Positions 1 through 64,000 of a stretch of DNA of 64,000 nt are shown here, piece by piece (position 1 is the first letter of the stretch; each line of letters opens with the position of its first letter). Under the pieces are notes generated by a model. It did no database searches. It worked only from the letters and a program-made list of their open reading frames with translations, and was not told the origin of the DNA. A program made the position numbers and the translations under genes. Source of the stretch: an uncultured Acidobacteriota bacterium. GTDB lineage: Bacteria > Acidobacteriota > Terriglobia > UBA7540. The stretch is from assembly GCA_963804995.1 (NCBI GenBank), contig CAWDSK010000005.1:576001-640000 (forward strand). Reading direction: 5' to 3'.

Positions 1-894
1 GGTCGAGAGTGCCACCTCAACCTGGACAAAGCGGCCACGCGGCGCTTTGAGAATGCCATCGCGATCGAGCGGCATCCACTGCGACCACGTTTTCGGGCTC
101 GGCACATACGCCGTTCCAGATCGCACTCGAAGGGTCACGCCGCTCTTGGGGTCGAGCGCAGGGGAAACGGAGACCCGTAGCGGACCGGGCGCGGTAAGCG
201 GTGGCGCCAGCGGATTCCCCCCCAGGTTGGCGACATCCATCACCGGCAGCAGGATGGAGCCGCGGGAGAGAAAGTGCTCAAGATACACCCGGACGTAGTA
301 CTCTCCGGCGACATTGCACGCCGGACCGAGGCGGTCCACATTCCAGGACTTTCCCCCATCGGCGCTGCGCGCGCTACGGTGCGGCAATTCCTCGTAAGAA
401 TCATCGGCGTGCGCGATCCGGACCATCCCGGTGCCCCGGATGACGATGTCGTTCATTCCCGGCTTGAGTGCCGCCGGATCAATCGGGTACGCCTGCCATT
501 CCCCGTAGGATATCTTTTGGGGTGCTCCGAGATTCTGGGGGTGGCCGTTCACCTCGATTTTCAGGTCGCCACCGGGACCCACCATCAGGACCGCCTTACT
601 CGCCCGGGGATCGGGAATCAGGAGTTGCTTGCGAATGTCGATGCCGGGTGAAAGCTCCTCGCTGGTTGGCTTATAGGAGAAGCCGGAGGCGGGCCCGTCG
701 TCCTGGAAAACTTCGCCTGACTTCAGTTGTAGTGTCGCGCCATCTGGTGAGAGGGTAATGTTACTGCTCACGGCGCCTTCGTAAATCTTGGCGGCATCGA
801 GGCGGAGCGTCGCTGCCTGCGCCGGGCCCAATGCGAAGGCCGCAAGTACCGCTGCTCCGAGCGACTGTCGAGCGATCCGTAACCATAAGGGCAT
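1..894 (-). CDS. Secreted hypothetical protein, N-terminal part (runs off the window edge)
   Basis: Absent from the ORF track because it has no stop in the window. Manual translation from ATG at 894 (GAGG RBS upstream) is open to base 1: MPLWLRIARQSLGAAVLAAFALGPAQAATLRLDAAKIYEG... It has a signal peptide and an Asp-box-like SADGGKSW motif. Confidence 0.8.
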   Translation of the reverse strand, partial: MPLWLRIARQSLGAAVLAAFALGPAQAATLRLDAAKIYEGAVSSNITLSPDGATLQLKSGEVFQDDGPASGFSYKPTSEELSPGIDIRKQLLIPDPRASKAVLMVGPGGDLKIEVNGHPQNLGAPQKISYGEWQAYPIDPAALKPGMNDIVIRGTGMVRIAHADDSYEELPHRSARSADGGKSWNVDRLGPACNVAGEYYVRVYLEHFLSRGSILLPVMDVANLGGNPLAPPLTAPGPLRVSVSPALDPKSGVTLRVRSGTAYVPSPKTWSQWMPLDRDGILKAPRGRFVQVEVALST

Positions 895-1329
895 ATTTTT
901 CCTCTTAACAATTTGTGTTGTATTGCGGCCTATGAGAACCGGTCCAACACACGCGGAGAATTGAGGGCGTCATTATAGTAGCGCTTCCAGGAAACATTTG
1001 TTTCCCTTTTTGGAAGGCGTATAGCCGGGGTGCAACCGTGCGCCAGTAGCCCGCGAGGTGTGTGGAAGGCCGTAGCACAGGTCGCAAGAAGCCGTGAAAA
1101 ATCGGCATCCTTGCCGCCGAGGCGCTGAGACGCAGAGTAAGGGTCTTTGGCTTTCAAATCTCCGCTCCTCCGGGGCATGGACAGCCAGAGGCAACGCCGC
1201 AATTGTATTATTCTAAGGCCGCCGCACGGGGGTGGTAACGCAAAATCGCCGCAAGGATTGGCTCTCTCGTCCCGGGGCCCCTCGGGTATCTGCCGAGCGT
1301 TCCAGCGCGTCACGAGGTCTTATGTTCCA

Positions 1330-1367
1330 TTGACATACTCCCACTTCTTGTTAAACTCAAAGTGGGA
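1330..1367 (+). promoter_or_regulatory. Sigma70-type promoter with overlapping inverted-repeat operator for the vapBC pair
   Basis: TTGACA (1330)-16 nt-TAAACT with a TG extension. Inverted repeat TCCCACTT (1339-1346)/AAGTGGGA (1360-1367) brackets the -10. Confidence 0.65.
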
Positions 1368-1393
1368 TTTAGAAATCACTATGGAGAGGAATC

Positions 1394-1660
1394 GTGAACA
1401 CAAAACGCACTCACATTGTCATTCCTGAGCAGTTGGTAACTCGAATTGACATCATCGTGGGCAAACGAGGCCGGAGCAAATTCCTGACCCAAGCCGCTGA
1501 AAAAGAGCTCATGCGCCTCGGCCAGCTCAAGGCCCTTGAAGCTGCCGCCGGTTCCTGGAAAGACAAGGATCATCCCGAGCTGAAACGCGGAGCAGCGAAG
1601 TGGGTAGACAAGTTACGCCGCCAGGACGAGAAGCGCTTCGAGAAAGTGACAGCCCGCTAA
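1394..1660 (+). CDS. vapB: Antitoxin, ribbon-helix-helix/CopG-like (VapB-type)
   Basis: KRTHIVIPEQLVTRID...RSKFLTQAAE RHH-like pattern; directly upstream of a PIN toxin. Confidence 0.8.
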   Translation: MNTKRTHIVIPEQLVTRIDIIVGKRGRSKFLTQAAEKELMRLGQLKALEAAAGSWKDKDHPELKRGAAKWVDKLRRQDEKRFEKVTAR

Positions 1661-1661
1661 C

Positions 1662-2049
1662 ATGGCCACTTACCTTCTCGATTCGAGTGTCATTATTGAC
1701 GCTTTGAACGGCAAGCACAACCGGGACCAACTCTTCAAAGCACTCCTAGAACGGGGTCACCTGCTGGCCTGCTGTCCAATCAACGTGACAGAAGTCTACG
1801 CCGGTCTTCGGTCCCACGAGGAAACTCGGACGAGGGAACTTCTCGAAGAGCTTGCAGTACTTTCCGATCGTGTGGCCAGTTGCCCGTTTGGCGGGCCTGC
1901 TGAAATGTGACTATGCCCGCAAAGGCACTACCCTGGCAACCACCGACGCTACCATTGCAGCGGTCGCCATCCACCACCAACTTACTCTTATCACCGGTAA
2001 TCTTAAACACTATCCGATGAAGGAACTGAGCATCTACCCCCTGCCTTGA
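1662..2049 (+). pseudogene. vapC: VapC PIN-domain toxin, split by a +1 frameshift at about 1846
   Basis: YLLDSSVIID N-terminus (1662 ORF) and DATIAAVAIHHQLTLITGNLKHYP C-terminus (1852 ORF). Removing one A from GAAG joins them. May be a sequencing error. Confidence 0.85.
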
Positions 2050-2068
2050 TCCCGACAATGATGACAGC

Positions 2069-2320
2069 TCACACCCGACAGCTTACGTCTTGTGACGGGC
2101 GGGTAGCCTCGGTGGCGCTGCGGCGGAAATAGTCCAGCCAAAAGGCGGGATCGTAGTTGCCCGGATCGTCCTCTACGAAGGCGAGTTGCGCCCAGCGCAT
2201 CGGAAGGTCGTACCATCCTTTTTGATCTGACCCGGCCACTTCCCAAGCAATGTCAGGGCTGCCCGTGGCTAGCAACGACCCGATGGCGACCGTCTGCAAA
2301 AAATCACGTCGGTTTACCAT
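2069..2320 (-). pseudogene. N-terminal fragment of a Tat-exported glycoside-hydrolase-like protein
   Basis: NRRDFL Tat motif followed by WYDLPMRWAQLAFVEDDPGNYDPAFWLDYFRR, which I recall as the start of a much longer GHL6-like family. The frame degenerates and stops after about 70 aa. Confidence 0.6.
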
Positions 2321-2407
2321 GACCCAAACCTCCTTCGACCTAAGAGTCGAAACTCCAGGCGGGAACTACTGATGTGCGTTGCAGGTAACGATACTTGAAG
2401 CGCCGCC

Positions 2408-2672
2408 CTTATGTTTTCTAATTCATAAGTTATAAATTGTTCCGACGCCCCGCGCGTATAAGTAACCCCTCATCCGGCCTCATACGTCGGCCACCTTCTT
2501 CCGCCACGGCGGAACTGCGACCCCTGGAACAAGGCTGGGATTTAGGATGCCTAGCCCTCTCCGAGGGGAGAGGGTGGACCGCCGCCGGCGCCCTCATCAG
2601 CCGGGGCGGGACGGGTGAGGGGGTACGTGGGCGTTTGAGAATTCTACAAGTTAGGAATTCAAAAAACATTCG
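2408..2672. mobile_element. MITE-like element (AT-rich terminal inverted repeats enclosing a CCCTCA-type REP doublet), copy 1
   Basis: Reverse-complement homolog of 17877-18121 and 43612-43910; ends CTTATGTTTTCTAATTC...GAATTCAAAAAACATT. Confidence 0.75.
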
Positions 2673-2812
2673 CGAGGCACATGCCGGGCTAAAGCCCGGC
2701 GCTTCAAAATCGACCTTTAGGAAGTCCGCCGCGCGGGATGAAGATTTATACGCAGCATTGCGATCCGGTGTTAAATTGCTGCTTCGAATTGCCTTAAAGA
2801 AAGGCCGCCCCG

Positions 2813-5041
2813 ATGAAATTCTACCAGCTTGTCTTGATGTTGGTTCTCGAATCCAGCCTGGCGCTGGGCCAAGGCTTGGAATGCGACCTCCGCGAATATA
2901 AGCCGCTCGATGGGTTAAAAGCCGAGGTCGTCGCTGGAGAATTGCAGGTCTCCTGGCAGGGGGAGCGCGACCAGCAGTTGCGCGCCGTCTTCGCCGTGGT
3001 GAAGGGTCAGCCCTGGGTGAGGGAACTCGCGGTTCGCAAAGGACCGGACCCTTGGAGGGTGCTGGGGCGCAATCTTTACCCAGAGTTCGATGTGGTCAGC
3101 GGCCGGCGGCGTCTTTCTGAGCAGCAAGCTGCGCCCATGCGCGCACTGGGAATCGCCCTGACGCCCGATGTCATCGAACGGGAAAAGTGGAATGCTTTTT
3201 GGGATGCGCCGCTCGAGGTTCCGGGAAATCCCGGTACCAATCTCAACTTGCCGCGAGCAGCGCAGGAAATTCGCCGGGCCACGGCTACTTACCAAGTGAC
3301 CGGGTGCCGGGTGAAGACCGAGGGGGCGCGTCTGGAAATCACTTTTCCCGGCCTCTCCTTGGGGATTTTTGCGGGAGATTTGCGTTTCACGGTTTATCGC
3401 GGAGCTAACCTTCTGCGCCAGGAGGCCATCGCCAAGACCGACGAGCCTTCCGTGGCCTACAAATACAATGCAGGTCTGAAGGGTTTTGCCATCAAAACTG
3501 CGCCACGCGTCGTCTGGCAGGACGTGTCCCGCACCTGGCAGCAGTACGAATTTGGCGGGGGTGTCAACAATGACCCGGTGGCCCTGCGTGCCCGCAACCG
3601 CCTGATGATTGTGGAAACTGCGGGTGGGTCACTCGCCATCTTTCCGCCCTCCCACAAATTCTTTTTCGCCCGCGAAATCGAGCTGAACCTCGGCTACGTT
3701 TGGTATCGCAAAGATGACGACCAGACGTTTTCCGCCGGCGTGCGGCAGGCCGAGCACGAAGAAGAGGAGCGGCCGTTCGGAGTTTCAGAGAACGAGTGGC
3801 GGCGGCGCGCCTCGGAATCGCGTGGCAATCTGGGAAACTTCGCGCTTTACAACGCTCCGCCGGGAACCTGGCAGCGCATGCCGGTTTATTATTACTTGAG
3901 TGCCGGCGATGGCCGCTCAACGCAGGGCAAGGTCCTGGCCTTTACCCACAACGACACCTTCAAACCGCTGCCGGGCTACCAGGTTATGGTCAGCCATTTT
4001 CACACGCGCTTCACCGAAATGTTGGAGGACGCAGGCACTCTTGATCTACAACCGGGCTTTTTACCGGTCTTCCGCGGGCTGGGGATCAATATCGCGATGA
4101 TGTCGGATTTCCACGGCAGCGAATTGCACCCCAAAGATCCCGGTCCCATTCGCTTCCGGGAGCAGAAGGATTACTTCGACGCCTGCCGCCGTTTTTCCGA
4201 TCGTAGCTTCCTGATCATGCCGGGTGAGGAGCCGGACGGCGCCCTGGGCGGCCACTACACCTTCGTGTTCCCCAAGCCTGTCTATTGGAGCCGCGTGCGG
4301 GAAGCCGGCCAGCCTTTTACGGAGCAGGATCCCAAGTACGGCAAGGTGTACCACCCGGGTTCGGCGGCGGAGGAATTGCAGTTGCTTCAAGACGAGCAGG
4401 GTTTGATGTGGCAGACGCACCCGCGGACGAAAGGCTCCACCGGTTACCCCGATGCGGTGCGAGCTTGGGACCATTTCAAAAGCGACCGGTTCCTGGGCGC
4501 CTCCTACCAATCCTTGCCGGTGGATCTATCCGAACCCCGCATTTGTGAGAAGCGCTGCTTCGGCGTTCTGGACGATATGAATAATTGGGCCGGCCCGAAG
4601 TTCATGATAGCCGAGGGTGACACCTATTTGAAATATCCGGACGATGAGACCTATCCGCACCTGATCGTGAATTACGTCAAGCTGGCTCACCTTCCGGGTT
4701 TCGACGAGGACTGGAGCCCGATTCTCCACGCCATGCGGGCTGGCGATTTCTATGTGAGCACCGGCGAAGTCCTCTTGCGGAATTACGCCATTGAAGGCAC
4801 GGGCGCGACGCGAACTTTCACAGCAGACGCGGAATGGACCTTCCCCCCGGAATTTGTGGAGTTGGTTTGGAGCGATGGGACGACCGTCGACCGGAAAGTT
4901 ATTTCGGAAACAGAACTTGCGCCCTTCGGCAGCCAGCGCTTTTCAATCCCCTTTGACGCCACCGGCAAAAAGTGGGTTCGGTTTGCCATCTGGGATTCAG
5001 CCGGCAATGGAGCCTTTACCCAGCCTACCCATCTGCGGTAG
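2813..5041 (+). CDS. Secreted hypothetical protein with a C-terminal PHP-like metallohydrolase domain
   Basis: 742 aa with a signal peptide. Metal-ligand-like motifs SHFHT, SDFH, PGEE, GGHY, HPRTK and EGD appear in PHP order. Confidence 0.65.
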   Translation: MKFYQLVLMLVLESSLALGQGLECDLREYKPLDGLKAEVVAGELQVSWQGERDQQLRAVFAVVKGQPWVRELAVRKGPDPWRVLGRNLYPEFDVVSGRRRLSEQQAAPMRALGIALTPDVIEREKWNAFWDAPLEVPGNPGTNLNLPRAAQEIRRATATYQVTGCRVKTEGARLEITFPGLSLGIFAGDLRFTVYRGANLLRQEAIAKTDEPSVAYKYNAGLKGFAIKTAPRVVWQDVSRTWQQYEFGGGVNNDPVALRARNRLMIVETAGGSLAIFPPSHKFFFAREIELNLGYVWYRKDDDQTFSAGVRQAEHEEEERPFGVSENEWRRRASESRGNLGNFALYNAPPGTWQRMPVYYYLSAGDGRSTQGKVLAFTHNDTFKPLPGYQVMVSHFHTRFTEMLEDAGTLDLQPGFLPVFRGLGINIAMMSDFHGSELHPKDPGPIRFREQKDYFDACRRFSDRSFLIMPGEEPDGALGGHYTFVFPKPVYWSRVREAGQPFTEQDPKYGKVYHPGSAAEELQLLQDEQGLMWQTHPRTKGSTGYPDAVRAWDHFKSDRFLGASYQSLPVDLSEPRICEKRCFGVLDDMNNWAGPKFMIAEGDTYLKYPDDETYPHLIVNYVKLAHLPGFDEDWSPILHAMRAGDFYVSTGEVLLRNYAIEGTGATRTFTADAEWTFPPEFVELVWSDGTTVDRKVISETELAPFGSQRFSIPFDATGKKWVRFAIWDSAGNGAFTQPTHLR

Positions 5042-5179
5042 GGTTATGCGGAAGTCAGCAATCTCACTCTTACCCAAGAGACGCTGGGGAGCATCGCGCC
5101 GCGGCGCTCTGCATACTTGCCACGCACGCGGATGGAACGGACTTTCAAACCAAAACAAGAGGGGAGCGGAGTTTGCCTT

Positions 5180-6604
5180 ATGAACAAGATATCACGACGT
5201 AGTTTCGCACAGGCCCTCGCGGGCCTAAGCGCGTCTTCGCTGGCGGCGGCTGCGGGCGCCCCGAAATCGTTCCCAAGCACCCACGGGAACGCTGCTTCTA
5301 CCGCTGGGCTCAACGTGGCCGCCTTCTCCTGTGACATCACGCCTCCCATCGGGAGCCCCTTGCAGTACTGCCAGCCGCCGGTGGCGACCAGCGTAGAGAG
5401 TCCGCTCCTGGCCAAGGGGATCATCTTGTCGGACGGGAGCACCCGCTACTGCCTCTGCGCCTTTGACTATTGTGAGATTCACACGGGCGCCCACGATCTA
5501 TTTCGCCGGGGAATTGCGGATGCCCTCGGCGTGAATGAGCTGCAAGTCGAGGTGCACTGTATCCACCAGCACGATGCGCCCATGAACGACTCCGATGCCG
5601 AAATGCTTTTGGATTTGATGCCGTCGCCTCCCCATATTACGGATCTTGCTTTTCTCAAATTGGCTGCCGAAAGGGTTTCCTCTGCCGCCCGCAATGCCCT
5701 GGACCGCCTCACGCCTTTGACGCACATTGGTTGCGGCAAAGCGGAGGTGGAGAAGGTCACCTCCAACCGGCGCGTCCCGATGCCGGACGGCTCCATCGGA
5801 GTGCGATACACGGCCTCGACCGATCCCGTACTGATCGCCGCGCCGGAAGGCCTGATCGATCCCTGGCTGCGAACCATCACCTTTTTCGATCGGGAGCGGC
5901 CCCTCGCGCGGCTGCATTACTACGCCTCGCACCCCCAAAGCCACTATGGTCAGGGGCATATGACCCCGGACTTCCCCGGCTTGGCTCGGGAGCAATTGGA
6001 GAAGGAAGAAGGTGTGCCGCAGATTTACTTTACCGGCTGTGGCGGCAATATCGGCGCCGGGAAGTACAACGATGGTTCTCCGGAAGCCCGCGTGCAATTG
6101 ACGGAGCGGATGTATCAGGGCATGAAAGGAGCCATCGCGGCGACCCGCAAGGAGCCTTGCTCTGGTATTTCCTGGAAGACTGACGAAGTCAGGTTTGCCC
6201 TGCGCACCGAGCCGGATTTTTCAGAATCTCACCTTCGCGAAGTGCTTCGAGACCCCAATCAACCCTATGGGGAGCGGACGAAGGCCGTGTTAGCTTTGGC
6301 ATGGTACAACCGTGTGAAGGTGCGGCCCACGGTCGACGTGAGTCTCTATCGCCTGGGACCCGCCCGCATTCTGCATCTGCCGGGCGAATGCTTTGTAGAG
6401 TATCAACTCTATGCCCAGGGGCTCCGGCCTGATGACTTCCTTGCAGTAGCCGCATACGGCGAGCTCGGCCCCGTATACATCTGTACCGATAAGGCCATTA
6501 CCGAGGGGGGATACGAACCAACGGATTCCTTCGTGGGGCCGCCCAGTGAAAGGCTCTTGAAAGATGCCATCGCAAGACTGCTGGCGGATCAGCGCACAGG
6601 CTGA
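5180..6604 (+). CDS. Tat-exported protein, neutral/alkaline ceramidase N-terminal domain family
   Basis: SRRSF Tat signal; DITPPIG, HQHDAP, YASHP, GCGGN and GGYEP motifs. Confidence 0.75.
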   Translation: MNKISRRSFAQALAGLSASSLAAAAGAPKSFPSTHGNAASTAGLNVAAFSCDITPPIGSPLQYCQPPVATSVESPLLAKGIILSDGSTRYCLCAFDYCEIHTGAHDLFRRGIADALGVNELQVEVHCIHQHDAPMNDSDAEMLLDLMPSPPHITDLAFLKLAAERVSSAARNALDRLTPLTHIGCGKAEVEKVTSNRRVPMPDGSIGVRYTASTDPVLIAAPEGLIDPWLRTITFFDRERPLARLHYYASHPQSHYGQGHMTPDFPGLAREQLEKEEGVPQIYFTGCGGNIGAGKYNDGSPEARVQLTERMYQGMKGAIAATRKEPCSGISWKTDEVRFALRTEPDFSESHLREVLRDPNQPYGERTKAVLALAWYNRVKVRPTVDVSLYRLGPARILHLPGECFVEYQLYAQGLRPDDFLAVAAYGELGPVYICTDKAITEGGYEPTDSFVGPPSERLLKDAIARLLADQRTG

Positions 6605-6731
6605 GCGTGTCAGACTACCCACGGCGGGAGCAGATTGGGATCACCCGAACGACCACGGTACCCGAAGCGAAGTCATGGGTGAGTACAGGTACCCAGGGAT
6701 TTAAGGACATCCTTAATTCCGAGGAGGGGAT

Positions 6732-8087
6732 ATGCACATCGGCAAGGTATCAACACTGTTTATCTGCTTGGCTCTCACCGCAGGCGCGCAGGCCCAGGCC
6801 GCTTGGAAGGCTGGCGTGGCCAAGGTTGATATTACGCCCACGGAGCCAATTTGGATGGCCGGGTACTCATCGCGCGTGAAACCATCAGAGGGCATACGGA
6901 AGAATCTGTACGTCGTTGCACTCGCCCTCGAGGATGAGACCGGCGCAAAATCTGTGCTCGTCACGTTCGATCTGGTCAAAATCGGGCGCGATTGGGGGAA
7001 GGCTATCACCGACCGCAGCCAACAGGAGTTCGGGGTGACGCGCGACCACATCGTGTTGAATTGCTCGCACACCCATAGCGGGCCGGTGACCGGCGAGGTG
7101 GCTCCCTATTACGCTTCCCTGACTCCTGCGCAGGTGGAGGTGGAACGGCGCTACACCCACGCCATGGTCGACAAGGCGGTGGGGGCGGTGGGGCAAGCGA
7201 TCCGGAATATGTCACCGGCCACGCTGGAATTTGAACAGGGACTGGCAGGCATTGGCGTGAACCGCCGGCGGGTGCGACTGCGCTCGCTGCCTGGCGCGGT
7301 GGACCAGGACGTTCCGGTGCTGGCCGTACGCGGTGCGAACGGAGAGTTGCGGGCGGTGGTGGTCGGTTACGCTTGCCACGCCACGGCGCTGGGGGATTAC
7401 CAGATCAACGCGGACTGGCCGGGTTACGCCAAAGAAGAAATCGAGAAGGCGCATCCGGGCACGATTGCCCTTTTCGTCCAGGGTTGCGGCGCTGACGAGA
7501 ATCCGCTGCCGCGTTATCAGGGCGAAGATCCCACCCTGCTTCATTACTCGGTGGAGCTGCCGCAAATGTATGGAAAGATCCTCGCGGCTGCTGTCGATCT
7601 GGTGCTGCATGAAAAGATGACGTCGCTCGCGGGGCCCCTCCGCACCGCTTACGAGACGGTGGACATTCCTATCCGCCCGGCGAGCAAGGAGCAGTTGCAG
7701 GCTGCGCTGAACAGCAGCAACAGTGACGAACGCTCCGCGGCGAAGTTGTTGCTGGCCAAGCTGGGCCCGGACGGGAAGCTGCCGGACCACTATGCCTACC
7801 CGGTTGAAGTCTGGCAGTTCGGCCGTGGGTTGAAGTTCATCGCCCTCTCCGGCGAGGTGGTAGTTGATTACTCGCTTCGACTGAAGGCGCAGTACGGGTG
7901 GGATGCGACTTGGGTCGCAGGCTATTCGAATGACGTCTTCGCGTACATCCCCTCGCTGAGAGTTTTGCGCGAAGGGGGCTACGAAGGTGGCGACGCGAAT
8001 AAGGATTTGGGAGGTCCCTTCGGTGCAGCGGTGGAAGAGGACATTGTGGAGAAGGTGGCCGACTTAGTGAAGCGCACCGGAGAATAA
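6732..8087 (+). CDS. Neutral/alkaline non-lysosomal ceramidase N-terminal domain protein
   Basis: Signal peptide; KAGVAKVDITP, SHTHSGP, YACHAT, QGCGAD and EGGYEG motifs. Confidence 0.8.
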   Translation: MHIGKVSTLFICLALTAGAQAQAAWKAGVAKVDITPTEPIWMAGYSSRVKPSEGIRKNLYVVALALEDETGAKSVLVTFDLVKIGRDWGKAITDRSQQEFGVTRDHIVLNCSHTHSGPVTGEVAPYYASLTPAQVEVERRYTHAMVDKAVGAVGQAIRNMSPATLEFEQGLAGIGVNRRRVRLRSLPGAVDQDVPVLAVRGANGELRAVVVGYACHATALGDYQINADWPGYAKEEIEKAHPGTIALFVQGCGADENPLPRYQGEDPTLLHYSVELPQMYGKILAAAVDLVLHEKMTSLAGPLRTAYETVDIPIRPASKEQLQAALNSSNSDERSAAKLLLAKLGPDGKLPDHYAYPVEVWQFGRGLKFIALSGEVVVDYSLRLKAQYGWDATWVAGYSNDVFAYIPSLRVLREGGYEGGDANKDLGGPFGAAVEEDIVEKVADLVKRTGE

Positions 8088-8507
8088 GTGGGGTCGCGCA
8101 GCGGGGCCGAGTCCTTGATGAAAAGTCCTATGGAAAAACGCCAGAGGTTGGGGAAATTGGTGGGACCTCGCTCGCTATGCCCCGCGGAGAGCAACAAGTG
8201 GGACATGTCCCACATTGACGAAACGTCGTGAGCCAATGAAGGTTGAGTAGCCGGGCGCGCCGTACCCACCGGGGCCTGCAGGAGAGACTCAAGCGGCAAA
8301 GGGGACCGGGCAAAAGTGAAAATCCGTACCCCCAATTATCCTTGCTCAAGTAACCAGGAATTATGCCTTGGCATTGCGTCGTTCAGGCTGCTCAACCTCT
8401 GGGCTCGCAGGCTAGCCATCTGTTGCACAGTTTTGAAACGGACCTTCTCATGCTGGTACTGCGGCCTTGTGACGGAAGGAAATCCCATTTGAAATGAGGT
8501 GCGCACC

Positions 8508-9695
8508 ATGAGCAACCTCACGCCCGACGTGGCGAGGGCAGTGGCGGATCGGCCAGAAACATTTTCCGCACCCCCTGCGCGCGCGGTCTTACCCGGCAGG
8601 GTCATGTCGATTGACGCCCTGCGCGGCTTTGACATGTTCTGGCTGATGAATGGCCGCGGCATCGTGCTGGCGTGGGCGGCGCTGGCGGGAGGATGGTGGG
8701 AGGAAGCGGCGCGGGTTCAATTCTCGCATTCCGACTTCATGGGCTCCTGGGTGGGGTTCAATTTTTGGGACTTCATCGCGCCTCTATTCCTATTCGTGAT
8801 CGGGCTCAGCATGCCGTATTCGATTTCGAGGCGCCTGGAGCGGGGTGAGAGTCGCCGCAGGCTGTACCGCCACATCGTGCAGCGCACCGTGGTGCTGATC
8901 GTGCTCGGCTGGCTCATGAACGGCTGGCTGGCGTTCCAGTTGCCACTGCGGCTTAGCGGAGTGCTGCCGCGCGTGGCGCTCTCCTACTTCATCGCTGCCC
9001 TGATTGTCATGGGAGCGAGCCGGCGCGGCCAAGTGGCGTGGACCGCGGGCATCCTGCTGGGCTATTGGGCGGTGATGGCGCTGGTCCCCGTGCCGGGATA
9101 CGGCGCCGGCGTGTACACGGCGGCCGGCAACCTCTCCGGTTACATCGACCGCTTGTTACTGCCGGGCAAGTACTGCTGCGCTCCGTATGTGCCGTACGGA
9201 GATCACATGGGCATTCTCGGCACGTTCCCCTCCGCCATGCACGTGATGCTGGGAGTTTTCTGCGGATACCTGGTGCGGTCCGCGTTGCCACACCGAAGGA
9301 AACTGCTGATCCTCGCGGGCGGCGGGGTGGCGAGCCTCGCCGTGGGCAAGGCCTGGGGCCTGGTGTTTCCCATCATCATGCCGCTCTGGACCAGTTCTTT
9401 CGTGCTTTACAGCAACGGCTGGAGCATGCTGCTGTTCGCGCTTTTCTACTGGATCATCGACGTGCGCGGCTACCGGAAGTGGGCCTTCCCGTTCGTAGTG
9501 ATCGGAATGAACGCCATCGCCATTTATGTCCTGGATAACCAGTTCCCCTTCGGGGACGTTGCGAACATTTTCTTTCGCGGAGTGGTCCTGCACTCGGGCA
9601 GCCTCGCACCGCTCGTTTCCGCGGTGACCCTGGTAGGCACGGAATGGGCGTTCCTCTATTTCTTGTATCGCAAGAAGATTTTCATCAAAGTGTGA
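8508..9695 (+). CDS. Membrane acyltransferase, heparan-alpha-glucosaminide N-acetyltransferase (HGSNAT/NagX, DUF5009) family
   Basis: RVMSIDALRGFDMFW, DFIAPLFLFVIG, LWTSSFVL and GMNAIAIY motifs; multiple TM helices. Confidence 0.85.
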   Translation: MSNLTPDVARAVADRPETFSAPPARAVLPGRVMSIDALRGFDMFWLMNGRGIVLAWAALAGGWWEEAARVQFSHSDFMGSWVGFNFWDFIAPLFLFVIGLSMPYSISRRLERGESRRRLYRHIVQRTVVLIVLGWLMNGWLAFQLPLRLSGVLPRVALSYFIAALIVMGASRRGQVAWTAGILLGYWAVMALVPVPGYGAGVYTAAGNLSGYIDRLLLPGKYCCAPYVPYGDHMGILGTFPSAMHVMLGVFCGYLVRSALPHRRKLLILAGGGVASLAVGKAWGLVFPIIMPLWTSSFVLYSNGWSMLLFALFYWIIDVRGYRKWAFPFVVIGMNAIAIYVLDNQFPFGDVANIFFRGVVLHSGSLAPLVSAVTLVGTEWAFLYFLYRKKIFIKV

Positions 9696-9738
9696 AAGCC
9701 GGGTAGCGTGGTGCGGCGGAGCCGCAACCCAGGAAGAA

Positions 9739-9872
9739 TTCACCACAGAGGCCACAGAGGTCACGGAGATCGGACGGAGGAAAAGCTGGGAGTCAAAAAA
9801 CCAGGAACCGTGATCTCTGTCCCGACAGACTGGAATATTTTTCTCTGTGGTCTCTGTGCTCTCTGTGGTGAA
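9739..9872. repeat. Inverted pair of CACAGAG-type 9-mer tandem repeats
   Basis: TTCACCACAGAGGCCACAGAGGTCACGGAG ... CTCTGTGGTCTCTGTGCTCTCTGTGGTGAA. Partial copies at about 1110 and 12413. Confidence 0.8.
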
Positions 9873-9945
9873 TCTTTTCCTTTGCAGCAATCGAAGAGGT
9901 TGGCCCTAAGCAGTAGGTTGTCCTTAACCGTCAACCCCAAAGCGG

Positions 9946-10360
9946 GTAGCCACGGACAGCGCTTTTCTGTCCGTGGGCTTTTCCCTTGAAACCATACCTC
10001 CTGTCGAATATGATTGCAAAGACTGTGCTCTCCGTGGAAGCTTGGAGGACCTGGGCCGTGGTGGTAATCTGCCGGCGTGTCCAACGTCCACCGTTTACGC
10101 CACACGGACTGCATCTTCTTTGTCAGTGTAAACCTGCGCCCACGATTCAGGCGATTCAACGAATCTGAATACGATTTGCTCCTAACCGTATTGGAGGCTT
10201 CGCGGCGACGGTTGGGATTTCTACTCTGCGGCTATGTTCTGATGCCCGATCATTGGCACGCCCTGATTTGGCCGCAGTATCCGTTTGATTACGTAAGATA
10301 GCCTTTGGGATATCGCGCCTGAGAAAAGCCCACGGACAGGAAAGCACTGTCCGTGGCTAC
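9946..10360. mobile_element. REPtron-like remnant: inverted GTAG-REPs (9946-9983, 10323-10360) flanking a truncated RAYT
   Basis: GTAGCCACGGACAG-loop-CTGTCCGTGGGCTTTTC on the left and its reverse complement on the right. A third copy with about 25 bp of shared flank starts at 10709. Confidence 0.8.
10077..10301 (+). pseudogene. REP-associated tyrosine transposase (RAYT, Y1 HUH), C-terminally truncated
   Basis: IFFVSVNL...LCGYVLMPDHWHALIWP carries the HUH motif. It stops at 74 aa, before the catalytic Y..NP motif. Confidence 0.85.
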
Positions 10361-10484
10361 CGGCTAACTCCTGAAGACTCGAAGTTCGCCGAGGTTTCAT
10401 GTGTTAGTTCTTCGTGTGCCAACTGAGCGAAAGTATCGTGGTAAAACAGCCGCCCGGGTTCGGATTTTGAAGAATTATGCGAAC

Positions 10485-10630
10485 GAAGAGCCGCGGACCC
10501 CAAAGTCGGGGGGCCGCGCTACGAAATATGTGACCGCCACGAAATATGCCCGCCCTACACTCGTCGCTAACGATACCAAGGGTGCAAACGTCGTAGCGCA
10601 GACCTCCGCCCTTGAGGTCTGCGGCTCTTC
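10485..10630. repeat. Divergent GTAG-type REP hairpins
   Basis: Reverse-strand GTAGCGCGGCCCCCCGACTTTGGGGGTCCGCGGCTCTTC (10485-10522) and forward GTAGCGCAGACCTC...GAGGTCTGCGGCTCTTC (10593-10630). Confidence 0.8.
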
Positions 10631-10868
10631 GTGTGCCAATTAAGCAAATTTATCGTTGTGAGGCAGCCGCCGGTATTCGCAACTTGAAGGGATTTGCGAA
10701 CGAAGCGGGTAGCCACGGACAGTGCTTTTCTGTCCGTGGGCTTTTCCCTTGAGACCATACCTCCAGTCGAATACATCTGCAATGACTGCGCTCACCGTTT
10801 ATAAATTCAAAAACCATAAGGTCGGCGCTACATTTGAAATTAGGAGCCTACCGGCCCATCCCATGACC

Positions 10869-10906
10869 TTGACGGATTCGCTTCAATGTAGCTACAATAG
10901 CTACAA
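10869..10906 (+). promoter_or_regulatory. Promoter/operator of the Phd-VapC module
   Basis: TTGACG-18 nt-TACAAT, overlapped by the palindrome TGTAGCTACA and the direct repeat TAGCTACAA x2. Confidence 0.7.
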
Positions 10907-10920
10907 GAGGAGACCAGGCT

Positions 10921-11202
10921 ATGATTTCCGTGGGAGTGCGTGAGCTCAAGAACGGCCTAACCCGCTATCTGCGGCTGGTCGATCAAGGTCACGCGGTGCT
11001 GGTGATGAACCGCAATCGGGCGGTGGCGGTGGTGAAGAAGCCGGACCCCGACTCCGCGTCGACCCTCGAGGAAAGAATCGCCGCCTTGGTGGTGGAGGGA
11101 AGGTTGTTGCGGGCGGAAAAGGCCGGGCCTTGCCTACCGTTCAAACCGGTGCGCGTGAAAGGGAAGCCCGTCTCCAGACTGATTATTGAGGACCGGCGGT
11201 GA
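10921..11202 (+). CDS. Phd/YefM (prevent-host-death) family antitoxin
   Basis: MISVGVRELKNGLTRYLRLV signature; overlaps the toxin start (GTGA). Confidence 0.9.
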   Translation: MISVGVRELKNGLTRYLRLVDQGHAVLVMNRNRAVAVVKKPDPDSASTLEERIAALVVEGRLLRAEKAGPCLPFKPVRVKGKPVSRLIIEDRR

Positions 11203-11636
11203 TTTTCTTTGATGCCAGCGCCGCGGCCAAAAGATACTTCCAGGAAGCCGGCTCAGACCGGGTCATCCGCCTGTGGAGCGGCACGGAGTTCATCTTTTCG
11301 CTCGCCCTTCTGCCCTGCGAGCTCTTCTCCGCCTTGAATCGAAAACGCCGGGAGCGCGCCTTGCCTCGCGGGGCTTATCCTGCCCTCAAGAAGCAGATCC
11401 GGGAGGATGTGAGCAAGATCCACGCAGTACCCATCCATGCCGAACTCATCGAACTCTCCCTGCGCCTGCTGGATGCGCATCCGCTCAAGACCCTCGATTC
11501 GCTTTACCTGGCGGGGGCATTGGGTTTGCAGCAGGCCCTGAAGGAACCGGTCCTGTTTGTCGCCGCCGACCGGCAAATTCTTCAGGCCGCCCAAGCCGAA
11601 GGGCTGCGCACGCTGAATCCAGAAACTGGGCCCTGA
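11199..11636 (+). CDS. vapC: VapC PIN-domain toxin
   Basis: FFDASAAAKRYFQE, LKTLDSLYLA and FVAADRQ motifs. Confidence 0.9.
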   Translation: MIFFDASAAAKRYFQEAGSDRVIRLWSGTEFIFSLALLPCELFSALNRKRRERALPRGAYPALKKQIREDVSKIHAVPIHAELIELSLRLLDAHPLKTLDSLYLAGALGLQQALKEPVLFVAADRQILQAAQAEGLRTLNPETGP

Positions 11637-11905
11637 GCAGGTAGCAGAGGCAGGCGCGGTTTGACAGTTCTACACCGGGAAATGACCGCCGGGGGATGCG
11701 GGTGCAAGGCTTGTCTTTCGGAGTGCGGCGACTCGTCGCCGCTTTTGCTCGCCGCGACTCGTCGCGGCGTACCTTCGCACCGGTGACGAGTCACCGGCTG
11801 CAAAAAGCGGGAACGAGCTCCCGCACTCCGAAAACGAGGCTACCGGTCAGAGCACCGGCGTTGGATGGCCAGGTGAAAGCCATTACACGGGGCCAGATGA
11901 CGAGC
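11636..11905 (+). repeat. About 270 bp direct repeat, copy 1 (contains a GGAGTGCGG...CCGCACTCC REP doublet)
   Basis: Near-identical to 12807-13080; begins at the vapC stop codon. Confidence 0.9.
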
Positions 11906-11938
11906 CGCGGAGGAGGCCGAAGTACATCCGCCTGTGCA

Positions 11939-12220
11939 TTAGGTTGCAAGCTCACGAGAGCCGTGTTGCAGATGGAGAATTTCCACAAATTTAGGAGATT
12001 CGTTCACGCGGTAATATATCAAGATGGGGGTATGGATCAACTGGCGTACTCCTGGACGCCCCTTAACCAGGCTGCTGATGTAAGGGAAACTCTTGAGGAG
12101 CTCAATGTGATTAAGTATGGCGTCGCCGAACCGCTCGGCGCTGGCGGGAAAGTTGGCCCAAGAATAGGCGAGGATGAAAATCTGCTAACGCGGCTTCTGT
12201 GATTCGAATTTGGGAATCCT
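11939..12220 (-). pseudogene. RelE/ParE-family toxin, degraded 5' end
   Basis: Not in the ORF track. Manual translation: DSQIRITEAALADF / frameshift / ILAYSWANFPASAERFGDAILNHIELLKSFPY...VRQLIHTPILIYYRV...VEILHLQHGSR. No start codon. Confidence 0.8.
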
Positions 12221-12358
12221 GACGAGCTTCCGAACTTCATCGAGAGGCACGACCCGGCCCGCGTCGGCGTCAGCCGTACCGCGGTCGATCGCTGCCAGGG
12301 TCTTGGCGTCGACTTCAACTTCCTCGACGATGGGTACTTCCAGCTTGAGATCGGTCAT
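12185..12358 (-). CDS. Small acidic antitoxin of the ParE module (possibly slightly degraded)
   Basis: TLAAIDRGTADADAGRVVPLDEVRK, typical of ParD-like partners; overlaps the toxin. Confidence 0.7.
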   Translation of the reverse strand: MTDLKLEVPIVEEVEVDAKTLAAIDRGTADADAGRVVPLDEVRKLVRIPKFESQKPR

Positions 12359-12502
12359 ACCGTCACAGTACCCCAAGCTGGCGCAGAATGCAAACGCGGT
12401 AGGCGAAGAAAAGATTCACCACAGAGTGCCAGCCCACCGGTGGGCGGGTCCATAGTGGGGGAAACTTGAAGTTTCTGGAGAGGCGCAGAGTAAGAAAGAT
12501 GG

Positions 12503-12718
12503 TCATGGCTGGTGCTCATCATGGCGGGCAGCCACATCGGGTTCGCCGGATTGGTAGCGCTCTCCCAAAATGGCATAAATGCCGTCCAGTTGGCCATTAC
12601 GGTCTTCCGCTTGCGCAACCGGTCGCGGCTCAAACTCCACCTCAGTGCGCTCCGGCAGTTCGACCGTTTCCAGCGGTCGGAATACGCCGCTTTCATAAAC
12701 TGCATGGATCGTCTTCAT
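12503..12718 (-). CDS. AF2212-like (DUF104) antitoxin, orphan
   Basis: MKTIHAVYESGVFRPLETVELPERTEV signature; no intact PIN toxin follows. Confidence 0.85.
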   Translation of the reverse strand: MKTIHAVYESGVFRPLETVELPERTEVEFEPRPVAQAEDRNGQLDGIYAILGERYQSGEPDVAARHDEHQP

Positions 12719-12806
12719 GATCTACTCTTACCATGTCATTTGCGGCAAAGCCAGTTTCTTCTCCGTGTCGTCTCGGTGCCATGACCAGCAGAGTAATGTG
12801 ACTGCC

Positions 12807-13080
12807 AGCAGCTAGCAGAGGTAGGCGCGGTTTGACAGTTCTACACCGGGAAATGACCGCCTGGGGATGCGGGTGCAAGGCTTGTCTTTCGGAGTGCGGC
12901 GACTCGTCGCCGCTTTTGCTCGCCGCGACTCGTCGCGGCGTACCTTCGTACCGGTGACGAGTCACCGGCGGCAAAAAGCGGGAGCGAGCTCCCGCACTCC
13001 GAAAACGACGCCACCGGTCAGACCACCCGCGTTGGATGGCCAGGCGAAAGCCGCTCCGGACACGGGGCCACATGATGAGC
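12807..13080 (+). repeat. About 270 bp direct repeat, copy 2
   Basis: Near-identical to 11636-11905. Confidence 0.9.
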
Positions 13081-13083
13081 AAG

Positions 13084-13168
13084 GTAGCGCGGACCTGTGC
13101 TTGAGGTCCGCGGCTATTCGTTGTTATGCGGGGAAGAACCGCGGACCTACAAGACAGGTCCGCGCTAC
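13084..13168. repeat. REPIN-like inverted GTAG-REP pair
   Basis: GTAGCGCGGACCT...AGGTCCGCGG ... CCGCGGACCT...AGGTCCGCGCTAC; degenerate copies at 14151-14388. Confidence 0.85.
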
Positions 13169-13285
13169 ACGTCCTGAAATAATCCCCATTGCCAGGCAAC
13201 GGCCTACTCGAACAATTAGGTTTGGACAGGAGAGGAAGAATGGCCCGCAGGGGCGCGACAGCGCCATTTCTACAGCGCCAGCGAT

Positions 13286-14038
13286 TCAGGCGGGGTGCTT
13301 TTCGGGGCCAGCCTGGGTGGCGCAGGACTCGATGAAGTCATCGATTTCGCTGAGGGAAGCAACCACCCGAGGATAGTTGATCACATGTACGTTAAACGCA
13401 AAGCGGTTGTCGGCGCCAGAAGCATCCAGCAACCGTTCGCGCAGATGCTCCGCCACGCGGTCGGCGTCTTCCTCGAGTATTTCGGGAAGCAGGATCCCCA
13501 AAACTCCCGGAGCGAGCAGATAGACCCTGTCCTTGCCACGGAACATCCGGACCGTAACCTTGGCCGCGTCCGCCAGCACCCGCGAAGTCTCGCCGGACTC
13601 CAGCACCTGCGATGAAGGGCTGAGAACAGTTAGCACCAGTGAGAGCGGCTGCTGGAAAGTCGTCGCATTGGAAAACTCGAGATTCAATCGGGTTCGAAAC
13701 TGCTCGAGGTCTGGCAGGGTTTCGAGCAGGTCGGTGCCCGCCTGGCGGAGCAGGTCTGCCGTCCGCGTTCGTTCTTCCTGGAGCTGCGTGCGCAGGTGAC
13801 GCACGGTCAACTGCCGTTCGACGAGATAGGCGACGAGAAGCAGTGATAGGACACAAAAACTGAAGATAATTTCGTGCGGCGATACCCCCTGGGGGAACGC
13901 AGGACTCCAGTGGGAGGAGAAGTACATCAGCAAGGCCATCCCCCCGGCGAGGATGCCGATCATGGCGATAGCGATTACCCACAACTCCGCGTTGCGCCGT
14001 TCGAGCTGTTGGGGGTCAATATGGTCAAAGACCTGCAA
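13286..14038 (-). CDS. Two-TM membrane protein with a degenerate GGDEF-like domain
   Basis: Two TM helices and a coiled coil, then DLLETLPD..FRTRL...LSLVL...FRGKDRVYLLAPGVLGILLPE. The GGDEF motif itself is absent. Confidence 0.65.
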   Translation of the reverse strand: MQVFDHIDPQQLERRNAELWVIAIAMIGILAGGMALLMYFSSHWSPAFPQGVSPHEIIFSFCVLSLLLVAYLVERQLTVRHLRTQLQEERTRTADLLRQAGTDLLETLPDLEQFRTRLNLEFSNATTFQQPLSLVLTVLSPSSQVLESGETSRVLADAAKVTVRMFRGKDRVYLLAPGVLGILLPEILEEDADRVAEHLRERLLDASGADNRFAFNVHVINYPRVVASLSEIDDFIESCATQAGPEKHPA

Positions 14039-14150
14039 AGTTCCTCCAGTGGCGATTGTCGGGCGCAGCGTTGTCTTCGAGGCCCTCTCAACCGTGCACA
14101 GGCTATTTTAGCGGGAATTTCGAGCTGAGTCTTTAGGATTGCGAAGCAAG

Positions 14151-14388
14151 TTAGCGCGGACCGGTTCTTGAGGTTCGCGCGACACGTCTTGACGCTACAT
14201 TCGGCACCATCCCTTTTCAGCACCACCCCGGCGCTCAGCGCGCCACCCCTCCTCATCTGAGGAGGGGTGGCGCGCCGAGCGCCGGGGTGGTTACCAGAGC
14301 AACGCAGCCCGGACCTGTTCTAGGTCCGCGGCTTTTCTTTGTCATGGGGGGAAGAACCGCGGACCTACAAAACAGGTTCGCGCGACAC
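14151..14388. repeat. Cluster of GTAG-type REPs plus a CCACCCCTCCT...GGAGGGGTGG palindrome (14221-14291)
   Basis: Long inverted repeat ACCACCCCGGCGCTC...GAGCGCCGGGGTGGT; same family at 50133-50308. Confidence 0.8.
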
Positions 14389-14567
14389 GTCCTGAAACAA
14401 TCCACAAGGCCGTGGGCTCAAAACAGTTCTTGCGCCACGGGCTACTCCTCTGGCTGCTGGTGGGGTATATTGTGTGCCTTGCTCGGAGAAAGTCCGCTGA
14501 TGCTTTGTCAGGAGACGGAACTTTTGGGACGGATCAGAAATGAGGCCTACGCTAGGAGCGATCGGTG

Positions 14568-15612
14568 ATGAACAAGTCAGACCTTCAATCCCCGTTGTTC
14601 TTTGAGCGTAATCGCGTCTTTCGGGTTTACGAGGGAGGCAAGCTCTTTCATGACTTCTTTGGAGACGAAGCGGTGGATGGCAATTTTCCTGAGGAGTGGA
14701 TTGCCTCCGCGGTAAGGGCTTTGAACAAGGAAGTGCGAACGCCGGATGAAGGGCTGTCGAAAATCAGGGGAGAAGAGAACGTCTTTCGCGGCTTTGCTGG
14801 CCGCCTACCCGGAAGAGATGACCGGTGGCAAGGGATTCGACATCCTGGTAAAGATACTCGATAGCGCCGTCCGGCTACCCGCGCAGACCCATCCCGATCC
14901 GGATTTCTCCAGGAAACATTTCGCGAGCAGTCATGGCAAAACCGAGTGCTGGGTCATTCTCGCGACCCGGCCTGGTGCAATGCTTTTTTTCGGCTTCAAG
15001 GAAGGCGTCACCGCGGCCGATCTCCAGGAAGCCGTGGCGAAGAGTGAACAGCCAGGGGACGCGTTTTCCGGTCTGATGCAAGAAGTGGAGGCTAGGGTGG
15101 GAGATGTTTGGCTGATTCCGGCGCGCGTCGCGCATGCTATCGGGGCCGGATGCCTGATTCTGGAGGTTCAAGAACCCACCGACTTCACCATCCAACCGGA
15201 GCGTTGGTGCGATCGCTATCGCCTTTCCGATCAGGAAATGTATTTGGGACTTGCCCAGGATGTTGCCCTCAGTTGTTTCGACTTGCAGCGGGTCGGCCCT
15301 CAGGTTCTGGCACAAGGAAGAAAGCAGCCCTCGCTCGCACAAGAAAACGAAGACTTCAAAAAGGAGGTCCTTATTTCGTTCGAGGACACTCCCTGTTTTG
15401 CCGTGAATCGATATACAGTGCACAAATCCTGTGCCCTGGAGAGTCTGGCTGTCTATGTTGTGACGAGCGGGCAGGGATCTTTAAGGAGCCCCTCCGGTAT
15501 CCAAAGCGTGAAGAAAGGAACGTATTTCTTTGTTCCCTTCGCAGGGAAATCGGTGAAGCTCCAATCCGAAGGTGAGGTTGAACTGGTCGAGTGCCTTCCT
15601 CCCGGCCGATGA
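14568..15612 (+). pseudogene. Class I mannose-6-phosphate isomerase-like cupin, +1 frameshift at about 14778
   Basis: NRVFRVYEGG...PEEWIAS, then LVKILDSAVRLPAQTHP, HGKTECW and HAIGAGCLILEVQEPTD. Removing one A joins the two ORFs. Confidence 0.85.
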
Positions 15613-15874
15613 AGCTTGGCTTGGCACAGCACCCCCTGGGTTTGATCGCGAGTGCGCCGTGGGGCAGAGCGAGGTCGCTCCATTCCTGGCTCGCCCACTC
15701 GAAAAGTCGGTTTTGAGTGGTCCGCCGGGTGGATGGTTGTCCCGAAGGGGGTGCGAGGAAACAGGTCCTGCCTTGTCGCCAAGGGGTAGCTGTCGACAGC
15801 CCTTCCCACCATCTAACAGGTGCGTCGCCGAAAGTAGGGTGTGCACCCCTGCGGGCTGCAGAGTGGGCCGGGAG

Positions 15875-16834
15875 TCACAGCAGGCTGAAGGCTTTCTTCA
15901 TGGCCTCGGACGTGCTGCTGCACGCCCGGTCAATGGGCATGGCACGTAGGGCGGCATTGAAAGGCTCGGCTTGGATGGGACCGTCGTAGCCGATCTCGAC
16001 CAGCGCGCCCAGAAACTCCTTTACGGGAATGACACCCGTGGCAACGGGCAGCTCACGGTGGTCGTCCTGGTACTGATCGAGCGTCAGACCGACGGGCGCA
16101 TCGTTCAGGTCCACGGTCAACACCTCGGAGCCGCGCAGCGTCAACAGGTCCTTGCCCGTCTCTTGCGCGTTAAACCAGTGCCAGCTATCGAGCTGAATGC
16201 CCAGGTTGTCTGTGCCGATAGCAACAATCAGTTCTTTCATCTCGCTCAGCGTGTGTAGGAAGGGATGTCGCTGGCTCCGCCAGATGGTGCGTGGCGCAAC
16301 GTACTCCAAGCCGAGTTTCTGCCCGCGGTCGGCAAGAACCTGCGCGCACTGGCGCAACCGGCAAGCGTGCTGGCGGAAATTCTGCAGGTAGGTGAGGTCA
16401 TTGCTGCAAGGGGGAACCCAGGTGCTGACGCGCCGGACACCCGCTCGCATCAGGAGGTCCGCAGCGGCGGGGAGCTTCTTCAACCCGTCGTTAAACGTCG
16501 CCTCATCCTGGCGAAACTCCACCGGCAGACCGGCAGCGCCGAACTTGAGATTCTTGGCTTGCAGGTCGTCAAGGAGCGGCTTGAGTCCCTCCTCCCCCAG
16601 CGAAGCAAAATACTTCGGATCAGGATCCAGGCCTTCGAACCCGTGCTTGACGGCGAGTTCAAGTGACTCCGGGAAACTGGCGTGAAAACCGAGGCGTCCG
16701 AGACTCAGGATTGCATAGAACCTGCGCTTGGGAATCTCCGCGGACGCCTCGAGCCTTCCTGGAGTCGGCTGAGCCGCAAGGCTAGCTGCCGCTCCGGCGG
16801 AGAGGAATTGTCGGCGAGTGATTTCGTTGGTCAT
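15875..16834 (-). CDS. Sugar phosphate isomerase/epimerase (xylose-isomerase-like TIM barrel), Tat signal
   Basis: TRRQFL signal; LGLEY, LDSWHW, VDLNDA and IGYDGPIQAEPF motifs. Confidence 0.85.
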   Translation of the reverse strand: MTNEITRRQFLSAGAAASLAAQPTPGRLEASAEIPKRRFYAILSLGRLGFHASFPESLELAVKHGFEGLDPDPKYFASLGEEGLKPLLDDLQAKNLKFGAAGLPVEFRQDEATFNDGLKKLPAAADLLMRAGVRRVSTWVPPCSNDLTYLQNFRQHACRLRQCAQVLADRGQKLGLEYVAPRTIWRSQRHPFLHTLSEMKELIVAIGTDNLGIQLDSWHWFNAQETGKDLLTLRGSEVLTVDLNDAPVGLTLDQYQDDHRELPVATGVIPVKEFLGALVEIGYDGPIQAEPFNAALRAMPIDRACSSTSEAMKKAFSLL

Positions 16835-16962
16835 GGTCGGCCCCCCGTCGTGCAGTGTAACACGTATAGGCTGGGGTAGTCGGGGAGCGCTGGGTCGGGG
16901 CATCGCGTCGCTCCTGTTTTGAACAATCTTTTGCGGGAATTGAAGCGGGCATCCACGATCAC

Positions 16963-17485
16963 TGGTGTCGTGACGGTGGGTCTTTCTTTTTGGCACATCG
17001 CAAAAGCAAGAGTAGCGCAGAGTCTCGTGCTTTCCGAGACTCTGCGGCTTTTCGTTTCTTGGGCGCGCCCCCGCTTGTCTTTCCTTCTAATTACTCGTCA
17101 CTGGCCCCCATTCACTACTCCCTAATTTCTGTTCCCTATTCCCTGTTCCCTGCTTTTGGTGTGTTAATAATACAGTGCATGTTTATCAGATAAAAAGCCG
17201 CAGAGTGTGAAAGCAAGCGTAGCGCAGAGTCTCGTGCTTTCCGAGACTCTGCGGCTTTTCGTTTCTTGGGCGCGACTTCCTCTCACCCCTTATGACCTCC
17301 TCTTTTCACTATCCCCTGTTCCCTGCCTTCTAGTGTGTTAATAATACAGTGCATGTTTATCAGATAAAAAGCCGCAGAGTGTGAAAGGCACACACTCTGC
17401 GCTACCTGCTGGTGTCGCGACTGTGGGTCTTTCTTTTTGGCACATCGCAAAAGCCCACAGTCAGAAAATCGCTGACTGTGGCTAC
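16963..17485. repeat. Nested, tandemly duplicated REPIN complex
   Basis: The unit GTAGCGCAGAGTCTCG...GTGTTAATAATACAGTGCATGTTTATCAGATAAAAAGCCGCAGAGTGTGAAAG occurs at about 17011 and 17219. A flank of about 44 bp is duplicated at about 16963 and 17411; heptamer repeats lie inside. Confidence 0.85.
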
Positions 17486-17876
17486 CCGCTCCCGGTTACA
17501 TCCCCACAAAAAAAGCTGTTGCCGAAGGGTGGCATGATTACTCCTGGGAGTGGGCGGACCCGCACTCGGCGGAAGATGCCTTGCTGCCCGCCTTGCACGC
17601 GGCGCTGCGAAAATCGTGACCGGTCCGGAGTGAGAGGATGGACTGGTTTGATTATCTTCGCGTGCCTTCTTGCCTGCGCCTCCTGCCGCGGCGGGACATG
17701 GACCAAATCGCCGATGCCGTGCTAGCCACGCCCAAGAACTGGCTCGGCCGAAGTTTGTGCCCGTTCTTTCCCGCCCCGAGATGCACAAGAAATGTGAACG
17801 GGTCGAGCCATCCTAGTGTAGTGTGTCGCAAGCGGTGGCACTTGTAGCGCCGACCTTGAGGTCGGCATGTGCTGAC

Positions 17877-18121
17877 CTAATGATTTTTGAATTTTTAACT
17901 TGTAGAACTCTCAAGCGTCGGCGTGACCCCTCACCCGTCCCGCCCCGGCTGATGAAAACGCCGACGGCGGTCCACCCTCTCCCCTCGGAGAGGGCTAGGC
18001 ACTGTAAATCCCAGCCTTCTCCCAGGGGAGAAGGTGGCCGACGTAGGAGGACGGATGAGGGGTTACTTTCACGCGCGGGGCGCCGGAGTCTTTTACAACT
18101 TATAAATTCAAAAACCAAAAG
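17877..18121. mobile_element. MITE-like element, copy 2, inserted in the loop of a GTAG-REP
   Basis: TIR CTAATGATTTTTGAATTT...AAATTCAAAAACCAAAAG, flanked by host arms GCTGACCT / AGGTCACCGCTAC. Confidence 0.8.
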
Positions 18122-18226
18122 GTCACCGCTACGTCGGCATGCGTCCCGACCTGGTCGGGACGCTACAACAGCGACCCTGACAATCACCCGCACCTCGATT
18201 TGAGACGCGCTGCACCAGGAGGTCTC

Positions 18227-20302
18227 ATGACTTGGAGCCGTCGAAGGTTCAATCGCAATCTCGCGTGCGCGGCCACGGCCGGCTGGGTAGGCGCTTCGCG
18301 CGCGGCCGGCCAGCGGAAGACGGTCTGGTCCATTTCGGCGGAGCGCTTCCCACGAATCGATTATCAGCCGGGAGCGCCGGAGCCGCTGCGCTATGCCGCT
18401 GAGGAACTCGCAACTTACTTGCGAAGAATTCTTGGCCCGGGGAAGCCCGCCCCCGCGCACGGCGGTCCTGCCATAGTGCTCGAACTCGCGGATGATGAGG
18501 GCCTGGGAGACGACGGCTTCGAGCTTGCGTTGCGCGGCGAAACTCTAACCATACGCGGGCACGCGGCCGGCGTGGTCTACGGTGCGTTCGAGTTCCTGCG
18601 CCGGTTCGGTGGCTGTAGTTTTGCCGGGGAGGGGCCGGACTGCGAGTACGTCCCCCGCCGCGAGCAGATCGACGTGGATGTTCCCGTGCTGCGCATGCGG
18701 CCAAAGCTGTGGTACCGCGCCTATCAGTTCTTCTACCCGGAACCGCGTGAGCTTTCTGTACAGCGATTTGACTGGATGGTGCGCAACGGCCTTAATTTTA
18801 TTACCTACAACGCGCGCCCGGACGACGTCCCTGACCACTTCACCGCCGACGATCCCCCCAGTGGCGTGCCCCTGTCCCAAGAGCAGATTTCCTATACCGT
18901 GGGTTGGTTCAACACGAACCTGTTGCCTGAGGCGCTCAAGCGCGGGCTGCAGCTCGACTATAACATCCACAACCTTTACCACTGGCTGCCGCCCTACCGT
19001 TATTTCGACCAGCACCCGGAGTGGTACGCCCTGGTCAACGGTAAACGCGTCGGGGAACTTGGCCAGCAACTCGCCATCTGCACCAGCAACGAGGAGGCCG
19101 TCTCCATGCTGGTCGCGAACGTCAAGCAGTTCCTGCGCGCTAATCCCTACGTAAAGATCGTGGGCGTGATCCCCGAAGACGGCATCGGGATGTGCCAGTG
19201 CGAGCGTTGCGTGCGCGGCGACCTGGACCCCAAGGACGCTTTCCGTCCCTACCTCGGTAACAAGCTCCCCGCAGCCGAGAACAAGAGCAAGAGCCTGCGC
19301 AACGCCCGGCTCGTCAACCATGTGGCGCGCGAGGTTCGCGACGAATTTCCGCACGTTCTGGTTGGCCACGCCGCCTACGTGGACCTCGAATGGCCTCCGG
19401 AGGGTTTGAAACTTGAGCCGAACGTGATCACCTGGTTCGCCATCTACGGGCGCGATGGGGCGCACCCCCTGGCGGCCGACAGCCCGTCACCGACCAACCG
19501 GTTTTTCTTCGACCTTATCCGCAAGTGGCGGCAGGTCCACCCCGGCCATCTTACCGTTTACGAATACTACATGGGCATGGACGCGCAGCGCTCGCTCCCC
19601 TATCCCATGGCCGAAGGGATTTGCCGCGACTGGCCGAACCTGAAACGCATCGGCGTCGAAGGCGCCATCGTCCAGTCCTGGAGTTCCAATCACAATTCGT
19701 ACGGACTGAATAACCTGGCTTTCGCGCGCCTTGGCTGGAACGACCAGGTGGATTTTGAGGGGCTGATGGACGAGTTCCTGCTGGGCATGTTCGGCCGAGC
19801 GGCGAGCGAACTGAAGCCGGTCTTTGTGAGGATGCAGCAGGCCCTCAAGTCCGTGGAGGCCGGCACGGCGGGCGATTCGCTGTATCTATCCACTTACGAT
19901 GTTTCGGATATCACGAAGGGCAGCTTCCTGCCCGATGCCTACAATATCGGATATCTGCTCGAGCAGATCGGCGGGGATTTTCTTGATGGCGCGCTCGGCA
20001 GGGCAAAACAGAAAGCCGCGGACGCCCGGGAACGGCGTCAGGTGGAATACTTCGCCGCCGTGACGGTTTATTGGCGCAAGTCGGCAGAAGCTCTCGGCAT
20101 CGAATTGCGCGCCATGCAGGCCCATAGGAAAGGTGATAAGCCGCGCGCCGCTGAATTGTACCGGCAGGCCCTGGTGAAGGAACAGGAAGCGTCCGACTAT
20201 GCCCGCACCCTGCCTCCGCGTGGCTGGATGTCGGTCACCCTGCCACGCGTCTGGCGCCGCTCCCTGAACGAGTTGAAGGAAAGATTGGCCGAAGTCACTT
20301 AG
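18227..20302 (+). CDS. DUF4838 domain protein (GH20/GH67-like N-terminal domain), Tat-like signal
   Basis: YAAEELATYL, GVVYGAFEFL, YFDQHPEWYALVNGKR and QLAICTSN motifs; AGGAGG RBS. Confidence 0.8.
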   Translation: MTWSRRRFNRNLACAATAGWVGASRAAGQRKTVWSISAERFPRIDYQPGAPEPLRYAAEELATYLRRILGPGKPAPAHGGPAIVLELADDEGLGDDGFELALRGETLTIRGHAAGVVYGAFEFLRRFGGCSFAGEGPDCEYVPRREQIDVDVPVLRMRPKLWYRAYQFFYPEPRELSVQRFDWMVRNGLNFITYNARPDDVPDHFTADDPPSGVPLSQEQISYTVGWFNTNLLPEALKRGLQLDYNIHNLYHWLPPYRYFDQHPEWYALVNGKRVGELGQQLAICTSNEEAVSMLVANVKQFLRANPYVKIVGVIPEDGIGMCQCERCVRGDLDPKDAFRPYLGNKLPAAENKSKSLRNARLVNHVAREVRDEFPHVLVGHAAYVDLEWPPEGLKLEPNVITWFAIYGRDGAHPLAADSPSPTNRFFFDLIRKWRQVHPGHLTVYEYYMGMDAQRSLPYPMAEGICRDWPNLKRIGVEGAIVQSWSSNHNSYGLNNLAFARLGWNDQVDFEGLMDEFLLGMFGRAASELKPVFVRMQQALKSVEAGTAGDSLYLSTYDVSDITKGSFLPDAYNIGYLLEQIGGDFLDGALGRAKQKAADARERRQVEYFAAVTVYWRKSAEALGIELRAMQAHRKGDKPRAAELYRQALVKEQEASDYARTLPPRGWMSVTLPRVWRRSLNELKERLAEVT

Positions 20303-20357
20303 CGGATTTTCCTCCTCAGGTGTGGAAGCACGGAGCGAAGGCAGCGGAGCCGCAAAG

Positions 20358-20501
20358 GAAAGTCAAAAGGCAAAGGGCAAAAGTCAAAAGTAAAAAGTCC
20401 CGACTAGTGGTACCTCTCCGCTGGATCCCACAACCCCCTCCCCCCGGCCCCTCTGTCGCCGCGGCGGGAGAAGGTGCTGAGGTACGAAGCGGATGAGGGG
20501 T
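20358..20501. repeat. Heptamer tandem repeats (AAAGTCA/AAAGGCA) followed by a CCCTC-type REP remnant
   Basis: AAAGTCA AAAGGCA AAGGGCA AAAGTCA AAAGTAA AAAGTCC, between convergent genes. Confidence 0.75.
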
Positions 20502-20646
20502 CTCTTGGATGGAAGTCGCGACATTCAACCCTCGCCCCAAAATGTTTGCTAACCAAACAAGAATTCACGGTATTGCAATGCAGACCGCAAAGGTCCGGGG
20601 GCTCAACTACACCCGCCGCCACAATCCGGCAATCGACACGATGATC

Positions 20647-23600
20647 CTACGGCGCCGTGGCGCACACGTAGCGGCGGCCACCGGCGACGGGTTTGAATTC
20701 GTACCATCCCGGTTTGGGCGAAGTGAAATCTACCTTGCCCAGGTTTTTGCCCTCCGGGTCATAGGCCATCACGCTGCTTACCTTGGGGGCGCGGAAAGCG
20801 ATGCGGTCGTTGCCGTATATATCAATCAATTCCCACAGGCCGTTGCCGGTATGGCGCAGGGCCACACTGCCGGTGGCTCCCAGGTTGCCGTTTTCGGTCC
20901 ACTGCCCGCGTCCATCGAGAAATTCATAGTCCGGCGCTTCGACCGCGTCAATGCGATGCCCGGCGAGGTTGGCCGATTCTTCGCGGAAATGGTTCTTGCC
21001 ATTGATTGCCAGCCATCCGGAAACCGGTAACTCCTGCACCGCGCCGGAGGAGTCAGTGACGGACCAGGCGCCGGCGGACGCACGGTTCACCCAGACTTCG
21101 GTTCCGTTTTCGTACGCCACGTGCAGGTGGCCCACCGCCTGAGCCCCGGTTGCCATCGCCTGGCTGGGGGTAAGGAACTTCCCCGAACCATCGGCGTATT
21201 CGATGGCTCTAGGTTCAGTGAAAGCATATTGCTGTTGTAACTGTTGCATCATGTAGTATGACCGTGCCAGGGCCTCGACATAGAAGGGCTCCGAGGAATC
21301 AAAATCGGTGGCCAGCCATCCCATGTTTCCATAGGCAATGGTCGTGGCCAGGAAAAGGTCAAGATATTCGCGCCTTTTCGGCGAGGTGGTCCAGTCCTTG
21401 TCCAACTGCCCCAGGTAGTAGCCGGTGTCGCCCATGCCGTAATCGCACTCCAGGGGCTGAATCTTCCGCAGCTTGAAGGAAACGTCCAGGGGTTCGGTCA
21501 GCAGGTTTGCCTTGGTGTAAACCCAGCCGTAGCTTCCCGACGTCAATCCCGCGTACATCCACTGGTACGTGCCCTCGGACTGGGTGGGTCCATAGACCTG
21601 CTGATCGTTGCGCAGCAATTGTCCGTAGGCATAAAACGTGGAGGCAAAAGTTCCCGCTCCCGGCACGCGCGCGTCGAAGTCACAATAATCCCACGGCGCA
21701 TTGGCGGTGTGCACGTCGGTGTAAGACATCTTCACGCCGAACTTCTCCTTGATGCGTGGGGCGTAGTAATCATCAAACTCCACCGCCTTGGCGGGCTTCT
21801 CGGCATAGTTGCGCGGCCAGGCGCGGCGCCATTCGCCCTCCGGGGTGCGCTGCACATGGTCCGGGTTCCAGTTTTCGTTGACCGTATTGAAGTCGCAGTA
21901 GTTGGAGTAAACGCCCTGCAGCCACCCCATGTCGTTCTGCGCCTGGATGTACCACTTCAGCATGGCATCGCCGCCCTTTTGCGGCGCCGCGTGGAGCTTC
22001 AGCGTGTTGCTGTCGCCCTCGTCGCGCCAGGTGACCTCGTGGCTATGCTGCATGACTTTGTCCAGACCATAGGCGCGAATACGCTGGCAGCGCTCGTGGT
22101 CGCGGACGAACGAGTCCGGCTCGGTCACGGTCCACACAACCTGCTTGCCCTCCGCCTGCCGAATCGAAGGGGGATTGGCCGGGGTGGGCAGCGTCTCCTC
22201 GTAATTGGGCGAATTGGTAATGAAGATCCTCTCGTAAAGGTTGTTGCGCAAACCGTCGGTCCTGGGCAGATAGCGCATTCCGCCGTTGATCTCCGCGCTA
22301 TCGCCGGTCACCTTCGGGTCGGCGGTGAAATAGGGTGCGGAGGCATTCGAGCGGTACCAATCGAACCAGATGGAGGTGAAGACGGAATGGGCCGCGTCGC
22401 CGGAGATCAGCACGCGCGGGTTGGTCGGTCCATAAGTGATGTAGGGGACGGTAATCAGCCGGGGGTGGGCGACGCCGGCGACATGTCCAAAACTCAGTTC
22501 GGTAGCTTCACCGCCTTCCGACCACGCGTTCGAGCACCAGAGACTTTTGCCACAAGCGCATCTGGTAATCCACTAACCGCGATCCCATACGAAAGCGCGC
22601 CTCGACGGCGTCGTTGGCCAGCGCGGCGGAAACCAGTTCACCCTCCGCCACGCTGCCCGACGCGGTGTCGACGAAGCGGACGCCACCGCCCTCGAGAGGC
22701 ACGAACGGCGCACCCCCATTGACGCGCACCGTCAACTCGCCCAGGCGGCCCCTGGCTGGGCGGTATTCGTAGGCGACCGTGCCATCCCGGCCGTCATAGC
22801 GCAGTTCGAAATGTCCCGGCCCGGCTTGCCGCACCACCACCTTGAAATCCTTTTCGAAATTCACCGGCAGGATTGTTTCCTCGCGCGTGGGGAATGGCAA
22901 CGTTCCCGCCCCGGTGTTGGTTCCCACCACTTCGCCGCGATAGGGTTTGAGATTCCGCTGGGGCTGAGGTTTGAAGGTGAGCGGCTTCAATTCTTCCGTG
23001 TAGAACGCTAACGAGTCACAGAAAAAGTAGCGAGCCTGCGGGTTCGCCGCGTTGCCGATTTCGATGCCGGAAAAGCGGGCCGGCAGGACGATTTGGGCCA
23101 GAATCTCGCGGGGGATGCGGCGATGAATCAGCCACCACTGCTTCCATTGGACGTTGGTGAGCTGAACGCGGAATTCCTTTCCCCGCGCATCCTGCAGCAG
23201 GACGGCAACCTCAGCGGGAGGCGTGGTCGCATCGGGCACCCAACTCCAGCGATTGCCATAGCCCCACAAATCAATCGAGTCGAAACTGCCGGGAATGGGG
23301 ACGGGCTGCGGCGGCCGGGCAATCACGTGGCTTTCCGCGCGCCCGCCGGAATAAACAATCTTGGCCACATACTCGCCCCACAACTGCTGCTCACGGCTGC
23401 GCCGCAATTCTCCCTGCGCACCGTCATGGAGTTCCAGGGTCCAGCCCTTGAGGTCTTGAAAATCCACAAGGGTGTGCGGGTCTTGCTGCCGCTCGGTCCA
23501 GGTGAATTCATAAGGCTGCTGCCCGACTTGCTGCCACGGTTCGATTTCATTGATGGCGGGGACAATATTCTGCTGGGCGAAGAGCCCGGCAGGAAGGAGT

Positions 23601-23653
23601 GCGAGGACGGACAGTATTACGATGAATCTGCGCATGGGTTTTGGAATCCTCAC
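20647..23653 (-). pseudogene. Large (about 1000 aa) secreted glycoside-hydrolase-like protein, single +1 frameshift at about 22529
   Basis: Removing one A from CTCGAACGCG gives LVLDAWSEGGEATELSFGHV...PRVLISGD, joining the 381 and 588 aa ORFs. Signal peptide present; YSNYCDF and YTDVHTA motifs. Confidence 0.7.
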
Positions 23654-25167
23654 TTCTTCTCCGCATCAAGCCTGCCACCGGTCCAACGGATGGCGTCCTG
23701 GACCAGCGTGCGGTAGGCAGGGTAGAGATGCGCTCTCTCGCCGTGGCCAAGTTGGATGTAGACCACGCGGGATTTTTCATAAGGACTGATCCAGGCCACG
23801 GGGCCGTCACTCGTAGGCGCATCGGTGCGGAGCAGCACTTTCACGTCCGGAGAGATCCACATGCCCTTATAGGTTTCGTCCCACAGGTGCATGACTCCCA
23901 CATTGGCCGTGATGGGGTGGCGCATGACGGGTCGAACACAAGCCTCTTGATCGTGCAGGTACGTCGAGGCGGGTGTCGCGCCCTCGGGTTTGAGAAGGTA
24001 CTTGCCGCCTACGACCTCCTTATACCACCAATCCCAATCCTGATAATCGGCAATGGCGTGGTGCAGCACCACGATGCCTTTTCCCGCTTCCACGAAGTCG
24101 CGCAAGTTGGCCTTTTCCCGGTCGCTGATCTCCTGGGTAAAGTCGTAGAGCACCAGCACGTCGTACTTTTTACGGAGGTCATCGCGGAAGGCTTCGTGGT
24201 TGGAGAGGGCGTGCACCCAGCCGAGGTCCTTCGCTCCTTCAAAGACCGTGTAGAAGGTGGTGGCGTATTCGTGCCCGCCCGTGACCACCAGCAAGCGAAG
24301 CGGCGGCGGCGCTTGGCTGGCGAGCGTGCCGGCAGGTGAAAGCGTAACGGCGCCCGTGGCCGCCCATTCCACCCCGCGCCCAAACGTGCTCACATAACCC
24401 GATTCCTGCTGAGCCGACACATCGTGGCCCAGAGCTGAGTAAAGGACGCGGCCCCTGCCGTAGTTAACCGTCCAGATAATAGGCTCATCTTTGCCGGTAC
24501 CGCCATTCGCAGGATCGTCGAATGCCGTGGCCAGGATGTGCACGCCGGGCGCCATCTGCGGACTGTGGTAGAGCTCATCGGAAGTGCGGAAAGACTCTCC
24601 TAAACCCTGAGTGACGGGATGCTCGCGGTCGACGAACTTTATGGTGAAGCAATGGCGCGGAGCGTGCGCGGTCTTGGGCGGTCCCTCCGTCCACCACCCG
24701 CCGATCATCTGCAAATATTCGGGCCAGGGCGGCTGCTTGAGGCCGGAGGGATGGTGGTTGTCCGCCAGGACCTCGATACCCGTGAAGGTGTAGTTGGCGC
24801 CGTGGACCGCTACCAGTCCTTTGCCCTGCTTGACGAAATTCACGACGGCTTTTTCCGTGACTTCTCCCCAGCGCGGGCCCTCGTAGTCCAGCACCAGGAC
24901 ATCGTAAGCTGCGAGCGTCGCCGCCGTCACTCCGGCGGGCTCCTCTTCTACACGCACGTCAAACCGGCCGCTCTCCACCAGGACTTTTCGCAGGAACGGC
25001 GTCGTAGTGCGCCAGTCATGATTGTTGCGGCCGGAAAAAATCAGCACACGGATTTTCCCCGGCTGGAAGAAGGGGATGGTGTCTTGGGCGAACATCGTGG
25101 AAACGACCAAAACAAATGTGGCGCAAAGAGCTATGGCACACGTGGTCCAGAATACTTTTCGATTCAT
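23650..25167 (-). CDS. Tandem ThuA-domain protein
   Basis: Two repeats: SGRNNHDW...DELYH...GRVLYSALGH and VTGGHEY...DETY...RVVYIQLGH. Confidence 0.9.
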   Translation of the reverse strand: MNRKVFWTTCAIALCATFVLVVSTMFAQDTIPFFQPGKIRVLIFSGRNNHDWRTTTPFLRKVLVESGRFDVRVEEEPAGVTAATLAAYDVLVLDYEGPRWGEVTEKAVVNFVKQGKGLVAVHGANYTFTGIEVLADNHHPSGLKQPPWPEYLQMIGGWWTEGPPKTAHAPRHCFTIKFVDREHPVTQGLGESFRTSDELYHSPQMAPGVHILATAFDDPANGGTGKDEPIIWTVNYGRGRVLYSALGHDVSAQQESGYVSTFGRGVEWAATGAVTLSPAGTLASQAPPPLRLLVVTGGHEYATTFYTVFEGAKDLGWVHALSNHEAFRDDLRKKYDVLVLYDFTQEISDREKANLRDFVEAGKGIVVLHHAIADYQDWDWWYKEVVGGKYLLKPEGATPASTYLHDQEACVRPVMRHPITANVGVMHLWDETYKGMWISPDVKVLLRTDAPTSDGPVAWISPYEKSRVVYIQLGHGERAHLYPAYRTLVQDAIRWTGGRLDAEKK

Positions 25168-25244
25168 GATTCACCCTCGCATTGAAGGTTTGGAACTGAT
25201 GTTTGGCGTACCCAGGAACGGTTACTCAGTTCGTGCCTGGGTGA

Positions 25245-25381
25245 CCCCCTCACCACCGGCCCCTCTGTCGCCGCGGCGACCGAGGGGGGGTGATTTGAAT
25301 CCATAGCCCTCGCCCCTTTGGGGGAGAGGGTGGACCGCCGCCGGCGTTCTCATCAGCCGGGGCGGGCCGGGTGAGGGGGTT
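25245..25381. repeat. CCCTCACCC/CCCTCTCCC REP doublet
   Basis: CCCCTCACCACCGG...CCGGGTGAGGGGG; family members at 34946, 35413, 44168 and 62825. Confidence 0.85.
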
Positions 25382-25437
25382 CTAGCGTCGAACAGAGAAC
25401 CGACTTCTAGCCAAAGATTAAGTGAACAGCATTGGGG

Positions 25438-26265
25438 TCAGCCACCCAGCAGCCCGTTGAGATGCTCGAGGCTGCGCGCGGCCTGGGGCTCGGTACCGCA
25501 CTCGACGGAGAGCACGCCGTTGAAGTTCGCGCCCCGCAAGATCGCAATGACGCGTTGCCAATCGATGACGCCATCCCCGCAGGCGCACCCTACTGGTGTC
25601 CCAGTCACCTTGCCGCGTTCCGCGTCCGCGTGCTCAAGAGTTATATCTTTGGCATGGACGTGCACCAGCAAGGCCGAAACAGCCTGCAGTCCCTCGTATG
25701 GGTCGCCGCCCGCCAGGTACACGTTGCCAGTATCGTAATTAACCCGTAAGAGCGGCGAATCCACCAGGCCCACGATCTTCTGTAATCCTTCCGTCGTACG
25801 GGAAATGCTCTGGTGAGGTTCAATGCCGATGAAAATGCCGTAGCGCTCGGCGGTTCGCAGCACCGTCGTGAGCGTGTACTTCATAACCTGAAAGGCTTCC
25901 TCCATGCTCACCCAGGCAGGGCGAATACCCTCATCGGTATTGACGACGGGCGCGCCGATAGCGGCGGCGAGGCGAATGGCCTTCTGCAAATACGGCACGC
26001 TGATTTCCGGCCGCATCAGCGGGCAATGCGCGCTTAAGCCGGAAGCCTTCACCCCGTTTTGATCGAGGATATCCTTCATTTCTCCGGGGTCGTCGTCGAG
26101 GGAGAAGGAGTGAAAATAGCCTGCCTCGCTCAGCAGTTCCCGCCCGTTGTGAACCATCGGCTCCACGTACTTGTAGCCCAGTTTCGCCGCTACCTCCACT
26201 CCGGTGGCAAACGGCTTGTCCTGCGACCGGATGAATTCCATGTTCACGCCGACTGCAATGCTCAT
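25438..26265 (-). CDS. Sugar phosphate isomerase/epimerase family protein
   Basis: IGIEPH, VNYDTGN, HVHAKD and GVLSVEC motifs; start overlaps the oxidoreductase stop. Confidence 0.9.
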   Translation of the reverse strand: MSIAVGVNMEFIRSQDKPFATGVEVAAKLGYKYVEPMVHNGRELLSEAGYFHSFSLDDDPGEMKDILDQNGVKASGLSAHCPLMRPEISVPYLQKAIRLAAAIGAPVVNTDEGIRPAWVSMEEAFQVMKYTLTTVLRTAERYGIFIGIEPHQSISRTTEGLQKIVGLVDSPLLRVNYDTGNVYLAGGDPYEGLQAVSALLVHVHAKDITLEHADAERGKVTGTPVGCACGDGVIDWQRVIAILRGANFNGVLSVECGTEPQAARSLEHLNGLLGG

Positions 26266-27449
26266 AAATCCCACTCCTTCTGCCAGGTCACCCGGCTTCG
26301 CTGTTTGTAGGCAATGTTGCCGATGTGGCAGGCCATCGCGGAATAGTGCCCATTCACCACGTCGGCGTTGGGCTGCTTGCGGCTGCGCACGCAATCCAGC
26401 CAATTGCTCATGTGCGTATCGTTCACTCCGGGCACAGAGACTTCGGGCACTTGCGGATTGCGTTTGCTGGGGATGAATTTGTAGCCGGAGCGGAAGATTG
26501 ACAGCCTACCCCCGGTGCCCAGGAAGACGATGTCCGCGCTGTCCCGGCCGTTCAAATCGGTGAGCGTAGCTTCAAACGTCACGTTGAGCTTCTCAGGGTA
26601 TTCCACGATGAAGTTGACGTTGTCGGGCGTGTCGCGTCCGTCGTCGTAAAGGTAAATCCCTCCGCCGGCCACGGCCGCCAGGGGACGCGTCAGATTCAGG
26701 AACCAGTGAACCACGTCGACCATATGCACGAACAGGCCGCCGGTCTGCCCGCCCGTGGAGAAATCCCAATAGGCGAAGCGGTTGAAATAGCGCTTGGGGT
26801 CCCAGGGGATTTTGGGAAGCCAGCCGAGGCAAGCGTCCCAGTCGAGCCCCGCCGGCTTCTGCTCCATTCCCGGTGGGGGCTGCGTCAAATAACCGCTGTT
26901 GGCGTTCCAGATGGTTCGGACCATGTTGACCGTGCCGATCAGTCCGGTATCGAAATACTTCTGCTTGGCTTCGGCAAAATGGGCCGTGCTGCGCTGCTGC
27001 ACTCCCACTTGCAGAATCCGGTTGTTTTCATGAACGGCCCGCACCAGGGGCGCCCCCTGCTCGGGCAGCGAGGTCATGGGCTTTTCAACGTAAACATCCT
27101 TGCCGGCTTTGCAGGCGTCGATGGATATCTGGGAATGCATGTGATCGAATGTCGCCACGATGACGCCGTCGATGTCCCGGCGATCGAGAAGTTGATGGTA
27201 ATTGGCGTACTTATCGACCTGCGTCTTCGCCACCAGTGCGGCTTGATCCCGCCGGGCGTCGTAGATGTCGGAAATCGCCACCCACTCAATGTTGCCGGCT
27301 TCGTTGGCCCGGGTCATCAGGTATTGCCCACGCTCGCCGGAGCCGATGATGCCGAGCCGGATGCGGTCGTTCGCCCCCCAAACGCGCAGGGCCGCAGCCG
27401 CGGTGGCCGCGCCGACCATAAAAGTTCTTCGGGAAATATGGTTTTTCAC
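26262..27449 (-). CDS. Gfo/Idh/MocA family oxidoreductase, Tat signal
   Basis: SRRTF signal; GIIGSGERG and VYVEKP motifs; GTG start with GGAGG RBS. Confidence 0.9.
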   Translation of the reverse strand: MKNHISRRTFMVGAATAAAALRVWGANDRIRLGIIGSGERGQYLMTRANEAGNIEWVAISDIYDARRDQAALVAKTQVDKYANYHQLLDRRDIDGVIVATFDHMHSQISIDACKAGKDVYVEKPMTSLPEQGAPLVRAVHENNRILQVGVQQRSTAHFAEAKQKYFDTGLIGTVNMVRTIWNANSGYLTQPPPGMEQKPAGLDWDACLGWLPKIPWDPKRYFNRFAYWDFSTGGQTGGLFVHMVDVVHWFLNLTRPLAAVAGGGIYLYDDGRDTPDNVNFIVEYPEKLNVTFEATLTDLNGRDSADIVFLGTGGRLSIFRSGYKFIPSKRNPQVPEVSVPGVNDTHMSNWLDCVRSRKQPNADVVNGHYSAMACHIGNIAYKQRSRVTWQKEWDL

Positions 27450-27636
27450 TTCGATAATCCTCCCTTGTCGGATATAAGGCGCTCCGTTATTACAGAGGCG
27501 GGGCGATGCGGGATCCTTAGCTTGCTTGGCGCTTCCTTCCTGGTCCTCAAGCGGGCAAAAGTATACACCTCGGGCGCCCGCTTGCACGTTTTTCTCCTAG
27601 GGAAGGGAAGTGAGTACCCTTTCCTCTCCGCACCGG

Positions 27637-27760
27637 GTAGCACAGGCACTCCTGCCTGTGAATGTGGCATGAGGTTCGAGCGTCAGGACACAGCCAGGAG
27701 TGGCTGTGCTACAACTAAGGCACTCAATCGCAGAGCGGGGCTCGCTCTGCGCCCGCCACC
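27637..27760 (+). repeat. Composite REP repeat R1 (one of four co-oriented copies)
   Basis: GTAGCACAGGCACTCCTGCCTGTG...CACAGCCAGGAGTGGCTGTGCTAC followed by a CGCAGAGC..GCTCTGCGCC hairpin. Confidence 0.9.
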
Positions 27761-27801
27761 GCTGCGCACGCGCAGCGCCCGCGCCAAAACCAAAACCCTT
27801 G

Positions 27802-28311
27802 CTAATCACCTTTGACGCGGAGACCGAAAGGGCGTGTAGGCCCTTGGGTTTGCGGAGTTGTGAGAGAAATCGTGTAGAGAGCGGTGGACCCTGAGGCGAT
27901 TCCTGTCCCCAGTCCATGCATGACATTGGCAGCCGCATCGAGGTTGGTCAAAGTCTGCGGCGGCCCAAGGCTACCTGAAAGGTTGGATCTGAGGCTGACC
28001 GAAATATCGCCCACATCGTCCTGCGAAACGGAGATTCCAATAGCGTCGTACATTTGCAAGGAGTAGATCGTACTGGGCGGGTTAGTGATCAAGGTGCGGC
28101 CCATCAGCCTCGCTTCGAATGCAATGGGGCACACGAACGCGGCGGGCGGGCCTGGTTGATAAACAAGGGGGCCCGAGGCATAAGCAACCGTCCCCGCCAT
28201 TTCATTCGACGTGAGGCTCACATTCACGGTGACGTACATTGGTGGAGTTAGGTCTCCATATAGCTGGGCCGCGGTTTGGAACAAATCGGAAAAGTAAGTA
28301 AAGTCTCCCAT
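27802..28311 (-). CDS. Hypothetical protein (orphan-like, beta-rich)
   Basis: AAGGAGG RBS; 169 aa ORF between R1 and R2; no recognisable motif. Confidence 0.65.
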   Translation of the reverse strand: MGDFTYFSDLFQTAAQLYGDLTPPMYVTVNVSLTSNEMAGTVAYASGPLVYQPGPPAAFVCPIAFEARLMGRTLITNPPSTIYSLQMYDAIGISVSQDDVGDISVSLRSNLSGSLGPPQTLTNLDAAANVMHGLGTGIASGSTALYTISLTTPQTQGPTRPFGLRVKGD

Positions 28312-28640
28312 TGTAGCTAGCCTCCTTAGAAGAATCGCAGCACACAGCCATCAGGAAATTTAACTAACTTTCTATTTCTCAGTATTGACTCTCTTACACC
28401 TCATGTCAATGGCAGCGCCAAAGGTGGCCAAGTGGCGTCGATGTGGCCCCGTACTCAGCTTTGAGCCTTTCCTTTCTTTTGCGGCTCCCACTCTATGTTT
28501 GTTCCGCGCCCCCCGCCGCTTGCAGCCACAAGCGGCGCGGGGTGCGGATCACGAAAATTATCTGGAACGTCTTGTAACGGCGGGGCTGAAGCCCCGCCCT
28601 TCCGGCAGCCCCCAACACCCTTTAAGCGTGGTGAGAAATC

Positions 28641-28762
28641 GCACAGGCACTCCTGCCTGTGACTGCAGGAATAGGTTCGAGCGTAGGGACACAGCCAGGA
28701 GTGGCTGTGCCATCGCTAGGGCTTACCGGGAAGCGGGCTGGCTCGCCCTGCGCCAGCCACCC
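28641..28762 (+). repeat. Composite REP repeat R2
   Basis: Same core as R1. Confidence 0.9.
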
Positions 28763-28856
28763 GAAAGGACCGAAGTTTCCCCCACCACCGGTTGACACCA
28801 GCGCAGTAGGGCCATAACATTCAAATCACTTGGGGACCCTTACAGGGAGGTGCACT

Positions 28857-30086
28857 ATGATTTCGCGCAGACAATTATTGAGTATGGGCGCCGCGGGATT
28901 AATCCTGCCTTGCAACTCGCGCGCGGCAAGCGGCAACTCTCACTTCTCCGAGGTCGAGCGGCGCATTGCCCACCACGACTTCCGCGGCCTCACCAAGGAG
29001 GACTTGGCCACCCCTTGCCTGATTCTTGAAGAGGCGCTTTTCAAAAAGAATCTTGAAACGATGGCTGCCAGCAACCAAGCCTTAGGCATCAAGCTGCGCG
29101 CCCACCTGAAGGTCCACAAGTGTCCTCAGATTGCCAAACAGCAACTCGCGCTGGGCGCCATCGGGATTTGCTGCGCCACCACCGCCGAGTGTGAGCTCAT
29201 GATGAACGCCGGAATTCATGGAGTCTTCCACTCCTGTCAGCCGGCGGGCCGGAACCAGGTCGCACGAGCCGTGGCTCTGGCGCGCCGCGACCGTACGTTT
29301 ATTGGCGTGCTGGACAACCCGCTCACGGTGGATACCCTGGAGCAGGCGTTGGCTGCGGCTCGCGTGCAGATGAGAGTTTGCGTAGACATTTTCGCAGGCA
29401 TGACGCGCCAGGGGTCGGAACCGGGTGAGCCCGCCCTGCGCCTGGCACAGAAGGTCGATCAGTCGAAACAACTCAAGCTGGTCGGCCTGATGAGCTACTC
29501 GGGCGAAGCCTCCCACACCCACGGGTGGGAGACCCGCCGCAAAAAGTCTGAGGAGCACTTGGCAGGCGCGGTCGCAACCGAGGCGCTCTGCCGAAAATCC
29601 GGGCTGCCCATCGAAATCCGAGCCGGTGGCAGCACCGGAACATACAACATCGACAAGGCGAATGGCCTCACGGAACTCCAGGCCGGCTCCTACGTTTTCA
29701 TGGACACCATCTACCGCAAGATTGGCGGGAAGGCTGACCCGAGCGTTTACACTGATTTCGAACCGGCTCTCACCGTAATGACCACTGTCATCAGCAAGAC
29801 TCATTCCAACCAGTGCGCCGTTGATTACGGCAACAAAGCCACGCTCCGTACCACGGACGAGGTTAAGGGCCGGCCGGGCGTGCGGGTCGAGTCGGGCGGC
29901 GCCGAATACGGCATCTTGCTGTGGAACGAGGGTGATCGCGACATCAAGCTGGGCGAGCTGGTTGAGATCTACCCCTCGAACCTCAACACCAGCGTCAACG
30001 CCTTCGATCGCATCTATGTGGCCCGTGGCGATTCCATCGTCGACGTGTGGCCCATCATGGGCCGCAGCGGTTCCCCGCAACGCTGA
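28857..30086 (+). CDS. DSD1/D-threonine aldolase family PLP enzyme (alanine racemase fold), Tat-like signal
   Basis: LATPCLIL, LRAHLKVHK, GGSTGT and ELQAGSYVFMD motifs; promoter TTGACA-17-TAACAT at 28792-28820. Confidence 0.9.
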   Translation: MISRRQLLSMGAAGLILPCNSRAASGNSHFSEVERRIAHHDFRGLTKEDLATPCLILEEALFKKNLETMAASNQALGIKLRAHLKVHKCPQIAKQQLALGAIGICCATTAECELMMNAGIHGVFHSCQPAGRNQVARAVALARRDRTFIGVLDNPLTVDTLEQALAAARVQMRVCVDIFAGMTRQGSEPGEPALRLAQKVDQSKQLKLVGLMSYSGEASHTHGWETRRKKSEEHLAGAVATEALCRKSGLPIEIRAGGSTGTYNIDKANGLTELQAGSYVFMDTIYRKIGGKADPSVYTDFEPALTVMTTVISKTHSNQCAVDYGNKATLRTTDEVKGRPGVRVESGGAEYGILLWNEGDRDIKLGELVEIYPSNLNTSVNAFDRIYVARGDSIVDVWPIMGRSGSPQR

Positions 30087-30192
30087 TGCGATATCGCTTT
30101 TAAGCTGGGAACGAACCTGCGTCGCATGGCGCGAAGTCCTTTAGCGCACCAGAGTCAGGCGCAGTTTGTTCTAATCTGCGCCAGCCGGCGGG

Positions 30193-30317
30193 AGCACAGG
30201 CACTCCTGCCTGTGAATGCGGCGCGAGGTTCGAGCCTAACGACACAGCCAGGAGTGGCTGTGCTGCAACTACGGCACTAAACCGCAGATCTGGGCGCGCT
30301 CTGCGCCAACCCACCCG
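30193..30317 (+). repeat. Composite REP repeat R3
   Basis: Same core; closest to R1. Confidence 0.9.
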
Positions 30318-30386
30318 TCGTTTGCCTGAGAGATTGACGGGGGGCGCGCATTCGTTTATATTCGTTATGTATACAAATGACGGAGC

Positions 30387-30641
30387 ATGATCATGGCTAA
30401 AACACTGACCATGCGGCTGGACGAAAAAACCTATGAGACTTTTGTCCGAGCCGCCCAAGCCGAACGGCGGTCGCTCTCGAACCTGGTTGAAACCGCGGCG
30501 CTGCGGCAGATCCAGGAAAGCCACTTCGTTGACAACGCGGAGATGGCGGAGATCGTCTCACGGCCTGGGCTCGTGAAGCGTCTCAAGGCGGGTTCCCGGG
30601 ATGCCCAAAGGCGAAGAGGCAGGTTCGTTCCAGCCGTTTAG
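30387..30641 (+). CDS. CopG/RHH antitoxin
   Basis: KTLTMRLDEKTYETFVRAAQAERRSLSNLVE; promoter TTGACG-17-TATATT at 30334-30362. Confidence 0.85.
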   Translation: MIMAKTLTMRLDEKTYETFVRAAQAERRSLSNLVETAALRQIQESHFVDNAEMAEIVSRPGLVKRLKAGSRDAQRRRGRFVPAV

Positions 30642-30909
30642 AGTATTCGAAACGCGGCGCTTCCTCGCCGATCTCGCCATCCTGGGAAGCGTTGCACAGA
30701 AGCGGCTTGAAGCCAAGCTGCGTGATTACGTTTACCCCATACTTCGCCAAGCCCCTCACTCCGGCTCGAATATCAAGCGACTGAAGAATTGGGACCCACC
30801 GACTTGGCGCTACCGAGTGGGAGATTGGCGCTTCTTTTACGAGATCGACGAGAGACAGCGCATCGTTTTCATGATCGCCGCCGATCACCGCAAAGAAGCC
30901 TATCGCTGA
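30601..30909 (+). CDS. relE: RelE/ParE family toxin
   Basis: NIKRLK...WRYRVGDWRFFYEID...ADHRKEAYR; true start uncertain. Confidence 0.9.
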   Translation: MPKGEEAGSFQPFRVFETRRFLADLAILGSVAQKRLEAKLRDYVYPILRQAPHSGSNIKRLKNWDPPTWRYRVGDWRFFYEIDERQRIVFMIAADHRKEAYR

Positions 30910-30924
30910 GGCCACAACTGCGCG

Positions 30925-31070
30925 GTAGCACAGGCACTCCTGCCTGTGACTGCGGGGCGAAGTTCGAGCGCGCCGAAACAGCCAGGAGTGGCTGTGCCGC
31001 AGCCAGGGTTTGCCGGGAAGCGGACCGGCTGGCTGGCAAATCGCAGGGCTGGGTTCGCTGTGCGCCACCC
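30925..31070 (+). repeat. Composite REP repeat R4
   Basis: Same core; closest to R2. Confidence 0.9.
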
Positions 31071-31191
31071 GGCTGAAGTCACACCCGACCAACGAAGAGC
31101 CGCAGAGTCTCGGAAGGCACGCCGCTCTGCGCTGCTCCTCGTTACCTGCTGAGTTGTAAGTATACCCATTTGGATATATTATGGGAAACGC

Positions 31192-31560
31192 ATGGAGGAA
31201 TCCCCCAAGCTTAGGCGCCTGCATTGGGTAGGGAGCAGCAAGAAGGACTTGCTGGCGCTCCCTGAAGACGTAATTGATGTTTTCGGTTATGCCCTTTACC
31301 TGGCACAAATCGGCAGAAAACATTCCCAAGCCAAGCCGCTGAAGGGATTTGGGTCGGCCGGCGTATTAGAGATCGTAGAGGACTGGGAGGGGAGCACCTA
31401 TCGAGCCGCGTATACCGTGCGTTTTGATCGTGCTATCTACGTCCTTCATGTATTTCAGAAGAAAGCCAAACGCGGCATTGCCACGCCCAAGTCCGATCTG
31501 GATTTAATCCGGCGCCGACTGAAGGTCGCCGAGCTGGCTGCCAAGGAGTTGGAATCATGA
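31192..31560 (+). CDS. higB: RelE/HigB-like toxin (phage Gp49/DUF891 type)
   Basis: WVGSSKKDL, KPLKGFG..GVLEI and YVLHVFQKK motifs; toxin-first gene order. Confidence 0.9.
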   Translation: MEESPKLRRLHWVGSSKKDLLALPEDVIDVFGYALYLAQIGRKHSQAKPLKGFGSAGVLEIVEDWEGSTYRAAYTVRFDRAIYVLHVFQKKAKRGIATPKSDLDLIRRRLKVAELAAKELES

Positions 31561-31910
31561 AAAGGCAAAGAAACATCGGAGACGTTGGTGTCCAGGAGGG
31601 CAGTGGGAATGTTTACGCTGACTTGGGCTACTCCGATTCTGAGGACATGGCCGTGAAAGCGCAACTGGTCACCAAGATTGCCGACATCATCCGCGAGCGT
31701 GGCCTCACCCAAGAGGAAGCGGCAAAGGTCTTGCGCTTGACCCAACCCAAGATTTCGAAGCTACTCAAAGGGCAGTTTCGGGGAATTTCAGAGCGCCGCT
31801 TGCTCCGCTGCCTGACAAAACTCGGGAGGGACGTCGAGATCGTCGTGAAACCGGCCCCGCGACGGCGCCCTGGCAGGTTGACACTTCTCTTCGCCGCAAC
31901 CGCTCGATGA
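31557..31910 (+). CDS. higA: XRE-family HTH antitoxin (HigA-like)
   Basis: GSGNVYADLG, LTQEEAAKVL.LTQPKIS and LGRDVEIVV motifs. Confidence 0.9.
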   Translation: MKRQRNIGDVGVQEGSGNVYADLGYSDSEDMAVKAQLVTKIADIIRERGLTQEEAAKVLRLTQPKISKLLKGQFRGISERRLLRCLTKLGRDVEIVVKPAPRRRPGRLTLLFAATAR

Positions 31911-32058
31911 GTGAGCGGCTTTCCTGGGTCGCGAGGAGCGGACCGCTGTTGGGGCAGGCTGGCGCAGACCCCAAAAGGCGCGGTCCTGCGCCAGCCTGCG
32001 TTTGAGAATTGTAAACATATGTCTCATAATGCTGGCGTCTTGCCGCCCCGAGGTGTGT

Positions 32059-32730
32059 ATGCAGCTTTCAGAATGGCAGAAGATCCTTATCACATCTCTT
32101 GCAAGTTTTTCTGTAGGTGTACTCGCTGAACCGATCAAACTGTGGCTCTCTGAGAATTACAAGAAACGTAAGCTGCGCAGGCTGTGCTACGAACGAGTGC
32201 TTATAGTTCGGGATGCTCTAAGCACCGTCCTTAAAGCCCTCAAAGAGCCTGACAAGAAGTTTGGGTACACGAGAACTGGCAAAGAATTCGCGCTTCTGAT
32301 GGTTCCCAACCTGGATATAGCAATACTCAAGAATGCAGTCGAGAAGGAAAGCTCAATCTTATGTCAGCTTGATATTGCCCGAACCGTTCGTAACATTGTC
32401 AGCTCTCTAGAAGAGATCAAGAGCGATACGTCACTTGAAGAAATGCAGAGGGTAGCCCAAGCAATCATTGCCAACATCGACATGGAGGTCGATTGGAATC
32501 GTATCAGCGGAGAATACCTCACCGATATAGCATTCGGGATGGACTGGGAGCAACATAAACTGTTCGACTGGAGGATGCCCCGAGACTTGGATTTACGCAA
32601 ATGGGGTTATAAAGACGAATCCCTTCGCCACAAGGTTTTCGTCCTCCGCCCACTTTTCGCGCGCATTGTTTCGCGGATCAGGCATATACGGAATTACACG
32701 CGGGTCAGGCCGAGATCCTTAAATCCATAG
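32059..32730 (+). CDS. Hypothetical protein with an N-terminal hydrophobic helix
   Basis: Long ORF, visibly lower in GC than the backbone, preceded by a REP hairpin at about 31953-32000. Confidence 0.65.
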   Translation: MQLSEWQKILITSLASFSVGVLAEPIKLWLSENYKKRKLRRLCYERVLIVRDALSTVLKALKEPDKKFGYTRTGKEFALLMVPNLDIAILKNAVEKESSILCQLDIARTVRNIVSSLEEIKSDTSLEEMQRVAQAIIANIDMEVDWNRISGEYLTDIAFGMDWEQHKLFDWRMPRDLDLRKWGYKDESLRHKVFVLRPLFARIVSRIRHIRNYTRVRPRSLNP

Positions 32731-32783
32731 ACTTATCCCCACTCTTGCGCTTCCCCGCGAATCGCTTACTCTGAAATTAACGC

Positions 32784-32981
32784 ATGGCTCAGTCCATCAC
32801 GATAGACATCATTCACAAGCATCTTGAATCCGACCGCCGGTGGCGGGAGCGGTGGCACGTCCAATGGGCGCAGAATTACGACCTCTACTGGGACACCGTC
32901 ATCATCAACCGGCATACGCAGCGGCGGGGTGGCACAAAGCGAGCGCAGCACTGGGATTTAGTCAAGCCAGGCGGTACCTAG
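32784..32981 (+). pseudogene. Short ORF, probably an N-terminal fragment truncated by a repeat
   Basis: Protein-like for about 48 aa, then reads into a degenerate copy of the repeat seen at 33206-33335. Confidence 0.4.
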
Positions 32982-33364
32982 TCGAGACGGACGAATCGTT
33001 CCGATAATAGAAACGGATGCCTGTTCCATAGATCGGTATCATAGAGATATCGGCGGGCATGGCCAGGGTGAAGCGCAGAGCTGGGCTCGCTCTGCGCCAG
33101 CCAAGTGGCCGCTCAAGTGAGCCTTCGAAATGCATCACTTAGCAGAGTGGCTCAGATCACTGAAAAGAGAAACTGTACCAGCGCTTCTTCTTTTCTTCGG
33201 CATTGGCAGGCTGGCGCAGGGCGAGCGCAGCCCTGCGATTTAGTGCGAAGCAAGCCGGCCGGTCCCTGGTCAAGCTGGATGAATCGTCCCGATAATAGAT
33301 TCGGAAGCCTGTTCCGCAGATCGGCATCATAGGGAAATTGGGGGGCAGGGTCCGACATGAGCAA

Positions 33365-33530
33365 GTAGCCACGGTCACTGCTTTTGTGACCGTGGGCTTT
33401 CCCCTCGATGACGCAGGGATTGACCCGAGCTTATCAAAGCCTATCGCGGCACGGTCGTGTTGCCCTTTGAACCGGGCAAGTACAGCCGCGTTGCTGTTAA
33501 GATAGTAGGCGACAAGGGTTTTGAAAGCCG
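33365..33530 (+). repeat. GTAG-REP plus 3' end of a DNA methyltransferase gene, copy 1 (degenerate)
   Basis: Homologous to 34289-34466. Confidence 0.75.
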
Positions 33531-33718
33531 CAAGCGCGGACCTTTTCCTCAAGCTCGGCGGCTCTTCTTGCGGACCGTGCCCAAGTGCCGCGGACTCGCA
33601 GACGCGCTACGCCCGCTGACCCACTAGCAGCTTACCGGCTGAAGGGCGCAAGAAGCAAACCGGCGTTAGGATCGTGGTAGTAACGGTTTACATATTTTAT
33701 TTCTGAAGGAGGAGGGAG

Positions 33719-33943
33719 ATGCGCATCAGTTATGACGGCGAAGTGGACGCGCTCTATATTCGCTTGCTGGAGGGCAAATACCAGTGCCGCACGCTGCGGA
33801 TGACGGACGAAGTGAGTTTGAACATCGGCCCCGGCGAAGAACTGGTGGGCATCGAGGTCCTGGACGCCACGGACGTATTGGGCAAGGGCTCGCTTCCGAC
33901 CGTCGTCCTGGATAACGTTCTCGCTGTGGAGGGCGGAACTTAA
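33719..33943 (+). CDS. DUF2283 domain protein (putative antitoxin), preceded by a 3' remnant of its partner
   Basis: MRISYDGEVDALYIRL...LVGIEVLDA. Upstream RIVVVTVYIFYF* (ending about 33705) resembles a DUF4258-type toxin C-terminus. Confidence 0.85.
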   Translation: MRISYDGEVDALYIRLLEGKYQCRTLRMTDEVSLNIGPGEELVGIEVLDATDVLGKGSLPTVVLDNVLAVEGGT

Positions 33944-34040
33944 CCAAAATTTTGGCAACCCTTACCGGCGCCAGCAAAACCGGAATCCCACCTTCCTGCG
34001 CGCAACCCACGCTGTAATAAAAATACCTGCGCCGTAGGCG

Positions 34041-34150
34041 CTTTGGAGTGCGGTCGCAGCAGCTACCGCCTTCCGTCTTTGCTCCATAGGGGAATCACCC
34101 TATGGCCAGAAGGAGAAAAGCGGTAGCTGCTGCGACCGCACTCCAAAGCG
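34041..34150. repeat. TTTGGAGTGCGG...CCGCACTCCAAA REP doublet
   Basis: Long inverted repeat; same family as the core of the 270 bp direct repeats. Confidence 0.85.
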
Positions 34151-34288
34151 CTGCGCGCATTTTCATCAGCAGTGCCGTGGCGAAGGCTCATGGGCGTCTG
34201 TGCGGTGCTGCATTTCAACCCCCGCCGCGCCGGGACTTGCCAAAAGCGCTCGCTGCTCACTGCCTACTGTTTTCCGAAGCGGATTCCA

Positions 34289-34466
34289 GCAGCCACTGCT
34301 TTTGCGACCGTGGGTTTTTCCCTCGATGACGCGGAGATTGACCCGGAGCTTGCCAAAGCCTATCGCGGCACAGTCTTGTTGCCCTTTAAACCGGGCAAGC
34401 ACAGGCGCGTTGCTGTTAAAATACTAGGCGACAGGGGTCTTGAGAGCCTAAAGGTTGTGGAGGTGA
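34289..34466 (+). pseudogene. REP plus C-terminal fragment of a type III (Mod-like) DNA methyltransferase, copy 2
   Basis: AEIDPELAKAYRGTVLLPFKPGKHRRVAVKILGDRGLESLKVVEV resembles, from recall, the conserved C-terminus of Mod-like adenine MTases. Confidence 0.7.
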
Positions 34467-34467
34467 T

Positions 34468-34894
34468 TTGGTGGGCGGAAACGGGACCAAGTTACTTGAC
34501 ATAACGGGGGAAGTCCTGGAAGCGGACGTCAAGGAGAGGCAATTTCAGCTCTGGACTGACGAATCCAATCATGTTTCAGTGAGCTTCCGGGAATCCGAGG
34601 AAGCGGATGTTACCACCGCGCTCAAGGACCACAAGGTCGTGCGCATCCGTGTAAAAGGGTGGGGTGAGATCGCGCCGAACGGCAAGCTGTTAAGAATCAC
34701 GCAAAGTGGAAGAGTTGAGCCTACAACCGGTGAGCGAGATCCCCATTGATCGCGCCGCGCGACCGATTGAGGAGATCATTCGAGAGTTGGCGGCGGAGGT
34801 TCCGCAAGCCGAATGGGACAGGCTGCCGCATGACCTGACGGATAACCTCGATCACTATCTGTACGGAACACTTCCCCGTATCGGTTATCGGTAG
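34468..34894 (+). pseudogene. Fragment of an antitoxin-like protein, frameshift at about 34703
   Basis: Two ORFs joined by removing one A. The C-terminal EWDRLPHDLTDNLDHYLYG motif is typical of PIN-toxin partners. No clear start. Confidence 0.55.
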
Positions 34895-35567
34895 GCTCGA
34901 ACGCCGAGGATGAGTCAAATTGATTGGCCCGTTACAAGCAGCGTAACCCCTCACCCGTCCCGCGCCGGCTGGTGAAAACACCGGCCGCGGTCCACCCTCT
35001 CCCCTCGGAGAGGGCTGTGAACTCTCGCCTTGCGCTGATGAACCGGTAGCCCAATTCCCCAACCGACCCCGCAGCCCGCCGTGACACACTGCACAAGCAG
35101 TGACCAGTGACGAGTGACAAGTGACGAGAAAGACCCAATATCCAAGCCGGGCAGGGGGATAGCGCCGACGGCCAAACTCCGCCAGGACACACTCCCCCAT
35201 ATCGATTATCGGCAGTGTCGGGTCAGAAGAGGAATCCAATGCTGACTTCGAAAATCGCAAATCACGCATCGCAATTCGCAAATGAGCCCCTCACCCGATC
35301 ACCGGATCACTCGATTGCCCACCCCCGCCGGGACACACTCCCCCGTATCGGTTATCGGCAGGCTCGAACGCCGAGGATGAGTCAAATTGAGTGGCCAGTC
35401 ACAAACACCTTGACCCCTCACCCGCCTGCGGGCCGAAGCCGACCCCATTTACGGTTCCCATGGGACCCTTCGGTGGGCGTAGGCCCGTCCCGCACCGGCT
35501 GGTGAAAACGCCGACCGCGGTCCACCCTCTTCCGCCGCGGCGGATTCTGCCGACCCCTCAGAGGGCT
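34868..35567. repeat. Duplicated composite repeat (ACACTCCCCCGTATCGGTTATCGG... plus CCCTCACCC REP) with 7- and 8-mer tandem repeats between copies
   Basis: 34868-35015 matches about 35334-35567; partial third copy at about 35188; AGTGAC-type heptamers at 35098-35127. Confidence 0.8.
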
Positions 35568-35704
35568 AGGTTAACGCTTAGGGGCCTTTGGCCGGGGCTG
35601 TGGCAGGTAGGCTCATGCGGAACCCTTCGAGCCACTGATTAACACTGGTCAGCACGGATAATTCCTCTATTTTGATCCGCGCGAATCGGCGTTAATCTGC
35701 GGCC

Positions 35705-36436
35705 TTGCCTTTCGGCAAAAACGCGCGCATTCAATTGGAACACGGAGGGGAGAACGAATCTTCTGAACATTATGAGACCGTGGCCTATTGGTACGGATTG
35801 CCCAGTCCTTCCCTGATTAAGACGGACACGTTGAGCGTGGGTGACCCTGTCAGTGAGAGGGCTCATGCGTATTCATCGCCCGAGGCGAGTGAGCCTGTTG
35901 AGATAACCTCGCGCTATGAATGGGGAGTCGATCATTTGGAGGGGAAGGAAATTTATCCGGCGCACACCGAGGTGGGCCGCTCGACGACAGGCACCTCCGA
36001 ATTCACGCTGAAACTCGCGGCAGATAATCTTGGCGTTATGTTGCGCCGGACGCTCAACTACTCTTTTCCCAATCAACGGGCAGAGGTTTTTGTGGCGAGA
36101 GCCGCGGGAACCTCGCACCCTGGGGCCCCCGATCAGTGGAAGCTCGCGGGCATCTGGTATCTCGCCGGATCAAATTCCTGGATTCACTCCGATCCGAATC
36201 CGTAGTTGGCACCGACCGGGCATAAGATCGAAACTTCCAATCGGCGCTTCCGGGATGATGAGTTTCTTATGGGGCGCGACCTCACCCAAGGACGGTCGGC
36301 GATCCGAGTGAGAGTTCACTTCACGCCGGTTAACATCCCGCTGTTTCCCGGCGCACCGACTCAGAAGCACGCTTGGAGCGAAATCCGCTACTCGGCTTAC
36401 TGCATCGTGATGCCTTTATTCCAAGCGCCTGGTTAG
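35705..36436 (+). pseudogene. 3' fragment of a DUF2961-like protein with an in-frame TAG at 36203
   Basis: PFGKNARIQLEHGGEN...YETVAYWY motif. The two ORFs are in one frame, separated by a single stop; the 5' part is missing. Confidence 0.7.
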
Positions 36437-36956
36437 ACTGGATACTTCGCCGTACGGGGACGTTCGCAGGGGCAGCCGGAAGGGCGGGGCGGAATCTGTC
36501 CCGACTCGTCGGGCACCCCAGCTTGATCGTAGTCCCCCACTCTTCGTTTGACCCACGTCCCGCCCTCACAGAGCCGCGGGGAGAAATCAAGACTAAATGT
36601 CTGGAACCTCGGCGGTGAGGATGTGGACAGAATTACCGAGTTCGAAGCCCCCGGGTGTCCCACTTGTTGCTCTCCCAGCGTCTAAGCGCGCGTCGTCCCA
36701 CTAAAAACGACGAACGGGGGAATTTCGGAAATATTCGGAAATATCTGGAGTAGTCACTACTGTAGCGGAATGTGCTGTCTTCCGGGGGTATTGTAAAGAT
36801 TACCTCCCACCTCATTGACCCGCATCGCTTCATGAACTCGTACTATTTTGTGCACTGGATGCAGGTGATACAGTATATTGTTGACCCGCGATGGTGGCCG
36901 TTAGCTTGGCCATTCATCCGCGAGATAGTGCGAAAGCGGCGCGAGGGACGCCACAT

Positions 36957-38447
36957 ATGAACCTGGATCCGAAATGGGTCCCGCTGAAGTGGCCATGCGG
37001 GCCCTTGGAATGGGCACGGCGAAACAAGTCGAAGAGCCTGGGCGCTGACCTCAGGGAAACTCTTGGCGCTTGGGCTCAGCCAGCCACCTTGGACTTGCTC
37101 AAGGGGACGCCGGTCAACTGCCTGGTGGTGCAATGGGCGGATGGCGCGCCCGAAGATTCCGCTCAACAAATGGCGTTGAAGCCACTGCTCGAAGCCGGCC
37201 GCCGGCGGGGAATGAATTTTGTCGGGAAGGTTGCGGCGGGGGAGGGTGTAGGGGCGGCGGTCGCGTCTGCACGTGAAGCGGGGCTCTCTGCCGTTATGCT
37301 CGCGGAACCATCCGCCCCCACCTTCGACCTGCCGGTCATTTCACAATTCCCGCGAGATAAGGTTACGTGGAAATCGGCGACTCCCATTTTCAGTTCGACC
37401 GACAACGAATGGCCGGGACTAAAGCTCGAAACGATGAAGGGAGACACCGCCATCGCCGGTCCGACCGGCGTCCCCTGGGTGAATTCGAACGCATGGTTTT
37501 CACTGTTGTCGGATGAATTAGCTCCCGGAAAAACCCTATGGCTGGATTTTGACCCTCCAGACGCATCAAACATTGCGCACCCTGCGAACTATCCTCTGGC
37601 TGTCGCAGACAGCCAAGCGTATGGCAGCCGGTGGATCATCTCATTGGATGACGACCTTCGGGCCGGCCTCCTCAAAGGGAATCCTCAGGCGACAAGCGTC
37701 TGGAGCAAGACTTGCGAAACGCTCACCTACTTTGAAGATCATCGAGAATGGGAGGGATTCCAATCGCAAGGCATCCTCGCAGTCATATCTGATTTCCTTG
37801 GCGACAATGCCTTCCTCGGCGGAGAGGTGCTAAACCTTCTCACCCGCCGCCAGGTCCACTTCAAGGTCATAGAAAGGTCCAGAGCGCTGTCTACACTCCC
37901 ACCCGGTTTACAGGCGGTACTCTGGCTCGACAAAGACGCCCCCCGCGCCGACCAGCTTGCGAAGTTGCTCGCCTTTGTCCGCCAAGGAGGACTGGTGATT
38001 GCCGCCGCCTACTGGGGCCCTTCAGGAGTAATGCCCACAAAAAAGGATCCGTCCCTTGACTACGAGATGCATGAGATTGGGCATGGGCAAATCGCAGTGT
38101 CAAAAGAAGGGTTTCAGGATCCATACCAGGTGGCCCTGGATGCTCATCTCCTGGTCAGCCGGCGCAATGATCTGGTGCGCCTTTACAACCCGGAGACGAC
38201 AAACTGCCATTCAAGTTTTGATCCGGCCCACAAGCGGCAGCTCGTTCAAATTCTTAATTATTCCTCTAACCCAGCCAGTTTTGTCACACTCTGGGTAAAC
38301 ACTCACGCCCGGTCGGCGCGGCTCTGGAGCCCGGGGGAGAGAGATTCTTTTTCTATTCCGGCCGTGCCTGCCGCACCGGGGACAGAATTCAACCTTCCCA
38401 CCATCTCGGTGAATTGCGCCTTAGAAGTTGAGGGAGTAAATCTATGA
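36957..38447 (+). CDS. Hypothetical protein (C-terminal class I glutamine-amidotransferase/trimerisation-like region)
   Basis: 496 aa ORF, translationally coupled to the DUF362 gene; LAFVRQGGLVI motif. Confidence 0.7.
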   Translation: MNLDPKWVPLKWPCGPLEWARRNKSKSLGADLRETLGAWAQPATLDLLKGTPVNCLVVQWADGAPEDSAQQMALKPLLEAGRRRGMNFVGKVAAGEGVGAAVASAREAGLSAVMLAEPSAPTFDLPVISQFPRDKVTWKSATPIFSSTDNEWPGLKLETMKGDTAIAGPTGVPWVNSNAWFSLLSDELAPGKTLWLDFDPPDASNIAHPANYPLAVADSQAYGSRWIISLDDDLRAGLLKGNPQATSVWSKTCETLTYFEDHREWEGFQSQGILAVISDFLGDNAFLGGEVLNLLTRRQVHFKVIERSRALSTLPPGLQAVLWLDKDAPRADQLAKLLAFVRQGGLVIAAAYWGPSGVMPTKKDPSLDYEMHEIGHGQIAVSKEGFQDPYQVALDAHLLVSRRNDLVRLYNPETTNCHSSFDPAHKRQLVQILNYSSNPASFVTLWVNTHARSARLWSPGERDSFSIPAVPAAPGTEFNLPTISVNCALEVEGVNL

Positions 38448-39598
38448 TGACAAGTCCTTGTTCTCGCAGAAAGTTCCTGGGTGCAGTCGGTGCGACGGCC
38501 GGTGTATGGCTGGCTCGCCCGGCGATGTTCTTGGCCCGTCCTGCTCCGGCAGGGCGTGTGGCGGTGGGAAGGTGTAAGGAGTATGGCCCGGACGTGGTTA
38601 CCACGATGGAGACTATGTTCGATCAGCTGGGTGGGTTGGAGGGACTGGTCCGAGGGAAAACCGTTGCCATAAAACTCAACCTCACCGGAGGAGCCTTTGA
38701 CCGGTTGGGCTACTTTCCCGCAGGCATGACTCATTGGGTTCACCCCGAGGTTGTGGGAGCCACGGTCCATCTGCTTGCCAAGGCCGGAGCTTATCGGATT
38801 CGGCTGCTGGAAAGCCCCTGGTCGACGGCGGAGCCGCTGGAAGAATTTATGCTCCAGGCCAACTGGGAACCCCGAGACTTCCTCAGTGCCGCGCCGCGGG
38901 TGGAGTTTGAGAACACGAACTACCTGGGATTCGGGAAGAAGTATTCTCGCTTTATGGTTCCGGGCGGTGGCTTGATGTTCCAAGGCTACGATCTTAATCA
39001 CTCCTACGAAGACTGCGACGTTTTTGTATCCCTGGCGAAACTGAAAGAGCATCTGACTGCCGGCGTGACCCTGTCGATGAAGAACTGCTTCGGCATTACT
39101 CCCTGCACGATTTACGGGGAAGGATCTCCCGTGGATGAGCCGGGCCGTGTTCCCAAGGGTGGCCGCGACCCGTTCCATTCAGGGAATCGATTGCCTTGCA
39201 AGAGCGCACCCCCGGCGGTTGACCCGAGCGGCTCAAAGGAGGAAGGCTACCGCGTGCCGCGCGTGGTGGCGGACCTGGTGGCATCCCGGCCCATCCATCT
39301 CGCCATCATCGATGGAATCCATACGATGACAAAATGCGAAGGCCCCTGGGCCCCCGGCGCCCACCACGTTAACCCCGGCTTGCTGGTGGCAGGGACAAAC
39401 TGCGTTAACACCGATGCGGTCGGAATGGCGCTCATGGGATTTGATCCTATGGCGGACCGCGGCACGCCTCCCTTTGAGACTTGCGACAGCACGTTGCGGC
39501 TGGCGGAACATTTGGGCGTGGGAACTCGGGACTTGCGGCAAATTGAGGTCGTGGGGACTCCGATTTCTAAAGGGCGCTTCGACTTTCGAAGCGCGTAA
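38444..39598 (+). CDS. DUF362 domain protein, Tat signal
   Basis: VAIKLNL, HPEVV, AKLKEH..AGVTLSMKNCFG and LAIIDGI motifs. Confidence 0.9.
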   Translation: MMTSPCSRRKFLGAVGATAGVWLARPAMFLARPAPAGRVAVGRCKEYGPDVVTTMETMFDQLGGLEGLVRGKTVAIKLNLTGGAFDRLGYFPAGMTHWVHPEVVGATVHLLAKAGAYRIRLLESPWSTAEPLEEFMLQANWEPRDFLSAAPRVEFENTNYLGFGKKYSRFMVPGGGLMFQGYDLNHSYEDCDVFVSLAKLKEHLTAGVTLSMKNCFGITPCTIYGEGSPVDEPGRVPKGGRDPFHSGNRLPCKSAPPAVDPSGSKEEGYRVPRVVADLVASRPIHLAIIDGIHTMTKCEGPWAPGAHHVNPGLLVAGTNCVNTDAVGMALMGFDPMADRGTPPFETCDSTLRLAEHLGVGTRDLRQIEVVGTPISKGRFDFRSA

Positions 39599-39786
39599 TC
39601 GTTAAGAATTTAGTTGCCCGCCGCCCTTTAATCCGGGTTATTGGAATAAGCTGGCAAATCCGTCATTCTGCACCGACGTGCTCCGCCTGCACCGGGCGGC
39701 ACGGGTGCAAGTTATCGGTCGGCCGGAAGAAAAAATAGAAATTCGTGCGCCGGGATAAACCGCATGAACATTGGGGTACAAAAGCG

Positions 39787-41061
39787 ATGAAACTCAACAG
39801 AAGATCGTTCTTGCAAAATACCGGCATTGGCTCCTTGGCCGCTCTAGGCAGCGGCAGCCTGCCGACCGCGACGGCGGCCGCGCTGGACAACACCGAACCC
39901 ATGAAGATCACCCAGGTTGACGCCATTACGTTCCGAAAGGATCTGCATATCGGCGGCGGCTCTGGCGCGCGGGTAGACGGCGCTGAGTTCTGGTGGGTGC
40001 GACTGCATACCGATAAAGGCATTGTGGGGACGGGCGAAACCTATCCCTTTCAGCAGGGTGAAATCGGCGCTCTCAAGGACCACGCCAGGCTGATTCTGGG
40101 CCGCGATCCTCGTGATATCGACGGGATCTGGCGCGAGTTGCACTTCGAAGGTGCCATGCGGACGACCGGCGGCGCCGACATGCGCATGTTGAGCGCTGTG
40201 AACATGGCGCAACTCGATATTCTCGGCCAGGCTTCCGGGCTTCCCCTCTACCGGCTGCTCGGGGGAAGGACCCGCTCCCGGGTGCGAGTCTATAACACGA
40301 CCACTGACTATTGGGCGATCAACGACATGAAGATGGGCCCGGACACCATGAAGATCGTGAGATTTCTACTCGATCGCGGGATCACCGGGATGAAGATCTA
40401 CCCGTTTGACGCGGAGGACCATTACCTCTCGAACCAAGCCCTGGAAGAAGGTTTGGGTTGGATCCGAGAGATTCGGGACGGTGTCGGAAACAAGATGGAC
40501 ATCTGCGTCGACTGCTGGGCGCGATTTGACTTTACCAGCGCCACGCGTATAGCCAAGGCTCTGGAGCCGTACAACATCATGTATCTGGAAGACGCGATGA
40601 TGAGCGGGAACGCCAAGTCCTACGCGCGGCTTGCGGCGGAGACCAGCGTGCCCATCTGCATTAGCGAGACGCTGGCGACCCGCTACGAGTACCGCGAGTT
40701 CCTGGAACTGAAATCGTGCGATGTGATCATGTATGACGTTACCTGGTGCGGCGGTCCGTCAGAAGCGAAACGCATCTCCGACATGGCGGAAACCTACCTA
40801 ATCCCCACATCTCCCCATACATGCGGAGGCCCACTCCTCTATATGTGTTCCGTCCACCTCGCCACCGCGCTGCCCGATCTCCTTATCATGGAGAGTAACT
40901 ACTGGAAGTACGCTCACCAGTATCCTTACTTCGTAAACAACGTACCCGTCCCGAAGGAGGGGCACGTAACGCCACCAGAGCTGCCAGGTATCGGAGCAGA
41001 AATCAAGCCCGAACTCTTTCACAACGGCGACGCCAATGTGGAAATCGTGGCCAAGATCTAA
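39787..41061 (+). CDS. Mandelate racemase/muconate lactonizing enzyme family (acid-sugar dehydratase), Tat signal
   Basis: SAVNMAQLDILGQ, MKIYPF, D/E/E metal ligands and PHTCGGP motif. Confidence 0.9.
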   Translation: MKLNRRSFLQNTGIGSLAALGSGSLPTATAAALDNTEPMKITQVDAITFRKDLHIGGGSGARVDGAEFWWVRLHTDKGIVGTGETYPFQQGEIGALKDHARLILGRDPRDIDGIWRELHFEGAMRTTGGADMRMLSAVNMAQLDILGQASGLPLYRLLGGRTRSRVRVYNTTTDYWAINDMKMGPDTMKIVRFLLDRGITGMKIYPFDAEDHYLSNQALEEGLGWIREIRDGVGNKMDICVDCWARFDFTSATRIAKALEPYNIMYLEDAMMSGNAKSYARLAAETSVPICISETLATRYEYREFLELKSCDVIMYDVTWCGGPSEAKRISDMAETYLIPTSPHTCGGPLLYMCSVHLATALPDLLIMESNYWKYAHQYPYFVNNVPVPKEGHVTPPELPGIGAEIKPELFHNGDANVEIVAKI

Positions 41062-41137
41062 CTTAGGGTGGTGGGGTCGAGGGCTGGCGCCATTGCTCCT
41101 GTGGTTCGCCAGAATCTCATCCACGGGCCGCCGGCGT

Positions 41138-41860
41138 TCAGCGCCCGCCCGGGTCGGCGCCGGTTCGGGTAGTATCCGCCGTGCCCACGGGGACATCGAC
41201 GTCGAGATACCATGCGATGGGGAGGCTGCCCCAATACGCGGGGCGGAATGTCCAGCCCTTGAGGCTTTTCTCGGCGGCTTCAAGATTGGTTCCGGCGCCG
41301 GGACCTGCCTCAACGTCAATCACCTGACCCTGGTCATTCAGTAGCACCCGCATATGCACTACCGTGGTCGGAAACAGATTTGCAGGTCGCCCGATGACTT
41401 CAGGCGGTTTGACCTGGCGGCTAAGGTCGCGTTCCGGCTCGCGGGGTACCGTCTCCGCTTTGTGAGTGTGCAGAGAGAATTTCACTTCCACTGTCGTGAG
41501 GAAACCCGAGGGCCCGGAGGGCGTCTGCAAGGGGCGATAGATCCAACCGCGCGCCGCCTTCAGGGCTGACGCCGCCAGAATGGGATGCCCGCGCACGACG
41601 TGGGCCTTGGCCACTTTGCCATCGCGGGTGATTTCGACTCGCATCTGCACGTGCCCTTGAATGTAGTTGACCTTAGCCACGGGCGGATACTCCGGCCGGG
41701 CTTGATCCAAAACCAAGCGCGTGACCTGCTCTCTGTTGAGGCTAACTGGGTCTTGGGCAGGCAGGAGGGGTTGGGCCTGCGGGAGCGCGATCTCCAGCGC
41801 GCACCCCCAGGCGAGTACCCAGAGGAAGAGGCTGTGTCGATGCCACCCGAACTCAGTCAT
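41138..41860 (-). CDS. tonB: Energy transducer TonB family protein (two TonB C-terminal domains)
   Basis: PEYPPVAK..IQGHV....I..DGKV and a second VLLNDQGQV...WTFRPA repeat. Confidence 0.8.
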   Translation of the reverse strand: MTEFGWHRHSLFLWVLAWGCALEIALPQAQPLLPAQDPVSLNREQVTRLVLDQARPEYPPVAKVNYIQGHVQMRVEITRDGKVAKAHVVRGHPILAASALKAARGWIYRPLQTPSGPSGFLTTVEVKFSLHTHKAETVPREPERDLSRQVKPPEVIGRPANLFPTTVVHMRVLLNDQGQVIDVEAGPGAGTNLEAAEKSLKGWTFRPAYWGSLPIAWYLDVDVPVGTADTTRTGADPGGR

Positions 41861-42064
41861 GTTCCACACGGTAAGCCACGCACGAAAATGTCGCGACCAT
41901 AAAGAAGCGTACACCACAATCTGGACATGCCACCAATCTACGCCGGTTGCCCTATGGAGGCAATAGTGAAAGGGGCGGGAGAACGCTGGCGGGCGAGAAA
42001 AGCCGAGGACCTCAGACGGTGAAGGTCCACGCTACTCGGAACAAGGGTCTGGGATTCCTGGGCC

Positions 42065-42103
42065 AAAAACGAGAGCGGGGAACCGCTTCCGGCTCCCCGT
42101 CTC
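42065..42103 (-). terminator. Intrinsic terminator (minus strand)
   Basis: GAGACGGGGAGCCG...CGGTTCCCCGCTCTC followed by GTTTTT on the minus strand. Confidence 0.55.
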
Positions 42104-42345
42104 ATGTGTTCGTCGTTTTTGCCTTAGCAGCGCCCGTGGGGTGTTGCCAAGGTGCGCACCGCAAGAGCGGTGTGTAGTCATATGACTACTGTATTCATGC
42201 CCGGCGGAGTCAAAACTCCTCCCGTTAGCATACTTCCTTCATACTCCTCCCCGCGACAAATTGCAAGCCTCGGTGGGGGTACAGTTTCGATTTTACAATT
42301 GGCAATCTGCCTTGACTGGGTTTTGCGTCCTGCCATAATGGGGGC

Positions 42346-42468
42346 ATGCCAAAGAAACCCCCTACCAAACCGCCGAAGCGCGAGCCGGTAAAAACCCACC
42401 CAAAGGAAGACTTCAATCAGGCCGCTTTCCGAGCCGTCCAAGAGACTATTAAGCGCAGTGAATCATAG
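42346..42468 (+). CDS. Small basic protein (40 aa), probably leaderless
   Basis: MPKKPPTKPPKREPVKTHPKEDFNQAAFRAVQETIKRSES; TTGACT-16-CATAAT ends 6 nt before the ATG. Confidence 0.6.
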   Translation: MPKKPPTKPPKREPVKTHPKEDFNQAAFRAVQETIKRSES

Positions 42469-42655
42469 ATTGGGAAGGTCTAGCATAGCGTCTTGTCATA
42501 GCACTGCTCCATTCTTTCAAGTTATGTTAACCGGCGAACGTACAATCAATGACTTACGGGTAATTTACTGACACTTTTCGGCTGGCAGTATTTCACCTTT
42601 ATTTCATTGACTAGCCCTACAAAATCCATTATCATCCATTGCAGTGGAGGGTAGC

Positions 42656-43102
42656 ATGATAGATTTTCTGAAGTTCTTGGATTCCGAGATCGAAAAGACT
42701 GGGCAGGCAATTGATGAGGCAAACATCAAATTCAATACACTTCAAGAATTACGTAGAAAGTTTTTGGAGTCGCAGCGAGCAAACGGCAGTCGCGCTCCCA
42801 TCCAAAGTAATTTGGCGCAAAAGGCTGCCAGTCTGGATCCGGCAACCTTCACGCAAGACACCGACAACAAAACTCATTTGGTCCTAGATATCATTCTGGG
42901 ACATCAAGACGAGGGCGTAAAAGCGGGGCGCGTTTATGAGGATATTATATCTCGCGGTATAAATATCAATAGAAATTACGTTTACTCCATACTGAATAGG
43001 CAGAAAAAGCGTGGGGCGATTCAATTCAAAAGAGGCAAATATTATCCGACGATCAGTATTTTTGCCCAGGCTTCGACAGGGGGAACAAGTTCTGCCGCAT
43101 AA
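42656..43102 (+). CDS. Coiled-coil plus winged-helix-like putative DNA-binding protein
   Basis: GGAGG RBS; N-terminal coiled coil; C-terminal RVYEDI...NRNYVYSILNRQKKRG...RGKYY; low GC. Confidence 0.7.
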   Translation: MIDFLKFLDSEIEKTGQAIDEANIKFNTLQELRRKFLESQRANGSRAPIQSNLAQKAASLDPATFTQDTDNKTHLVLDIILGHQDEGVKAGRVYEDIISRGININRNYVYSILNRQKKRGAIQFKRGKYYPTISIFAQASTGGTSSAA

Positions 43103-43168
43103 GGCAGAAACCCCCGGCAAGTGCTCGTAACACCTGCCGGGGGCAATCCAAAGAAAGGAGGAACGGCG

Positions 43169-43258
43169 ATGCGCTACCAAATCACCCGTTCCGCTAGGGG
43201 ATACGTGCTAACGATTCGATTTCGGCGAATCGTCATCACTATCGAACTACCACCTTAG
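43169..43258 (+). CDS. 29-aa peptide with strong RBS, between stem-loops
   Basis: AAGGAGG-7 nt-ATG; MRYQITRSARGYVLTIRFRRIVITIELPP. Confidence 0.55.
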   Translation: MRYQITRSARGYVLTIRFRRIVITIELPP

Positions 43259-43352
43259 CTGGGGTCGGCCCAGCTAAATAGCCAAGTTGCGTGACAGGCA
43301 GAGGAGGGGTCTTCTCTCACAAGGGGTTGGCCCCTTTCCTGCCGCACGCCTA

Positions 43353-43518
43353 TTATACCCCAATTTCCGACTTCTTGGCCTTTTCCTTTGCCCAGCGAGC
43401 CTGTACAGCCTTGCGTGCGCTGACGCTACGCTCTTCTGGGGTCATGTTAGCGGCTCTTTTGGCTCCGCCGACCTTACCGCCTTTGCTGCCTATTTTGGCC
43501 AGATAAGCTCGGAATTCC
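43353..43518 (-). pseudogene. Small basic KGG-type ('histone H1-like') protein, 5' end replaced by a REP doublet
   Basis: YLAKIGSKGGKVGGAKRAANMTPEERSVSARKAVQARW; the upstream sequence is the repeat at 43519-43612. Confidence 0.7.
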
Positions 43519-43611
43519 GGCAGGCTGGCGCAGGGCGAGCGCAGCCCTGCGATTCTGGTGCGAGTGGATGACATTAATCGCAGAATCTCGGCTCGCTCTG
43601 CGCCAACCTGC

Positions 43612-43910
43612 CTAAAGGTTGTTGAATTCCTGGAATACTCAAATGCCAACGTAACGCCCAAGTGACCCCTCACCCGTCCCGCCCCGGCTGATGAGGACGC
43701 CGGTTGCGGTCCACCCTCTCCCCTCGGAGAGGGCGGTTGCTCAAGGTAAGGTGCGGCGCCGTCGCCACCCTGAGATCATAGCCTTCTCCCTAGGGGTCGC
43801 AGATCCGCCGTGGCGGAAGAAGGTGGCTGACGTAGGAGGCCGGATGAGGGGTTACTTACACCCGCAGGGCTTCGAAACAATTTGCAGCTTATAAATCCAA
43901 AAACCATTAG
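43612..43910. mobile_element. MITE-like element, copy 3
   Basis: CTAAAGGTTGTTGAATTC...ATAAATCCAAAAACCATTAG with the same internal REP doublet; followed by host arm CCCGGCGCTAC. Confidence 0.75.
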
Positions 43911-44128
43911 CCCGGCGCTACGTCAAACTAGGACACCACCCAACCCTCTAAAGTGGGAATTGCGAAGCTGGCATTCTACGCTGTGCGAGATTTCTTCAAG
44001 CCGGATGGTTCCCCCCGCGGCAATCCAGTGGGTTTCAAATCCCGCACTCCCAAAAGAGAATTGGGCAGGCTTCACACCTTGCCGAACTGAACCCCGTGGG
44101 TGAAGCGCATGGGGCAGGGGACACGAAA

Positions 44129-44340
44129 CTAGTGTGGTGTCCCGTGTTAGAGTTGACAATGGGTAGAACCCCCTCACCCGTCTGGCATCGGCTGATGAGA
44201 ACGCCTCGGCCAGCCACCCTCTCCCCCAAAGGGGCGAGGGCAAGAAAAATTAACTCTCCCCTCGCCCCTTTGGGGGAGAGGGGCTGGGGGGTGAGGGGGT
44301 CGGACAGCCTTGTCAAATATTAACCGGGACACGAAACTAG
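44129..44340. mobile_element. CTAG-bounded MITE-like element (second TIR family) enclosing a REP doublet
   Basis: CTAGTGTGGTGTCCCG...TTGACAA versus TTGTCAA...CGGGACACGAAACTAG. Confidence 0.75.
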
Positions 44341-44342
44341 AT

Positions 44343-45638
44343 TCACGCGGAAGCCTGCGGCGCTTTCTTATTGCGAATGGTTTGGTTCACGATTAGAGGT
44401 TTTGCCCAAAAGGAGACACACAAGACCCAGCCAAACGTGAAGTACAAAAACGTCATCCCCGTGCGAAGCCCAAAAGAATCGCCGAGACGCCCGATAATCA
44501 ACGGCACCACGGCTCCGCCCATGATGGCGGTACAAAGGATACCCGCAAAAGGACCATGGTGCTCCGCCACGGAGTTTAGCCCCAGAGAAATAATGATCGG
44601 CCACATGACCGATGCGAAAAGACCTGTGAGGGGGAACGCCAGTTTCGCTGCGGTTCCGGTGCCGAACAGGGCGACCGTCAGGCTTGCGAGTGCCCCGAGA
44701 CTAAATCCCAGCAAGACCTTGCGGCTATCCAAAAGCTTCAGCAATACCATGCCAAGCCCGCAGCCTGCCGTGAGTAATCCCCAGAACCACGCCACCACAG
44801 TCGCGCCGGTGGTGTGAGGATCGTACCCGTGATACTGCGCGAGGAACTGGGAGATCCAGTCTGCCGTCCCCTGCTCTGAGCCGACATACATGAAGATACT
44901 GACAAAAAACATCAGCACGATCGGCTTCTTGAGGAGATGGCCATACATGCCGAAAGCGCCAGCCTGCTCCTCTTCGGTGCGCGCCACCGGCGGAAAGCGG
45001 GATGCCGACAACGCGACCAGCATCAGGATGATCGTCCCGCTGAAGATCCAGTACATGGACACCCACGGCAGACCGGCGGGAACGAGCCGTTTAAGGATAA
45101 GGAGCAGGAAATTCTGCTGGTTCGGTGGGTCTCCCAGGTGAAGAACTACGTAGGAGTAAAGTTGCGGACTAACAAATGATGCGGCCCCGAAGATTAACTG
45201 GGCGAAGGCAGCATTGAAAGCAAAATGTTCTTCCCCCCCGGCAACGCGCAGAAGCGGATTAATGGCGACCTGCAGCGCCGCCATGCTTCCGCCGATGAGG
45301 AACAGAGATACCAAGGAGACCTGATACACGGGGAACAACGCGAAAAACAGAGCGCCGGCCAACGCCACAGCAAAGGAAACCAGCATCACCCATTTCTCTC
45401 CCCGCAACTCCACGAGGAATCCAGCGGGGACAGAGAGCACTCCGTAAGCAATAAAGAAGGAAAACGGCAGCAGGGCGGCGGCTGCAAGACTCACATGAAA
45501 ACTTTGGATAATGTCGGGGATGATGGGCCCGAGGATGTTGGTGAGGAACGATATGACGAAGAATGTCGCAAAGAGCAACCCGACTATGAATTTGCTTCGC
45601 TTCATACGTGAATGCGGCCCCTCGCCCGCTTGGATCAC
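44343..45638 (-). CDS. MFS sugar transporter (FucP/GluP glucose-galactose type)
   Basis: About 12 TM helices; LQVAINP, YVGSEQG and AIMGGAVVP motifs. Confidence 0.9.
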   Translation of the reverse strand: MIQAGEGPHSRMKRSKFIVGLLFATFFVISFLTNILGPIIPDIIQSFHVSLAAAALLPFSFFIAYGVLSVPAGFLVELRGEKWVMLVSFAVALAGALFFALFPVYQVSLVSLFLIGGSMAALQVAINPLLRVAGGEEHFAFNAAFAQLIFGAASFVSPQLYSYVVLHLGDPPNQQNFLLLILKRLVPAGLPWVSMYWIFSGTIILMLVALSASRFPPVARTEEEQAGAFGMYGHLLKKPIVLMFFVSIFMYVGSEQGTADWISQFLAQYHGYDPHTTGATVVAWFWGLLTAGCGLGMVLLKLLDSRKVLLGFSLGALASLTVALFGTGTAAKLAFPLTGLFASVMWPIIISLGLNSVAEHHGPFAGILCTAIMGGAVVPLIIGRLGDSFGLRTGMTFLYFTFGWVLCVSFWAKPLIVNQTIRNKKAPQASA

Positions 45639-46693
45639 TCGATAGTGGTCACCTTGGAGGCAAGACTGAACCGGCCTGCCTCCGTCCCGGTTTGCGCGGC
45701 CAACGCCAGCGTGATCATTTCCACGGGCAAGATCTCAAGGATGGGGATTAAACTATCCGGCACGGCGGGAATCCGCAGAGACGAATGTCGGGCCTCCGCT
45801 CCAATCAACTCAGCCCTCCCTCCCTTGCGCCGGATGTCCTCCACCAGTTTGACGTTAAGCACCCTTGTCGTCTCAACTCCGGCGAAAACGCCGACGAACG
45901 TTTTTTCACCGACCAACTCCATGGGTCCGTGCCGAAATGCGGCGCTGCTCATTCCCTCGGCGTGATAGTGGACAGACTCTTTCGTGATAAGCGCTCCCGT
46001 TCCGACGGCAGCGAGCGAGATTCCTCGTCCGACAAGAAAAAGTTGATGAACATTTTCCAGGCAGGCTGCCAATTCCAAGACGTGATCCCGCCAGGAATTC
46101 AGATACGCTGCAACCGCGGGTGCGGCTTGCGCCAGTTCGCTTCGTATGGGCCGAGGATCGGCGTACCCGAGGAGGGCGCTAAGCTGGCATAGGATCATCA
46201 GCGCCGTCACATAAGTTTTGCAGGAAACCGAGAATTCCTCACCCGCCTTCGTCAGCAATACAACATTGGAGCGCGTACCCAGGGGGCTATCAGCGGTGTT
46301 GGTGACGGCAATGATCTGGGCGCGGCCTTCATTTTTTTCGAGCAGGGTGACGATCTCCGCGCTCCGTCCGGATTGTGAGACCGCGATGATCAGGTTGGCA
46401 GGGTCGAGCAGATGGGGAAAGTAGTGGACCAATTCCGAAGTCTCAACGAACATGGTCATGCAGCCACGTGAAGAAAGTAATAAATGCAACGGGTAGAGGG
46501 CATGATAGGACGACCCCATGCCCGTCAGCACGACCCTCTTCAGAATTCCTTCTTTTAATTGCCGGGCAAGCGGGAGCAAGGCATCCGGGGCGGTGATCCC
46601 CTCCCTCGTGGCCTCGAGCGCGCGAGGCTGGTCCAGGATGTCCCGCAGATATTCGCCCTCGATAATGCGATATTTCTGATCCATGTTACTCAT
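45635..46693 (-). CDS. SIS domain protein (GlmS-isomerase-like sugar-phosphate deaminase/isomerase)
   Basis: GMGSSY, VSQSGRS, FRHGPME and SKVTTIE motifs. Confidence 0.9.
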   Translation of the reverse strand: MSNMDQKYRIIEGEYLRDILDQPRALEATREGITAPDALLPLARQLKEGILKRVVLTGMGSSYHALYPLHLLLSSRGCMTMFVETSELVHYFPHLLDPANLIIAVSQSGRSAEIVTLLEKNEGRAQIIAVTNTADSPLGTRSNVVLLTKAGEEFSVSCKTYVTALMILCQLSALLGYADPRPIRSELAQAAPAVAAYLNSWRDHVLELAACLENVHQLFLVGRGISLAAVGTGALITKESVHYHAEGMSSAAFRHGPMELVGEKTFVGVFAGVETTRVLNVKLVEDIRRKGGRAELIGAEARHSSLRIPAVPDSLIPILEILPVEMITLALAAQTGTEAGRFSLASKVTTIE

Positions 46694-46695
46694 GG

Positions 46696-47664
46696 CTAAT
46701 CCCCTGAAGACTGGAAGTGATTGCGCCAGACTTCGGCCGCGCCGATCAGGCCCACATCCGGGCCCAAGGATGCCAGCGAGATCTCAACGTTTTGATAGGG
46801 CACGAGACGGCAATTCTGGCGGATGATCTGGTGAATGCGGTCGAGGAACAGACTAGCACTTTTCATGACGCTGCCGGCGAGCACAATGGCCTCAGGAAGA
46901 AACATGGTGACAAGATTGGCGAGACCAACGCCCAGGTAATAGGCCTCGCGCTCGACAGCCTGCCGGGCCCATTCGTCCCCACGCTGGGCTCGCGCGCAGA
47001 TCTCCCGAGCAGTCAAATCCTGGATTGGGTAATCAGCCGGCACAATGGTTTTGATCCAATCCACCATGGAGGGGCCGCTCGCCAGTGCCTCCCAGCAGCC
47101 ACGCGCACCACACGTGCACAGCGGCCCCGACGTTTCAATAATGTGGTGCCCGAGTTCCGGATGCGATTGACCCGCCCCTCGATACACCTTCCCATCCAAC
47201 ACCACTCCAGCGCCGATGCCTGTGCCGATGGTTACGCAGATCATGCGGGCTTTGCCCTTTCCAGACCCCCACGCTACCTCGCCGAGGGCAACTGCATCCG
47301 CATCGTTTTCAACTGCGACGGAAACGTGGAATTCAGCCGATAGTTTCGCGACGAGATTGCCTCCTTGCCATCCCGGCAAAGTACTTACATCACCCAATAC
47401 GCCCGTCAGCGGATCCACCGGGCCGGTGCACCCGATCCCGATTCCTTCGAGCTTGACCCCGGCCTGGGCCGCGCATCGAGCCAGGACCTTGCTCCCGCGT
47501 TGCATGGCGTGATCGAACCCCAAAGGAACATCGGTAGGATATTCTTCCCTGGCCAGTACTCGCCCCTGCGCATCCACGACCCCCACGGCAATCTTCGTGC
47601 CTCCGATATCAAGGGCCCCAATCATGCCTTTATACCTCCGTTCCGATATGGGAAAGCGTTTCAT
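46696..47664 (-). CDS. ROK family sugar kinase
   Basis: LDIGGTK, ENDADA, GTGIGAG and ELGH...CTCGARGCWE motifs. Confidence 0.92.
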   Translation of the reverse strand: MKRFPISERRYKGMIGALDIGGTKIAVGVVDAQGRVLAREEYPTDVPLGFDHAMQRGSKVLARCAAQAGVKLEGIGIGCTGPVDPLTGVLGDVSTLPGWQGGNLVAKLSAEFHVSVAVENDADAVALGEVAWGSGKGKARMICVTIGTGIGAGVVLDGKVYRGAGQSHPELGHHIIETSGPLCTCGARGCWEALASGPSMVDWIKTIVPADYPIQDLTAREICARAQRGDEWARQAVEREAYYLGVGLANLVTMFLPEAIVLAGSVMKSASLFLDRIHQIIRQNCRLVPYQNVEISLASLGPDVGLIGAAEVWRNHFQSSGD

Positions 47665-49871
47665 CTCCAGTCAAAGACTGCCGCCGCGTAGGGTTCGAGG
47701 TCCAACGCCCACTTTGATCCATGAAGTGAAATGGGCTGTTCCCCCTTTGGCGTCACCTGTTGAACGGAGTGCAGGGAGAAAGTGGAACTCACCGTTGCCT
47801 GCTGTGAGTTTGCGCTATGATTCACGATCACGACATAACCGTGATCCCCAGCATCCAATGACACAGCTTCAACGGACGGCCGATCGCTCTGGAATCGTGG
47901 CCTGACCCCCGCCCAGTCACGGAAGGCCTGATAGATCCGGTGCGTATTCTCCTCCTGGTCGAAAACCGAGGGAACGCCGGCCAGATAGCTTTCGAGCGGG
48001 TACGCACAGAGCAACGTTTTACCTTTTCCCAGGGTGTTCGCGATCAACGCCGGGCGCCCGGCCTGGTCAATGGCAATCACCGTGCCGCCGCGAACCTCAA
48101 GCACCGCTGCCCACTTATGGGGATTATCCGGGGCGGAGTAGTGAAATTCGTCCCCTGGTTTCAAGCCCGCCCAGGCAGAGACGACCTTAAGAGTAACGCT
48201 ACTGACGGGCGAATGGTCAACCAGGCGTGCCCCGAACAATCTCTCCATCTCCGGAATCGCCGCGTCTCCGGCCACCGAGGCATACAGAGCGCCACCTTGC
48301 TCGACGTACTGGTGCGCCTTTTCCCAAAAGTCGGTGTGCACCTGTACCAGATAATTGTCTGTGCTGGTCAGCGGAGAAGGCAGCAGCATGAGGGGATGGC
48401 TTTGCCAATCGCTGTACTCTCGCGGGAAGTCTGCCTTCAAGCCTGCTTGGCGCGCCAGGATGAAGGAGGACAACCATGAGCCGGTCACGTCCTCATTTGC
48501 CTCACCGACGTTAGGCAGGCGCTCTCCGGCCACCGCTCCGCCCTCACGCGAGGAGGTATAGGGCACAATCCCCGGCCCCTCCAGGCCAAAGTGCGAGAAG
48601 TCGCCGTAGGGCTTCGACCACTCATGAGGAACTATGATGCCGGCATCGGCGGGGGCTGGCTCGATGCCGCTGAGATCCAGTCTGGCCACAATCTCTTCGA
48701 AATCCTGAAACATTCGGGCAGCGGGGCGTTCCTTCCCATCCCAGGTGGTCAACCCAAACTGTGTTTCATGCGGCGAGCGCAAATAAGGGACGCGGTGGAA
48801 CTGCTCCGGGGCGGCGTCGGTATAGCACCAGATCAAAAATCCATTTGCGCCCGCGCCCAACGCCGAGTAAAGATTCGCCCCCAGGTATTTCGCAATCTGC
48901 TCGGGCTCATACTGCGCCGAAGATGCTCCGATCTCCTGAACCATTACTGGGCGCCCCGCCCCTCCCGAAAGGGCCGTTTCAAGGGCTGCGCCATACGTCC
49001 CTCGCGCGGAGAGCATGGCGTCAGGGAAAAGCTTCGGGGCATAGATGGTGTAAGGATGCACGCTGAAAAAGTCCACATCGTCGCGAAGGATGTCGGGACG
49101 GAAGGGACCGCGCCCCACATCTTCCATGGCGACCCCAACTACCAGGGGATGCATGGAATCGCGACGGCGGATTGCACCGGTCATCAACCGCGTCCAATTG
49201 ATCGCCATGGAATCCGTGGTACTGTCGCGCGCGACCCAGAACGGAGGTTCATCGGTCAGATCCCAGGCCAGAATGGCGGGTTCCTTACCGTACCGGCGGG
49301 CAAGCTCGGCGGCAAAGTCGGTCTCCAACCGCAACATGTAAGGATCTGATTGAGGGTCGCGACCCTGGCGATAGGGTACATCCCAATAGGCTTCGCCCAC
49401 TTCTCCTCCAATCAAAAGCATAGGATGGAGATAAATGTGATAGCGGTGGGCCAGTGAAACCAGATAGTCGAGCCCGCGAAATGCTTCGGGATTGTAATCC
49501 TCCGGCCGGGGCTCAAACCACGCCCAGACCAGATCGAGTCGAATGGTGTTGAAGCCCAGTTCGTGCATGCGCGCGAAATCCGCTTCAATCGCCTTCGGGT
49601 CCCAATCGTAGGGCCACTCCATGGCGGCTTTGGCGGGAACCCAGTTGGCGCCCACAGGAATGAAGCGGCGCCCTTCGCGTGAGAAGTAGTTGCCATCTAA
49701 TCGGACGGCTGGTAACTGTGCTTCCTCCGCTGGCTGATGCGCTGAACCCTGCACCTTCGTTTGCGACTGGGCCGGGTCGCGGCCCTCAACCTTAACCGCC
49801 CAGCCGAGACCTAGCGCTGCCACCATCAAGAAACACCGCAGTGTGCGTTTGGAATCCCAGCGCATACTCAT
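47661..49871 (-). CDS. Secreted clan-A glycoside hydrolase (GH5 mannanase-like/GH42-like with trimerisation domain)
   Basis: GFNTIR, AWDLTDEP (acid/base), SVHPY and VQEIG (nucleophile) motifs. Confidence 0.8.
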   Translation of the reverse strand: MSMRWDSKRTLRCFLMVAALGLGWAVKVEGRDPAQSQTKVQGSAHQPAEEAQLPAVRLDGNYFSREGRRFIPVGANWVPAKAAMEWPYDWDPKAIEADFARMHELGFNTIRLDLVWAWFEPRPEDYNPEAFRGLDYLVSLAHRYHIYLHPMLLIGGEVGEAYWDVPYRQGRDPQSDPYMLRLETDFAAELARRYGKEPAILAWDLTDEPPFWVARDSTTDSMAINWTRLMTGAIRRRDSMHPLVVGVAMEDVGRGPFRPDILRDDVDFFSVHPYTIYAPKLFPDAMLSARGTYGAALETALSGGAGRPVMVQEIGASSAQYEPEQIAKYLGANLYSALGAGANGFLIWCYTDAAPEQFHRVPYLRSPHETQFGLTTWDGKERPAARMFQDFEEIVARLDLSGIEPAPADAGIIVPHEWSKPYGDFSHFGLEGPGIVPYTSSREGGAVAGERLPNVGEANEDVTGSWLSSFILARQAGLKADFPREYSDWQSHPLMLLPSPLTSTDNYLVQVHTDFWEKAHQYVEQGGALYASVAGDAAIPEMERLFGARLVDHSPVSSVTLKVVSAWAGLKPGDEFHYSAPDNPHKWAAVLEVRGGTVIAIDQAGRPALIANTLGKGKTLLCAYPLESYLAGVPSVFDQEENTHRIYQAFRDWAGVRPRFQSDRPSVEAVSLDAGDHGYVVIVNHSANSQQATVSSTFSLHSVQQVTPKGEQPISLHGSKWALDLEPYAAAVFDWR

Positions 49872-49977
49872 GGTCCTTACCTCCCATTGCAAATATCTTC
49901 GATATGAGAGCTAGCCCGCGCAGTTGACGTAAGCGGGGAACGCCGGCTTGTAAAAAACCGCACATGAAATCGCCGCA

Positions 49978-50006
49978 ACACTAAGTAAGTCCGCCGTGAA
50001 TGTCAA
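49978..50006 (-). promoter_or_regulatory. Putative promoter of the GH-ROK-SIS-MFS operon
   Basis: Minus strand TTGACA-17-TAGTGT. Confidence 0.5.
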
Positions 50007-50132
50007 GGCGTGCTGTCGTCCGCCACAATCTGCGATTTCATCATTATGGTGTTGGGTGACTCTTGGGCTTGTCCAAATTCCGCTCAAATGGGAGGGTAGT
50101 GATCTGCGGCTCCGCCGCTTGTCATGAAAAAG

Positions 50133-50308
50133 CTCCCCGCCTCAGTTGAGGAGGGGTGGCGCACCGAGCCCCGATAGCGCGTTCTTTCCAAATTGATGAT
50201 CGGGGCCGAGCGCCGGGGTGGTGTTGAGGGTTGCCTCACGCCGCCCGGCGGATCGAATAACCACCCCGTCGCCTACGGCGCCACCCCTCCTAAATTAGGA
50301 GGGGAGTT
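50133..50308. repeat. GGAGGGGTGG/CCACCCCTCC REP doublet carrying a 36-bp insertion
   Basis: Same family as 14221-14291. Confidence 0.8.
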
Positions 50309-50410
50309 ACCCTAAAATTCCAGCAATCTGTTTGCCCCGGTTCCCTGTTGTGGTATGTTTGGCGGGATTTTGCAGTGATTACGTGTAGAACCTATATCTG
50401 GAGAGGCCAT

Positions 50411-51313
50411 ATGAGAGCTGTAGTTCGAATTACCTTCGCGACAATGGTGATATTCTTGTTTACGAACTTGGCGTTTGCTCAATTGGGAATGTTCTCGAAG
50501 GAGCAACGCCTGGCCCTGACACCCGAGTGGAAGGGCGAAAGATTCCCCGACGGACGGCCCAAGGTTCCTGATTCAGTGCTCCAAGGTTTGAAGGACGTGG
50601 ATGCTGAGGAAGCCTGGGATGTATTGCAGTCGCACGGTTACAAGTTCCAATTCGAAAGCGGCTGGCACGAGATCAATCATGGAGATCGGATGGTGGGACG
50701 CGTATTCACTGCAGTATTCATGCCCCAGCGGCCAGACGTGGACGCGGTGATCAACGCCAAAGGCAAAGAAGAGGGGCGCATCGGCAGCCAGAACTCCTGG
50801 CCCATTGATATGCTGTCGCCTGGCGACGTGCTGGTGGTGGACCTCTTTGGAAAGATCAAGGACGGCACTTACGCAGGTGACAACCTTTCCACCTCCATTT
50901 TCGCCAAAAGCCACAACGGCTTGGTGGTGGACGGCTCGGTTCGGGATGAAACGGGCATCTCTCAAATTACCGGCATGCATGTCTTCGTGCGCGGGGTTGA
51001 CCCTTCCTCATTGAAAGACACGACTTTGATGGGCATCAACGTGCCGATCCGGATCGGTCAAGTCATGGTGATGCCGGGGGACGTGGCCGTTAGCGATGCG
51101 GAAGGCATCACCTTCATCCCTCCCCAACTTGCCCAGCAGATCATTGACGAAGCGCAAATGACCCACCGGGTGGATGAATGGGGACACATGATGCTGCGTG
51201 AAGGCAAATACACGCCCGGCCAGATCGATGGCGAGTGGACGAAACCGATGATCAGGGAGTTCAATAAATGGCTTGAGCAGAAAGGCTCCAAGCTCCGCAT
51301 GCCCGAACAGTAG
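50411..51313 (+). CDS. RraA/HMG-aldolase family protein with signal peptide
   Basis: GDVLVVD, GDNL, VVDGSVRD and VMPGDV motifs. Confidence 0.85.
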   Translation: MRAVVRITFATMVIFLFTNLAFAQLGMFSKEQRLALTPEWKGERFPDGRPKVPDSVLQGLKDVDAEEAWDVLQSHGYKFQFESGWHEINHGDRMVGRVFTAVFMPQRPDVDAVINAKGKEEGRIGSQNSWPIDMLSPGDVLVVDLFGKIKDGTYAGDNLSTSIFAKSHNGLVVDGSVRDETGISQITGMHVFVRGVDPSSLKDTTLMGINVPIRIGQVMVMPGDVAVSDAEGITFIPPQLAQQIIDEAQMTHRVDEWGHMMLREGKYTPGQIDGEWTKPMIREFNKWLEQKGSKLRMPEQ

Positions 51314-51354
51314 AATTTTGGGAACTTAACTTTGCGACCGGAGGAAGGATCACC

Positions 51355-52716
51355 ATGAATAAACTCAACTCGTATTATTTAAACCGCCGCGGGATGCTGA
51401 AAGGCTCGGCGGCCGCACTGGGAAGCTCTCTGCTCAGCGGAGAGCCGATGGAAGCTTACCCCAAAGGCGTCAACACAAATTCCAGCCCGTCGGCGCTGAA
51501 AATCACCGACCTTCGCATCGCAGAGGTTATTGATGCTCCTGGTGACTCCCCTATCATCCGCATCGATACCAATCAGGGTGTCTACGGCCTGGGCGAAGTC
51601 CGCGATGAAGCCACTCCCATTTACGCTCTGATGTTGAAGAGCCGGATTCTCGGCGAAAACCCCCTGCAAGTGGACCGAATCTTCCGCAAGATCAAGCAAT
51701 TCGGCGGGCCAGCGCGTCTGGCGGGCGGCGTGTGCGGCATCGAGATGGCCCTGTGGGATATTGCGGGTAAAGTGTACAACGTCCCCGTCTACGTGATGAT
51801 GGGCGGCAAGCTTCGCGACAAGATTCGTATCTACGCGGACACCGAGGAATCCCAGGACCCGAAGACTTATGCGCAGAGAATGAAGGAGCGCAAAGAAGTC
51901 ATGGGCCTGACCTGGCTCAAAATGGACTTGGGAGTCGAATTGGTTTGGGACAAACCCGGTACCGTGACCAGGCGCTCCGGCCTGAGCGAATGGGAAATGA
52001 ATGAGGTCCCTCATCCCCTGCTCGCGATGGAGGTCACCGATAAGGGCATCGCTCTGCTCGAAGAGTATGTGGCGGCGGTGCGCGATGCCGTGGGCATGGA
52101 GATTCCGCTTTCCATGGACCACCTCGGCCACCTCGGCGTCAAGTCGATCATTCGCCTCGGCAAGGCGTACGAGAAGTACAACCTTTCCTGGATCGAAGAC
52201 GTGATTCCCTGGGAGTATACCGACCTGCTCAAACAAATCTCGGACCAGAGCCCCACCCCCATCCTGACGGGCGAGGACATTTACCTGAAGGAGGGTTTCC
52301 GCGTCCTCTGCGAGAATCGTGCCGTCAGCAAGATCCACCCTGACCTCGCGACCTCCGGCGGCATCTTTGAGACCAAGCGAATCGGTGACATGGCATGGGA
52401 TTACGGCGTGCCCATGGCCATGCACTTCGCCGGGACGCCCGTGAGCTGCATGGCAAGCGTCCACTGCGCCGCGGCCACCCTCAATGTCCTGGCGCTCGAA
52501 AACCACTCCCTGGATATTCCCTGGTGGGGCGATCTGGTGGAGGGCGTGGAGAAGCCGATCGTCAATCACGGTTGGATCACCGTACCGGATAAGCCGGGGC
52601 TCGGCATCACGCTCAATGAAGACGCCGTGAGACAACATCTGAAGCCTGGAACCAGTTACTTCGAACCGACCACGCAGTGGGACCACTCAACGGTTGATGA
52701 TCGGGAGTGGAGCTAG
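51355..52716 (+). CDS. Mandelate racemase/muconate lactonizing enzyme family, Tat-like signal
   Basis: GIEMALWDIAGK, WLKMD, WIED, TGED and PDKPGLG motifs. Confidence 0.9.
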   Translation: MNKLNSYYLNRRGMLKGSAAALGSSLLSGEPMEAYPKGVNTNSSPSALKITDLRIAEVIDAPGDSPIIRIDTNQGVYGLGEVRDEATPIYALMLKSRILGENPLQVDRIFRKIKQFGGPARLAGGVCGIEMALWDIAGKVYNVPVYVMMGGKLRDKIRIYADTEESQDPKTYAQRMKERKEVMGLTWLKMDLGVELVWDKPGTVTRRSGLSEWEMNEVPHPLLAMEVTDKGIALLEEYVAAVRDAVGMEIPLSMDHLGHLGVKSIIRLGKAYEKYNLSWIEDVIPWEYTDLLKQISDQSPTPILTGEDIYLKEGFRVLCENRAVSKIHPDLATSGGIFETKRIGDMAWDYGVPMAMHFAGTPVSCMASVHCAAATLNVLALENHSLDIPWWGDLVEGVEKPIVNHGWITVPDKPGLGITLNEDAVRQHLKPGTSYFEPTTQWDHSTVDDREWS

Positions 52717-52810
52717 TGCTGAGTCGCAGAAGTTAGCGGAATTATTTGTCGGGGGAGGGAAGGGGGGACAGGCGCCGCCCCGCCCTCCCCAGGGATATGA
52801 ATAATGTCGC

Positions 52811-55531
52811 TTATTGTTGAGGCGCCTGCACCGAGAAGAGCAGGCTGGCTGGCGACGAGGGAAGACCCTGATCCACCGTTCGGATCTGCTGCTTGATGCG
52901 CAGAACCTCCTTCAATTCGGCGGCGGACTTTTCCCCTTCCCCGAGCGCCCGGTAGGTGCGGCTAAGGGACTCATGGGCCTCGGCCATATCTGGCCAGATG
53001 CGCACCGCAGCATTAAGATGTCCCAAAGCCGCCTGGTAATCCTTCCTTTCGTAGTCGATCTTGCCGGCGAGTGACTGGATATAGGCGTCGTCGGGATTCA
53101 GCCGGAGAGCCTTATCGATCGCCTGGCGCGCGCCCTCCATATCGGCAGGGTTAATGTCGATATCGGCCATGGCGAGGTTATAGTAGGCCGCAACGTCGTT
53201 GGAGCCCAAGGCCACTGCGGTTTCCAGCAGTGGCTTTGCCTCGGCGAATTTGGCGTGTCCCGAGAGGACAATCCCATTAATTAGATAGGGCTGGCTCCAC
53301 TCCGGCCAACGCGATTCGATTTTGGCGAGCACTTTTCGGGACTCCTCCGGCCAATCCATCAATCCATAGGCAATGGCTTCAGTCAGGAGCAGCTTGGGCT
53401 CATCCGGAATAATGCGCAAGGCCTGTTGTAATAAATCCACCGCGCGTTGATATTGCTCGTGCTTGATGAGAAACAGCGCTGCCTGAAAATAAAGGTCAGG
53501 GCGGGTGGGTGCGGCGCGGAATCCTCGATTCAGGCTTTCCTGGGCTTCCTCCGCCTTGCCCTGTGCGTCCAACATCTGAGCTCGCAGCAGGAAATAATCC
53601 CCGCGCCGCTCACCCGCTGGCGCCTTTTCCAGCTCCGCCAGTCCCACTTCGGGGCCGGAAACATGAAAGACGGCGATGGCGAGGTTGAGGCGTGCGTCAC
53701 TCGCGGAGGCATCAGAAGAGACAGCACGTTCCAGAAACTCGCGGGCAGCATCGTACTGCTCTGCGCCGAGCAGCGCTTTGCCGCATTCGGAGAGAATCTT
53801 CGCGTCCGAGGTGAGCGGCAGGACGTCGCGGAAGACTTCGAGGGCCTCGGGCGTTTTACCTTCTGCCAGTAATTCCTTTGCCAATCGCACGCGAAGGCTC
53901 GCATCGCGCGGATTCGTACGAGTCCGTAATTCGAGGGCGGCCAAATATCGGGCCCTTTGCTGTGCGGGGGCCAGATTGAAGAAATCGAGCAGGCCACCTT
54001 GGGGTCTGCCGCTCAGCGGCTCCGGCCCTAGCTCCTTGATCTGCTGAAGGACGGCAGCAGATTCCTTTTCGCGGCCGGCCCTCGACAGCGCGCGGCCGTA
54101 ATGCATGAGGATCTTGGGATCTTTCGGGGCCAACTGAGCGGCTCGGCTCAGAATATCCAACGCATCCTGGCGGCGACCGAGCTGGAAATAGCACTCACCG
54201 AGCGTGTCCAGGGCGGCAAAATTCTCGGGCTCACGCGTCCGGACCAGCTCCAGATCTTCCACCGCCTGGGAAAATTTCCCTGCCCGGAAATTCAGCACGG
54301 CGCGTGCGTAGCGCGCTCCCTCAAAATTAGGGTCAATTTCGATTGCTCGGCTGAATTGCTGGAGGGCCCGATCGGGTTCGTGGGTCGTCTCAGCTATGCC
54401 CAGCTCGTACAGGCCGCGCGTGGCCTGGGGATGCTCTTGCACGTAGCGGCGGAGGTCGGGGACCGCCTCGTCCAGTTTGCCCGTGCACGCCAACGCGAAG
54501 GCGTGCTCCCGCCGGGCAACCTCGTCCCTCGGCTTGAGCTGCAAGTACTGTTCGAGCGCCGCGGCAGTGTCCGCGTAAAAGCCCAGCTTCTCAGCCGTTT
54601 GGGCAATCAAAAGTAAAATGTCCGGGCGCTCAGGGGCCAGGTGTTGAGCCTGCACCAGCAGGTCCATGGCCTGCTCGGCATGTCCTTGCTGGGAGCGAAG
54701 GCTCGCCAGGTTGTAGATGGTATCCACATCCTCAGGCCGTTGCTTGAGTGCTACCGCAAACACTTCTTGCGCGCGCTGTGGATGGCCGGCCCGCATCGCC
54801 GCCAACCCCAGGTTGTAAAGGATATCGAAATTCGCCGGCTCGGCCTCCAGGGCTTGTTTGAACACTCGTTCCGCATCCTCGTATCGCTTCCAACTCGCGT
54901 ACAGCATACCGATGGAGAATGCCACGCGGGCGTCGCCCGGAGTCTCTTTCGCCAGCGCCGCGAGCACGTTCACAGCCTCCGCGCGCTTTCCCTGAAGATC
55001 CAGCGCCTGGGCGCGCAAAAACCGGGCAGCGGGAGCAGCCTGCTCCTGGAGCGGAAGATGGCCCAGATAAGCCAGGGCCTGCGAGCCCTGCTTTTGCGCC
55101 ACGCTCATCCGCGCCAGTTGCAGGTTGGCGTTGGGATGGTCGGCCTTGAGGGCGACCACGCGCACGAAAGCGGCCCGAGCGCGTTCCACGTCCCCTCGCG
55201 CCAGATAGTGGTTGCCCAGATTATTGAGCGAAGATACCGAATGCGGGTCTATTTGCAGCGCTTGATTGTAATAACGCTCCGCCTCGTCGTAACGCTGCTG
55301 GGCGTCGAGGATCACCCCCATCAATCCCAGGGCGCGTACGTCATTAGGATGCGCGCGGAGAGCGGGCTGCAGCACCTTCTCGGCCTCTGCCGATTCGCCT
55401 TTTCCAAGAGAGTTCAGCGCTTGTTCAAATACGGAGGTGGGAATCTGGTCTTGAGCGATGACAGGCGGGCCGAGCGATATCCCCAGCGCGACTACCGGCA
55501 GAAGAATCAGCCTGAGAGCCATGACGGCCAT
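52811..55531 (-). CDS. Secreted tetratricopeptide repeat protein
   Basis: Many TPR repeats; signal peptide from the ATG at 55531 or 55522. Confidence 0.9.
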   Translation of the reverse strand: MAVMALRLILLPVVALGISLGPPVIAQDQIPTSVFEQALNSLGKGESAEAEKVLQPALRAHPNDVRALGLMGVILDAQQRYDEAERYYNQALQIDPHSVSSLNNLGNHYLARGDVERARAAFVRVVALKADHPNANLQLARMSVAQKQGSQALAYLGHLPLQEQAAPAARFLRAQALDLQGKRAEAVNVLAALAKETPGDARVAFSIGMLYASWKRYEDAERVFKQALEAEPANFDILYNLGLAAMRAGHPQRAQEVFAVALKQRPEDVDTIYNLASLRSQQGHAEQAMDLLVQAQHLAPERPDILLLIAQTAEKLGFYADTAAALEQYLQLKPRDEVARREHAFALACTGKLDEAVPDLRRYVQEHPQATRGLYELGIAETTHEPDRALQQFSRAIEIDPNFEGARYARAVLNFRAGKFSQAVEDLELVRTREPENFAALDTLGECYFQLGRRQDALDILSRAAQLAPKDPKILMHYGRALSRAGREKESAAVLQQIKELGPEPLSGRPQGGLLDFFNLAPAQQRARYLAALELRTRTNPRDASLRVRLAKELLAEGKTPEALEVFRDVLPLTSDAKILSECGKALLGAEQYDAAREFLERAVSSDASASDARLNLAIAVFHVSGPEVGLAELEKAPAGERRGDYFLLRAQMLDAQGKAEEAQESLNRGFRAAPTRPDLYFQAALFLIKHEQYQRAVDLLQQALRIIPDEPKLLLTEAIAYGLMDWPEESRKVLAKIESRWPEWSQPYLINGIVLSGHAKFAEAKPLLETAVALGSNDVAAYYNLAMADIDINPADMEGARQAIDKALRLNPDDAYIQSLAGKIDYERKDYQAALGHLNAAVRIWPDMAEAHESLSRTYRALGEGEKSAAELKEVLRIKQQIRTVDQGLPSSPASLLFSVQAPQQ

Positions 55532-55724
55532 GGGCGCAAGCGCTTTCTGCGGTGGGGATGGCAACAGAGCATCCGGGTAACGGTCACCCTGGTCCGTAAA
55601 CAACACCGCCGGGGCGCTACAGCATATCACGCTGGCGCCCCGGGTTGCGAGATCGACACAGCCTCTCTTTCTCCTCAGTAGTCCTCTCAGCACGGGCCTG
55701 CCGTTCGCCCGGGAGGCCATGGTC

Positions 55725-58700
55725 TTACCAATAGAACTTGAGTGCCAATTGCACCTCGCGCGGGCTGTTGGCCTGACTGCTGACCACGCCGAAATTCCCC
55801 GAATTGACTTGGGCGTTGGGCGCGGCAAACTGCGGATGATTGAGGGCGTTGAAGCTCTCCAGCCGAAACTCGGCCCTCATCCCCTCTCGTACCTTCGAGA
55901 GCGCTATTTCCTTGAACAAGGAGAGCGAACCGTTGCGAGTACCGGGAGCCCGGACGTTGGGAAGCGACGAGGGGGCTGTCCCAATCGTGAACGGAGGAGG
56001 CGTAACAGCGACCTCAGGGTTGGTGAAGTAGCCGCCTGTAAACCATGCAGACCGGTCGTTATTGCGTTTGAGCGGCGCGAGCAGGTTCGGCTGCTGACTG
56101 CCATAAGTGGGAAGCGAGGTCCCGCCAGAGAGTGTCATATAAATGGGTTGACCGTTGTCAAATCGCCAGACGCCGTTGGTCTGCCAGCCTCCCAGCACCC
56201 CATTCACCCACTTATTCCAATTCCCGCCCCAGCGTTTCCCGTGACCCACGGGTAGTTCATAGACGTAAATGACATTTAACACCTGCGGGATATCGAATTG
56301 GGAAAGTCCCCGCTCCAGCTTGAGGTTATTGGGATCCTGAAGGTGAGTGTGCCCACCCGTATAGGTGACGTTGCCGCCCTGCACGGAAGCGTTGTCGATG
56401 GACTTCGAAATGGTGTAATTAACCAGAAATTGCAGCCCATGAGAGAAACGTTTCTCGAATTTAAACTGCGCGGCGTGGTAGATGGAATTCGCCCAGGGTG
56501 GTTCTATGACGCTCGTGCCGCTGAACTGGGGGTGCGGGACTAAGAGAGACGACTGCTGGACATTGGGAGCCGATAGCGGACTGTTCGGATCAGTGATAAT
56601 CCCGTAGAACGGGTTGGGCACTGACGAATTCAGTGCCGAGATCTGGCCGGGGGTGGCACTCTCAACCGAGGGCCCGAGGTAATTGAGGTTGCCATACCCG
56701 CCGAAGAAAAGATGCGTGCCTTTCGTCCCTACGTAGTTGGCGTCGAAAAGGATGTTCCCAGGCAACTCGCGTTGGATTCCCAAGCTCCAGGTTTGCGTAT
56801 AGGGTACGGTATTCCAGGTTCGGATGGCGCCGGTTGCCGTCTCGCCGAGCTGCGTCAGCGGTCCGAGTGAACTTCCCGTCGGTAGATTCGGACCGCCACT
56901 GGGCCAGGGGTTGCTGATACGTCCATAGGGGGTAGCTTGGTCGTTTTGGTAGCTGGTAAACCAGTTGGTAAGGGCGATGAACCCATCAAATCCGTAATTC
57001 ACGTCGCCGGTAGGCCCGAAATCGAAGGTGTTGTAAAAGATGCCGTAGCCCGCGCGCAGTACAGTATTGGGCGCAAAGCGGTAGGCCAAGCCGAGACGCG
57101 GCCCAATCTCCTTGGTATAAAGGTTGGCAATCGAGCGGTTGCTGGGGGTTACAAACACTTCTCCGCCCTTCAGGTCGGGCATGCCGGGCACTTGGAGAGG
57201 CGATGATAGATTGGGATCAAAATACTCCTGCCGGTTATGCCGCTCCGTGCGCGGAAATTCCAGGTCGTAGCGGATCCCCAGGTTGAGGGTGAGCTTGGGG
57301 CTGACGTGCCAATTGTCCTGGACATAGGCGGCATAAGAGAAGCCCTGAGTGACGGGTCGTATGGGCACCTCATATTGACCCCAGGCGCCATAGGAGGTGC
57401 CGGTCAGGAAGGTGGCCATGGCGTCACCACCAATGGGACCGTTGTCCGTTTGCTGCCCCGTCTGGGGGAAGTCGAAGCCGAAAACACCCCCAGGGGTGCC
57501 GGGTTCGAAGTAGTAGTTGCGCTCCATGCGCATTTCGCCGCCAAACTTGAACTCATGGCGACCCTGCATGCAATCGAGGCTGCCCAGCAAGTCGTGGGTT
57601 TCGTGCCGGACGTGCGCAATCCCCCAACCTTGCTCACCAATGCTATTCCCGCCGGCCACAGCGTATCCGCCGTAGATGTTGATGTCCGGCAGGGCCTTTA
57701 TTCCGCTCAACTCCATGTACGCCGGCTCACCGAGGTCCTTGACCGGGTCGAAGTTAGGGTAATCTCCGAGGACGCCCGGGTTGGCAAAACCACCGCGCAC
57801 CCACCCGTAGGACAGAGTCAACACCGTGGTCGGACTGAAGGAATGACTCGCGTTCACGACAGCGGTGATCCCGATGCCAGTTCCCGCCCCGTCCGAGCAA
57901 GGGTCCAAGGCGTTGCCGAAGCAGTTGGGGGCGTGCCCTGACGAGGGGCTATCCGAAAATCGGGCGGTCAGTTGCGTCCGCTCGCTCAGGTGGTGGTCAA
58001 TGCGGATATCGAACTGGTCTCCTCTGCTCCGGCTCGCGCCGCTTCCTTGAAAGTTGAGGTAAGGGTTGTAGGCGGCAGTGCCGACATTGTAATTGGGCGT
58101 CGGGAAGTACTGCATAATCTTAAAGGCCACGGGATCGATCAAGTTGCCAGGCATCGCCGGGATTTGGAAAGGCGTCCCCGCCAGCTTGGGGCTCCCGCCG
58201 CTTTGATAAGCCGCCATGTTATTGAAAGGAACGTAGGCGGTCTTGACTGACCCGCCCAGGTTCGGGTCGTAAGTCCCGGTATAAGGGTCCCAGACCTGGC
58301 CGTTGGGATCGGAGCACATCCCATTGCCGTCGAAAGTTCCGCCCGCGGCGCCGCACAGCTCGCCAAAGTCACCCTGCCGCTCGGCAGCGCTGGGAACTCC
58401 TGCGCTGAACGCCTGCAATTTCCGCACGCGCGAGCCTTCGTAGTCCACGAAGAAAAACGTCTTGTCCTTCCGAATGGGCCCGCCCACCGTGAAGCCAAAA
58501 TCGTTGTACCGCAGCGGGGGAAGCTTGCCTCCGCTGGCGTTGCTAAACCAGTTGTTGGAGTCAAAAATCTGGTTGCGGACGAATTCGTATGCTGAACCAT
58601 GTAATTTATTGGTGCCCGAGCGCAGCACGACGTTCAGGACCGTCCCCCCGCTGAAGCCAATGTCGGCGCTGAAGTTGTTCTGCTGGACCTTAAACTCCTG

Positions 58701-59426
58701 CACGGCATCAATGGAGGGCGTATATTGCACTTCGCGGAGCTGGCTATCGTCGGAGTGGGTCGTTACGGTGACGCCATCCACCAACACATCGGCGGTCATG
58801 TTGCGGCTGCCGTTCGAGGTAAAGTTATTGTTGTTCACCTGATCTGCAAAGGCGCCCCCGGCGGTGGGGTTGATGCCCGGGGCAAGGAATGCCAGGTCAA
58901 ACACCCCGCGGCCGATCAAAGGCAGGTCGTTGATGAATTTCCTGTCCACCTCCTGCCCGGTGACCGCATCCTGTGTGGCCAGGAGCGGGGCGGCGCCCCT
59001 CACTTCCACCGTCTGGGTCGTGGTCCCTATTTCCAGATGCACATCCACGGTCCCGGCTTGCTTGACATCTAACGTAATCCCGCCCTGCTCGTAGGTCTTG
59101 AAGCCCCGCGCTTCGACCGCCAATCGGTAGGTGCTGGGGGGAAGGTTGCGAAGCAGATAGCGGCCCGTGGCGTCGGTCGTGGCATTGTAAACGAATCCCT
59201 TGTCCACGTCCGTCAAAGTCGCCTTGGCGCCTGGGACAGTCCCCCCGGAAGGGTCGGTGATAACGCCGGTAAGCGAGGCGTTATAAACCTGCGCCCAAGC
59301 GCACCCCCCACCCAGGGTTAAGATCAACATCATGGACAACATAAGAGCCGACCAAGTCGAATGAGCCTCATGCGCTGTCCACGCATCTCGGCGTCCCAGA
59401 CCAAATGAAGAAGATGATTGCCTCAT
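55725..59426 (-). CDS. TonB-dependent receptor (Oar-like, carboxypeptidase-regulatory-like N-domain)
   Basis: GVITDPSG, DAVQEFKV, LTLNLGIRYD motifs and C-terminal PREVQLALKFYW; upstream TTGACA-17-TAACTG at 59488-59516. Confidence 0.95.
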   Translation of the reverse strand: MRQSSSSFGLGRRDAWTAHEAHSTWSALMLSMMLILTLGGGCAWAQVYNASLTGVITDPSGGTVPGAKATLTDVDKGFVYNATTDATGRYLLRNLPPSTYRLAVEARGFKTYEQGGITLDVKQAGTVDVHLEIGTTTQTVEVRGAAPLLATQDAVTGQEVDRKFINDLPLIGRGVFDLAFLAPGINPTAGGAFADQVNNNNFTSNGSRNMTADVLVDGVTVTTHSDDSQLREVQYTPSIDAVQEFKVQQNNFSADIGFSGGTVLNVVLRSGTNKLHGSAYEFVRNQIFDSNNWFSNASGGKLPPLRYNDFGFTVGGPIRKDKTFFFVDYEGSRVRKLQAFSAGVPSAAERQGDFGELCGAAGGTFDGNGMCSDPNGQVWDPYTGTYDPNLGGSVKTAYVPFNNMAAYQSGGSPKLAGTPFQIPAMPGNLIDPVAFKIMQYFPTPNYNVGTAAYNPYLNFQGSGASRSRGDQFDIRIDHHLSERTQLTARFSDSPSSGHAPNCFGNALDPCSDGAGTGIGITAVVNASHSFSPTTVLTLSYGWVRGGFANPGVLGDYPNFDPVKDLGEPAYMELSGIKALPDINIYGGYAVAGGNSIGEQGWGIAHVRHETHDLLGSLDCMQGRHEFKFGGEMRMERNYYFEPGTPGGVFGFDFPQTGQQTDNGPIGGDAMATFLTGTSYGAWGQYEVPIRPVTQGFSYAAYVQDNWHVSPKLTLNLGIRYDLEFPRTERHNRQEYFDPNLSSPLQVPGMPDLKGGEVFVTPSNRSIANLYTKEIGPRLGLAYRFAPNTVLRAGYGIFYNTFDFGPTGDVNYGFDGFIALTNWFTSYQNDQATPYGRISNPWPSGGPNLPTGSSLGPLTQLGETATGAIRTWNTVPYTQTWSLGIQRELPGNILFDANYVGTKGTHLFFGGYGNLNYLGPSVESATPGQISALNSSVPNPFYGIITDPNSPLSAPNVQQSSLLVPHPQFSGTSVIEPPWANSIYHAAQFKFEKRFSHGLQFLVNYTISKSIDNASVQGGNVTYTGGHTHLQDPNNLKLERGLSQFDIPQVLNVIYVYELPVGHGKRWGGNWNKWVNGVLGGWQTNGVWRFDNGQPIYMTLSGGTSLPTYGSQQPNLLAPLKRNNDRSAWFTGGYFTNPEVAVTPPPFTIGTAPSSLPNVRAPGTRNGSLSLFKEIALSKVREGMRAEFRLESFNALNHPQFAAPNAQVNSGNFGVVSSQANSPREVQLALKFYW

Positions 59427-59592
59427 GGGTTCCTCCAGGCGTGATATTCCGGCAGGCACACACTAATACTCCCACACTTGACCGCAGCAGTTACCAGATA
59501 AGAGTGATGTTGTCAAGCCGTATATTGCGTGGTGATAATTCGCGTCGTGAGTTTTGACCTTTCTCTTGGCGAAGGGCCTTCCAGCCGCCGTT

Positions 59593-61536
59593 CTACAGCG
59601 CTTTGGCGCGAGCAAACTCCTGCTGGGCTTTTTCATCTTGTCCCAAGGCTTCGTAGGCTCGACCCAAATGATAATGGGCTTTCGCCATCCTTGGATTGAT
59701 GGCCACGGCCCGTTCAAGTTCTTGCGTGGCATCCTGCGGACGGTTGAGGTAAAGATAAAGTTCTCCCAGGGCCTCGTGCGCTTCCGCATAGTCGGGAAGG
59801 ACCTTGATGGCTTGCTGAAAAGCCTGAAGGGCGGACTGCGGCTGCTTGCGGCGGGTATACACGACTCCCAGATTGAAGGCCGCCGCGAAGTTTGCCGGGT
59901 CAAGTTCAAGCACATGGTGAAAGGCCTGCTCAGCGCCTTCCAGGTCTCCGGTCTCCAATTGCGAAAGCCCCAGGTAGTAGGCGGCTACTGAGTTCTTGGG
60001 GTCGAGCTCGAGGACGGACTGGTAATACGCGGCGGCGTGGGGGAAGTCATTCAGGTGATAGTAATCACCCGCCATCAGAAAGCGTATGATGCGCGAATGG
60101 AGCTCTGTCTTTTCCGCCAGTTGGAGTTTCAGAAGCGACTCCGCGTAATGTCCTTCCTCCTCGTCGGTGAGGGCTGCGGATACCAGCTCATAAATCTGGA
60201 TGCGGTCCTTGGGGTCGGGCAGCGCGTTTCCGCCCGCGTCCGTGATGGTCCCCGCGGACACGGCCACGTATCCCAGAGAGCGGAGGCTCTCCAGAAGCGC
60301 GGGATCGGTGGGGGCATTGGCGGTTGCAGCAGCGCCGGCGGCTGGCGTGTAGGGGCTGAGCAGCGCGCGCAGGCGGTTGCTCATTTCCTGCGCCACCGTT
60401 TGCTGAGTGGGGAAGAGGTTTTTTAATTCCTTGGGGTCAGTGCGCGTGTCGTAGAGCTCCGGACGTGTGGTCTCGATATATTTCCACCCGCGCCACTCGA
60501 GGCTGCGCAGCAAGTTCCAGCCAAAATGCAGCAAGGGAGGATAGCTCTCCGCATAGAGGTTCGACGAGCTTTCCACCCTGCGGCCCTCAACCAAGCTCAG
60601 CAGGCTTCGTCCTTGTACGCTCGTGGGGATGGGAATTCTGAGTGCCTGCAAAACCGTGGGCATCACATCCACCAGCGAGACCTCGTCAGCAACCACCCGC
60701 GGAGCGGCGCCCGGGACTTTAATGATACAGGCTATATGCAGGGTGGCATTATAGACGAAGAAACCATGCGTTTTCTCGCCATGTTCCCCCAGACTCTCAC
60801 CATGATCGCTGACCAGCACCACCAGCGACTTCTCCAGGCGCCCCTGCTCGGTCAGCGCGGCCATAAGACGCCCGACCTGGGCGTCGGCAAAGGCGATTTC
60901 CCCGTCATAGGGACGGCCTCGATAACGCCCCGCATAAGGCTCGGGAGGGCGGTACGGAGCGTGCGGGTCGTAAAGGTGAACCCACAGAAACACGGGCTGG
61001 GGCGGACGGTGCATCAACCACTTCTGCGCCTCATCCACCACCTGGTCGCCGCGGCGCTTCAGGGCGTCCAGGTGCACTTCTTCCTTGCCCCCCAGCTCGA
61101 AATGATCGAAATAAGTATCAAAGCCCTGGTTCAGTCCGAAGCGTGAGTCCAGCACGGGCGCGCCAATGAAGGCTGCCGTCGAATAGCCGTGGTCGTGCAG
61201 AACTCTGGCCAGCGTGGCGGTCCCCGGGGGAACTCGATTGCCCGTGAAATCGTGGACGCCGGTCGCGAGCGGGAACGCGCCGGTCAGGAGCGAGGTGTGC
61301 GCCGGCAAGGTGATGGGAACCGGCGTAAAGGCTTGGGTAAATCGCGCGCCCGCCTCTGCCAGGTGGTCGATATGGGGAGTCTGGATTGAGGGGTAGCCGT
61401 AGCACCCCAGGTGATCGGGACGTAGCGTATCGATGGTAATCAGGACAACATCGTAGGCAGGCCGGTCCGCCGCTGCACAGGGAGAGCCCAGCAGGAGCAG
61501 AGCAAAGATCGCCCCTAGGTGCTTGCTCGGAAACAT
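59593..61536 (-). CDS. Sulfatase-like hydrolase/transferase with C-terminal TPRs
   Basis: ITIDTLRPDHL, PITLPAHTSLLTG, HLYDPH and SDHGESLGEH motifs; TPR tail. Confidence 0.9.
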   Translation of the reverse strand: MFPSKHLGAIFALLLLGSPCAAADRPAYDVVLITIDTLRPDHLGCYGYPSIQTPHIDHLAEAGARFTQAFTPVPITLPAHTSLLTGAFPLATGVHDFTGNRVPPGTATLARVLHDHGYSTAAFIGAPVLDSRFGLNQGFDTYFDHFELGGKEEVHLDALKRRGDQVVDEAQKWLMHRPPQPVFLWVHLYDPHAPYRPPEPYAGRYRGRPYDGEIAFADAQVGRLMAALTEQGRLEKSLVVLVSDHGESLGEHGEKTHGFFVYNATLHIACIIKVPGAAPRVVADEVSLVDVMPTVLQALRIPIPTSVQGRSLLSLVEGRRVESSSNLYAESYPPLLHFGWNLLRSLEWRGWKYIETTRPELYDTRTDPKELKNLFPTQQTVAQEMSNRLRALLSPYTPAAGAAATANAPTDPALLESLRSLGYVAVSAGTITDAGGNALPDPKDRIQIYELVSAALTDEEEGHYAESLLKLQLAEKTELHSRIIRFLMAGDYYHLNDFPHAAAYYQSVLELDPKNSVAAYYLGLSQLETGDLEGAEQAFHHVLELDPANFAAAFNLGVVYTRRKQPQSALQAFQQAIKVLPDYAEAHEALGELYLYLNRPQDATQELERAVAINPRMAKAHYHLGRAYEALGQDEKAQQEFARAKAL

Positions 61537-61760
61537 TCCAGAAATTCTTGCGCTCCTCAATCCGCTACGAGCCGCAACCGCTTTGCGCCGCCTATTCCAG
61601 CAGAGAGAATAGTGCAGGACGATGCCCTGCCGCAACCCAACTTGATCCCTGCGTTGTGACACCCTCCCCGGCGTCCCCAATGTCGTCTGCCGGGAGGCGG
61701 TGTAGGTCCTGCCCCGGCGTATTGTGGTGGTAGGATACAACCCTCATAGGAGGTGAGCCC

Positions 61761-62789
61761 ATGTCGATTCTCGAAAGATACGCCGCCTGGGTAGGCTTGG
61801 TCTTAATTTCAATTACGTCTATGGTGTGGCACTCCAGCCCTGCGACCGCGATGGAGCCTATTGATCCGTATGAGCAGGTCAAGCGCCTGGGTCGAGGTGT
61901 GAACATTCTGGGCTATGACCCGATCTGGGATGACTTCTCCAAGGCACGCTTCAAGGAGCAGGATTTTAAACTGATTCACGATGCCGGCTTCCAGTCCGTG
62001 CGCATCAACCTGCACGCCCTTCAGCGCCTGAGCGCGGAGAACGGCTATAAGCTGGGAGAGGCGTGGCTGCACACCCTGGATTGGGCGGTCGAGAACGCCC
62101 TGGCGAATGATCTCATCGTCATCCTCAACCTCCACAATTACGAAGACATCGCCCAGGATGCCGCCGGATATAAGCCGCGACTGATGGCGTATTGGAAGCA
62201 GATTGCCAGGCATTTCCAGGACGCCCCGAATTCCGTGCTGTTTGAAATCCTGAACGAGCCGAATGGTCAACTGACTCCCCAACTCTGGAACGAGTTTCTG
62301 CTTGAGGCGTTGGCAATTATCCGCGAGACAAACCCGGCTCGGACGGTGGTCATCCCCCCACCCTTCTGGGACAACATCAACCACCTGAATGATCTGGAGT
62401 TGCCCGAGGGAGACCAGAACATCATCGTGACGGTGCATTACTATAGGCCGATGAAGTTTACGCACCAGGGAGCCTCTTGGGAAAAGGAGACGGCCCATCT
62501 TAGTGGAATAAGCTGGGGGACCGCCGAAGAGAAAAAGCGGGTGGTGGACGACTTCAACCGCGCGCAACAGTGGTCAGTCGCGCATCATCGTTCCCTTTTC
62601 CTCGGGGAATTCGGCTCCTACGATAAAGCCCCGATGAAATCGCGGGTGCGTTACACGTCGTGGGTTGCCCGTACCGCCGAATCCCTGGGCTGGGCGTGGA
62701 CTTACTGGCAGTTCGATTCTGATTTCATCGTCTACGACATCGACAAGGCGAGGTGGGTGGAACCGATTCGCAAGGCGCTAGTTCCCTAG
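61761..62789 (+). CDS. Glycoside hydrolase family 5 endoglucanase
   Basis: LGRGVN, FEILNEP, TVHYY, LGEFG and WTYWQF motifs. Confidence 0.92.
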   Translation: MSILERYAAWVGLVLISITSMVWHSSPATAMEPIDPYEQVKRLGRGVNILGYDPIWDDFSKARFKEQDFKLIHDAGFQSVRINLHALQRLSAENGYKLGEAWLHTLDWAVENALANDLIVILNLHNYEDIAQDAAGYKPRLMAYWKQIARHFQDAPNSVLFEILNEPNGQLTPQLWNEFLLEALAIIRETNPARTVVIPPPFWDNINHLNDLELPEGDQNIIVTVHYYRPMKFTHQGASWEKETAHLSGISWGTAEEKKRVVDDFNRAQQWSVAHHRSLFLGEFGSYDKAPMKSRVRYTSWVARTAESLGWAWTYWQFDSDFIVYDIDKARWVEPIRKALVP

Positions 62790-63021
62790 CGTCCGGAGTC
62801 AGAAGTTCGTTGATGATTCGAGAACCCCCTCACCCCCGGCCCCTCTGTCGCCGCGGCGACCGAGGGGGGAGTTTGTTTGAATTTACTGCCCTCGCCCCCT
62901 TGGGGGAGAGGGTGGCCCGCCGCCGGCGTTTTCACCAGCCGGGGCGGGACGGGTGAGGGGGTCACCTTGGAACAAATTGAAGGGGAGACTTTGTTCGCGA
63001 ACTTCTAACTCAGGACCCTAG
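62786..63021. mobile_element. CTAG-bounded MITE-like element (third TIR family) enclosing a REP doublet
   Basis: Left CTAGCGTCCGGAGTCAGAAGTTCG versus right reverse complement CTAGGGTCCTGAGTTAGAAGTTCG (21/24). The left CTAG includes the GH5 stop codon. Confidence 0.8.
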
Positions 63022-63036
63022 GCCGCGCCGTCCGCG

Positions 63037-64000
63037 CTATTTATCCCCAATCCGACCGCGCAAGACTACGATCGATGCCTTGGGAAGCTGGTAGAGCGCT
63101 TCCGCCCCGCCGGTGACTGTGGATTTGGAAGGTGGGCCGTCGGGGTCCGCATGGCCGCCTGTGGCCTCGGCATGCCACTGGTATTCAGCAGCTCCAAAAG
63201 TAATCCGGTCGACCGGACCGGTGAAGAAACGACCGCGCCGGGATTCTTCGAAAACCACCTTCACCGCGTGGTCATTGTCGTGATCTTTGTTGATGAGCAT
63301 GATGGACCATTGCCCGTCCGGCCGCTCCAGCGCGTAGGCCGTGACCAGCAGGTTCCCGGAAGCATCCGTCACGTCACTCGAAACCCTGAAGAGCCGATGC
63401 GGTGCATCGACCGGTTGGACCCACTCCTTGGTAATCATCTGCGCGGCAAGGTACTGAGGCGGATAATCTATTACGTGGTAATCCTTGTCCAGCCTGAGGA
63501 ATCCGCCGTGCCCGCCCGGCATTGGCATGTAGTGGAAATAAAAAGTGCCGCTGGCCCCTCCCGTCATCATCGAGCCCACATAATCCGCCAACCAGAGGCC
63601 GCTCTTGACGTCAGATGGCCCGGAACCCCCACCCATGTTGCCCTCCGTCATATAGAAAGGCATGCCGGGTGACAAACCATTGTCTTTCCAAGCCTGAATA
63701 ACGTTGCTTACGAACCCCGGCTCCTGGTAGAGGTCAGCCCAGGAGCCCGGGGTCTTCCGGTCCTGGAAAGGATAGTGCTCAAACGAAAAGAACGTGAAGT
63801 CTTTCATCCCGCCGTGCGCTTTGAGGTAATCGATGAACCGGCCCAGCCAGGAGACTTTCCCCTGCGCGTCCGGCCAGACCTCGACGTCGCCGAACGTTCC
63901 CTCGAAAGCCGGCCCTCCCAGCTTCGCCTCGGGGACAAGCCGATGAATGGCCCGGGCGAATTGCAGGTATAAGGCGCCGTAGTCTTCGGGAAGCATGTGC
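63037..64000 (-). CDS. C-terminal part of a clan-A glycoside-hydrolase-like protein (5' end outside window)
   Basis: KLGGPAF, SFEHYP and YMTEGN motifs; C-terminal beta-sandwich ending LPKASIVVLRG. Confidence 0.7.
   Translation of the reverse strand, partial: HMLPEDYGALYLQFARAIHRLVPEAKLGGPAFEGTFGDVEVWPDAQGKVSWLGRFIDYLKAHGGMKDFTFFSFEHYPFQDRKTPGSWADLYQEPGFVSNVIQAWKDNGLSPGMPFYMTEGNMGGGSGPSDVKSGLWLADYVGSMMTGGASGTFYFHYMPMPGGHGGFLRLDKDYHVIDYPPQYLAAQMITKEWVQPVDAPHRLFRVSSDVTDASGNLLVTAYALERPDGQWSIMLINKDHDNDHAVKVVFEESRRGRFFTGPVDRITFGAAEYQWHAEATGGHADPDGPPSKSTVTGGAEALYQLPKASIVVLRGRIGDK

Follow-up and report, generated by a model that had tools for sequence, protein, structure and literature searches.

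Based on the repeats of the locus, the gene modules between them and the counterparts of these modules in related genomes, we interpret positions 27637..31910 of the window (the whole stretch of DNA analysed, 64,000 nucleotides) as an island of accessory genes within an exchange hotspot seeded by REPs, a reading to which we assign a probability of about one half. Each of the RHH-RelE, HigBA and PLP modules forms a mobile unit running from promoter to stop, and the repeats between swappable modules suggest a route for toxin-antitoxin (TA) genes to move around chromosomes. Such a hotspot would have neither a fixed recombination site nor a fixed repeat family, and no integrase would be dedicated to it. 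RAYTs would act in trans on ssDNA, inserting copies of REPs both into spacers and into existing REPs and frequently taking neighbouring DNA along. Nicks made by RAYTs close to REP feet, together with homology between spacers of 150-450 bp, could then lead to gain, loss and reordering of modules at these places, and TA modules, being small, promoter-bearing and resistant to loss, would accumulate there. The features of the locus and its surroundings are the following:

26262..27443, minus strand: Gfo/Idh/MocA oxidoreductase (GFO) gene, the left anchor, at the head of a conserved operon of three genes
27637..27712, plus strand: R1 family-A REP doublet (alignment, fold, feet)
27726..27758, plus strand: family-B REP resembling the B-RAYT unit at its right end (repeat search)
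27802..28311, minus strand: orphan ORF, 169 aa, with its own promoter-like site at 28409-28381 on the minus strand
28500-28551, no strand: palindrome other than family A (hairpin/repeat element)
28585-28638, no strand: repeat element other than family A, up to 5 other copies
28641..28760, plus strand: R2, an A doublet with degenerate feet and a B-like REP (alignment)
28782..30105, plus strand: PLP-enzyme module, promoter-like site 28792-28820, gene 28857-30086
about 30156-30189, strand not given: B-like hairpin remnant preceding R3
30191..30314, plus strand: R3, an A doublet (GGAG/CTGC feet) and a B REP (alignment)
30324..30924, plus strand: unit of an antitoxin-like ORF and a RelE/ParE toxin, promoter-like site 30334-30362
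30387/30393-30641, plus strand: antitoxin-like ORF, sub-cut-off DUF6364/DUF6290 (Pfam)
30601-30909, plus strand: RelE/ParE toxin, ParE_toxin (Pfam)
30925..31071, plus strand: R4, an A doublet, an insert and a B REP (alignment)
about 31075-31135, plus strand: third-family REP, degenerate, with as many as 19 further copies
31149..31926, plus strand: HigBA unit, promoter-like site 31154-31182
31192-31560, plus strand: HigB-like gene (Gp49, Pfam)
31557-31910, plus strand: HigA-like HTH gene (HTH_37, Pfam)
31954-31999, strand not given: B-like hairpin preceding the 223-aa orphan ORF
32059..32730, plus strand: low-GC (0.48) orphan ORF, 223 aa, with a promoter-like site in front, past the limits set in the sequence-only reading
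32923-33102 and 33205-33350, minus strand: two copies of the family-B RAYT unit with internal deletions

The sequence-only reading had described four co-oriented repeats of alternating subtype, each paired with one module, and both points were borne out. The four direct repeats lie on the plus strand (starts at about 27636, 28637, 30190 and 30924), share 66-88% identity over 118 nt and accompany four modules, with pairwise similarities of 0.84 for R1/R3 and 0.73 for R2/R4. As ssDNA, R1-R4 form stable folds (z from -3.0 to -4.8). The composites of 120-145 bp described earlier are real, each being made of two repeat families that are dispersed genome-wide: a family A REP doublet (~76 nt) and a family B REP (~33 nt). 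By consensus and alignment, the A doublet comprises a GTAG-hairpin, a 28-nt spacer and an inverted hairpin-CTAC, thus two inverted REPs with a GTAG-type tetranucleotide at the hairpin foot. This confirms the REP type of the GTAG-hairpin repeats, although both feet (GTAG and CTAC) are intact in R1 only; the 5' foot reads ATCG in R2 and GGAG in R3, and the 3' foot CCAT in R2, CTGC in R3 and CCGC in R4. Because the focal repeats are decayed, the array probably does not serve for active shuffling at present. The B REP of R3 terminates in a CCAC foot 19 nt 5' of the next -35 box, the GTAG of R4 lies 15 nt 3' of the RelE stop, and the third-family REP resembles the REP flanking a RAYT at G000:C2:304788, where G000 is the focal genome (92% complete). 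No Rfam matches were found within 26500-36000.

The module identities given earlier (an orphan, a PLP enzyme, a RelE pair and a HigBA pair) stand, except that the orphan is reversed and the RHH label falls below the Pfam cut-off; the small antitoxin-like ORF before RelE is one that we take to be RHH. Both pairs look like putative type II toxin-antitoxin genes, with two small overlapping genes, a toxin family (ParE_toxin in one, Gp49 beside HTH_37 in the other) and their own promoter. The Pfam domains of the PLP gene (Ala_racemase_N and D-ser_dehydrat) point to a D-threonine aldolase/DSD1-like fold, with BhcC below cut-off. The 169-aa ORF has a single homologue (40% identity), is absent from 200 other genomes of the class and has no Pfam match; its best Atlas score, 0.79, is a lead only, and its structure model, built from 2 sequences, is unusable (pLDDT 33). 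This ORF and its promoter are on the minus strand and face R1; the modules therefore do not all share one orientation. Sigma70-like sites number 6 at the locus versus 1.2 expected, and the promoters predicted earlier for at least two modules have a promoter-like counterpart in all four. On the right, the deleted B-RAYT copies (32923-33350) have REP ends fused to the first and last transposase codons, and the repeat-rich island continues to about 35.6 kb.

The attC consensus is an inverse core RYYYAAC and a core GTTRRRY bounding a palindrome, and integron arrays have a similar geometry and TA-rich cargo. This likeness favours a divergent attC array (CALIN) with the integron integrase encoded elsewhere, which we nevertheless consider highly improbable. 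None of the 12 TIGR02249 matches in the 92% complete genome exceeds the IntI cut-off (the best is XerD), and no RYYYAAC...GTTRRRY pair occurs in any of the four repeats on either strand, in agreement with the earlier claim that they are distinct from attC. Integron sites are array-confined, one directly after each gene; here 51 are dispersed, R3 begins 104 nt past the PLP stop and the orphan is reversed. The repeat moreover flanks RAYT genes, and this linkage largely refutes the CALIN reading. The focal and congener arrays share with integron arrays and CALINs the module-palindrome periodicity, TA-rich promoter-bearing cargo, variable order and an ssDNA hairpin substrate, but differ in having no IntI, no attC cores, a dispersed repeat, several repeat families per module end and both module orientations.

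Genome-wide, the repeat HMMs gave 51 matches for family A and 111 for family B, against 0 in the reversed-genome control. The A matches are dispersed and mostly stand beside ordinary genes, as many intergenic copies in the manner of REPIN/BIME elements. They are also clustered (13 pairs <10 kb versus 2.7 expected), and neighbouring pairs are co-oriented in 16/17 cases. The same degree of co-orientation is seen in a core-gene cluster on C3, so we rejected the idea that co-orientation implies cassettes. Replichore bias as the source of co-orientation was set aside as well, since orientation matched local GC skew in 21/35 copies, which is uninformative on these contigs. For the near-symmetric A2 subtype the HMM does not give a reliable orientation, and the congener array L067 was oriented via its spacer flanks.

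The tie of the GTAG repeats to RAYTs proposed earlier holds for both families, with B flanking its cognate RAYT in the focal genome and A only in relatives. The B-RAYT is present at C2:467514 and C3:777593 (93.7% identical, flanked by B REPs), with about a dozen end-joined deletion copies. Y1_Tnp genes flanked by A were found in L130, L193, L202, G002, G008 and G039 (Y1_Tnp above cut-off in L130 and L193), and no A-cognate RAYT was detected in G000 at E<=1e-20, this genome being 92% complete. With NF047646, the B-RAYT scores above cut-off and the A-RAYTs below (60-62 of 80 bits). Flank capture is seen in L130, where 170-bp repeats consist of the RAYT 3' end and a doublet, and in L068, where the higA 3' end and a doublet are repeated. 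TnpAREP is described as cutting and joining ssDNA at CT sites, both within the CTAC foot and at distances of up to >400 nt from the REP (PMC3333891). According to the sources (PMC3333891, PMC6006769, PMC3733652), known REPIN/BIME systems with RAYTs share with ours a GT(A/G)G foot 5' of the hairpin, inverted doublets, a variable spacer and intergenic dispersal, as well as a cognate class-2 RAYT (NHVH, Y---NP) flanked by its own REP and clusters that repeat flanking DNA. In contrast, the present system has an Acidobacteriota host, many REP families side by side, a hybrid A+B composite, and doublets that punctuate TA module arrays in congeners. Unlike the domesticated E. coli REPtron, and unlike the usual RAYT gene, which is single-copy and does not transpose, the B-RAYT is multi-copy with internally deleted MITE-like derivatives.

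Module mobility, proposed earlier, is seen among congeners. The RHH-RelE module occurs in 19 copies in 16/28 congeners, with different neighbours in all; the HigBA module is present at full length in four further copies within the genus, and family A accompanies none of them; and a PLP module copy in L333 (88% identical, its exact homology span defining the limits 28782..30105) lies in another context. Cores are kept and both flanks changed for these three and for two further TA modules, while PLP homologues at 63-74% identity show no flank homology. The spacer upstream of the GFO gene carries A in the focal genome, REP-like hairpins other than A in G008 and G013, and none in G017 and G002; homology to congeners there stops near 27612, ~25 nt short of R1. 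Synteny breakpoint mapping failed because congener proteins are 83-91% identical and the neighbours of the GFO operon differ in each of the nine loci compared. The earlier expectation that module breakpoints fall at the A GTAG was mostly not borne out at the focal locus, where only one boundary does so and the PLP module ends 85 nt 5' of R3. The notion that A defines the cassette was likewise dropped, as orthologous modules are mostly without A. Two peat read runs had a word share of 0.06 and, at 85%, gave short contigs of other organisms; contig joints from these reads, taken up as possible circles, link repeat to repeat and so give no circle evidence.

Enrichment of TA genes beside the repeat, also expected earlier, was not seen for the focal A subtype: 2/34 non-focal copies have a TA neighbour, the background level of ~6%. 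Conversely, A lies near 9/134 TA markers in G000 and 4/38 ParE matches in G005. The absence of A from the vicinity of most TA modules counts against the hotspot, as does the possibility that sharp module ends reflect selection on the functional core alone; nor was any exchange observed between strains. The focal subtype also sits between arsC-like and pdxT-like genes, adjacent in 21/28 congeners, where A was inserted with no gene exchange. Two conditions that would speak against cassettes, an even spread of the repeat between core genes and a gene order conserved in relatives, are thus partly realized, through ordinary-gene neighbours and this pair. The background-level TA linkage of the focal subtype is in line with mere co-location, in which REPs and accessory modules gather in dispensable spacers, the modules arrive by illegitimate recombination or IS activity, and the REPs are passive. 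About half of the G000 spacers >150 nt hold a repeated 18-mer, the L333 PLP copy directly adjoins a VapC stop codon and lacks an upstream REP, and several RHH-RelE copies have a foot at neither end. We consider co-location rather unlikely, given the strict one-module-per-doublet arrays in several genomes, module-spacer junctions conserved in shuffled arrays, homology that stops at a foot past which the REP bodies differ, and TA genes beside a doublet in 10/62 collection loci. Genome-wide, a GTRG-hairpin 4-20 nt 3' of the stop was found in 10/106 TA blocks versus 50/1694 large blocks (p 0.002), with the wrong-orientation control also raised (17/106 versus 176/1694, p 0.075); the upstream-foot test was not significant (7/29 versus 23/136, p 0.43).

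REP-delimited arrays of the kind proposed earlier occur in congeners, where family A punctuates long TA arrays of shuffled order; at the focal locus a cassette reading is not supported. L067 (in G005) has six co-oriented 220-280-bp spacers and five TA modules, one per interval, and L075 (in G013) is similar. Of the exact doublets in G005, 11/13 lie within about 700 nt of a Pfam TA gene and one more near a GNAT gene. Modules reappear in changed order, often retaining the downstream spacer, and close copies often end at REP feet of differing families. Different REP families are found to abut the same module end. When the 10 closest RHH-RelE copies are compared, 5/10 carry a CYAC foot 13-19 nt 5' of the -35 box and 4/10 a GTRG foot 13-15 nt 3' of the stop (the hairpin bodies beyond differ), and a second module has such a foot exactly 13 nt 5' of the -35 box in 5/12 copies; shared feet are inherited by descent, so these counts do not represent independent events. 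In an older module (71-77% identity), no feet are fixed.

These arrays, and the in vitro cleavage within CTAC and GTGG-guided CC cleavage described in PMC3333891 and PMC8266576, fit a dedicated integron-like RAYT system, in which C|YAC cuts at two successive doublets would free a module with its downstream doublet as an ssDNA circle, to be rejoined at another C|YAC foot, so that arrays are built and reordered without IntI. We hold this possible but not likely, and equally so the broader proposal that Terriglobia RAYTs use REP doublets as attC-like sites, excising and re-inserting promoter-bearing modules (TA pairs, enzymes such as the PLP enzyme) into integrase-free cassette arrays. Long spacers (77-93% identical) also permit homologous recombination; the focal locus has one A-foot boundary and damaged feet in 3/4 repeats; its subtype is not TA-linked elsewhere, G000 yielded no A-RAYT, and A entered the arsC-like/pdxT-like pair without gene exchange. 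One E. coli mobilome study reports no REP circles, with a library chemistry that may miss ssDNA (10.1101/2024.07.17.603846). Were the cassette proposal true, the array at the focal locus would be an older one in decay, with those in G005 and G013 the better examples, and the proposal would provide a host-level function for RAYT-REPIN and the missing mechanism of chromosomal TA mobility; were the REPs passive, the locus would be an ordinary mosaic island.

The movement and integration of chromosomal TA modules are described as unresolved (PMC7167474) and the host role of RAYT-REP systems as open (10.1101/2024.07.17.603846). Both questions meet in these arrays, for which substrates and enzymes can be named and a cut position predicted, making both testable in vitro. 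TA insertion hotspots described in E. coli are likewise common to REPs, with ccd at folA-apaH and hicAB replacing the REPtron (PMC7167474, PMC3333891). Here too, TA modules and REPs share plastic spacers; in E. coli they are alternative occupants of single sites, whereas here they alternate in multi-module arrays. The system resembles IS200/IS605 and its non-autonomous derivatives in HUH Y1 chemistry and internally deleted copies with both ends, but its ends are REPs reused genome-wide and its cargo modules have no constant end pair. Among viral contigs, a doublet was observed at one locus.

The arrangement put forward in the sequence-only reading, four direct repeats with one gene module in each interval, was confirmed, and its interpretation as an integron-like cassette array is partly supported. 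Repeat alignment reproduced the alternation between copies (R1 nearest R3, R2 nearest R4), and a sigma70-like site was found in each of the four modules (6 sites against 1.2 expected). The repeats and modules are as follows:

27636, start of direct repeat R1; then an orphan ORF, minus strand
28637, start of direct repeat R2; then a PLP enzyme
30190, start of direct repeat R3; then an antitoxin-like ORF and a ParE/RelE toxin (RHH-RelE)
30924, start of direct repeat R4; then a HigB-like/HTH pair (HigBA)

Each copy consists of two inverted GTAG-footed hairpins (the family A doublet) and then another hairpin (family B), with both terminal tetranucleotides, or feet, intact in R1 only. These copies are REP doublets as defined in the accessible text of PMC3333891, PMC3733652 and PMC6006769. 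The intervals contain additional repeat families, and the repeat island extends to about 35.6 kb of the window. No IntI above cut-off was found in the focal genome (7.55 Mb, 9 contigs, 92% complete), where the best match is XerD, and no attC core pair was found in the focal repeats; the repeats are, as had been suggested, hairpins linked to REP-associated tyrosine transposases (RAYTs).

Families A and B have 51 and 111 matches in the focal genome, respectively, and neither has any in the reversed-genome control. A joint query matched 21 of 28 congeners, and among the matches listed the records sharing the repeat are mostly from Acidobacteriota or Terriglobia. Family B flanks two focal-genome RAYT genes that are 93.7% identical to each other; the gene interior is missing from roughly a dozen copies of the unit, two of them at 32923-33350. 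Family A flanks a distinct RAYT family in three retrieved loci (L130, L193, L202) and in congeners G002, G008 and G039. At E<=1e-20 the A-associated RAYT was detected in 4 of 29 genomes, namely these three congeners and G005, where the flanking REP differs from A; the focal genome, 92% complete, gave no match at this threshold, and the gene may have been lost there. A focal-genome higA (L300:1461-1870) followed by a lone A doublet is 90% identical to the higA of G039 (L294), downstream of which lie other REPs and then the entire A-RAYT unit. At least 14 Y1_Tnp matches are present in the focal genome, most with their own hairpin family. The A-family RAYT genes of G008 (L293:1288-2025), G002 (L292) and G039 (L294) carry their own REP doublets within the coding region, and the G008 frame remains open across 245 aa. 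Copies of A also adjoin a 478-aa ORF that recurs at several places in the focal genome (C6:2168388-2170641; C9:29369-29775), and one viral contig carries an A doublet (L341:3001-3075).

The suggested enrichment of toxin-antitoxin (TA) genes beside the repeat was assessed with TA markers comprising at least 134 focal-genome genes of eight Pfam families. For family A as a whole, 8 of 46 loci lie less than 1 kb from a marker (2.6-3.1 expected), or 6 of 42 once the focal copies are removed (2.4-2.8 expected, p 0.03-0.06). When subtypes are split by spacer, four of six A2 copies lie within 1.2 kb of TA genes, but only 4 of 38 copies of the focal subtype A1 do so, two of them focal, which leaves 2 of 34 elsewhere. 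Conversely, 9 of the 134 markers have A nearby. Family A is also clustered (13 pairs less than 10 kb apart against 2.7 expected), and neighbouring copies point the same way in 16 of 17 pairs. The co-oriented pairs include a four-copy cluster on contig C3 among ordinary genes; an arsC-like/pdxT-like pair flanking one of its copies remains adjacent in 21 of 28 congeners, with less than 230 nt between matches in 19 of them. Clustering and co-orientation thus accompany the propagation of A and are by themselves no sign of cassettes.

The RHH-RelE, HigBA and PLP modules are mobile. There are 19 further copies of RHH-RelE (two partial) across 16 of 28 congeners, none beside the focal neighbours, and their homology runs from just upstream of the -35 box to just past the stop codon. 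Four further full-length copies of HigBA are present, all lacking A. For the PLP gene, the 28 congeners gave one match at E<=1e-100, and there are 13 metagenome loci; the alignment to the closest copy (L333, 88% identical DNA) spans exactly 28782-30105, and this copy lies directly behind an AbrB/VapC-like pair and has a REP of another family 26 nt past its stop. These extents suggest that the unit of movement runs from promoter to stop and as a rule excludes A. HigBA (31149-31926) lies at the upstream end of the GFO operon region, the left anchor of the array, and at its downstream end in G013 and G008 (L279:4470-5188; L290:8406-9052), opposite in orientation to the operon in every case, reflecting either a local move or a circular permutation.

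The idea that breakpoints fall at the GTAG of the repeats agrees with RHH-RelE, whose homology reaches the GTAG of R4, but other focal boundaries are off the A feet. GFO-side homology stops about 25 nt upstream of R1, PLP homology begins 21 nt past R2 and stops 85 nt short of R3, and a third REP family precedes HigBA; an A foot therefore marks one boundary, and a REP of some kind lies within about 10-25 nt of most others. Five of the 10 closest RHH-RelE copies have a CYAC foot 13-19 nt upstream of the -35 box, with a different hairpin behind it each time, and four of the 10 have a GTRG foot 13-15 nt past the stop. In a second module, 5 of 12 copies have a foot 13 nt upstream of the -35 box, and in a third, older module no fixed feet were found among 11 copies. 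Across the focal genome, a GTRG hairpin 4-20 nt past the stop was found for 10 of 106 TA blocks against 50 of 1694 large blocks (p 0.002), with a wrong-orientation control also somewhat raised and block limits approximate, since ORFs beyond the listed ones were called with a hexamer gene finder. The corresponding upstream-foot test was not significant (7/29 against 23/136).

Arrays in relatives form a stronger pattern than the focal locus. In G005, locus L067 contains six co-oriented spacers of 220-280 bp with an A doublet and five TA modules, one per interval; similar arrays are present at L075 (G013), L068 and L083 (G017), L070, and L072-L074. Among the exact doublets of G005, 11 of 13 lie within about 700 nt of a Pfam TA gene, one lies near a GNAT gene and one near neither; only 4 of 38 ParE matches there have a doublet within 1 kb. 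With module identity defined by clusters at >=70% identity, the same modules reappear in changed order, often retaining the downstream spacer. The mobility and reordering of modules agree with the proposed cassette shuffling, but the moving unit usually excludes A. The array spacers are 77-93% identical and contain captured gene ends, such as a higA 3' end; likewise, the RAYT gene 3' end at L130 is repeated together with the doublet. Two of the six L067 copies have the inner spacer of the doublet inverted. The 250-bp spacer of this array (L067:3961-9200) is itself repetitive, and a focal-genome copy (C6:480409-481051) flanks an MNT-HEPN pair, without an A doublet upstream and with another REP family downstream, which suggests that the REPs are nested within a longer element. 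In the collection scan, covering 62 of 88 neighbouring small proteins and omitting seven loci as near-duplicates of arrays examined before, TA families lie within 700 nt of a doublet in at least 10 of 62 loci among the matches listed.

According to the accessible parts of PMC3333891 and PMC8266576, other RAYTs in vitro bind the GTAG hairpin in single-stranded DNA, exchange strands, and cut at CT on either side of the hairpin over a range of more than 400 nt, also inside the CTAC foot; for one RAYT, a GTGG guide directs cleavage at CC. Here, RAYTs could seed REPs with captured flanks into spacers, where nicks near feet, together with the homology of the 77-93% identical spacers, would make the spacers points of exchange, and TA modules would persist in these REP-seeded spacers. 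Under the cassette model of the sequence-only reading, terminal-foot cuts at two successive doublets would release a module with its doublet. The data allow this, and homologous recombination fits as well; the focal array is a poor example, given its decayed feet and the failure to detect an A-RAYT in its genome. The significance of the observations rests on the congeneric arrays and a testable mechanism more than on the focal locus. In E. coli, REPs and TA modules have been reported at the same spacer, with the integration mechanism called unelucidated (PMC7167474, available text), and hicAB in place of a REPtron is mentioned in the accessible portions of PMC3333891 and PMC6006769; those of PMC5581495 hold nothing further on TA linkage. 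We found no description of REP-punctuated TA arrays in the partly accessible literature, where coverage of subscription journals is thin and absence is unproven.

Elsewhere in the window, TA-like or DUF2283 modules occupy spacers without family A at 1394-2049, 10921-11636, 12032-12718 and 33719-33943. Two similar fragments (33359-33530 and 34294-34470), each behind a hairpin repeat, resemble a DNA methyltransferase gene at its 3' end, and look like more captured gene ends. At 20647-23635, ORFs of 588 and 375 aa correspond to a single 995-aa gene in G013, split by a frameshift near 22530-22550 that represents either a sequencing error or a pseudogene.
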